Sequence record: SRR16203515_4350
Strand: one strand, 5' to 3'
Length of the DNA: 38,551 bases
Shown here: positions 1 through 38,551 of the stretch, piece after piece
Position numbering within the stretch: the first letter of the stretch is position 1
How the letters are laid out: every line of letters starts with the position of its first letter
The notes under the pieces: model-generated
Databases searched by the model: none
What the model saw: only the letters and a program-made list of their open reading frames with translations
Told to the model about the DNA's origin: nothing
Made by a program: the position numbers and the translations under genes

Positions 1-1
1 A

Positions 2-658
2 GTGATGAAGTAACTGCTCAGCGGTAAACGCTGGGGTAAATAGCTTGTTGGCTTTTACGTTACGTTGAAAAGGTTGTGACAATGAGGTGTCTACCGTACC
101 CGGGTGATAACTCACTAACAAAGGCTGCTTTAAACGCCTGGCATATTCCACAGAGGCGGTTTTTAGCATCATGTTTAATGCGGCTTTCGATGCACGATAG
201 CCATACCACCCGCCAAGTTTATTATCTGATATGCTGCCTACCCTGGCACTGACACACACCACTGTGGCTTGCTGTTTCTCCAGCACCTTGATTAAGTGCT
301 TAAGCCATAAGCTAGGAATAATACTGTTAACGGCAAAATAGCGTTGCAACGCCTTTTCGCTGATATCTTCTAAGCGCTTTTCCGGCGCAACCTCTAAGGC
401 GTCGTCGTGTAAGACGCCGGTGGTGACAATCGCTAAATTCACGGTAGCACCATCGCGCCGCAACTGTTCGACAAGTTGTGCGATGTTTTCATCGCTATGC
501 TCAGCTAATGAGTAAGGGGTGACCGAACTCGGCCAGCCATCCATCATAGCGCCGCTGCGACTTACTGCAATAACATGGTCGCCGCGAGCAGCCAATGCTG
601 TTACTAAGGCCTCACCAATTCCACCTGTAGCCCCGATTACCAAGGTACTATTTTTCAT
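2..658 (-). CDS. SDR-family oxidoreductase (C-factor/CsgA-like), 3' end runs off the window
   Basis: Not in the ORF track; manual translation from ATG 658 gives MKNSTLVIGATGGIGEAL (Rossmann GxxGxxG) ... GGWYGYRASKAALNM (YxxxK) ... YHPGTVDT. The start overlaps the end of the upstream DCC gene. Confidence 0.9.
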   Translation of the reverse strand, partial: MKNSTLVIGATGGIGEALVTALAARGDHVIAVSRSGAMMDGWPSSVTPYSLAEHSDENIAQLVEQLRRDGATVNLAIVTTGVLHDDALEVAPEKRLEDISEKALQRYFAVNSIIPSLWLKHLIKVLEKQQATVVCVSARVGSISDNKLGGWYGYRASKAALNMMLKTASVEYARRLKQPLLVSYHPGTVDTSLSQPFQRNVKANKLFTPAFTAEQLLHH

Positions 659-1052
659 TGCTATCTCCCGGTATACAGCGATCACAGGTTCGTTTTTTTC
701 CGGTCGATAAATAAGAAATGGTGTACCTGTGCTTCGCAAACTTCACATAAACCCAGTCGGCGAAAACGCGGATAATTGGCCAGCGTAAAGGCGCATACAC
801 CCACCCCATCCCAACGGCTTTCCATGCTTGGTGGGTAACATCTAAGCCGGTTATCATGCGTCCATCTGGCAGCATGCCGTGGATACGAGCATTGAGGGCC
901 TGCCAATCTAACTGGGGATAATTGATAGCAAATTCGGCAGACTGAATATCAACCAAGGTTAGCGCATTGTGCTTATCTCGTTTTCGCAAATGACGCATTT
1001 CAGCATTGCACAGCGGGCAATAGCCGTCATAAAAAATAATCAACGTGTTCAC
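648..1052 (-). CDS. DCC1-like thiol-disulfide oxidoreductase (DUF393)
   Basis: N-terminal IIFYDGYCPLC (DxxCxxC); C-terminal Y..FAKHRY typical of the family; GTG start. Confidence 0.9.
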   Translation of the reverse strand: MNTLIIFYDGYCPLCNAEMRHLRKRDKHNALTLVDIQSAEFAINYPQLDWQALNARIHGMLPDGRMITGLDVTHQAWKAVGMGWVYAPLRWPIIRVFADWVYVKFAKHRYTISYLSTGKKRTCDRCIPGDSNEK

Positions 1053-1111
1053 CTCTGATCACCAAAGCGAATATATCTGCCCTGGTCATTTTTTTATTTG
1101 TTATACCGTTA

Positions 1112-1137
1112 TACGATAAAAAAATGCCCTTGGATGA
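1112..1137 (-). promoter_or_regulatory. Candidate ECF sigma (RpoE/ChrR-type) promoter for the DCC-SDR operon
   Basis: Minus strand reads TCATCC-N16-CGTAT, one mismatch from the recalled TGATCC...CGTA consensus, about 60 nt upstream of the DCC start. Confidence 0.5.
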
Positions 1138-1166
1138 CTTGAGATTTCTATGCCTCACACCCACAC
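1138..1166 (+). promoter_or_regulatory. Candidate sigma32-like promoter for msrA
   Basis: CTTGAGA-N14-ACCCACAC versus consensus CTTGAAA-N13/14-CCCCATNT. Confidence 0.35.
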
Positions 1167-1198
1167 TGTGGGCATTAGCAATAGAGAGGTTTCGCCTA

Positions 1199-1741
1199 AT
1201 GGCAAATTTACAAGTAGCGACACTCGGTGGCGGCTGTTTTTGGTGTATAGAATCAGCGTTTAATACCGTAGAAGGTGTCGTTCAGGCAGTATCAGGTTAT
1301 GCAGGGGGAGAAAAGCCGGACCCCACCTATGAGGAAGTGTGTCGAGAAACCACTGGGCATGCTGAAGTCGTGCAAGTTACGTTTGACGCAGATGTGATCA
1401 GTTATCGCGAAATATTAGAAATTCTTTTCGCTTTGCATGACCCTACGCAGCTAAACCGCCAGGGGCATGATGTAGGTACCCAGTATCGTAGCGTAATCTT
1501 TTATCATGATGAGGCGCAACACGCTGCTGCAAAAGCGATAATTCAAGAAATAGAGGATGAGGAGATTTGGCCTAACCCCGTGGTTACCGAAGTCGAAGCG
1601 ATTAATAACTACTATGAAGCTGAAGCTTACCATCAGGATTATTTTAAAAATAACCCTGAAAACCGCTACTGCGCCATGGTAGTCGCCCCTAAACTTGCCA
1701 AGTTTAAAAAAACCTTTGCTAGTCGCTTACGCAGCGAATAA
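1199..1741 (+). CDS. msrA: Peptide-methionine (S)-S-oxide reductase
   Basis: GGGCFWC active site, GTQYRS, AEAYHQDY, YC. Start moved to ATG 1199, which follows the SD-like AGAGAGG. Confidence 0.97.
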   Translation: MANLQVATLGGGCFWCIESAFNTVEGVVQAVSGYAGGEKPDPTYEEVCRETTGHAEVVQVTFDADVISYREILEILFALHDPTQLNRQGHDVGTQYRSVIFYHDEAQHAAAKAIIQEIEDEEIWPNPVVTEVEAINNYYEAEAYHQDYFKNNPENRYCAMVVAPKLAKFKKTFASRLRSE

Positions 1742-1745
1742 TAAC

Positions 1746-1771
1746 AAGGGTCGCGCAAGCGACCCTTTTTC
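1746..1771 (+). terminator. Intrinsic terminator between msrA and the convergent lipoprotein gene
   Basis: AAGGGTCGC-GCAA-GCGACCCTT followed by a T-tract. Confidence 0.85.
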
Positions 1772-1779
1772 ATTACAGG

Positions 1780-2898
1780 TTATTGGCTAAACCAGCTTTC
1801 CTTAAGGGGTAGTGAAAACAACAGAGGCGCATACGCTTGGTAATAAGGCCGTTCGCTCTCACACACCACATTCTTCATATAATTTTTTTTCCACGGATCA
1901 TTTACCAGCCAAAGAGTATTATCGATAACCGCTAGCCCTTCGATAGAGGCATTATCCATAATATAGCTGTCACATCCCTCGCTCGCCGTCACCGAAAACT
2001 CTAACGCGATACGTTTGGTAGTTAAGTTATTGGCCGTATCAATCACCCACAGTTCATCATCATTACGTGCGGCAGCGAGTAAAAACTCGCCTTGCGCAGT
2101 GTTATGCAGCGCTAACCCATTAATAGGATGGTTGCCTGCGCTAAATGAGGGTATTGATAAGTTAGGTTCATCGACAAGGGCAAAATCTCGAGAATCCCAA
2201 AAGGTATCATCAATAGCGAGGCTAAAGATCCGTGGCTGTCCGGCTTTGTCCTTTTCTAATGCCAGATACAAGGTGCCATCTTGCGCCATTACCATGCCTT
2301 CAATGCCATCATTAGGAAAGTTTCCCACCGCCATTTCATGGGCGAACTGTAGCGGGCGTACATGGGTAATGGTCACCGTGCCTTGGCTATCTTGTTCAAG
2401 ACGCAGTAGCAAGCTTGGGTAATCGGTCGAGCCGGTATTCTCATATTTTTTCTCACATCGAGGCGACAAGGTCCCTGTACGGGTAGCGTCCTCGGTGACC
2501 GAATAGAACACATTTGCATGACGGGGATCTACGGCAAGAGCTTCTAAATCCGGAGCATTGGTAAGATAGCCACTGAAGCAGCTACGTGACACTCGAGAGG
2601 CCAACTCAAAAACATTACTAGACCCTTGTAATTGTGCTGTCTCAGGCGCAATAAAATGTAGCTTTCGTTGTTGCGAATCAAGAGCACTGCCATCAGAGAT
2701 GGTGACCAAATTACCATTCAATGCAAACAACCCTGAGGTTTGCGGATCAGCCATCACATCACCAGAGGCGAGGCGGATCCATTGGCCGTTTGATACCAAA
2801 CTGGTGTCTTCTTCTTGCACCATGATGACCGATTGAGGTTCACTACACGCCGTTAAAAAAAGACTGAGGCATAGTGCCAAAATACTTGATTTACCCAT
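1780..2898 (-). CDS. Lipoprotein, probable beta-propeller (phytase-like/SdiA-regulated-like), function unknown
   Basis: Lipobox FLTA-C; recurring blade-like motifs TSGL, LEALAV, IEGMV, INGLAL, IEGLAV; several Cys. Confidence 0.65.
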   Translation of the reverse strand: MGKSSILALCLSLFLTACSEPQSVIMVQEEDTSLVSNGQWIRLASGDVMADPQTSGLFALNGNLVTISDGSALDSQQRKLHFIAPETAQLQGSSNVFELASRVSRSCFSGYLTNAPDLEALAVDPRHANVFYSVTEDATRTGTLSPRCEKKYENTGSTDYPSLLLRLEQDSQGTVTITHVRPLQFAHEMAVGNFPNDGIEGMVMAQDGTLYLALEKDKAGQPRIFSLAIDDTFWDSRDFALVDEPNLSIPSFSAGNHPINGLALHNTAQGEFLLAAARNDDELWVIDTANNLTTKRIALEFSVTASEGCDSYIMDNASIEGLAVIDNTLWLVNDPWKKNYMKNVVCESERPYYQAYAPLLFSLPLKESWFSQ

Positions 2899-2995
2899 CA
2901 GATAAGCTTCCTATAAAAAATTGTAACTGAGTATATCCGGCATACCGTTTAATGCCAAAAAAGAGTAAGGTGGCTAAAACGGTGTAAACGCATAT

Positions 2996-4885
2996 TTGGG
3001 GGCGCTTATTACTTCAACCACCCTTCCTGCTGTTATTGCAGGGCCTATTGTAAGACGAGTAACGGCACAGCAATGCCATGTCTGGCTGGTGACCTCTTCT
3101 AAGGACGAAATTAGCCTTGCATTAGCGCAAGACGCTAAGTCAGTGCCTGGTGATAGTAGCAGCGAGAGCGTACAAGTAGGTACACATTGCTTTATTTCAT
3201 TGATAACCTTTACCTGTCATGGCACCTTTACGCCGCATCAGCCCATTGAATACACCTTGAAGTTTGCCAATAGCCAGCACCAACAGCAGTGGGATAAAGC
3301 GCTAACGGAACTTTTGTATGACAAGCAATCACAATTAAGTTTCATTTGGACAAACACCCCTAGCACCATTTTACACGGCTCGTGCCGCAAACCTCATTTC
3401 GATGGCGACGATGCCCTCGCGCAGGTTGATAACCTCATCGCTAAGGGCGTGCACAACCACGACCGCCCAGAACTTCTGTTGATGACAGGAGATCAGGTAT
3501 ATGTAGACGATGTTGCTGGGCCTATGCTACAAGCGATTCAGCAAACTATCGGTCTGCTTGGTTTACAGCAAGAAGCATTATCAGGGGCGGCGGTTTCCCA
3601 CTCTCGCGAATTGGCCAATCATCCCCATTGTTATTATCAGCGCCAGCAGTTGCTTCCTCAAATAGCCACAAACACAGCCTTATCTAAGCTATTTTTCGGC
3701 GCTAAAAAGAAGCCTGTCTTTACCTCGGTCAATGCGCAAAACCACCTTATCAGTGGCGCAGAAGTACTCGCCATGTACTTATTGGTGTGGTCACCCAATT
3801 TATGGCCCTTTATTCAATTGTCATCACAGCAAATCTCTGCCGAGCACCAAGCCACTTTCGAGCAAGAAAGTAAAGTGATCAAGGGCTTTGTATCATCCCT
3901 TGATAAGGTGCGACGTGCCTTAGCCCATATCCCCGTATATATGATTTTTGATGATCACGATGTGACCGATGATTGGAACCTGACCCGGGGATGGGAAGAA
4001 GAAGTGTATAGCCACCCTCTGTCTAAACGCATGATTGGCAATGCCCTCATGGGTTACCTGTTGTGCCAAGGCTGGGGCAATGCACCTGATAAGTGCGCGG
4101 GTTTAATTAACCAAGCTCGGCAATGGTTTTCTCACCCCCAAGCCACGGAGCAGGATGCGCTTATTGAAGATCTATTGGCGTTTGAACAATGGGATTACCG
4201 CCTAGATACCTCCCCTCCTATCGAAGTACTTGATACTCGTACCCGTCGGTGGCGCTCGGAATCGAGTATGAACAAACCATCCGGTTTAATGGACTGGGAG
4301 GCGTTATGTGAATTTCAGCACAATATTATTGGTAAAGATGCTGTTATCGTGGTGTCCGCCGCCCCGATTTACGGAGTCAAATTTATAGAGGCCATCCAAA
4401 AGGTTTTCACCTTTTTTGGTAAAGCCCTTACAGTAGATGCCGAAAACTGGATGGCCCATAAAGGGACGGCTAATGTCATACTGAATATCTTTCGCCATTA
4501 CAAAACGCCACCAGAATTTATTATCTTGTCCGGCGATGTGCACTATTCCTTTGTGTACGATGTGCGCTTGCGTTTTCGCCGCAATAGCCCGCACATCACA
4601 CAATTTACCTGCAGCGGGCTTAAGAATGCCTTTCCAGATGGGCTTATTCGTTGGCTTGATAGATTAAACCGCGCGTTTTACGGCCCTTCCTCTGTGTTAA
4701 ATGTGTTTACCCGACGAAGAAATATGTCGGTAACAGCGCGCGAACCCTCTGCCGGCTATGGCGAACTGTACAATGGCTGTGTCATAGGTGTATTAAAACT
4801 AACTAAAAATAGCCGCCATGTTTCCTGCAAAGCTTTGTTGAGCAGTGGTAAAGAGGTAGAATTCCCGCCCATTAAAGACGATTAG
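2996..4885 (+). CDS. PhoD-like metallophosphatase with no evident export signal
   Basis: HGSCR, TGDQVYVDD, FDDHDV, LDTR and SGDVH motifs; TTG start, exact position uncertain. Confidence 0.85.
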   Translation: MGALITSTTLPAVIAGPIVRRVTAQQCHVWLVTSSKDEISLALAQDAKSVPGDSSSESVQVGTHCFISLITFTCHGTFTPHQPIEYTLKFANSQHQQQWDKALTELLYDKQSQLSFIWTNTPSTILHGSCRKPHFDGDDALAQVDNLIAKGVHNHDRPELLLMTGDQVYVDDVAGPMLQAIQQTIGLLGLQQEALSGAAVSHSRELANHPHCYYQRQQLLPQIATNTALSKLFFGAKKKPVFTSVNAQNHLISGAEVLAMYLLVWSPNLWPFIQLSSQQISAEHQATFEQESKVIKGFVSSLDKVRRALAHIPVYMIFDDHDVTDDWNLTRGWEEEVYSHPLSKRMIGNALMGYLLCQGWGNAPDKCAGLINQARQWFSHPQATEQDALIEDLLAFEQWDYRLDTSPPIEVLDTRTRRWRSESSMNKPSGLMDWEALCEFQHNIIGKDAVIVVSAAPIYGVKFIEAIQKVFTFFGKALTVDAENWMAHKGTANVILNIFRHYKTPPEFIILSGDVHYSFVYDVRLRFRRNSPHITQFTCSGLKNAFPDGLIRWLDRLNRAFYGPSSVLNVFTRRRNMSVTAREPSAGYGELYNGCVIGVLKLTKNSRHVSCKALLSSGKEVEFPPIKDD

Positions 4886-4906
4886 TGATCGATACAGAGG
4901 TACGTC

Positions 4907-5446
4907 ATGAGTGACAACGGGTTATCTATTGGCATTTTTTATGGTTCCACCACCTGCTATACCGAAATGGCGGCAGAAAAAATTCAGGCACAGCTGAATA
5001 GTTTATTCGATGCCAATATTGTTGATATGCACAATATTAAAGACGTCAATCTGACCAAAACCAAGAACTACGACATTATTCTTTTCGGCATTTCCACCTG
5101 GGATTTCGGCGAGTTACAAGAAGACTGGGAGTCACATTGGGAAGAGGTGTATCAGCTCGATTTAAGCGGCAAAACCATTGCGCTATTCGGGCTAGGTGAT
5201 CAACTTGGCTATGGCGAATGGTTTCAGGATGCTTTAGGTATGTTGCACGATGCGATCCGCCCGATGGATTGCCACATCATCGGTTACTGGCCTAATCAGG
5301 GTTATGACTTCACTGCCTCGAAAGCCCTTACCGAAGGTGGTAGTCAGTTTGTTGGCTTGTCGTTAGATGACGAAAATCAGTACGATCTGTCTGAACAACG
5401 GATCGCCGATTGGTGTGAGCAACTTATTGTCGAACTTGCCCAGTAG
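4907..5446 (+). CDS. fldB: Long-chain flavodoxin (flavodoxin 2)
   Basis: IGIFYGSTTCYTEMAAEKI and TWDFGELQEDW are FldB signatures; SD GAGG upstream. Confidence 0.93.
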   Translation: MSDNGLSIGIFYGSTTCYTEMAAEKIQAQLNSLFDANIVDMHNIKDVNLTKTKNYDIILFGISTWDFGELQEDWESHWEEVYQLDLSGKTIALFGLGDQLGYGEWFQDALGMLHDAIRPMDCHIIGYWPNQGYDFTASKALTEGGSQFVGLSLDDENQYDLSEQRIADWCEQLIVELAQ

Positions 5447-6231
5447 TGTTGAGTCAGGGCAGGCTACATCAGCCGTTTTACCGCAATGGGCCGAGTCATA
5501 GAGACGGCGCAGATGTCAGCTTTCAAGACATTCGAAAGCTGTTTAACTTTTCCACCATCACAGTAGGGCGCTGGGTGACCCGTGAAGAACAACAGATCGC
5601 AGCAAATCTGTTTTTCGATGCGCTATATGATTTAGCCACCATCCTTAACGTCAACGAGCAGGTGATCTCGTTAAATGGTTCCCTGTCTTTGGCTTTCGGC
5701 AGTGGTGGTCAAAAGCACAGCAGCGCCCATTATCACAGCGCAAAGCGGCAACTTGCGTTAGCGAAAAATGCGGGAGCCGGTGCACTTGCTCACGAATGGT
5801 TTCATGCCTTTGATCATTATATTGCACCTCGTATGTTTAACGGCATAGGATCTGGCAGCTTTGCTTCACAGGCTTGGCTAGATAACGAATTACTTAATGA
5901 TCACCCGTTAAATAAGAGGTTAAGTAACTGTTTTTCATTGATATTTTTAGATCGCAACAGGCCAAATGATTACTTTGTGCGATCGGTAGAGGCTGATCGC
6001 GCGTTAAAAATGTATTATTATGCGATGCCTCAGGAGATGGCTGCTCGGGCTTTTGAGGCTTGTATCCAAGATCACGAGATAAAAAACGCGTTTTTGGTGC
6101 AAGGGACAAAAAAATCAACAGAAGCTAGACTTGGCATTTATCCTCATGGTAATTTGCGTATTGCGCTGAATAAAGCGTTAATGTTGTACTTTTACCAATT
6201 AGGCGTCGCCATTTCACATAAACAAACCTAG
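5446..6231 (+). CDS. LPD1-like/HExxH protein (CLCA_X-type), function unknown
   Basis: GSLSLAFGSGG...AHY...LAKNAGAGALAHEWFHAFD, then EMAARAFE and IYPHG.LR. GTG start overlaps the fldB stop (TAGTG). Confidence 0.75.
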   Translation: MLSQGRLHQPFYRNGPSHRDGADVSFQDIRKLFNFSTITVGRWVTREEQQIAANLFFDALYDLATILNVNEQVISLNGSLSLAFGSGGQKHSSAHYHSAKRQLALAKNAGAGALAHEWFHAFDHYIAPRMFNGIGSGSFASQAWLDNELLNDHPLNKRLSNCFSLIFLDRNRPNDYFVRSVEADRALKMYYYAMPQEMAARAFEACIQDHEIKNAFLVQGTKKSTEARLGIYPHGNLRIALNKALMLYFYQLGVAISHKQT

Positions 6232-6374
6232 TTTGTTGTTTTTTTACCGTGAAAGTTGAGCAATTTTTCAGCAACAAGTGTTAATGAGTACACTGTTTTT
6301 GTACAAAACCCTGTTTATTTTTGTAACAAGCAGTATACTAAAGCGCTCGAACGTAATAGAAGAAAGAAGACGAG

Positions 6375-6782
6375 ATGAAAAGAAAAAAGCATACCTCGGC
6401 TGAAGACGAGGCTCAGATTGATATGACCCCCATGTTGGACATCGTGTTCATCATGTTGATTTTCTTCATCGTAACGACCTCGTTCGTAAAAGAAAAAGGT
6501 TTGGACGCAAACCGTCCTGAAGACAATCAAGCTAAGAACGACAAGCCTTCTAAAGCGCTTTCTATCCGTATTGAGGCAGATGGCACCATTATGATGGGTG
6601 GTCGTGAAGTGGATATTCGTCGTGTTGTTGCAAATACGCAAACGTATCTTGCAGAAAACAATACAGACACAGCTGCAATCCAAGCTGATCAAGATACCGA
6701 GCACGGTACTGTGGTTGAAGTAATGAACCAAGTAAAAGTAGCGGGTATCGAAAAAGTATCTGTACTGGTTAAAAAGTCCTAA
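6375..6782 (+). CDS. exbD: ExbD/TolR family protein (orphan)
   Basis: IDMTPMLDIVFIMLIFFIVTTSF transmembrane segment with the conserved Asp; IQAD...HG.VV.VM periplasmic motif. Confidence 0.93.
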   Translation: MKRKKHTSAEDEAQIDMTPMLDIVFIMLIFFIVTTSFVKEKGLDANRPEDNQAKNDKPSKALSIRIEADGTIMMGGREVDIRRVVANTQTYLAENNTDTAAIQADQDTEHGTVVEVMNQVKVAGIEKVSVLVKKS

Positions 6783-6799
6783 AAGGGCTTGATAACTAT

Positions 6800-6827
6800 A
6801 AAAAAGCCGCCCTAGGGCGGCTTTTTT
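6800..6827 (+). terminator. Intrinsic terminator after exbD
   Basis: AAAAAAGCCGCCC-TA-GGGCGGCTTTTTT perfect dyad. Confidence 0.9.
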
Positions 6828-6954
6828 CGTATCGGATCTTATACCAAAGTATCTCTTGTTGTATCGCATAAATTCTGTTCAGATCGTAGTATCAGGCGCA
6901 TCTGGATAGCCATGTTGAAACGGTTCCAGACCCTGATGATACTGGAGCCAATTT

Positions 6955-8274
6955 ATGAAGATAGTTTGCAGTACGCTTGCCATTGTGATGGCATCGATGA
7001 GCTTGTCCCCTTCCGTTGAGGCCGGCCAAATTGCCTTAAGCGACGCCTTCGATTACAACGCCTTTATTATCGGCGATTACACGGGCTACAAATCAGATGT
7101 AGAAGGTACACTTGCCGTCGGCGGTAACCTAACCGTGTCAGACTTCGATATTGGCTTACAGCTTAGTCCTAATTTAACCACCAGTAGCCTCTATGTGGGC
7201 GGTAATACCAACTACGTAAACGGTACCATTCATCATGGGCAAACCACTGTTAACGGCAATCTCGAGGCCACAGGCGTCACCTTTGAAGGTGATATTAATG
7301 CAGTTGGCAATGTCAGCCTAAGTGAGTCGAAAGTCACTGCTGGGGATATCAATAGCCAAGGCTCACTGGTATTACAAAACGCTGAAGTGGTTAACGGCAA
7401 TGTCAGTGCAAATAACCTAGTTCAAAATGACAGCAGTGTTAACAGTGGCAATGTCAGCGCAGTCAATAATGCGACCCTTACCAATTCAGAAATCACCAGC
7501 GGGACACTATCAGCAACCATAGTATCGCTAGACGGGGATTCCACCGCAAATAGTGCGGTTACCACAGCCATAACGCCTCCCATAGATGTGCAGACCATCG
7601 ACTTCGATAAGCTAGCAAACGAAGTCATAGCGCAATCGCTCACCTTTGCCGACATGGCGGTTAACGGTGCTACCCAAGTTTATTGTGGCGGCGAAACCAA
7701 CTGTGATGCCAGTAATATAGATGGAATTGTGTTTTCGGGTAGCGAAAGTATCAATGTTTATGCAATCGATGCTGCATCACTTTCTGCGGCGAATAAAAGC
7801 ATTACTTACGACTTTTCTACCACCAGTTACAACATCATCAATGTATTCGGCGATAGCGTAGAGCTCTTTAACACAGGCTTTTATAACACTGCGTTCGCCG
7901 GTCAGTATGTAGATAATAATCCAGCCATAGACTATCGTCATGATGGCACTTACACTAATAATATATTGTTTAATTTCTTAGATGCTACCGATGTAAGCCT
8001 GCACTCTGTAGGTGTTAAGGGCAGTGTTTTGGCACCCTTTGCTAATGTAAGCTTTTATAATGGCCAAATTGATGGCAACTTAATCGCGGCATCCTTAAGT
8101 ACGCCAGAAATATTGCTGACCAACGATACTGGCGACACCTACCTAGCGCCAACTGGTCAGGTGAATAACTACCGCTTTGCTGCTATACAAGTTTCTGAGC
8201 CAACCAGCGGCTTTATGTTGCTACTTGCGTCATTATTGATGTTGAAACGTAGAGGGTTAAAGGGCAAACCCTGA
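6955..8274 (+). CDS. Secreted choice-of-anchor A domain protein with PEP-CTERM-like sorting tail
   Basis: Signal peptide ending VEA; YNAFI.GD...SDVEG.LAVGGN; NILFNF.DA; GSVLAP.A; G.IDG.LIA; C-terminal VSEP plus a hydrophobic helix plus KRR. Confidence 0.85.
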   Translation: MKIVCSTLAIVMASMSLSPSVEAGQIALSDAFDYNAFIIGDYTGYKSDVEGTLAVGGNLTVSDFDIGLQLSPNLTTSSLYVGGNTNYVNGTIHHGQTTVNGNLEATGVTFEGDINAVGNVSLSESKVTAGDINSQGSLVLQNAEVVNGNVSANNLVQNDSSVNSGNVSAVNNATLTNSEITSGTLSATIVSLDGDSTANSAVTTAITPPIDVQTIDFDKLANEVIAQSLTFADMAVNGATQVYCGGETNCDASNIDGIVFSGSESINVYAIDAASLSAANKSITYDFSTTSYNIINVFGDSVELFNTGFYNTAFAGQYVDNNPAIDYRHDGTYTNNILFNFLDATDVSLHSVGVKGSVLAPFANVSFYNGQIDGNLIAASLSTPEILLTNDTGDTYLAPTGQVNNYRFAAIQVSEPTSGFMLLLASLLMLKRRGLKGKP

Positions 8275-10617
8275 TAGGCGAGGCGACGAGCGAAGTAATT
8301 CATCACTGGTGACCCCATCTCCCTTACCGGGCCGCCAGCGCAACTGTATACCGGCTTCAAAAGCTTGGTACTGCACCGCAAAACTTCTGCCCACATAGGC
8401 CGCAACAAGCCAATGTTCGGAAACGCGATATTGCCCTTCCAGCATCACGTCACCACTTATACCGGTACTGGTATTGCTAGGTACTCGCAGGCTTTGTTGA
8501 CTCGTATCAGTGCTAAGTGGAAAACGCAGATTGTCTGTTTCACTTAGCCTAGACACCCCTAGCGAAGAACTTAATTTAACTTGCCAATGATGAGCTTCTT
8601 GGGTCAATAATTCTGAATAGACCCCCAAGCTTACCAGATAGTCAGGGCTAAAGTAGCCACCATGGCCATAGGTAAAGCCACTGAGATTTTTATCATAGCC
8701 AAGATAGCTAAGATAAGGGCCAACACGCCAATAATCTAACCGCTCAGATACGCTAGGGGCAATATTCACGCTCACGTCACTGCGTAACGATAGCGCATGG
8801 TTATCATCCACCCTCTCACCCTGTAACTGTTCCCATTTTATTGTTGCCGATAGCGACACCTGTGGTCTTACACTATAAGCCACTAAAGCCGATACCCCTT
8901 CGCCAATCACATAGCCCCAAGCATCGTTATGATCGGCATTAAAGGTGCCTGAATAGCTAAGTAAGCTATCTTGTTTGGGTAGTCGAAAAGCACTTGTCGC
9001 TATGGTCGTATCGGCTAAAAACCAGCTCGCTGACAGTTGACCGGTTACGCTTGCAGCAACGGGCTGATCAATGAGTGAGTAGGCAAGGTTGCCATAAAAA
9101 TTAACATTGTCAGTTTGTAGTTCAACTTCACCACGAATCCCGGTATCTTCCAACCCTGTGATCCCTGCAAAAGGCGCGGCAATTTGGCCGCTGGCAAACC
9201 AACTGTTACTGGCGGGCGTGCCACTGTATAACTGTTGATAATCGAGGGCAACTTGCCAACGCCACCTCGCCACGGTGCTGCCAACACCAACATAGCTACT
9301 TAACATATCAAAGTTGCCTAGCCCTATTTCGCCACTTCGTTGCTTTGTGGTGGCACCTGCAACTATATTCCATGCGGTTTTTGACTGTGCCGTGACAGCC
9401 CGAGGGTCGCCTGATAAGTAACTGTACATAAATTGCTTTCGCGGCCACGCCTTGGCTGTACGCAAAGCATTAACGTTAGCCCGTACCTGTGAATTAGCCC
9501 GCATCAAGGGCTCAAGTGGCTTGTCGTTGCGCTGATAAAGGCGAACAAGTTGGCCGGCAATATCTTGATTATTTGGCGCTAGTGTTAATGCATGGGTAAA
9601 CGCCTGTATGGCCAAGCCGTCTTGGCCCGCTTCACTGGCTGCCCAACCAAGTAAGGCATGTTCTTCTTCGCGAAGTGATCTTATTTGTTTAAGCGCTAAA
9701 CCAGCCTTTATACTTTGCTCAAGCTCACCTTGTTGATAGAAGCTCGCTTGTTGCTCGGCGTAGTAATTGGCACAACGTCTTAAAAATATCTCGTTGTTGT
9801 CCTGTTCACAGGCAAATCTAGCGGCGGCCCCAGAATTACCCGACTGCTGTAAACTCAGCCAACGCCCTTCTTGATTACCGGTTAACGCAAACCATTGCTG
9901 CGCTTGTATATAATTACCCTTGTCATAGTCTTTCCACCCTTGCGCGTCCACCAGCGTGAGAACCTGCGGGCGGTTATCAGCGGCTAACCAAGCTGCAATT
10001 TGTTCTATGTCATTACCCGCTATGGCATGGTTTATCTTAACTTGCTGTAATATAGAAAGGCCCTCGTCAGCGCTCTGCTTTTCTGCGCGGTTAGCAGCAA
10101 GCTGACCGGCTCGTGTAAAGTGGTGCTCCGCCTTTTCAAGCCATGCTTTATTCAGTGCCGTCCAGCCCATTAGCAGATGATAATCGTTACGCGCTAGGTT
10201 ATCCGCTAACTGGGATAACTGACTGAACCGGGCCTCACTGATAGCGGCACGCTTGCCTTCAGACCATGCGGAAAAAGCTGCAAGCGGAGCATCCTTTGCT
10301 GGCTTACTCGCCCCTTTCAGCTTGGTTTTGGGTGGGTTATTAAGCTTATCTAACGCCGCCACCAGCTCATCCGACATTGTCCAATTCGGGTAAGTTCGGG
10401 TTAACCGTGCTGCTTCTTGGTTGGCTAAATTCCGTTGTTGTTTATTAATGTGATACCACAGGCCGGTGACATCTGGCGCTACTTCCACCACCGTTTTAGG
10501 TTGCTCATCTTGGGATTTATAGGTGGTGGTTACCTGTGCCACGACCTGCTCACTTGTGAGCCCAATAGCCGTAAAAGCCCCACTTAATATCAGGTAACTC
10601 AGCCGTCGCTGGCTCAT
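8257..10617 (-). CDS. bcsC: Cellulose synthase outer-membrane protein C (short TPR region plus beta-barrel)
   Basis: Signal peptide; TPR-like helices (GW..Y..G.Y..A..WF; LGWAA...G...LA...F..AL.LAP); barrel motifs DSLLSYSG and FTYGHGGYFSP; operon context. Confidence 0.85.
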   Translation of the reverse strand: MSQRRLSYLILSGAFTAIGLTSEQVVAQVTTTYKSQDEQPKTVVEVAPDVTGLWYHINKQQRNLANQEAARLTRTYPNWTMSDELVAALDKLNNPPKTKLKGASKPAKDAPLAAFSAWSEGKRAAISEARFSQLSQLADNLARNDYHLLMGWTALNKAWLEKAEHHFTRAGQLAANRAEKQSADEGLSILQQVKINHAIAGNDIEQIAAWLAADNRPQVLTLVDAQGWKDYDKGNYIQAQQWFALTGNQEGRWLSLQQSGNSGAAARFACEQDNNEIFLRRCANYYAEQQASFYQQGELEQSIKAGLALKQIRSLREEEHALLGWAASEAGQDGLAIQAFTHALTLAPNNQDIAGQLVRLYQRNDKPLEPLMRANSQVRANVNALRTAKAWPRKQFMYSYLSGDPRAVTAQSKTAWNIVAGATTKQRSGEIGLGNFDMLSSYVGVGSTVARWRWQVALDYQQLYSGTPASNSWFASGQIAAPFAGITGLEDTGIRGEVELQTDNVNFYGNLAYSLIDQPVAASVTGQLSASWFLADTTIATSAFRLPKQDSLLSYSGTFNADHNDAWGYVIGEGVSALVAYSVRPQVSLSATIKWEQLQGERVDDNHALSLRSDVSVNIAPSVSERLDYWRVGPYLSYLGYDKNLSGFTYGHGGYFSPDYLVSLGVYSELLTQEAHHWQVKLSSSLGVSRLSETDNLRFPLSTDTSQQSLRVPSNTSTGISGDVMLEGQYRVSEHWLVAAYVGRSFAVQYQAFEAGIQLRWRPGKGDGVTSDELLRSSPRLSGFAL

Positions 10618-11690
10618 GATGTAACATCCATTACAGCAAGACGTGAGAGCATAATTAAGCTGGCCGAGTAATAATCCGTTTTTCGATTTATCTCAGCGAA
10701 TTTCACCGGCTCGTGGCGAATAAGGTGGGCTACCGCGTTGGCCACGGTTTGCATTCCCGCCGTCATTTCATATTCGGCGGTTTGTTCGCTCACCAAATTA
10801 ACAGTGGCTGGCACCGATGGCTGGTTCCAGAAAGAAAAGAAAGCAGAATACACCTCAGGAGCCGCTACATTCGCCCATGCCAGATGAAGAGGAATGCGAC
10901 AGGCATTAAAGCCATACTCTTGCGACTGGGTGTACTCTAGGGTAAAGCTATCGCCCTCAAGCCCCAGCCAATCCGGGGGAAGCTGATAGGAACTAAAGCG
11001 TGCATCGGCAATAAGTGCTGTGCCGCTTGCAAATAATTGCTGCCACTGTGAAGGCGTTGTCGACACCTTGGCAATGGCTTCAAGGGCAGGAAACACCCAA
11101 TAGGATAAATTTACCTGTAGCCTGTTTTTTTGCGGGTTATCATCTGTTTGATGAACAAAGCCATGCTCACCGGGCAAAAGTAAACTGTACTGCTCGGTAT
11201 GGTAAAAAAGCGACGATTCTATTGCCGAGATAATGGACAAGGCGGCCTTGTAATAGCTATCTTCATCCCACTTGTCAGCCGCCCGCAGCAATGCCCAAGC
11301 AATCAGTAGATCGCCATCAGAGGCATTATTGGGATCATCAATGCAGGTCTTATCCTTGTTATCACAAGGTACATAGCGCCAAAAGAACAAGCTATCGTCT
11401 CGCTGCAATACCTCTTGTGTCCATTGCCAAATGGCATCGAAGGTGTCTCTGTCATTAGCCGCTACAGAAAACAACATGCCATAGCCTTGGCTTTCACTGT
11501 GAGATACGTTTTTATTGCCTGTATCGACTACACGCCCCTCGTCGATAAACAAGGCCTTATACCCTTGATAGGCGTTGTTAAACTCCTTATTTTCCGGCTT
11601 GCTGCATGAACTCATTACACACACCATAATAGCCAACAAGCATAGTCGCCAGCTCGTTAATACATAATGACGTGACATTAACGCTACCAT
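10614..11690 (-). CDS. bcsZ: GH8 endoglucanase, probable lipoprotein
   Basis: GRVVDTGN, SHSESQGYGM (catalytic Glu), NNASDGDLLIAWAL, NLSYW; lipobox-like VMSS-C. Confidence 0.92.
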   Translation of the reverse strand: MVALMSRHYVLTSWRLCLLAIMVCVMSSCSKPENKEFNNAYQGYKALFIDEGRVVDTGNKNVSHSESQGYGMLFSVAANDRDTFDAIWQWTQEVLQRDDSLFFWRYVPCDNKDKTCIDDPNNASDGDLLIAWALLRAADKWDEDSYYKAALSIISAIESSLFYHTEQYSLLLPGEHGFVHQTDDNPQKNRLQVNLSYWVFPALEAIAKVSTTPSQWQQLFASGTALIADARFSSYQLPPDWLGLEGDSFTLEYTQSQEYGFNACRIPLHLAWANVAAPEVYSAFFSFWNQPSVPATVNLVSEQTAEYEMTAGMQTVANAVAHLIRHEPVKFAEINRKTDYYSASLIMLSRLAVMDVTS

Positions 11691-13957
11691 GATTCTTGAA
11701 TTTGTTTGTTTCTACGTTTGAGTAACAAGTAAATCAATAGACTTACGAAGAAGACCAATAGTAAAAACGATACCAGCCAATACCAGGGGTTATTTGACAA
11801 CCAAAGGCGTAAGGTCAACCAGTAATTATTCGCCTCTCCAAGCTCAAACTTTTCGCTGACCTGCATGACAAGTTTAGGCGATAAGGCATCGTCCCAAACG
11901 AAAAAGTCACCGGCTAACTGGCCCCACAATGACAGACTAATTAAGTCGTTCATGCGCGCAAATAAATACTCTGGTGTTTGCGCCGTAATAATAAACATGG
12001 TGTCTGTTGTACTGCTTCTAGGGTGCTTTTCGGCCAGTAATATGGCCTGTTCACCTAACCCGCTCTGTTGCACGGTAGCCCCGGTTACCCGCATCTGCCG
12101 ATAAGACTCATCATTCGTTAAGTCTCTTACCCGATTGTGGAGCTCATTTTGTAAACGATAGGGCCAGCGTTTCACGTTGCCCACCGCCGTAGCAAAACTA
12201 TCTTGCTCTATCGCATCTAGGGAATCGGGGGTACCTAATACAATGAGCGAGCCTTCGGCTTTGCTTGCTAATTCATCGACGATAGCTAAATTTAATAACG
12301 GCGTTTGCGCCACTTGCGCTAGCTTACCCGATAAGGTTAACGCACTGTCCAGATATGCTGCAGAGGGAATATAAATACTGCCCACCGGCGCACTTGAGAA
12401 ACGGGCAAATGGGTAGGCAGTCTCGCTAAACAACCCTAAATCAGGCTGTACCGCCACATGTCCCGCATCAGGTAAGGAAATACTGGAGGAGTTATTCACT
12501 TGAAACACCAAATGGGAACCAAATACATCGTCACAGGGAACCCCGGCTAATGGCGCTCGCATGGTGGCACTGATATCAAGATTATTAATACCGCCTTTGA
12601 AAAACCGTGCAGGAATACGCAATTGATAGTCTCTAAAGGCTTCACCATTTTCATCACCAAAATAAAGCCCATGAACTAACTCGCCGTTGACACTGACGTT
12701 CATAATAGAGCCTGGCCCAGTACCAGCACCATAGCTAAAGTCTAGCAATAGCGCCACACTGGCATTTTCGGGGACGTAGAAATCAGCGGGCAGACGAAAA
12801 GTCACCTGCTTGGTAAAATCGCCTTCATCAATAAAGCGTTCACTGGCCACGCCTAGGTCGTCAAAACTATACTGTTCCCCCGGGGTAAGTACCCGCTTTC
12901 GTTGCAGTTGCTCAGGTAGCATCTGGGTTTGCGATACCACGCGAATAGCCGATACTGGGCTTAGTACGTCATCCATTACGGCAAGGGCTTTCGCTGCTTG
13001 ATACACCTCTTCTTGTGTGTCACCGCTCACAATCAAACGGTAAGCTGGCCCTACGAGGGTTTTATTACCCGCAACAAAGCTCGCGGTACGCTCCATTTTT
13101 AAATAAGCACCATCAATGTCATTAATAATATCATCAGACAAAATGAGCGAGAGTTCTTCTACCGTCCCCACCACAACGTGCACCTTATCGGCGTGAGGCT
13201 CATCGATATACCACGCCGAATGCTCATAGCTATCTACCCGGGACTCGTTCCAAAACAAGTCTTGCGTTGGGTCTAACGCTGGTAGTACATACCCATCAGG
13301 AAGAACCGTTTGGCGAATAGATAGCGGCTGATATTGATTACGCAGTGCCAAAGCTTGCGCTACTAGGGGTAAAGTTTTTTGTTGTAATTGAGGGTCCGCA
13401 TCCGCGCCAGTAATCATACTTACCTGGCGTTGCCCGCCAATGCCGGGATTGAAAAATCCGGCCAAGTGGGAAAGTGTCACCTCTTCAATAGCAAGGCGAG
13501 TATCGACACTTAAGCTTGAGTTATAAACGTTAACTTCACTCCAAAGTTCAGGGGCACTTCCATCGACACATTGCTCAGCGTAGTGCTGGCTTACCGCCAA
13601 AGTTAGCTGATTGAACCCTTCACGCCATAGCTCCACGGGAATATTAATACGCGAAGTTAAACTGGTGCGGTTAGGATCAAAGGCTATTTGACCAATGGTG
13701 GCGTTATTGAACCGCACATACAACTGCGAACGTCGCTTAATCAACGCCTGAGAGCTGGTCACCTCAAGGGTAATGGAAGAGGACGTTACATCATGAATTG
13801 AGGTAAGGGGAATAGCGATATCAAAACTGTTGGATTTCCCTTGCAAGCGCACCACACCATCGCCGCCGTAGAAGTCGGTTAACCGATAGGTATGGGTATC
13901 ACCATAGGCACCAACGGAGAGAAAATACAAACATACCATTAACAGGGTTTTATACAT
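11684..13957 (-). CDS. bcsB: Cellulose synthase periplasmic subunit B
   Basis: Signal peptide; C..GSAPELWSEV; F.LPAD; PDL.LF..TAYPF; C-terminal amphipathic helix plus TM anchor (WLSNNPW...LLKRR). Confidence 0.92.
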   Translation of the reverse strand: MYKTLLMVCLYFLSVGAYGDTHTYRLTDFYGGDGVVRLQGKSNSFDIAIPLTSIHDVTSSSITLEVTSSQALIKRRSQLYVRFNNATIGQIAFDPNRTSLTSRINIPVELWREGFNQLTLAVSQHYAEQCVDGSAPELWSEVNVYNSSLSVDTRLAIEEVTLSHLAGFFNPGIGGQRQVSMITGADADPQLQQKTLPLVAQALALRNQYQPLSIRQTVLPDGYVLPALDPTQDLFWNESRVDSYEHSAWYIDEPHADKVHVVVGTVEELSLILSDDIINDIDGAYLKMERTASFVAGNKTLVGPAYRLIVSGDTQEEVYQAAKALAVMDDVLSPVSAIRVVSQTQMLPEQLQRKRVLTPGEQYSFDDLGVASERFIDEGDFTKQVTFRLPADFYVPENASVALLLDFSYGAGTGPGSIMNVSVNGELVHGLYFGDENGEAFRDYQLRIPARFFKGGINNLDISATMRAPLAGVPCDDVFGSHLVFQVNNSSSISLPDAGHVAVQPDLGLFSETAYPFARFSSAPVGSIYIPSAAYLDSALTLSGKLAQVAQTPLLNLAIVDELASKAEGSLIVLGTPDSLDAIEQDSFATAVGNVKRWPYRLQNELHNRVRDLTNDESYRQMRVTGATVQQSGLGEQAILLAEKHPRSSTTDTMFIITAQTPEYLFARMNDLISLSLWGQLAGDFFVWDDALSPKLVMQVSEKFELGEANNYWLTLRLWLSNNPWYWLVSFLLLVFFVSLLIYLLLKRRNKQIQESW

Positions 13958-16200
13958 TACTTATCCTTAGCGGCTTGCCGTTGTGCCTTCAACCTTTGAA
14001 AACCATGCTGCAAACTAACCATAATATGAATGAGAGTGGGTTTTAATCCAACTTTAAGTACGTGCTTTACGCCATACCAAAAAGAAATTGGCCGCGTTCG
14101 CCTGCGCTGAAAAGATTGCCAACGTCGACTGTCACACAGGCTGTAAGCAACCACATCAACCTGCTCTTGTTCCGAGGTTGGGGTAAACTTAACCCGCAAT
14201 ACTTTGCTTTCAACATCAAAACCCAGTACCTGAATACGCAGGTTTACATTAGATTTTATCGCTTCACACCAAGATGTTAATACGACATTAGACGGAATTT
14301 TACTGCAATCCCCTTTGAGTTTAAGCCGTGCGCCCCCTGCCGACAAATCGATAAGGTCGCCTACCCATGCTTGTCCGTCTTGGGTTTTAATGACCACGTT
14401 GTCCGTAGCGGGCAAACGAGACTGATTACGCACTTGTTTACGCTCGAGTAAGACGCTCATCACGCTCAATAGCAACAAAAGATTAAAAGTATTCCATAAC
14501 ATTACCACTACCGTTAATTCACGGGTTAAGGGCTCGTTAAAAAATTTGTAGGCTCCTGCTACTGTGGCAAACGTGAGCACTGCGATTAGCCAATAAAAAA
14601 CTGTCGATAAGGGTGAAACAAAGGTCTTGTCTAAGCTTTCCCCTTTCGGCGTTACCACAAACGAAGGGGCTCGGGGTTTAAGAAAAACTTTAATCAATGC
14701 ATTTAGGGTAAAAGCGCATTGCAATATTTCATACAGTTCAGAGACGAGGGGCCATCGCGTTCGTCCGAACAACATGGTCGATAGCATGTAGGTGGCAATA
14801 ACATGCGGGATGGTAAATGCGAGAATTTCGAGCATGGAGGCATGGTATACCTGTAAGCCAAATACCAAATACGCCAATGGCATCAACAAAAACACGATGC
14901 GGGCAAAGGGGAACAACCAGAACATGATAGAGCTCATATAGCCTACCCGCTGATACCACTTTAGCCCTTCTGCTTTATAGGGCTTTTTGAGCAAGAGTAT
15001 TTGTGTCATGCCCTGTGCCCAACGCATCCGCTGCTGAATAAACGCATCAAAGGTTTCAGGTGCCAGACCGCTTACCATGGGGCGATCTACATAGACTGAC
15101 TCATAGCCCATTTTATGTAAATCGAGGGCAGTTTCCGCATCTTCGGTAATAGAGTCACCGGAAATGCCGCCCACTAAAGCTAAGTGCTCTCGGCGCATTA
15201 ACGCGGCAGAGCCACAAAAAAATGAACTAGACCAGTAATCGAGTCCTTTCTGAATAGTGCCATAGAACATATCATTCTCTGACGGCATACGGGTAAATGC
15301 AGAAAAGTAATTGCGTTCTACTGGGTCGGGATTAGCCATAAAATGCGGAGTTTGTACCAGGAACACTTTCTTCTTTTTAATCATCCAGGGTACGGTACGG
15401 GCGAGGAAATCACTGGTAGGCACATGATCCGCATCCAGGATCACAATAAGCTCACCGTCGGTGTTCTCTATGGCACTGTTTACATTTCCAGCCTTTGCAT
15501 GCAGGTTTTTCTCACGGGTGTGGTAGGTCGCGCCGAGCCGCTGGCATAGCATTTGTAAGTTTTTTCTACGCTCACGTGCTTGGCTGGCTGCCGCCTTATC
15601 TGACTGGTTAAGCTTTTGATCCGTACCACCATCATCTAATAGGTGAATAGCCACTTTGCCTTTGGGGTAATCCATCAATTTAGCCGCTCGGATGGTTATC
15701 TCTAAGATCTCTTGTGATTCGTTGTAGCTGGGGATCATGACATCTACGGTAGGCACATCTTCCACCTCCATCTCGCGAAGCAATAAGGCAGGACGAGTTA
15801 AGGGGAAGGCATTAACAATGCAACCTAATACCGACGTGATACCGGCGTAAATTTCTGCCGCAAATAAAAGCCACACGGCAATAAGAGAGAAAAAGTCGGT
15901 TGCCGTTAGCGTATATAAGCCACGCCACAGCAAGTAGCGAAATGTTAGCGCCACACCGAGTACCAGTGCTAATGTTTTAAACAAGTATTGAAAACGCTGA
16001 GGGTATGCTGCCTCTTTGCTACATAAAGAAATAATAGCCAGCACGACGGCAGATGAAACCAGTTGCCCTGCGGCGTCCATAGGCGCAAGCAGCAAAAGCC
16101 CAAGCAGTGCTGCTACGATAACAAGAACAATCAAATATTGACTGGTATAATGCTTACTTGCGAGAGAACTGTCCAATATGGTTGTCCGTAACGTTGACAT
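13957..16200 (-). CDS. bcsA: Cellulose synthase catalytic subunit (GT2 plus PilZ)
   Basis: DDG, HAKAGN, DADH, QTPH, FFCGS, TED, QRMRW, FVVTPK gating loop; PilZ RNQSR (RxxxR) and DLSAGG (DxSxxG). Confidence 0.98.
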   Translation of the reverse strand: MSTLRTTILDSSLASKHYTSQYLIVLVIVAALLGLLLLAPMDAAGQLVSSAVVLAIISLCSKEAAYPQRFQYLFKTLALVLGVALTFRYLLWRGLYTLTATDFFSLIAVWLLFAAEIYAGITSVLGCIVNAFPLTRPALLLREMEVEDVPTVDVMIPSYNESQEILEITIRAAKLMDYPKGKVAIHLLDDGGTDQKLNQSDKAAASQARERRKNLQMLCQRLGATYHTREKNLHAKAGNVNSAIENTDGELIVILDADHVPTSDFLARTVPWMIKKKKVFLVQTPHFMANPDPVERNYFSAFTRMPSENDMFYGTIQKGLDYWSSSFFCGSAALMRREHLALVGGISGDSITEDAETALDLHKMGYESVYVDRPMVSGLAPETFDAFIQQRMRWAQGMTQILLLKKPYKAEGLKWYQRVGYMSSIMFWLFPFARIVFLLMPLAYLVFGLQVYHASMLEILAFTIPHVIATYMLSTMLFGRTRWPLVSELYEILQCAFTLNALIKVFLKPRAPSFVVTPKGESLDKTFVSPLSTVFYWLIAVLTFATVAGAYKFFNEPLTRELTVVVMLWNTFNLLLLLSVMSVLLERKQVRNQSRLPATDNVVIKTQDGQAWVGDLIDLSAGGARLKLKGDCSKIPSNVVLTSWCEAIKSNVNLRIQVLGFDVESKVLRVKFTPTSEQEQVDVVAYSLCDSRRWQSFQRRRTRPISFWYGVKHVLKVGLKPTLIHIMVSLQHGFQRLKAQRQAAKDK

Positions 16201-16657
16201 GGGTCACGTAAGCATAGTTCGCACGGTTAATTAATGTCACTTTATTACCCTGGATATCAAGTTCATGATTGCTTTGATAGAACCTTCTCGAGATTGCATC
16301 TCGTCGTTTGCGGCTATCTTTACCAATCAGTAACCAAGCAGGATACGTAATAACACCAAAAGCCATTGTCACGAACAGGGCAAAAAACACCGCAGGGGGT
16401 AGCGTGGGGGCCATGTAGAGTGAAAAAATTAGCGTTCCCAAACTAGCAACGGTGAACACTGCGGTAAGTTTACGCAAACGATTCACTTTTAGCAGCATAG
16501 TTTCTGAACGAACATACATGTACAAACGATTTTTCCACAGCTGCTCCGTTTCTACACTAGTACGGGTATCCACCAACGCAGGCGCGGGATATCCACTCCA
16601 GTCATGTGCAAACTCAACAGCGGTGTTAAATTGATGTAGTTCTACTACGTTCGGCAT
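16154..16657 (-). CDS. Hypothetical 2-TM membrane protein, first gene of the bcs operon
   Basis: 167 aa from ATG 16657, which follows GGGGAG (alternative ATG at 16690); hydrophobic hairpin AVFTVASLGTLIFSLY...AVFFALFVTMAFGVITYPAWLLIG followed by a basic patch; overlaps bcsA by 47 nt. Confidence 0.75.
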   Translation of the reverse strand: MPNVVELHQFNTAVEFAHDWSGYPAPALVDTRTSVETEQLWKNRLYMYVRSETMLLKVNRLRKLTAVFTVASLGTLIFSLYMAPTLPPAVFFALFVTMAFGVITYPAWLLIGKDSRKRRDAISRRFYQSNHELDIQGNKVTLINRANYAYVTHVNVTDNHIGQFSRK

Positions 16658-16853
16658 ATAGGCCACTCCCCAACAGTACAGCGTAAGCATACTTTTGCTT
16701 ACCCCGAGGAAAAATCGCTAACTTCATACTTACTGATTACAAAGTATACGTTCAAACCTTGGTGGGGAAATTGAACTTTCGCCTAACAAATAGCATAAAA
16801 CATTGATTTAAAAGCTTTTAACCAAAGAAAAAGTAGACTAAAGTGCAATATTA

Positions 16854-17357
16854 TTAGCCCTTTGGAGTGGCTTTTTCGGTATATATTTTAGTTAAAATAC
16901 TGACCAAGTTACTGATATTAAATACGGTCCCAAAGATACTGCCTACTGATATGGCATACAGGAGCCCGAGAAATTCGGCGAGCAAAAAGTAGCGTCTTAT
17001 TTTGCCAGCGTCGCGCAGAACAATAGACCCTACGGTAAAAATGAGTGAGGAAGCATAGGCAATAAAAATTATAGCGCCGTGGTGGAGCACAAACCATTCA
17101 TAAAGAAGAAACCCAAGGTTCGCGGCTACAAAGAAAAACAAAATAAATCGACTTCTGTTTTTCAATGCAATGATGTTACGCAAACTCGCTAAAGACGTGC
17201 CTACTCCCGCCGCCATGGCATCTAACATAAAAAAGTGAGCGCTTAATGCCGCTAACGCAAAAGCAGAGATAAGCAGATATCGGTCTACGTGATTTTGACG
17301 GTAGCCAATAAAATTTAGCACCACCGCCAATGCACCAAACGCTTCTGCCACTATCAT
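16854..17357 (-). CDS. YgjV-family inner-membrane protein
   Basis: Very hydrophobic 167 aa; AHFFML.A..AG....L..LRN pattern and C-terminal GSI.G. Confidence 0.75.
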   Translation of the reverse strand: MIVAEAFGALAVVLNFIGYRQNHVDRYLLISAFALAALSAHFFMLDAMAAGVGTSLASLRNIIALKNRSRFILFFFVAANLGFLLYEWFVLHHGAIIFIAYASSLIFTVGSIVLRDAGKIRRYFLLAEFLGLLYAISVGSIFGTVFNISNLVSILTKIYTEKATPKG

Positions 17358-17373
17358 AATTGCAATAACCCTA

Positions 17374-18087
17374 TCAAAATTTTAAATAAAACGGCCGACA
17401 CAAGTGTTTGTATTGCTCTGTATAACTTCCATCGGCGTCTCTTATGATTAGCGCTTCCTCGGTTGTGTCTCTACTTGCCAAACCAAAGCAGTATGCATTC
17501 ACATAAGGGGAGGATTGATGACTATGACTAACACGCAAAATAGCTTGTATCGTCAATCCATACGCTTGGGCACTACGTCTGGTTTCATTTTCATAGTTGG
17601 TGGGATACAAGCAATAGCCACGCCCTGCTGGCGAAAGCCGTGCAGCCATAGCAGCAAATAGCGTCTCAGGGGTAAGGGAAATGTATTGACGAGCCTGCTC
17701 TCGCTGGCGAGATTGTGTGCGATATGCCGCGCTTGGTTTATGTTGGGCCGTAAAGTAAGGCGGGTTAGTAATAATGAGATCATAATCTTTACCTGCATGC
17801 TGGCTAATATCGCATTGCGACACCTTCACCTTGTTCGGCCATGGCGAAGCTGCCACGTTTTGTCTAGCCTGTAACACTGCCCCTTCGTCGATATCAATCG
17901 CCTCGACTATCGCTTCACTCATGGTTCGTTGCGCCATCATTAACGCTAAAATACCGGTGCCTGTGCCAATATCAAGCACCTGCCGTGCTTGATTAATGGT
18001 TGCCCAACTGCCCAATATCAAGCTATCGGTATTTACTTTCATGGCACAGTTATTTTGCTGTACGGTAAATTGTTTACACTTAAACAT
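17374..18087 (-). CDS. yfiC: tRNA1(Val) (adenine37-N6)-methyltransferase
   Basis: F..KQF.V.Q..CAMKV.TD..ILG.W; LDIGTGTG; DLIITNPPYF; C-terminal FYLKF. Confidence 0.93.
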   Translation of the reverse strand: MFKCKQFTVQQNNCAMKVNTDSLILGSWATINQARQVLDIGTGTGILALMMAQRTMSEAIVEAIDIDEGAVLQARQNVAASPWPNKVKVSQCDISQHAGKDYDLIITNPPYFTAQHKPSAAYRTQSRQREQARQYISLTPETLFAAMAARLSPAGRGYCLYPTNYENETRRSAQAYGLTIQAILRVSHSHQSSPYVNAYCFGLASRDTTEEALIIRDADGSYTEQYKHLCRPFYLKF

Positions 18088-18170
18088 GAGTTAGGTCGTC
18101 TCGTTATTTATTAGCACTCGCTCACTTACGTGGAATATATGCTTAAGTGATGAATATGGCGATAAGCGGT

Positions 18171-18794
18171 TTAAGCCCATCGCTGCAACGCCATCATGTT
18201 TCTGGCCACATCCGTCGCGTGTACCGGACGATATTTTTTAAGCGGGCCTTTCATTAAACTTTGCCACACAGGGGCCGTTTTTTTCGCAATATCTTCTAAC
18301 ACCCGGGTGTCTTCTCTATCACCGAGCAAGAGTGAGGGGCGCACTGCAGAGGCATGGGGCAATTGGGGCATACGCATAATGGCATTTTCCAACTCGCCTT
18401 TTACCCGTAAGTAAAAGTTGCTGCTGCTTGCATCAGCACCTACCGATGATACCCATACGAAGCTATCAGCCCGTTGTGCCCGGGTTAGTTGCGCGGCAAT
18501 ATGAATATACTCGAAATCTACTCGCCGAAAGGCAGCTTTAGAGCCCGCTCGCTTTAACGTGGTACCTAAACAGCAATACACATGGTCAACGCTGAAATAG
18601 CCTTGATAATCTTGAAAAGCGTCAAAGTCGATAACCACAGGTTTTAATTTATTGTCAGGGTCACGGTAGTGCTCGCGAGCTAAAGGCTTGCGTACTAAAC
18701 ACGTCACTTCTTGGTATCGGCGGTCTTGTAATAATATATTTACTAACGCTCGTCCCACTAAACCTGTCGCTCCCAGCATCATTGCAGATTTCAT
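18171..18794 (-). CDS. NAD(P)H-binding protein, YraR/TIP30(HTATIP2)-like
   Basis: GATGLVG; CCLGTT.K.AGS..AF..VD; VSSVGAD...FYL.VKG; RPSLLLG.R. Start set at the ATG after AAGGTG. Confidence 0.9.
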   Translation of the reverse strand: MKSAMMLGATGLVGRALVNILLQDRRYQEVTCLVRKPLAREHYRDPDNKLKPVVIDFDAFQDYQGYFSVDHVYCCLGTTLKRAGSKAAFRRVDFEYIHIAAQLTRAQRADSFVWVSSVGADASSSNFYLRVKGELENAIMRMPQLPHASAVRPSLLLGDREDTRVLEDIAKKTAPVWQSLMKGPLKKYRPVHATDVARNMMALQRWA

Positions 18795-18853
18795 ACTTCG
18801 CACCTTGTATCATCTAATAGTTTCTCTACAATCAACCCTTCGACAGTTAAAAT

Positions 18854-21064
18854 ATGCAGATAAAAATGAAAAAAGCCCTTTTAATTGGAGCCGCTATGCT
18901 CTCTACTGTTTTACACGCAGAAACGCTCACTATTGAGCGAATATTTTCTTCTCCCTCCCTTGACGGTAATGCGCCCCGCGCATTAAAGGTATCGCCTGAT
19001 GGTGAACGCGTCACTTTCTTAAAGGGAAAACAAACCGACTATGAACGCTTAGATTTATGGGAATATCATATTGATAGTGGTAAAACCCGCCTACTCTTCG
19101 ACTCAAACGATCTACAAAGCGGTGACGAGGTGCTTTCCGATGAGGAAAAAGCCCGTCGCGAACGCATGCGTTTATCCGGTACAGGTATTGTTAGCTACCA
19201 GTGGTCTGACGATGGCAAAGCACTGCTGTTTCCTTTAGGTGGCGACGTTTATTACCACAAATTAGGTGAAAAAGGCGCCAAGCAATTGCTTGATACCGAC
19301 ACCTTTGAAACCGACATCAAGTTATCGCCAAAGGGTAATTATATCTCGTTTATTCGCGAGCAAAACCTTTACGTGAAACATATTGAAAGCGGAAAAGAAA
19401 CTGCGATCACCACTGAAGGTGGCGGCAACCTCAAATTCGGTATGGCAGAATTTGTTGCGCAAGAAGAAATGGGCAGAATGACCGGCTATTGGTGGTCACC
19501 GGATGAAAGTCATATTGCCTTTACCAAGGTGGACGAGATGCCGGTGGATGTGATCACCCGGTCTGAAATTTACGCCGATGACATTAAACTTATTCAGCAA
19601 AAGTACCCTAAGGCGGGTACCCCTAACGTACACGTTGAGTTGGCTATCCAAAATATTGAAAGTCAGCAGCGACAGTGGGTTGATTTAGGCAAAGATAAAG
19701 ATATTTATCTTGCCCGTGGTGCATGGATGCCTGATAGCCAAACCTTTACCTATCAATGGCAAACACGTGACCAACAAATCCTTGAACTGCGCGCTTACCA
19801 CCTAGCCAGTAAAAAACAGCAAGTATTACTGAAAGAAACCAGTGAGACTTGGGTTAACTTACATGATGATCTTTATTTTCTTAGCGATGGTGAGCAGTTT
19901 ATCTGGGCCTCGGAACGCGACGGCTTTAAGTACTTATACCTTTACAACAACGATGGCAGCTTAGTCAAACAGCTGACTCAAGGCGACTGGGTAGTCGATA
20001 ACGTAGAGGCGATTGACAGTAATAATAATCGACTGTACTTCTCTGGACGTAAAGACACCCCTCTTGAAAGCCACGTGTATTCTATGCCGCTGAATGGCGG
20101 TGATATAGCCCGCATTACCGAACTAGGTGCCTTCCATAGCGCGACATTTAGCGGCGATGCGTCTATTTTTATTGACCGTTTCTCTACCGTTAACTCGCCA
20201 GCGCAGGTAAGCCTCAATGACGCCTCAGGTGAGCGTATTACCTGGTTAGAGGAAAACAAAGTAGCGCAGGGCCACCCGCTTTACCCTTACATGGACAGTT
20301 GGACCGCTCCTGAGTTTGGCGACATTCAAACCAAAGATGGTGCTACCCTTAAATACCGTATTTATAAGCCTGAAAACCTAGAGAAAAAGCACCCAGTTAT
20401 TGTTTACCTTTATGGCGGCCCACATGCACAAGTGGTCACAAACAGCTGGGCCGGTAACCGTGGGTTACTTATGCAGCATTGGGTAGATAAGGGCTATGTG
20501 GTATTTACCCTCGATAACCGCGGTTCTAACTATCGCGGCAAAGCGTTTGAAGATCCTATTTATAAAAAGATGGGCTTTATCGAGGTTGAAGATCAAATTG
20601 CCGGCGTGGAATTTTTACGCACCCTACCTTATGTGGATGCAGAGCGCATTGGGGTACACGGACATAGTTATGGCGGCTATATGACCCTTATGAGCATGTT
20701 TAAAGCCGGTGATTATTTTGCCGCCGGTGTGTCTGGCGCGCCGGTGACTGATTGGCGTTTGTATGACACCCATTACACCGAACGCTACATGGGCAACCCC
20801 AATACCGATGACGACGCCTACACGGCATCTTCGGTGTTCCCTTATGCAAAAGATTTGAAAGGGGATTTGCTCATTTATCATGGTATGGCCGATGACAATG
20901 TTTTGTTCACCCACTCTACTATGCTGTACAAACACTTACAGGATTTAGCCATCCCTTTTGAAACCATGGACTATGTAGGCAAAAAGCACAGTATTCGCGG
21001 TAAGCAAACGGGTATTCACCTGTACAACACCATCACTAATTTCTTCGATCGCACGTTGAAATAA
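18854..21064 (+). CDS. S9B dipeptidyl peptidase IV family, exported
   Basis: Signal peptide; propeller motif QEEM..GYWWSPD; nucleophile GHSYGG; DDNV; C-terminal His (KHS). Confidence 0.95.
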   Translation: MQIKMKKALLIGAAMLSTVLHAETLTIERIFSSPSLDGNAPRALKVSPDGERVTFLKGKQTDYERLDLWEYHIDSGKTRLLFDSNDLQSGDEVLSDEEKARRERMRLSGTGIVSYQWSDDGKALLFPLGGDVYYHKLGEKGAKQLLDTDTFETDIKLSPKGNYISFIREQNLYVKHIESGKETAITTEGGGNLKFGMAEFVAQEEMGRMTGYWWSPDESHIAFTKVDEMPVDVITRSEIYADDIKLIQQKYPKAGTPNVHVELAIQNIESQQRQWVDLGKDKDIYLARGAWMPDSQTFTYQWQTRDQQILELRAYHLASKKQQVLLKETSETWVNLHDDLYFLSDGEQFIWASERDGFKYLYLYNNDGSLVKQLTQGDWVVDNVEAIDSNNNRLYFSGRKDTPLESHVYSMPLNGGDIARITELGAFHSATFSGDASIFIDRFSTVNSPAQVSLNDASGERITWLEENKVAQGHPLYPYMDSWTAPEFGDIQTKDGATLKYRIYKPENLEKKHPVIVYLYGGPHAQVVTNSWAGNRGLLMQHWVDKGYVVFTLDNRGSNYRGKAFEDPIYKKMGFIEVEDQIAGVEFLRTLPYVDAERIGVHGHSYGGYMTLMSMFKAGDYFAAGVSGAPVTDWRLYDTHYTERYMGNPNTDDDAYTASSVFPYAKDLKGDLLIYHGMADDNVLFTHSTMLYKHLQDLAIPFETMDYVGKKHSIRGKQTGIHLYNTITNFFDRTLK

Positions 21065-21097
21065 ATTTTTTCTCAGTTATTAGAGAAACATCACTAG

Positions 21098-21134
21098 AAA
21101 GCACAACCACTACTAATTTGGTTGTGCTTTTTTT
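21098..21134 (+). terminator. Intrinsic terminator after the S9 peptidase
   Basis: AAAGCACAACCA...TGGTTGTGCTTT plus a T-tract. Confidence 0.88.
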
Positions 21135-21286
21135 ATTCGTGGGTATTAGACCTTATATTAAATCTGCCTCTCTTTGTTTGTTAAATTTTATTTAATGGTG
21201 TAGCGTAAAAATCGGGCATATCGCTCACCTGCACAAAAAATAAGATAAATAGCAGGATATACAACAAGTAAATGAGAGTGGAACAA

Positions 21287-23143
21287 ATGAAAAAAAAGAT
21301 ATTTACTCCCTCGCTGATTGCAGCAAGTTTAATCCTTTCTAGCGCCCACGCACTGGCAGCTAGTAACGACAGGTACATCATTCAAGTGGACAATAATGGC
21401 AAAGGCATTGTGAAAGCGTTGGCTAAACAAGCTGGCGCTGAGATACATGTTGATGCGGATGGCTTTATTGCCGCCACCTTTAGCGGTAAGTCGCTAAACG
21501 AAGTAAAAGGTTTACTGAACAACCCCCACGTAAGCTTGGTAGAGGTAGATCAAAAACGCACACCCTTAGCACTTTTCAATGATGACGCCGGTGACCCAGC
21601 ACAAACCCAGTTAACGCCCTATGCGGTATATCAGGCCCAGGCCGACCAAGTAAACTTTGATAGTAACGCCGGCATGAAAGTCTGTGTCATCGATTCTGGC
21701 CTTGACTCTTCTAACCCAGATTTCAATTGGTCTGCCATTACCGGTGACAATGATGTGGGCACGGGCAACTGGTTTGAAAATGGCGGCCCCCATGGCACGC
21801 ACGTAGCGGGTACGATTGGCGCGGCCGATAATGGCTTCGGTGTGGTAGGTATGGCACCTGGCGTCGATATGCACATTATCAAGGTGTTTAATGCCGAAGG
21901 CTGGGGCTATTCATCCGATTTAGCACAAGCGGCACAACTGTGCTCTCAGGCTGGCGCTAACATCATCAATATGAGTCTTGGTGGTGGCGGTGCAAACTCT
22001 ACTGAAGAAAACGCATTTAATGATTTTGTCGCGAATGGCGGCTTAGTGGTTGCTGCGGCAGGTAATGACGGCAATAGCGTGCGCTCCTACCCCGCAGGAT
22101 ACTCTGCGGTCATGATGATTGGGGCAAACGATGCAGATAACAATATTGCCGATTTCTCGCAATACCCTTCGTGTACCACAGGTAAAGGCAGACGTACCAC
22201 CACCGATGAAACCATTTGCGTAGAAGTAACCGCAGGTGGGGTAGATACACTGTCCACATACCCTGCCGGTGGCGCGTCTATGGCTACCTTAAGTGCAGAC
22301 GGTACTGGCTTTGCTTCTTCAGCTATGGAAAACACAGGAAATGCGTCCGCCGCCACTTATTACCTAGGGTTAGGTGATAGCGTGGATACTAACGCCTCAG
22401 GTAAAGTGTGTGTAATTGACCGGGGTAGCGTGTCTTTCTACGATAAAGTCAATAATTGCGAAATGTCTGGTGGTGTAGGCGCCGTAATCATCAACAATGA
22501 AGCGGGTATGTTATACGGTACTTTAGGTGATACCAACGATACCACCATCCCAGCGGTAGGCGCAGCCCTTGAAGATCGAAGTAGTTTAATGGCGGCCTCC
22601 ACTATGGATATTTCCATTGGCGCCAGCGATTATGGTTATATGAGTGGTACGTCAATGGCGACACCGGCGGTTGCTGGGGTAGCGGCATTGGTATGGTCTA
22701 ATCACCCAACGTGTACTGGTGAAGAAATTCGCAGCGCATTGAAAGCCACCGCGTTGGATGCTGGTGCATCGGGCAAAGACGTATACTTTGGCCATGGCAT
22801 GGTGCAAGCAGCAGATGCTAACACATATCTCACGCAAAACGGCTGCGCCGGTGGCGGCACAGGCGGTGGTGATAATGGCGGTGGCGACACTGGTGGCAGC
22901 GGCGATGTAACCCTTACCGCAAATGGCTACAAGGTTAAAGGCCAGCAGCAAGTCGACTTAACGTGGGCTGATGCAACTTCTACTAATGTGGATATTTACC
23001 GCGATGGTAGTGTGATTGTTACCACTGAAAATGATGGCAGTTACACCGACATGCTGAACAGGAAAGGCGGCGGTAGCTACGACTACCAAGTGTGTGAAGC
23101 AGGTACCTCAACGTGCTCAGCCACGGTTAACGTAGTCTTTTAA
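21287..23143 (+). CDS. Secreted S8 subtilase with propeptide, PA domain, Gly-rich linker and C-terminal Fn3-like domain
   Basis: Catalytic triad motifs VIDSG, HGTHVAG, GTSMATP; oxyanion AAGN; PA-domain motif GKVCVIDRG..SF..KV.N....G..GAVIINN. Confidence 0.95.
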   Translation: MKKKIFTPSLIAASLILSSAHALAASNDRYIIQVDNNGKGIVKALAKQAGAEIHVDADGFIAATFSGKSLNEVKGLLNNPHVSLVEVDQKRTPLALFNDDAGDPAQTQLTPYAVYQAQADQVNFDSNAGMKVCVIDSGLDSSNPDFNWSAITGDNDVGTGNWFENGGPHGTHVAGTIGAADNGFGVVGMAPGVDMHIIKVFNAEGWGYSSDLAQAAQLCSQAGANIINMSLGGGGANSTEENAFNDFVANGGLVVAAAGNDGNSVRSYPAGYSAVMMIGANDADNNIADFSQYPSCTTGKGRRTTTDETICVEVTAGGVDTLSTYPAGGASMATLSADGTGFASSAMENTGNASAATYYLGLGDSVDTNASGKVCVIDRGSVSFYDKVNNCEMSGGVGAVIINNEAGMLYGTLGDTNDTTIPAVGAALEDRSSLMAASTMDISIGASDYGYMSGTSMATPAVAGVAALVWSNHPTCTGEEIRSALKATALDAGASGKDVYFGHGMVQAADANTYLTQNGCAGGGTGGGDNGGGDTGGSGDVTLTANGYKVKGQQQVDLTWADATSTNVDIYRDGSVIVTTENDGSYTDMLNRKGGGSYDYQVCEAGTSTCSATVNVVF

Positions 23144-23159
23144 ACGTTAAAAGCCATAT

Positions 23160-23186
23160 AAACAGCGGGCAAGTGCCCGCTGTTTT
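23160..23186. terminator. Bidirectional intrinsic terminator
   Basis: AAACAGCGGGC-AAGT-GCCCGCTGTTTT between convergent genes. Confidence 0.88.
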
Positions 23187-23189
23187 CAT

Positions 23190-23564
23190 TTAAGCAAACA
23201 ACTGATTGGCTAAATTTTGCTGTACTGCTTGGGCCGATGAGGCGCTTAATTCTATTTCAATGGCGTCAGCTTTGCCTGACAACCAAATTTTCAGCTCGGC
23301 ATCTGTATCAAAATGGCCGGCAGTTTCCACGATAAACTGAGTGATCGATTTATAGGGTATCGAGTGGTAATTCACCTTACGCCCAGTTAATCCTTGCTTG
23401 TCGATAAGTATCAATCGCTTGTTGGTAAAAACACTGAGATCTCTCACTAGTTTAAAAGCAGCCGTCACTGTCTCGTTTGCTGCTAAAATAGGCATAAGCT
23501 CTTCATTTACCGCTTCTGCACTGGTTTCACTGGCATTACCCAGCAAGGTATTAAATAAACCCAT
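23190..23564 (-). CDS. Bacterial PH-domain protein (YvbH/bPH_1 family)
   Basis: MGLF..LLGNAS; RD..VFTNKRLI.IDKQG.TG.K; ETAG.FD.DAELKIW; SD AGGAG. Confidence 0.93.
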   Translation of the reverse strand: MGLFNTLLGNASETSAEAVNEELMPILAANETVTAAFKLVRDLSVFTNKRLILIDKQGLTGRKVNYHSIPYKSITQFIVETAGHFDTDAELKIWLSGKADAIEIELSASSAQAVQQNLANQLFA

Positions 23565-23609
23565 TTTTATCTCCTAAGCTGACATCCGTTGCATCTGGTA
23601 TTGAAGCCG

Positions 23610-23879
23610 CTACGCTAACGGCGCTGGCTTATCCAGAGCAAAACCCCGACCGCAGTCGCCCCCTAGCGCTTTAATCACATCTGAGGTCGCACTGTCTACC
23701 ACAAACTCTGCCACGGTTTGCTTGCCCACGCTATGGGCAATATTATTTATCGCTGTAACTGTAGCATGGTCAATAAGATCGTGAGCGATGTTTCGCACAA
23801 CGCTGCTAATTAATTAGATTAACCCAAAACACCTAAGGTAACTTTTTTTGCATGACGACCTCTCACCGTCAATGTGCAA
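23610..23879 (-). pseudogene. Remnant of an EAL (c-di-GMP phosphodiesterase) domain C-terminus
   Basis: VRNIAHD..D.A.V.AI..IAH..GK.TVAEFV...LG.D...GF...KP.PL matches the EAL C-terminus, but QG is replaced by RG, an in-frame TAA lies 6 codons upstream, and the EAL/DDFGTG motifs are absent. Confidence 0.8.
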
Positions 23880-23983
23880 CAAACCTAATGGCGTTAGATG
23901 AATTAATTATGAATTTTCGTTGTGGCAGATAGATGCTAGGGTATAGAACATAAGACAATGACACGACGTATCACGAACTCATA

Positions 23984-25000
23984 ATGACAGACAGTATCCC
24001 CTCGTTGAATTTTGCCGCCGTATCAGCGGCCGCTGCACGTATAAAAGGCCATGTAAAAAAAACGCCCATCATGGAATCTCAGCTCCTTAATAAATGGATG
24101 GGCCAGCGTATTTTATTTAAAGCCGAATGTTTACAAACGGTAGGGGCCTTTAAGCTAAGAGGCGCGATGAATTTTTTAGCCAAGCTTAACGAGCAGAACC
24201 AGCTGCCCCACCATGTGGTCGCAAACAGTTCAGGCAACCACGCCCAAGCGGTGGCCTATGCCGCTGCAGCCTTTGGTATAAAAGCGACTATTTTTGCCAG
24301 CGAAACCATTTCCCCCATCAAGGCGGCAGCCACGCAAAGCTACGGGGCTGAAGTTAAATTATTTGCCACTCGCCCAGAAGCCGATGCCGCAGTACGTGAA
24401 GCTGCAAAGGCACCTGATACGGTATGGATCCCGCCATTTAATCACGAGGACATCGTAGCGGGTCAAGGCACGGTAGCGTTAGAAGCATTGCAGGAAATAG
24501 GCGAACTAGATGCAGTATTTGCGCCCTGTGGCGGCGGAGGCTTGTTGTCCGGTTCGCTTATCGTCACCCGAGAATTACAACCCGATGCGCTGGTGATTGG
24601 CGCTGAACCCGCTGCCGCCAATGATGCGTCATTATCCCTTCAATCTGGTGAGATAGTGACCCTTGAGCATCCCCCTCAAACCCTAGCTGATGGAGCCGCC
24701 ACCCCAAGTATCGGCGAGGTTACCTTTCCTTTTTTGCAGCAACTTGATGATTTTTATGAAGTAGACGAACTACAAATTGCGTATTGGACACAATGGCTAC
24801 AGCATTTACTCAAATTGCACATTGAACCTACCTGTGCCATGTCGATGGCGGCCGTCGCGGCGTGGGCAGCGAATACCTCGCCAGGACAGACCGCACTGGT
24901 TATCTTATCTGGCGGCAACATAAGTCAAGCGTCAATGGCCAACATCTGGGAAAGAGACTTTTTACTTCAACCACCAATTATTAATTCAGAAGAAGAATAA
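23984..25000 (+). CDS. PLP-dependent serine/threonine dehydratase / serine racemase-like enzyme (no ACT domain)
   Basis: KAECLQ.VGAFKLRGA (PLP Lys), SSGNHAQAVA, PCGGGGLLSG, LSGGN. Confidence 0.92.
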   Translation: MTDSIPSLNFAAVSAAAARIKGHVKKTPIMESQLLNKWMGQRILFKAECLQTVGAFKLRGAMNFLAKLNEQNQLPHHVVANSSGNHAQAVAYAAAAFGIKATIFASETISPIKAAATQSYGAEVKLFATRPEADAAVREAAKAPDTVWIPPFNHEDIVAGQGTVALEALQEIGELDAVFAPCGGGGLLSGSLIVTRELQPDALVIGAEPAAANDASLSLQSGEIVTLEHPPQTLADGAATPSIGEVTFPFLQQLDDFYEVDELQIAYWTQWLQHLLKLHIEPTCAMSMAAVAAWAANTSPGQTALVILSGGNISQASMANIWERDFLLQPPIINSEEE

Positions 25001-25002
25001 CG

Positions 25003-26679
25003 ATGAAAACCATGCCCGTGAAAACCTTACTCACCCGTTTATCCTTAGCCGCGGCCTGTGTCGCTGCCTCGGCCTTGCCACTTAGTGCAGCCACTGCCGC
25101 AACCTTAGTGAAAAACGTAAAAGGCTATACCTTGAATGAGGCTGGTAGCTTAGTGAAGTTTAGCAACCTTGTCATTGAAGATGGCAAGGTGTTAGCCCTT
25201 GACGCCGACGGCAATAACTACCAAATCGATACCACCATCAACGGCCATGGCAAGGTAATGTTACCAGGGTTGATAGATGCCCATGGTCACTTACTGGGCT
25301 TAGGTGCAAACTTATTAGAAGTAAACCTGCGTGAGAGTAGCAGTGCAGACAATGCCGCCAGCATGGTTGCTGAGTACGCTTTCGCCAATAAGTCACAAGC
25401 GTGGATCACAGGAAGAGGCTGGAACCAAGAACTTTGGAGCGACCGCGCCTTCCCTACGGCGAAGGACCTCGACAAATATGTGTCCGACCGACCAGTAGTA
25501 TTAACCCGTGTAGACGGTCACGCCGCATGGGTTAATAGCAAAGCAATGGAAATAGCAGGCATCAGCAAAGATACTACCTCTCCAGTAGGTGGCGAAATTA
25601 TCACAGATGCGAACGGTAACCCAACGGGGGTATTTATCGACAATGCTGCCATGCTGATTGAAAAACATCTTCCCACTGCCAGCAATGCCGTTTATGAACA
25701 GCAGCTTAGCGCTGCAGGTAAGCACTTACTTGCTAACGGCGTTACCTCAATGCACGATGCCGGTATCAGCCATGATGTGTACGACTTCTATTTAAAAGAA
25801 GCGGTAGAAAGCGACCTACCCGTGCGTATATATGCCATGGTTAGCGCCACCGATGCTGAATTATCCACTATGCTTGGTAATGACCCTATTCGCGATGCCG
25901 ATGACTTTTTATATATTCGCTCGGTCAAAGCTTACGGTGATGGGGCGCTAGGCAGTCGAGGGGCAGCTTTATTGGCTCCCTACTCTGATGCACCCCATCA
26001 ACATGGCCTATTGCTTACCCAACCTGAAGATATGAATGCACTCTTTACTAAGGTAATAGGAGCCGGCTTTCAACTGAACTATCATGCGATCGGCGATAAG
26101 GCTAACCATATTGCGCTCAACGAATTTGAAGCCACCTTTGACAAAATTGGCGGCAGCGAGTTACGCCACCGCATTGAACATGCTCAAGTCATTGCGCCTG
26201 ACGACCTTGCCCGTTTTGCCGATTTAAAGGTACTGCCTTCTATGCAACCTACCCATGCCACCAGCGATAAAAATATGGCAGAAGATCGCATTGGCAAAGC
26301 GCGGATGAAAGGGGCCTATGCGTGGAAAACCCTGCTCGACTCTGGTATTGCATTGCCCCTAGGCTCTGACTTTCCGGTAGAGCTGGCCAACCCGTTTTAT
26401 GGGTTACACGCCGCGGTAACGCGACAAGATAGAAATAACCAGCCAGTTAAAGGTTGGTACGCCCACGAAGCCCTCACCATTGAACAAGCGTTTAAAGGGT
26501 TTACCTTAGATGCTGCCTATGCAGGCCATATGGAAGATACCTTAGGTACATTAACACCAGGAAAGTGGGCCGATTTCATTTTGGTAGACCAAGATATTTT
26601 TAGTATCGATGCGAAAAATATCTGGAAGACCAAAGTATTGGCGACTTATGTGGCTGGCGAACAAGTGTTTGGCGAATAA
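25003..26679 (+). CDS. Exported metal-dependent amidohydrolase (YtcJ/amidohydro_3-like)
   Basis: Sec signal peptide; PGLIDAHGH, K.YGDGALGSRGA, HAIGD, RIEHAQ, GSDFP. Confidence 0.93.
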   Translation: MKTMPVKTLLTRLSLAAACVAASALPLSAATAATLVKNVKGYTLNEAGSLVKFSNLVIEDGKVLALDADGNNYQIDTTINGHGKVMLPGLIDAHGHLLGLGANLLEVNLRESSSADNAASMVAEYAFANKSQAWITGRGWNQELWSDRAFPTAKDLDKYVSDRPVVLTRVDGHAAWVNSKAMEIAGISKDTTSPVGGEIITDANGNPTGVFIDNAAMLIEKHLPTASNAVYEQQLSAAGKHLLANGVTSMHDAGISHDVYDFYLKEAVESDLPVRIYAMVSATDAELSTMLGNDPIRDADDFLYIRSVKAYGDGALGSRGAALLAPYSDAPHQHGLLLTQPEDMNALFTKVIGAGFQLNYHAIGDKANHIALNEFEATFDKIGGSELRHRIEHAQVIAPDDLARFADLKVLPSMQPTHATSDKNMAEDRIGKARMKGAYAWKTLLDSGIALPLGSDFPVELANPFYGLHAAVTRQDRNNQPVKGWYAHEALTIEQAFKGFTLDAAYAGHMEDTLGTLTPGKWADFILVDQDIFSIDAKNIWKTKVLATYVAGEQVFGE

Positions 26680-26698
26680 TCGCAAGTACGGTGGTTAA

Positions 26699-28006
26699 AT
26701 GAGCAGTTTACATAAAAGCCTTTTAAGTAAAGGTATTGGCGGCATTGGTGCTGCCCTTTTGGTGCTAAACGGCCTGATTGGTGCAGGGATATTTGCCCTG
26801 CCCGCCAAAATGGCCGCCCAATTAGGCGCATTCAGCCCCTATATCTTTCTTATCTTTGGCGCGCTCATGCTCACCATTGTGTGGTGCTTTGGGCAACTCG
26901 CCGGGCTATACCAAGAAACCGGGGGGCCTGTTGTCTATGCACGAAAAGTCTTTGGTGACGCGGCGGCGTTTCAAACAGGCTTTATCTACTACCTTGCCCG
27001 CGCGACCGCCATTGCCGCTAATATGCACGTATTGCTACTTTACGCGAGCTACGTATGGCCTGAACTAAATGCGGGCATAGGCAAATCTTTCGCTATACTT
27101 GTGTTAACCGCTACGTTAATTATGGTCAATATCGTGGGATTAAAAGCGGCGATGCGCGCGTTAGATACCATCTCAGTGTTAAAGCTACTGCCCTTTGCTG
27201 CGCTCATTGGTTTAGGCTACTGGCAATTAGATTTTTCGACCCCCGCAGTTTCGTCTTTTGCAGACACAGTGCCCGCCTTCGATACTATCTCAGCAGGTGC
27301 GCTACTAACACTTTACGCCTTTATAGGGTTTGAAACCGTGGTAGTAACCAGTGGTGAAACTACCTCACCAAAGAAAACCATCCCCCGGGCGCTGATGTTA
27401 ACGGTGTCGGCTATTGCCTTGTTTTATTTTTGCGTACAGTGGCTGTACTGGGAAACTCTGGGTGCAACAAAACCGGATAGTGCCCCCCTTATTGCCCTTA
27501 CCAATGTGATATTTGGTGAAACTGGCGCCCTTATCATGACACTGACCGCTGTGGTATCGGTTGCGGGTAATTTGCTGGCAAACATGATTTCCACCTCTCG
27601 CCTTACCTTTTCCATGGCTCATCAATCGCTAGTTCCTGGAAAACTCGGCAAGCCGTGGTTAGGTAAGGTACACGCCTCCTTTGCTACCCCTTACATTTCA
27701 ATTCTCGTGCTAGGCATATTTGCGGGCATTATGGCGTTAAGCGGCAGTTTTGTTTGGCTGGCCATTTCAAGTGTGTTGGCACGACTGGTGGTATACGCAA
27801 TGTGTGTATTAGTACTCATGAAGACGCAGCATCAATTATCCCCGTCTGCCAACCTGCTAAAACGTTTATTGCCCTTTGTAGCACTTGCCGTATGTGCCTG
27901 GTCTATTACACAATCGTCTACCCATGCTTGGTTATTTTTACTCGGCGAATTAGCGGTAGGCGCACTGCTGTACTTTGCCCTACACCATAAAGCTTCAAAA
28001 GGTTAG
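26699..28006 (+). CDS. APC-family amino-acid permease
   Basis: About 12 TM segments; IGAGIF.LP in TM1, GGP..Y, YAFIGFE in TM6, P.K.IPRA. Confidence 0.93.
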   Translation: MSSLHKSLLSKGIGGIGAALLVLNGLIGAGIFALPAKMAAQLGAFSPYIFLIFGALMLTIVWCFGQLAGLYQETGGPVVYARKVFGDAAAFQTGFIYYLARATAIAANMHVLLLYASYVWPELNAGIGKSFAILVLTATLIMVNIVGLKAAMRALDTISVLKLLPFAALIGLGYWQLDFSTPAVSSFADTVPAFDTISAGALLTLYAFIGFETVVVTSGETTSPKKTIPRALMLTVSAIALFYFCVQWLYWETLGATKPDSAPLIALTNVIFGETGALIMTLTAVVSVAGNLLANMISTSRLTFSMAHQSLVPGKLGKPWLGKVHASFATPYISILVLGIFAGIMALSGSFVWLAISSVLARLVVYAMCVLVLMKTQHQLSPSANLLKRLLPFVALAVCAWSITQSSTHAWLFLLGELAVGALLYFALHHKASKG

Positions 28007-28009
28007 AAA

Positions 28010-28651
28010 GTGGATATTCAAGTTATACCCGTTACCCCCTTTGCCCAAAATTGTTCCTTAATTTGGGACCCAGCCACCATGAAAGGCGCTTTTGTCGACC
28101 CAGGTGGTGATATCGACAAACTGATTTCGGCCGCCACCGCGCAAAAGGTTAATATTGATAAAGTAATTCTAACCCACGGCCACCTTGATCATGTTGGTGG
28201 CACTGTCGCCATTGCTCGACATTTCAATGTGCCCATTATTGGCCCCCATATCGGTGATAAGTTTTGGCTAGACGGGTTAATGCAGCAAAGCCAAATGTTT
28301 GGTTTTCCTCCAGCAACGCCTTTTGCGCCGGATAAATGGCTAGACGATAAAGAGACTATTTCGCTAGGAAGCCTGACATTAGAGGTATTGCATTGCCCAG
28401 GACATACCCCCGGTCATGTAGTTCTCGTTGAGCGAGCGAGTAACAAAGTGATTGTAGGTGACGTTATATTTGCCGGCTCGATAGGCAGGACAGATTTCCC
28501 GCAAGGCAATCAACAACAACTTATTGATGCCATTAAACAAAAAATAATGGTGTTGCCCGATGATATGACCATTTATCCGGGCCATGGCCCAACCACCACG
28601 GTGGTGGTAGAAAAAGCCACTAATCCCTATGTGTCAGGTAAATTTGGTTGA
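28010..28651 (+). CDS. gloC: MBL-fold hydrolase, YcbL/GloC (glyoxalase II-like)
   Basis: IPVTPF.QNC, LTHGHLDHVG, PGHTPGH, GD.IFAGSIGRTDFP, PGHGP. Confidence 0.85.
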   Translation: MDIQVIPVTPFAQNCSLIWDPATMKGAFVDPGGDIDKLISAATAQKVNIDKVILTHGHLDHVGGTVAIARHFNVPIIGPHIGDKFWLDGLMQQSQMFGFPPATPFAPDKWLDDKETISLGSLTLEVLHCPGHTPGHVVLVERASNKVIVGDVIFAGSIGRTDFPQGNQQQLIDAIKQKIMVLPDDMTIYPGHGPTTTVVVEKATNPYVSGKFG

Positions 28652-28678
28652 ACAGTAAAACGGCATGGGATGATACGC

Positions 28679-28705
28679 AAAAAGGCGAGGTTCAACCTCG
28701 CCTTT
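28679..28705. terminator. Bidirectional intrinsic terminator
   Basis: AAAGGCGAGG-TTCAA-CCTCGCCTTT between convergent genes. Confidence 0.85.
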
Positions 28706-28722
28706 ACTTTATTTAAGCTGAC

Positions 28723-29238
28723 TTATTCGTAGGCGCCACTGGCATAATGTAATTCATAGCTATGGCTGTAAATTTCCAAAATATTACCAAACGGGTCTTC
28801 CATATAAATCATACGATATGGCTTTTCACCCGGATAGTAATAACGCGGCGCTTTCATGCGCTTTTTACCACCGGCGGCAACGATTTTTTCGGCTAGCCCT
28901 TCTACATCTGGATCTTGTACGCAGAAGTGGAAGATGCCAGTTTTCCAGTATTCAAAGTTGTCTTCGGGGTTTTCCTGATCTTTGAATTCAAATATTTCGA
29001 CCCCAACCCGATCACCGGTGGATAAATGGGCAATGCGGAATTTTTCCCAGCCTGCACCAAATACGTCGGTACACATTTCGCCAATGGCCGAGTCATCCTC
29101 TTGGATCTCGGTGGGTTTCATAATTAAATACCAACCCAATACCTCAGTATAAAACTTAACGGCGGCATCAAGATCGGGTACCGAAATACCAATATGCGAA
29201 AATGTGCGGGGATATGGTGTTTTTACTGCTTCAGTCAT
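28723..29238 (-). CDS. VOC/lactoylglutathione lyase family protein (marine type)
   Basis: YPRTFSHIGISVPD, GVEIFEF, FHFCVQDPD, EDPFGNILEIYSHSYE; SD AGGAG. Confidence 0.92.
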   Translation of the reverse strand: MTEAVKTPYPRTFSHIGISVPDLDAAVKFYTEVLGWYLIMKPTEIQEDDSAIGEMCTDVFGAGWEKFRIAHLSTGDRVGVEIFEFKDQENPEDNFEYWKTGIFHFCVQDPDVEGLAEKIVAAGGKKRMKAPRYYYPGEKPYRMIYMEDPFGNILEIYSHSYELHYASGAYE

Positions 29239-29319
29239 AACTCACTCCTAATTCGTGAAAGTGGTGAGAGCATAGCTAGACAAAGAGCAAACTTGAAATT
29301 ATGATTATTTCTCAATTTG

Positions 29320-29334
29320 ATAATTTTAATTTAT
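29320..29334. promoter_or_regulatory. LysR-type T-N11-A operator in the divergent VOC/lysR spacer
   Basis: ATAA-N7-TTAT dyad directly before the lysR ATG. Confidence 0.6.
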
Positions 29335-29337
29335 GAC

Positions 29338-30234
29338 ATGTTAAACCCAGTTTGGTTAGAGACCTTCATTACCCTAGTCGATACAGGTAACTTTACCCGC
29401 ACCGCGGAACAACGCTTTATGACCCAACCCGGTGTGAGTCAACATGTGAAAAAGCTAGAGCAAGCCTGCGACAGTAAGCTGGTGGTCCGTCTTGGAAAGC
29501 GTATTCAGCTAACGGCGCAAGGTCGACAGGTTTATGATTACGCCAAGGCACAAAAAGCGCAGCAAGAGCACTTTGTTGCTAACCTAAAGTTTGATGCGCC
29601 TGATGAAGGAAAGTGCGTAATTGGCTGCTCAGGGGCCATAGCACAACGGATTTACCCTGAGTTACTGCGTTTACAAGGTAACTACCCAGGCTTGCGTATA
29701 CACCTTGAAGTAGCCCCTCGTACCAGCGTGATGGCAGGTATTGTCAATAACGCGATAGACTTGGGCATAGTGACCAATAAACCTAGCAACGAAGATATAG
29801 CCTGTACTTATCTAGGCGAGGAGCCGCTGGGGTTAATTTTGCCTAGGGTGGTACGCCATAGTGAAAAGGCGATAGATAAGGTACTGACATCGCTAGGCTT
29901 GATTGCCCACCCCGACGCTTTGCACTATTTACAACGCTACATAAACGATTGTGGCCAACCACTACTTAATAATTTAAACCCGGCCAACATTACGCAGACT
30001 GGCTATGTTAATCAACTATCACAAATTCTTCAGCCAGTGAGCAAAGGGTTAGGATTTACCGTTTTACCATTAAGTACACTACGATTTGTCGACTTCGCCG
30101 ATGAATTAAGGGTTTTTCAGTCAAAAAAGACCGTCACAGAGCCCTTATACAGCATACAAACCCCACATAGCGCACTGCCCGCGCGCTTTGCACGGGTAAA
30201 AGCGACTATTGCAAAGGCGCTATCTACCTCTTAG
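29338..30234 (+). CDS. LysR-family transcriptional regulator
   Basis: MLNP.WL.TF..LV..G.FT..A....MTQPGVSQH.KKLE helix-turn-helix; divergent from the VOC gene; start set at ATG 29338. Confidence 0.95.
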   Translation: MLNPVWLETFITLVDTGNFTRTAEQRFMTQPGVSQHVKKLEQACDSKLVVRLGKRIQLTAQGRQVYDYAKAQKAQQEHFVANLKFDAPDEGKCVIGCSGAIAQRIYPELLRLQGNYPGLRIHLEVAPRTSVMAGIVNNAIDLGIVTNKPSNEDIACTYLGEEPLGLILPRVVRHSEKAIDKVLTSLGLIAHPDALHYLQRYINDCGQPLLNNLNPANITQTGYVNQLSQILQPVSKGLGFTVLPLSTLRFVDFADELRVFQSKKTVTEPLYSIQTPHSALPARFARVKATIAKALSTS

Positions 30235-30253
30235 CTCGTGAAGGTGGTAACAA

Positions 30254-31090
30254 TTAGGATTGATGTAACGCAGGGTCCGGCGATACCATTTCGGCTTCTC
30301 GCTTGTGATCAGGCACATCAACTTTACCTGCTGCGATCACTTCACCTTCCTGCCATAATTTCCATTCACCCCGCTGGTAAATATCCCACTGTTCGTCATT
30401 CGTTAGCGGCTCGGTGGCTATGATGCTCACTACGTCCTTGGGAGTAGTTTCCGCTGCAAAGTCAATTTCCACTTCCACATCTCGCAAGCATGCAGGCCCA
30501 AATGGCGCTCGTCGTGTAATGCTGGCGAGCTTGGTACTACAAAATGTAAACAACCAGTCGCCGTTACTTAATAGGCAGTTAAATACGCCCTGCTGAGCAT
30601 ACCCTTTAGCAAGGGTAACCAACACTTCCGCCAGTTGTGCCGGCATGGCATCGCGGGATAAATTTTGTCTAACATTGTTCATAATGTCACAGAACAACTC
30701 TTCGCTATCGGTGTCCCCAACGGCTTCATAGATCCCTGAGCTTCCCGTGAAATTTGGTAACTGACCATTATGGGCGAATACCCAATAGCGCCCCCATAAT
30801 TCACGGGTAAACGGATGTGTATTGGCTAAATTAATATTGCCCACGTTGGCTTGGCGTATATGGCAAATCGCATTTTTGCTTTTTATCGGTAACTTGGAAA
30901 CGAAATCAGCAATCGGCGATGTCGCGCATGGCTCTGGATCGTGAAACATTCGCACGCCCTTACCCTCGTAAAAAGCCACTCCCCAGCCATCTTTATGTGG
31001 CCCGGTCTCACCACCTCGACGGGTTAGCCCCGTAAAGCTAAAACATAAGTCGGTGGGGGTATTGGCACTCATGCCTAATAGTTCACACAC
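30254..31090 (-). CDS. yafJ: Class II glutamine amidotransferase-like (Ntn hydrolase)
   Basis: MCELLGMSAN.PTD (Cys2 nucleophile), HKDGWG, NTHPF.REL.GR, FAHNG, TDSE. Confidence 0.93.
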   Translation of the reverse strand: MCELLGMSANTPTDLCFSFTGLTRRGGETGPHKDGWGVAFYEGKGVRMFHDPEPCATSPIADFVSKLPIKSKNAICHIRQANVGNINLANTHPFTRELWGRYWVFAHNGQLPNFTGSSGIYEAVGDTDSEELFCDIMNNVRQNLSRDAMPAQLAEVLVTLAKGYAQQGVFNCLLSNGDWLFTFCSTKLASITRRAPFGPACLRDVEVEIDFAAETTPKDVVSIIATEPLTNDEQWDIYQRGEWKLWQEGEVIAAGKVDVPDHKREAEMVSPDPALHQS

Positions 31091-31309
31091 TGCGTTTATT
31101 ACCTTTTGTAATTATTCCCAAGCACTTCTGCATTGAGAATACGCAAGTGAGAAGATTGAATCAATGATTGTTAAGCGCCGCTGTCCCGCCCCAAATTAAT
31201 GGGGGCGGCGTAGTTTTACAGAGATGCTCTGCGCTGACTCCATGACTTAATCAAAATGGGCGATTCGTGATAAACTATTATTAAATTTTGCGCAGAATAG
31301 CAATTTAGT

Positions 31310-31534
31310 ATGAATCAGCAACCTAACAACCCGTTACATGGTCTTACATTGGAAAAGATCGTTACCCAATTGTATGACTATTATGGCTGGGATGGACTTT
31401 ATTATCGCATTAGAATTAACTGCTTTGATAATAATCCGTCGATTAAATCGTCTTTGAAGTTTTTACGTAAGACTCAGTGGGCTCGAGATAAAGTAGAGCA
31501 GCTTTACCTACAAACCTTTACCAAGAACAACTAG
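31310..31534 (+). CDS. VF530/DUF2132 family small protein
   Basis: [12 protein letters not shown]...L...YGW..L...[28 protein letters not shown]. Confidence 0.92.
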
Positions 31535-31691
31535 GTAGTGGTTTCCTAGTGGGTGAGAAATTGGATAACTGGGTAATTAGCCACTTGCCTTTGGCTCTAT
31601 CTTCGCGAATAGGTAAAGCGAGGCGCGCGAGGGAGAGGTAGCTTCCTCCCCCTTGCTCACGCCTTGGAATCTCGCATCGGCATCACGCTTA

Positions 31692-32567
31692 CTACGCGTC
31701 GTTATATAAGGTGGTGATCCACTTTTCTTCGGTAATAAAATTCCAGTGCCAACTAGCCCACTTTTCCTCTAGTCCCATGGCTTTCACTTCTTCAAGTGAC
31801 TTACCCGCTTGCTTTAAATCTTTAACGTAACTGAAGGTCTCACTTATCATGGTTAAAAACGAGCGGTATTCGGCTTTGTCGCTTATTGCACCATGGCCTG
31901 GGATAATTACCGTGTCGTCATCTATCTTGCCTAGCAAATGCTGTACAGACTCCATATAGCCTTCCACGTTACCGCCCGCGCCTTGGTCGATATAGGGAAA
32001 CATGCCATTGAAATATAAATCGCCAGTATGTAGCACATCGGGCTGCTCAAACCATACCACACTGTCACCATCGGTATGGCCTACCGGCAAATGCATCACG
32101 TGCACCGTTTCGCCATTGAAATAAATTTTGATGCCATCGTCATAAGTAACCGTAGGCAAGGCTTCGGGTTTAACCTTTTCATCATCCGCTAGGCGTACAC
32201 GAACATTTTCATGGGCAAAGATGGTAGCCCCTTTATGGCTATGGAAAAACGCATTAGAACCAGTATGGTCGCCGTGATAATGGGTGTTAATCACATACTT
32301 AGGTTTATCATCACCTAACTCCCCTAACTGTGCCGCTATTTTTTCTGCTAAGGGGGCAAACTGATCATCAATAATGAGCACCCCATCTTCTCCGGCAGAC
32401 ACCCCTATGTTCCCCCCTGCGCCTGTGAGCATATGAACGGCCCCCTTAATCGCAGTGGCGTTAACTTCAACATCAGCAAAGCGATCTTGGGCGAGGCTAT
32501 TTGTCGACATGGTCGCGCCATAAAGGGCGCAAAGTAATAAGGCACAAGGCGTAATAGGGCTTTTCAT
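31692..32567 (-). CDS. Exported MBL-fold metallohydrolase (cyclase-like)
   Basis: Signal peptide; GAGGNIGV, IDDQFAPL, NTHYHGDHTG, GHTDGD, HTGD, IPGHG. Start set at the ATG after AAGGA. Confidence 0.9.
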   Translation of the reverse strand: MKSPITPCALLLCALYGATMSTNSLAQDRFADVEVNATAIKGAVHMLTGAGGNIGVSAGEDGVLIIDDQFAPLAEKIAAQLGELGDDKPKYVINTHYHGDHTGSNAFFHSHKGATIFAHENVRVRLADDEKVKPEALPTVTYDDGIKIYFNGETVHVMHLPVGHTDGDSVVWFEQPDVLHTGDLYFNGMFPYIDQGAGGNVEGYMESVQHLLGKIDDDTVIIPGHGAISDKAEYRSFLTMISETFSYVKDLKQAGKSLEEVKAMGLEEKWASWHWNFITEEKWITTLYNDA

Positions 32568-32681
32568 GATGGGATCCTTTGTTGTTAGTATGGGCAAGAT
32601 AACGTTCTATTGCCTTTCACCTGCTGTGTTCGTAGTTAAAAGGCAAACCCGCAATCTTGCTTAAGCTTCATACACTATGGC

Positions 32682-32942
32682 TTACTTCGGCGGATAGATC
32701 ATATTTTCATCATCGGGAATGTCACTTACGTAGGCAAAGCGAGGAATAACCTCGCCATTGCGCTCAATGTTTTCACAAAACATGCTCAAAGGACGCACCC
32801 ATAACCCGCGCTCTCCATAGCAGGGCCGGTAGACTACCAGCTTACTCTCATCTTCTGAGTGAGTGGCAACTTCATACACATCATAAAAGTTACCCTTATA
32901 GTGTTGGTAACGCCCCGGTTTTATTAACTGGCTATCCTTCAT
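32682..32942 (-). CDS. DUF1653 family protein
   Basis: G.Y.HYKG..Y.V...ATHSE.E..LVVYR..YG...LWVRP..MF...RF; ATGA overlap with dinB. Confidence 0.92.
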
Positions 32943-34015
32943 TTTTGTTCCTCAAATGGTAACGGTAATTGTTGACTAGACTGGTGTTCGGCCAGTCCAA
33001 TATGAAGCCCCACTAAGCGTATCCCTCTGCCGTTGCCGCGCTCAAACGCTTCTTCCATCAACTCATGAAAGTAACCTTCACTAAGTTGAGTTTGCCGATG
33101 CTCTACGGTGGTTAACTGGAAATCACTAAATTTCAGCTTTACGCCTTGCGTGCGCAGTCTTACAGGCCTACCCGTACGTTTTTTATGATTCTCTATGCGT
33201 TCGGTTAGTTTCTCAAGTAGATGGGGAAGAAAGGCTTTGCACTCATCGAGGCTGTGAATATCGTCGCTTAAGGTACGCTCAACCCCAATCGACTTGCGTT
33301 CCCGGGATACCGATAGTTCGCGCTCGTCAATACCATGCGCACGTTCCCACAATACACTACCAAATTTCCCCAACGCCTTTTGAATTCGCTCAAAAGGATA
33401 TTGCCTAACATCGTTGCAAGTGGTTAAGCCCATGCGCTGTAGCTTCTGCATGGTCACTTTGCCAACGCCGGGAATTTTCTTCAGCGGCATATGGCGAACA
33501 AATGCATCTAACTTCTCTGGCGTTACTACGCAGATACCGTCAGGCTTATTCTCGTCACTGGCTACCTTAGCCACAAACTTGCAAGGGGCAACACCGGCAG
33601 AGGCGGTTAATCCAAGCTCGCGGCTGATGCGCCCACGAATTTCTTCGGCGATCAGGGTAGCGCTACCATCACAAAATAAGCTATTGGTGACATCAAGATA
33701 CGCTTCATCAAGGGAGAGCGGTTCTATAAGGTCAGTGTAGTCGGCAAAAATTTTTCTTATCTTTTGTGACTCACTGGCATATACCTCCATTCGCCCTTTG
33801 ACTAGGGTTAAATTAGGGCACAATTTCATCGCGTAGGCAGTAGCCATCGCAGAGCGCACACCGTACTTTCGGGCAGGGTAATTACACGTGGATATAACGC
33901 CTCTATGTTCAGAGCTACCGCCGATAGCGATAGGAATGTCGCGCAAGGCCGGATTATCACGCATTTCAACGGCGGCATAAAAACAATCCATGTCTACGTG
34001 GATAATTTTTCGCAT
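32939..34015 (-). CDS. dinB: DNA polymerase IV
   Basis: [52 protein letters not shown]. Confidence 0.98.
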
Positions 34016-34066
34016 ATAAATGGTTAACCCCTAGCAACGAATCTTAAACGCTTAAAGTAGTGAGCA

Positions 34067-34082
34067 CTGTATAAAAGGACAG
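34067..34082. promoter_or_regulatory. LexA (SOS) box upstream of dinB
   Basis: CTGTATAAAAGGACAG = CTGT-N8-ACAG, about 50 nt upstream of the dinB start. Confidence 0.9.
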
Positions 34083-34178
34083 TATAAAACCAATGACCGA
34101 AAAGTTCACCTATTTGATTAGACCCTCTTCGGTGTAGCTTGTTATACGCATCATCCCACTTTAAGGTTGTTAACCAAT

Positions 34179-34214
34179 AAAAAAGCGCTGAGGTCTTATG
34201 ACACTCAGCGCTTT
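34179..34214 (-). terminator. Intrinsic terminator after nqrM
   Basis: AAAGCGCTGAG...CTCAGCGCTTT stem; T-tract on the minus strand. Confidence 0.85.
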
Positions 34215-34252
34215 AAAATAAACCTCGTTGGCTTTAGTACAAACCAAGCTAA

Positions 34253-34486
34253 CTAGATAATTTGGTTTTGCTTCCACTCATCCAGTTTTTTCTGACGAGC
34301 TTGCTCTTTTTCCATCCGCGACTTTTTACGATCGCAGGGCTCTGGGCAATCGCAGGCCTTCTCGATGCCTAACGCACCAAGGCCACCACAACTACCAGAG
34401 ATAGATTTACGTTGCACAAGATAACCTACTGCCATGGCCGCGACCATGGTAAGGAAAAAACCAAATGCAAGAATGAACGTGGACAT
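34253..34486 (-). CDS. nqrM: Na+-NQR maturation factor (DUF539)
   Basis: One TM helix followed by AMAVG...K.ISGSCGGL..LGIEK.CDC..PC; directly after apbE. Confidence 0.95.
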   Translation of the reverse strand: MSTFILAFGFFLTMVAAMAVGYLVQRKSISGSCGGLGALGIEKACDCPEPCDRKKSRMEKEQARQKKLDEWKQNQII

Positions 34487-34496
34487 AGTGTACCCC

Positions 34497-35528
34497 TTAA
34501 TCTTTTACGTCGACCAGTTTATCAAATTCTGGCGATGCATACTCCTCAAATCCGTCTTGTGTGCGACGAATAAGAAAAACTGCAAGTTGTTGCTGTTCTG
34601 CCAGTGCTATTGCTTTATCCCAGCCCATCACATTAAATGCCGTTGCCAGTCCGTCTGACGTCATTGATGACGGATGGATCACCGTGGCCGAAACCAGATT
34701 ATGACTAATAGGCTCACCGGTGGTCGGGTTAATAAGGTGAGAGTAGCGCACACCATCTTGCTCATAATAGTTACGATAATCGCCTGACGTCGCCACAGCA
34801 TTTGTACCTATTGAGACCACTTTTTGGATTGCGCGTTCCGTAGTGATCGGCTTTTCAATAGCAATAAGCCATTCACTGCCATCACCTCGCTCACCTTTCA
34901 CCCGCATTTCCCCCCCTATTTCCACAAGGTAGTTATGTAAATCATGCTTTTCAAGGATGCTGGCCACCTCATCTACCCCAAAGCCCTTGGCGATGGTGGA
35001 GAGATCCACATACAACATAGGGTTGCTTTTCTTTAGTCCTGTGGCCGTGGTTGTTAGCTTGTCATAACCCACGTATTCACGAACTTGTGCAACCTGTTCA
35101 GCGGAAGGACGCACCTCGGGGCGTTTATTTGGACCAAACCCCCATAGATTCACTAGCGGTCCTACGGTCACATCAAGCACACCATCACTTAATTGCGCTA
35201 AACGTAATGCTTCGTTCACCACTTTAAGGGTGTCACTAGATACTGCAAAGTTGTCGGTATAACGATACTGATTAAAGCGTGATAGTTCTGACGTAGCGTC
35301 ATAGGTAGACATCATTTTGTTGATGGCCACTAACTTTTCATCTATTTCCGCCTGCAGACCTGCTACCGCGTCTTCCCCCTCACCGAGCACGTATTTAACG
35401 TTATAGGTGGTGCCCATGGTTTGCCCCTGTAGATGCACCACAGGTGCTGGCTTTTCGCTACAACTAGCCAGTATAAGTATACCGATAGCAATGACGGCCA
35501 ATAAAATTCGGGCAAAAAATCGAATCAC
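34497..35528 (-). CDS. apbE: FAD:protein FMN transferase, lipoprotein
   Basis: Lipobox LAS-C; G.TMGTTY, D.TVGPLVNLWGFG, DLS.IAKG.GVD, ATSGDYRNY; GTG start. Confidence 0.97.
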   Translation of the reverse strand: MIRFFARILLAVIAIGILILASCSEKPAPVVHLQGQTMGTTYNVKYVLGEGEDAVAGLQAEIDEKLVAINKMMSTYDATSELSRFNQYRYTDNFAVSSDTLKVVNEALRLAQLSDGVLDVTVGPLVNLWGFGPNKRPEVRPSAEQVAQVREYVGYDKLTTTATGLKKSNPMLYVDLSTIAKGFGVDEVASILEKHDLHNYLVEIGGEMRVKGERGDGSEWLIAIEKPITTERAIQKVVSIGTNAVATSGDYRNYYEQDGVRYSHLINPTTGEPISHNLVSATVIHPSSMTSDGLATAFNVMGWDKAIALAEQQQLAVFLIRRTQDGFEEYASPEFDKLVDVKD

Positions 35529-35549
35529 ATTATTATCCTTTAGGTAAAC

Positions 35550-35573
35550 AAAAAGGGGGCTATTGCCCCCTTT
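35550..35573 (-). terminator. Terminator/attenuating hairpin between nqrF and apbE
   Basis: Minus strand AAAGGGGGC-AATA-GCCCCCTTTTT. Confidence 0.8.
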
Positions 35574-35593
35574 CTTCGTTTAATGCTATCTAC

Positions 35594-36826
35594 TTAACCA
35601 CCGAAGTCATCAAGCATGATATTTTCGTCTTCAACACCTAGGTCTTTCAGCATGTTGATAACCGCTGCGTTCATCATAGGTGGACCACACATGTAGAACT
35701 CACAGTCTTCTGGCGCTGGGTGATCTTTCAGGTAGTTCTCAAGAAGCACCTGGTGAATGAAGCCAGTCTTACCTTCCCAGTTATCTTCTGGTTGTGGATC
35801 AGATAGGGCAACATGCCACTCAAAGTTATCATTCTCTTCAGCTAGCTCATCGAAATCTTCTACGTAAAACATTTCGCGAAGTGAACGTGCACCGTACCAG
35901 AAGCTAATCTTACGATCTGACTTCAGACGACGAAGCTGGTCAAAAATGTGTGAACGCATAGGGGCCATACCTGCACCACCACCTACGAACACCATCTCAG
36001 CGTCAGTATCTTTAGCGAAGAATTCACCGAATGGACCAGAGATAGTCGCCTTGTCGCCCTCTTTAAGGCTCCAAATGTACGATGACATCTTACCAGCAGG
36101 TAGGCTCAAATTATTAGGCGGCGGCGTAGCGATACGCACGTTTAGCATAATAATGCCTTCTTCTTCTGGGTAGTTAGCCATTGAGTAAGCACGAATGGTC
36201 TCTTCATCAACCTTAGACTCAATATCGAAGAAGCCAAAGCGTTCCCAATCACCACGATACTCTTCTGGAATCTCGAAGTCTTTGTACTTAACGTGGTGCG
36301 CTGGCGCTTCAATTTGAATGTAACCACCGGCACGGAAAGGTACACTCTCGCCATTAGGAATTTTAAGCTTAAGTTCTTTGATGAAGGTGGCTTTGCTGTC
36401 ATTAGAAATAACTTCACAATCCCACTTCTTGATACCAAATACTTCTTCTGGCAGCTCAATCTTCATGTCTTGCTTAATCGCAACCTGACATGATAGACGA
36501 CAACCTTCACGGGCCTCACCTTTCGTGATGTGGTCAAGCTCAGTAGGTAGAATTTCACCACCCCCTTCTTTCACGTCCACACGACACTGGCCACATGAAC
36601 CACCGCCACCACAGGCTGAAGACACAAAGATACCCGCTTCTGCCAATGCACCTAGTAGCTTGCCACCCGGTGCAGTGGTGATCGTGTTCTCTGGATCGTC
36701 ATTGATTAGAATTTTCACATCACCACTAGGTACCAACTTAGACTTGGCAAACATGATGATGAATACCAGCGCCAATACGATGGCAATGAACATGCCGACG
36801 CCTAAAAATATTTCTACTTGATTCAT
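35594..36826 (-). CDS. nqrF: Na+-translocating NADH:quinone reductase subunit F
   Basis: [12 protein letters not shown] [2Fe-2S] motif, [29 protein letters not shown]-terminus. Confidence 0.99.
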
Positions 36827-36846
36827 TTAAATGCTCCCGAGCTCTA

Positions 36847-37455
36847 TTAAAGCTGAATACCAGTGAATGACTGGAAGCCCAGTGCCATAAGCCCGGCAAT
36901 CATAAAGACTGAACCAAGACCACGAACACCATCTGGCATATCTGCATATTTCAGCTTTTCACGTACAGCGGCCAACAACACGATAGCAATTGCCCAACCA
37001 ATACCACTTCCTACGCCGTAAACAACACTTTCGGTCAAGTTGTATTCACGTTGAACCGCAAATGCAACACCACCGAAGATGGCACAGTTAACTGTGATAA
37101 GCGGCAGGAAAATACCAAGCGCGTTATATAGCGCAGGGAAAAACTTATCCAAGCTCATTTCTAGTATTTGAACCAACGCAGCAATAACGCCGATGAAGGT
37201 CAAAAAGTTAAGGAAGCTTAAATCAGCATCAGGGAAACCTGCCCAGGCTAACGCACCTGGAGCAAGAATATTTACGTAAATGATTTGGTTTACCGGTACT
37301 GAGATACCCAGTACAACGACAACCGCAACACCTAGACCCATAGCAGTTTTTACTTTCTTTGATACCGCAAGGAAAGTACACATCCCTAAGAAAAGGGACA
37401 ACGCCATGTTTTCAACAAAAATTGAACGAACAAATAACGACAAATAATGTTCCAT
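36847..37455 (-). CDS. nqrE: Na+-NQR subunit E
   Basis: [37 protein letters not shown]. Confidence 0.99.
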
Positions 37456-37458
37456 GAC

Positions 37459-38091
37459 TTACTCCTTAGGCTCAACTTGCTCGGGACGAAGGGTACGGAT
37501 AACCCAAATCATACCGCCGATTAAGAAGAACGAGCTAAATGGTAGGATTAACAAACCATTACCCTGATACCAACCACCATTTTGAACCAATGGAAGAATT
37601 TCAAACCCTAGAATGGTACCGAAACCGAACAATTCTTTGATCGTACCGATAACCACTAGAATGAAGGAGTAGCCTAAGCCATTACCAATTCCGTCTAGGA
37701 AGCTCATTAGCGGTGGACTCTTCATCGCATAAGCTTCTGCACGGCCCATTACGATACAGTTAGTAATTATAAGACCAACAAACACCGACAGCTGCTTCGA
37801 TATCTCATACGAATAAGCTTTTAGAATTTGGTCAACAACAATTACCAAGGATGCAATGATCGTCATTTGAATAATAATTCGCACACTCGATGGAATCTGG
37901 TTACGAATCATTGATATAAACAAGTTTGAAAATGCTACAACACTTGTAAGTGCAAGTGACATAACCAAGGCTGTTTCCAGCTTGGTGGTAATTGCCAATG
38001 CAGAACAAATACCCAATACCTGAAGGGCGATAGGGTTATTGTCTAGGATAGGCCCAAACAGGGCCTTTTTCATTTCTTTAGTATCTGCCAT
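37459..38091 (-). CDS. nqrD: Na+-NQR subunit D
   Basis: [31 protein letters not shown]. Confidence 0.99.
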
Positions 38092-38101
38092 GAGACTTCC
38101 C

Positions 38102-38551
38102 TTATGAACGCCATGCTTGGTTCTTCAGGAACTGGCCAAAGCCTTGCTCGCCTGTCCAGTAGCGGATAGTGTTTTCAACACCGTTACTGGTTAGGGTTGC
38201 ACCTGAAAGCGCATCGATTGTATGAGGATTGCTTGGGTTTGCACCTTTTACTACGCGGATAGCAACTTCACCATCTTCATAGAGTTTTTTGCCATCCCAC
38301 TTGTCCTGCCATGCAGGGTTTTGCACCTCACCACCTAATCCTGGCGTTTCTTTTTGCTGATAGTAAATAAGCTCACGAACCGTTTGGCCGTCGGCGTCTA
38401 CCGCTAAGAAACCGTACATAAGATCCCACAGACCACTACCGTGTACCGGCAAGATAATCCGTGAAACATCACCGGCAGGGTCGCGTACTAAGTACACACT
38501 GGCAACATCTGGACGACGCTGGAAGCCAACATTGCTGTTAGTAACCTTAGT
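38102..38551 (-). CDS. nqrC: Na+-NQR subunit C (5' end outside the window)
   Basis: Frame is open to the window edge; [26 protein letters not shown] (FMN-carrying Thr). Confidence 0.98.

Follow-up and report, generated by a model that had tools for sequence, protein, structure and literature searches.

A core-only Alteromonas-type cellulose operon with a conserved small membrane protein gene ahead of bcsA

Introduction

Classes of cellulose secretion system are distinguished by accessory subunits, which decide how the synthase is regulated, where it is localised and how its product is modified. The locus described here, in which a core set of bcs genes follows a small gene outside the known protein families, therefore raises two questions: to which class of system does it belong, and what does the small gene contribute? 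A sequence-only reading of this DNA had proposed a hybrid and novel operon, orfX-bcsA-bcsB-bcsZ-bcsC, and had called for a BcsA phylogeny, a survey of gene neighbourhoods and a genome search for the missing accessory genes. All three were carried out, the last of them in five relatives.

According to the available text of two reviews (PMC8892547, PMC7112194), bcsABZC is the canonical core. Type III systems are described, in the accessible parts of PMC8892547 and PMC9113090, as lacking bcsD, bcsE and bcsG and as confined to certain cyanobacteria and alphaproteobacteria; the former adds that they often carry BcsK, a barrel-less TPR protein, in place of BcsC, and places the Rhodobacter sphaeroides system among them. 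A bcs operon with a BcsA/B/C/Z set was reported in 2014 from A. australica DE170 as part of a strain-specific genomic island and was interpreted, in the text available to us, as serving cellulose production for the extracellular matrix (PMC4119200).

Results

Layout of the operon

The window, that is the whole stretch of 38,551 nucleotides that was analysed, carries five overlapping genes on its minus strand between positions 8257 and 16657, and the ORF list and the profile matches confirm these coordinates exactly as first read. A further gene, possibly associated, lies outside the operon on the plus strand.

16154..16657, minus strand: orfX, orphan inner-membrane protein of 167 aa (178 aa for the longer ORF from the first ATG at 16690)
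13957..16200, minus strand: bcsA, short-form c-di-GMP-gated cellulose synthase catalytic subunit, 747 aa
11684..13957, minus strand: bcsB, periplasmic co-polymerase subunit, 757 aa
10614..11690, minus strand: bcsZ-type GH8 endoglucanase gene, 358 aa
8257..10617, minus strand: bcsC, short form, 786 aa
6955..8274, plus strand: gene for a choice-of-anchor A / ice-binding-like adhesive-domain protein, possibly associated, outside the operon

With longest-ORF starts, the successive overlaps from orfX to bcsC are 47, 1, 7 and 4 nt. All five reading frames are intact. Our comparisons covered 25 Alteromonas-type genome loci, 37 metagenome loci, 401 genomes of the same GTDB family and five related Alteromonas genomes. 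Of the relatives found, A. profundi is the nearest, its BcsA being 88% identical.

The small gene ahead of bcsA

The orfX product matched no Pfam or NCBIfam model, even at E <= 10, so that the leader gene is indeed of no recognised family, and neither structural nor family comparison gave a relative that points to a function. Behind a variable N-terminus, the protein consists of a conserved helix, two transmembrane (TM) helices (residues ~64-84 and ~88-112) and, on the cytoplasmic side, a conserved C-terminal module of three strands. Its AF2 model, which is of moderate confidence (mean pLDDT 67.9), shows helices at residues 34-82 and 88-128 and strands at 131-155. The family comprises 41 representatives, and 12 residues are invariant across 13 sequences of 31-58% identity; FY-SNHE and LINR are among the motifs that hold invariant residues. 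Two known names were considered for it. The database name IgaA ('intracellular growth attenuator') on the Salinimonas homologues looks like an over-annotation: PF07095 was matched by 3 of 27 family members with a best E of 0.022, and the window orfX did not match it. For BcsN, PF17038 gave no match to orfX at E <= 10 and 266 bits for the upstream gene of Rhizobium.

The gene-neighbourhood survey found the orfX-led order, with orfX upstream of bcsA, at all 25 genome loci and all 37 metagenome loci. Of the 401 family genomes, 48 encode a BcsA above the cut-off, which is of the short form in 16 and of the long form in 32. A same-strand orfX immediately precedes bcsA in 15 of the 16 genomes with the short form, compared with none of the 32 with the long form. 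The remaining short-form genome (G037) has a class III cyclase gene in place of orfX. Therefore, orfX is not obligatory for the short-form synthase. Upstream of bcsA in the sister BcsA lineage (L029) lies an ORF that is distantly homologous to orfX (hhalign probability 95%, E 3.7e-8).

Could orfX be a mere translated leader, such that its translation controls bcsA expression by way of the 47-nt overlap while the peptide itself is idle? Its stop does lie inside the bcsA start region, both in the window and in 17 of the 17 Alteromonas loci listed, and no evidence from family, fold or partner speaks for a function of the protein. Against this, the protein is constrained: comparison with the A. 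profundi copy gave a dN/dS of 0.23 with differences biased to third positions, and conserved residues as well as the two-TM topology are kept down to 20-30% identity. The family moreover persists in lineages with differing overlaps and flanks (L085, L086, L029), and a membrane protein of 150-190 aa would not be maintained if the gene acted purely as a leader. We therefore regard the leader explanation as unlikely. Judged by its substitution pattern, orfX is a real gene under purifying selection. It is the sole unrecognised part of the operon and a clade-specific addition to the cellulose core.

PgaD, the partner of PgaC, is a small two-TM inner-membrane protein with a cytoplasmic tail and is encoded in the synthase operon; BcsF and BcsR are small E. 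coli proteins of the cellulose synthase operon, BcsF being located in the inner membrane. OrfX resembles PgaD and BcsF as a small inner-membrane protein from a GT2 synthase operon, and PgaD also in its two TM helices. However, it has no detectable similarity to either in sequence or fold and does not match PF11120 (BcsF) or any other Pfam family, and its gene precedes the synthase gene, unlike pgaD. By analogy, orfX may serve the short-form lineage as an accessory subunit in the inner membrane, one that assembles with BcsA-BcsB, stabilises it or tunes it.

The cellulose core and its product

BcsA passes the TIGR03030 (CelA) cut-off with 793.6 bits against 699.1. All GT2 motifs are present (DDG189, DAD256, FFCGS327, TED352 and QRMRW390), as is a PilZ domain (PF07238 on residues 589-686) with RKQVR587 for RxxxR and DLSAGG618 for DxSxxG; the catalytic and PilZ motifs are invariant in an alignment of 16 rows. 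BcsB matches PF03170 with 228 bits, begins with a signal sequence and is anchored by a C-terminal TM segment (~723-749); its scores against the E. coli and R. sphaeroides BcsB proteins are both weak (51-56 bits). The GH8 protein, encoded between bcsB and bcsC, matches PF01270 with 184 bits and carries an N-terminal signal, possibly of the lipoprotein type. It stays below the enterobacterial BcsZ equivalog NF008305 (144 vs 299), and its best solved relatives (6vc5, 5czl, 5gy3, 1wzz) score 175-196 bits compared with 70 bits for E. coli BcsZ (3qxf), which upholds the earlier view of it as type-III-like rather than E. coli-like.

BcsC had been said to contain a barrel, and this holds: residues 450-761 match PF05420 (BCSC_C) with 147.8 bits, and 6tzk scores 44 bits. 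The protein has a signal peptide, and its AF2 model (mean pLDDT 79.4) shows ~22 TPR-like helices (51-410) and a barrel of 16 strands (417-761). The protein is far under the E. coli-type equivalog NF008520 (63.8 vs 858). As modelled, BcsC is a miniaturised version, in which a TPR scaffold of about half the usual size precedes the outer-membrane barrel of 16 strands.

The product might instead be another or a modified beta-glucan, for example a mixed-linkage polymer or one decorated by enzymes encoded elsewhere. BcsA-like GT2 enzymes also make other glucans, the identity of a polymer cannot be read from sequence, and the BcsZ and BcsC equivalog models were not reached. Nevertheless, we see only a slight chance of this, since BcsA exceeds the curated cellulose-synthase equivalog-domain cut-off and, with BcsB, GH8 and a barrel-bearing BcsC beside it, makes up the canonical set for cellulose. 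In addition, no BcsG was found in the related genomes and no acyltransferase gene adjoins the operon in the window.

Conservation of the locus and its flanks

Across the 25 genome loci, gene order and overlaps are maintained and the operon proteins are 42-88% identical. In 19 of these loci, DPP4 and CLCA_X are both retained as outer flank genes. One Alteromonas locus (L025) has no GH8 gene, and at another (L023) the BcsA and BcsB matches are fragmented.

The product of the plus-strand gene at 6955..8274 matches PF20597 (138 bits) and TIGR04215 (143 bits), is predicted to be secreted and ends in a PEP-CTERM-like tail (C-terminal SEP, TM segment and KRR). The gene runs towards bcsC, and the 3' ends of the two overlap by 18 nt. 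Of the Alteromonas-type loci that reach past bcsC, 20 of 23 have this gene there, and it recurs in L085 despite otherwise different flanks. Each of the five related genomes has one exosortase.

An accessory island that is silent or in decay and serves no function at present would fit the patchy distribution of the short form (16 of 401 family genomes), the strain-specific island of A. australica DE170 described in the available text of PMC4119200, and the state of the L025 and L023 loci. It is nonetheless very improbable given the five intact frames with every catalytic and PilZ motif present in the window, and given that protein identity, order and overlaps are maintained across the 25 loci as described above.

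Class assignment

We then asked which class of system the operon represents. Pfam scans of the other window ORFs of at least 100 aa did not find BcsQ, BcsE, BcsG, BcsD (PF03500) or GGDEF domains, and no acetylation genes were found at the locus. The earlier statement that the window lacks accessory and cyclase genes therefore stands for these; BcsR and BcsF are too small for this ORF list, and for them it holds in the immediate surroundings of the operon. BcsE, BcsG, BcsR and BcsF were each absent from all five related Alteromonas genomes that carry the operon, three of which are complete chromosomes, while the E. coli controls were positive. BcsD was likewise found in none of the five, in a search run without a positive control. 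The best matches to the BcsQ model in these genomes reached at most 41 bits and were ParA/MinD-like, compared with 94-126 bits for true BcsQ. GGDEF matches numbered 43-58 in each. By analogy with these five relatives, the window's own strain would also lack the accessory genes elsewhere in its genome.

The BcsA sequence gives a corresponding picture. It scores 498 bits against R. sphaeroides BcsA (residues 25-629) and 379 bits against E. coli BcsA, and the alignment to the latter begins at E. coli residue 151, so that the ~150 N-terminal residues of the enterobacterial protein are missing. It falls below the enterobacterial equivalog NF008558 (463 vs a cut-off of 992). In a tree of 30 rows it groups with type III synthases of Rhizobiales and is split from 12 long-form synthases of its own family with an SH-aLRT of 100. 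Because BcsA is nearer to that of R. sphaeroides and forms a branch separate from its family's classical type II synthases, the earlier reading of it as type-III-like and not type II of the enterobacterial or Vibrio kind is supported.

Type I, defined by bcsD, and type II, defined by bcsE and bcsG (frequently with bcsQ, R and F) together with an NF008558-type BcsA with N-terminal extension, are both at odds with the window. Since bcsD, bcsE and bcsG are missing, the operon counts as type III under the definition given in the available review text. Other traits of that type differ: BcsC has a barrel where BcsK would have none, the BcsN leader (PF17038) known from subtypes like IIIb is not present, and the relatives are Alteromonas, which are gammaproteobacteria. 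By content, the operon is core-only and type-III-like, with BcsC replacing BcsK. Nothing points to a joining of parts from different origins, and we have dropped the term 'hybrid'. 'Novel system' was also too strong, because the canonical core consists of bcsABZC and a bcs operon of Alteromonas has been in print since 2014, as far as the available text of PMC4119200 goes. The cluster is a real and largely ordinary Alteromonas cellulose operon; what is new is orfX ahead of this synthase lineage.

Comparison with described systems places it further. The R. sphaeroides BcsA-BcsB complex (4hg6, 4p00, 5ej1) is the best solved relative of the window BcsA, with the same short form, the same GT2 and PilZ motifs and a tail-anchored BcsB; the window operon differs by its BcsC barrel and by orfX. 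The Rhizobiales type III operons of the order bcsN-bcsA-bcsB-bcsZ-bcsK (such as L027, Rhizobium sp. Root1212) likewise have a leader of unknown function followed by bcsA-bcsB-GH8, lack bcsD, bcsE and bcsG, and encode a BcsA on the same side of the tree (39-42% identity). However, their leader is BcsN (266 bits to PF17038, 335 aa), which is unrelated to orfX, their last gene encodes a barrel-less TPR protein, and their hosts are alphaproteobacteria. The E. coli-type bcsRQABZC-bcsEFG clusters, which also occur in the same GTDB family (L083, L084), share the A-B-Z-C order, a PilZ-gated BcsA and a BcsC with TPR and barrel, but their BcsA is of the long form (840-900 aa, 30-37% identical to that of the window) in a separate clade, and their BcsC has 1270 aa compared with 786. 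The family's long-form operons that were fetched contain bcsQ (4 of 4, 94-126 bits) and, where the upstream flank was scanned, a divergent bcsE plus bcsG (2 of 2). A. australica DE170 belongs to the same genus and has the BcsA/B/C/Z set, a likeness drawn from its published description; the available text makes no mention of a small gene upstream of bcsA (PMC4119200). Although classical type II clusters exist in the family, a type II system with bcsQ, R, E, F and G elsewhere in the genome is scarcely credible here, considering the short-form BcsA without E. coli extension, its place in the tree and the missing BcsE, G, R and F in the five operon-bearing relatives.

Discussion

We consider it probable that the locus is a chromosomal, genus-conserved Alteromonas operon for cellulose synthesis and secretion, restricted to the core, making plain cellulose and using orfX as an accessory to BcsA-BcsB. 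In this model, c-di-GMP would gate BcsA via its PilZ domain, and BcsA would polymerise UDP-glucose and, together with tail-anchored BcsB, push the beta-1,4-glucan through the inner membrane. The chain would be trimmed by the periplasmic GH8 enzyme and exported across the outer membrane by the miniaturised BcsC. OrfX would form a two-TM hairpin with both ends in the cytoplasm, its translation being coupled to that of bcsA. Because BcsG, BcsE, BcsR, BcsF and true BcsQ were not found at the locus or in the five relatives, nor acetylation genes at the locus, we infer from gene content that the product is most likely unmodified cellulose and that regulation would run solely through PilZ, by cyclases encoded elsewhere.

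A more far-reaching proposal is plausible, even if we lean slightly against it. In one lineage of gammaproteobacterial cellulose synthases (Alteromonas, Salinimonas and a Thiohalomonadaceae MAG), the orfX family would be a clade-defining subunit that has so far escaped recognition, a two-TM inner-membrane protein whose cytoplasmic beta-module docks on BcsA and which takes over the assembly or activation role that BcsQ/R/E/F have in type II systems or PgaD has for PgaC. The operon and the convergent PEP-CTERM adhesin gene would then make up a cellulose-plus-adhesin attachment module of marine particle colonisers.

If orfX is dispensable, the locus is an ordinary core bcs operon. If orfX binds BcsA, this family, which Pfam and NCBIfam do not cover, would be a new kind of synthase partner for a well-studied machine, and BcsA-BcsB with the mini-BcsC would offer a compact system for structural work. 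Belonging to neither type I nor type II, this gammaproteobacterial lineage combines a bare core and a half-length BcsC with a conserved small membrane protein of its own. Since Alteromonas rank among the major colonisers of marine particles, the cellulose module, perhaps together with the adhesin, is a testable determinant of attachment.

Gene content of the operon

The sequence-only reading had described five genes, each overlapping the next, between positions 8257 and 16657. The ORF listing agrees with this arrangement and its coordinates; all five genes are on the minus strand, and successive genes overlap by 47, 1, 7, and 4 nt at the listed starts. Names were assigned by Pfam and NCBIfam scans to four of the five genes; the first, orfX, found no match even at E ≤ 10.

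Genes of the bcs operon
16657..16154, minus: orfX, 167 aa (178 aa from an alternative upstream ATG at 16690)
16200..13957, minus: bcsA, 747 aa, TIGR03030 at 793.6 bits (cut-off 699.1), with a PilZ domain
13957..11684, minus: bcsB, 757 aa, PF03170 at 228 bits
11690..10614, minus: GH8 gene (bcsZ-type glucanase), 358 aa, PF01270 at 184 bits
10617..8257, minus: bcsC, 786 aa, PF05420 barrel at 148 bits

The operon thus encodes an intact and complete BcsA-BcsB-GH8-BcsC set with a PilZ gate. No BcsQ, BcsE, BcsG, BcsD, or GGDEF protein was detected by Pfam scans among the remaining window ORFs of at least 100 aa, which bears out the earlier statement that these accessory and cyclase genes are missing here. 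Otherwise the window consists of ordinary chromosome, with genes for Nqr subunits, DinB, peptidases, and an amino-acid catabolic cluster. A promoter and terminator scan of positions 7900-17500 gave the same counts as shuffled sequence. Upstream of the operon (16854-18803, minus strand), and separated from orfX by 196 nt, lie genes for an SDR-type NAD-binding protein, a TrmN-like tRNA methyltransferase, and a YgjV-family membrane protein. Their synteny with the operon extends to most Alteromonas loci, and they are probably mere neighbours. The signal region of the GH8 protein (10614-11690, minus strand) ends in V-M-S-S-C, a lipobox-like arrangement with the cysteine after small residues, and judging from this motif the glucanase may be a lipoprotein instead of a soluble periplasmic enzyme.

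BcsA belongs to a short-form lineage

All catalytic and c-di-GMP-binding motifs of BcsA are present (DDG189, DAD256, TED352, QRMRW390, FFCGS327, RKQVR587, DLSAGG618), and they are invariant across 16 aligned sequences. The protein matches R. sphaeroides BcsA (4hg6, 4p00, 5ej1) at 498 bits and E. coli BcsA (7lby, 9b8v, 9fmv) at 379 bits, the latter alignment starting only at E. coli residue 151. It is therefore a short form that lacks the N-terminal extension of enterobacterial BcsA, and its score on the enterobacterial equivalog NF008558 fell short (463 versus 992).

Of 401 genomes examined from the same GTDB family, 48 encode a BcsA above the cut-off. The long form was found in 32 of the 48 (845-914 bits; frames of 840-960 aa, or BcsA-BcsB fusions of about 1470 aa), and the short form in the other 16 (767-825 bits; frames of 738-750 aa). 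bcsQ was present in all four long-form contexts fetched (94-126 bits). Two of the long-form loci, L083 and L084, in which the upstream flank was scanned, are textbook type II operons with the order bcsQ-A-B-Z-C, a 1270-aa BcsC, and divergent bcsE and bcsG. In the fusions (loci L055, L057, L060, and L087 in genomes G173, G383, and G199), which belong to the long form, the open frame spans 1460-1484 aa, with bcsQ in front and a 1384-aa bcsC behind.

A quick IQ-TREE analysis of BcsA (30 rows, LG+G4, SH-aLRT support, unrooted, with a long-branch warning for L082 and L087) united 12 orfX-linked short forms in one group (support 99), sister to the BcsA of a Thiohalomonadaceae lineage (99). These sequences, together with Rhizobiales type III proteins and the short form of genome G037, were split from 12 long forms with a support of 100. 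For BcsA, the one subunit for which a tree was built, the proposed type-III-like affinity is therefore supported, apart from the type II long forms of the same family.

GH8 is likewise closer to 6vc5, 5czl, 5gy3, and 1wzz (175-196 bits) than to E. coli BcsZ (3qxf, 70 bits). The AlphaFold model of BcsC (mean pLDDT 79.4) contains about 22 helices in residues 51-410 followed by 16 strands in residues 417-761, a layout in agreement with the 6tzk barrel family. As modelled, the protein is a BcsC in miniature, not a BcsK. All orfX-linked operons encode a BcsC of 778-849 aa, compared to 1270-1384 aa for the BcsCs matched in L083 and L087, two long-form contexts of this family.

Accessory genes in related genomes

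Five related operon-bearing genomes (G001-G005, three of them complete chromosomes) stood in for the window's own genome in a genome-wide search for accessory genes. BcsG, BcsE, BcsR, and BcsF were found in none of the five, while the E. coli control was positive for each; BcsD was also found in none, with no control genome positive either. The BcsQ model did match in all five, but only at 22-41 bits; it also matches ParA/MinD-like proteins in 14 of 14 control genomes, whereas true BcsQ in this GTDB family scores 94-126 bits. No recognised modification or cytosolic accessory subunits are encoded at the locus or in the related genomes. GGDEF genes are abundant in these relatives (43-58 matches per genome), so the c-di-GMP input can come from outside the locus.

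Conservation of the operon

Scanning species-representative genomes with BcsA yielded 30 loci. In 25 of them, BcsA is 70-88% identical to the window protein (23 titled Alteromonas, two MAGs with the same flanks), the nearest being that of A. profundi; the others are one Thiohalomonadaceae MAG (51%) and four Rhizobiales (39-42%). By tblastn of the window proteins, the order orfX-bcsA-bcsB-bcsZ-bcsC is kept in the Alteromonas-type loci, orfX is found in 25/25, and both outer flank genes (DPP4-like peptidase, CLCA_X) are retained in 19/25. Locus L025 (Alteromonas sp. D210916BOD_24) lacks the GH8 gene in its operon as well as the neighbouring adhesin and YgjV genes. In L023 (A. gracilis J4) the BcsA and BcsB matches are fragmented (835-aa and 274-aa frames), which could be due to frameshifts, pseudogenes, or assembly errors.

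A metagenome scan with orfX alignment A4 returned 37 loci, in all of which bcsA directly follows orfX; 36 of the 37 passed the orfX-bcsA distance threshold, and in the remaining one, L101, 350 nt separate orfX from the BcsA match. Since this narrow alignment recovered almost only Alteromonas-like loci, the scan adds depth, not breadth. The sequencing runs listed for the stretch itself are four seawater-metagenome DNA rows of one study, with no RNA run among them. Taken together, the genome, metagenome, and seawater occurrences indicate that this Alteromonas locus is chromosomal, conserved, and no isolated case.

orfX encodes a conserved small membrane protein

The N-terminus of OrfX is variable (pLDDT <50 over residues 1-31). 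Next comes a conserved helix that bears a W-x-x-R-L motif and continues into TM1. A short loop containing proline leads to TM2, after which a basic stretch precedes a three-strand module with F-Y-x-S-N-H-E and L-I-N-R motifs. From the distribution of charges, both ends appear to be cytoplasmic. Relative to the A. profundi copy, dN/dS is 0.23 and differences are biased to the third codon position; 12 alignment columns are invariant in 13 sequences that are 31-58% identical to the window copy. orfX is therefore a real gene. One could argue that it acts as a coupling leader only, but this explanation is disfavoured because orfX is conserved at the protein level.

The family is small. Against 1.84 billion representatives, the orfX profile matched only 41 proteins at E ≤ 0.001 and 25 at E ≤ 1e-10, nearly all of 130-190 aa. 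One match, the 2422-aa Big_3/LRR/dockerin surface protein P0031, was weak and repeated and was judged spurious. Where relatives carry a name, it is "hypothetical protein" in Alteromonas and "intracellular growth attenuator family" protein in Salinimonas. The latter label (IgaA) is not backed by Pfam, as only 3 of 27 members match, with a best E of 0.022; at E ≤ 1, these 27 members otherwise gave scattered weak Pfam/NCBIfam matches typical of two-TM proteins (DUF2207_C in 6, 8xMP in 4). A Foldseek search of the PDB with the OrfX model returned nothing at E ≤ 0.001 and generic helical hairpins only, and the ESM Atlas held no named neighbour (top score 0.86, to an unnamed cluster).

orfX tracks one BcsA lineage

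Among the 401 same-family genomes, orfX was strongly matched (E ≤ 2e-12) in 15, each time with a short-form bcsA directly after it in the same orientation. It is thus found in 15/16 short-form genomes and 0/32 long-form genomes. Six further matches (E 1e-4 to 1e-3), short or interrupted by stops, were regarded as noise. When 400 genomes of the whole class were sampled, orfX reached E ≤ 1e-5 in none of the other 399 genomes scored. In the one short-form genome without orfX, G037 (locus L082), its place directly upstream of bcsA is taken by a gene for a class III nucleotidyl cyclase of 300 aa (PF00211, 84 bits; G037:C32, 6186-7088). After this short-form bcsA come bcsB and a 1105-aa bcsC, and no GH8 gene lies between those two.

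The sister-lineage BcsA of the Thiohalomonadaceae MAG (locus L029) is preceded by a 150-aa two-TM ORF that is a distant orfX member: it matches the divergent subgroup A6 with an hhalign probability of 95% (E 3.7e-8), and the A6 and A1 orfX profiles match each other at E 1.2e-29. This operon (9151-18496) consists of the orfX-like gene, bcsA, bcsB, GH8, a gene for a 537-aa TPR protein without barrel, and bcsG (410 bits), and so pairs a BcsK-like component with BcsG, a hallmark of type II. Its composition indicates that orfX tracks the BcsA clade and not one fixed set of other accessory genes. orfX is thus a tightly linked, constrained small membrane protein gene.

A convergent adhesin gene

Two plus-strand genes lie beyond bcsC.

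Plus-strand genes next to bcsC
6955-8274, plus: choice-of-anchor A/ice-binding-like adhesive-domain protein with a PEP-CTERM-like tail (SEP, TM segment, KRR)
6375-6782, plus: ExbD/TolR-family protein, 135 aa, PF02472 at 112 bits, alone between the CLCA_X/LPD1 and adhesin genes

The adhesin gene is convergent with bcsC and overlaps its end by 18 nt. Of the 23 Alteromonas-type loci that reach that far, 20 have this gene after bcsC. It is also found in locus L085 (11176-12300, minus), whose other flanks differ, and each of the five related genomes has one exosortase gene. Operon and adhesin may form a cellulose-plus-adhesin module. "orf184" (6315..6869, minus, 184 aa) is an antisense artefact of odd composition opposite the ExbD/TolR gene.

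Classification and proposed mechanism

In PMC8892547, PMC9113090, PMC6559018, and PMC9012009, type I operons are defined by bcsD and type II operons by bcsE/G. The sequence-only reading had called the BcsA and GH8 sequences type-III-like. For the operon as a whole, a likeness to type III stands insofar as bcsD, bcsE, and bcsG, whose absence marks type III in these descriptions, are all lacking and BcsA is nearer to that of R. sphaeroides than to that of E. coli; it does not extend to the BcsC, which is not a BcsK, to BcsN, which is missing, or to the organism, which is outside the type III taxa described there. The suggestion of a novel system was too strong: bcsABZC is repeatedly named as the core (PMC8892547, PMC7112194), and a "complete" bcs operon (BcsA, B, C, Z) of A. 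australica DE170 was reported in 2014 (PMC4119200). The main text of Bundalovic-Torma 2020 has no mention of Alteromonas, and its supplementary operon tables may list the clade. No description of the gene upstream of bcsA was found in a literature search on Alteromonas cellulose synthase, bcs genes, and biofilm. The operon is best described as a genuine Bcs member: a core-only, type-III-like variant of gammaproteobacteria that has a mini-BcsC and an orphan membrane protein specific to its clade; the label "hybrid" is unproven.

We propose that c-di-GMP from distal cyclases would open BcsA, and that BcsA-BcsB would make and translocate unmodified beta-1,4-glucan, to be trimmed by GH8 and exported by the short BcsC. 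By analogy with PgaD-PgaC, BcsF, and BcsR, OrfX would be an inner-membrane accessory subunit that aids the folding, assembly, or response of BcsA. The OrfX-BcsA partnership is the part of this system that deserves experiment.
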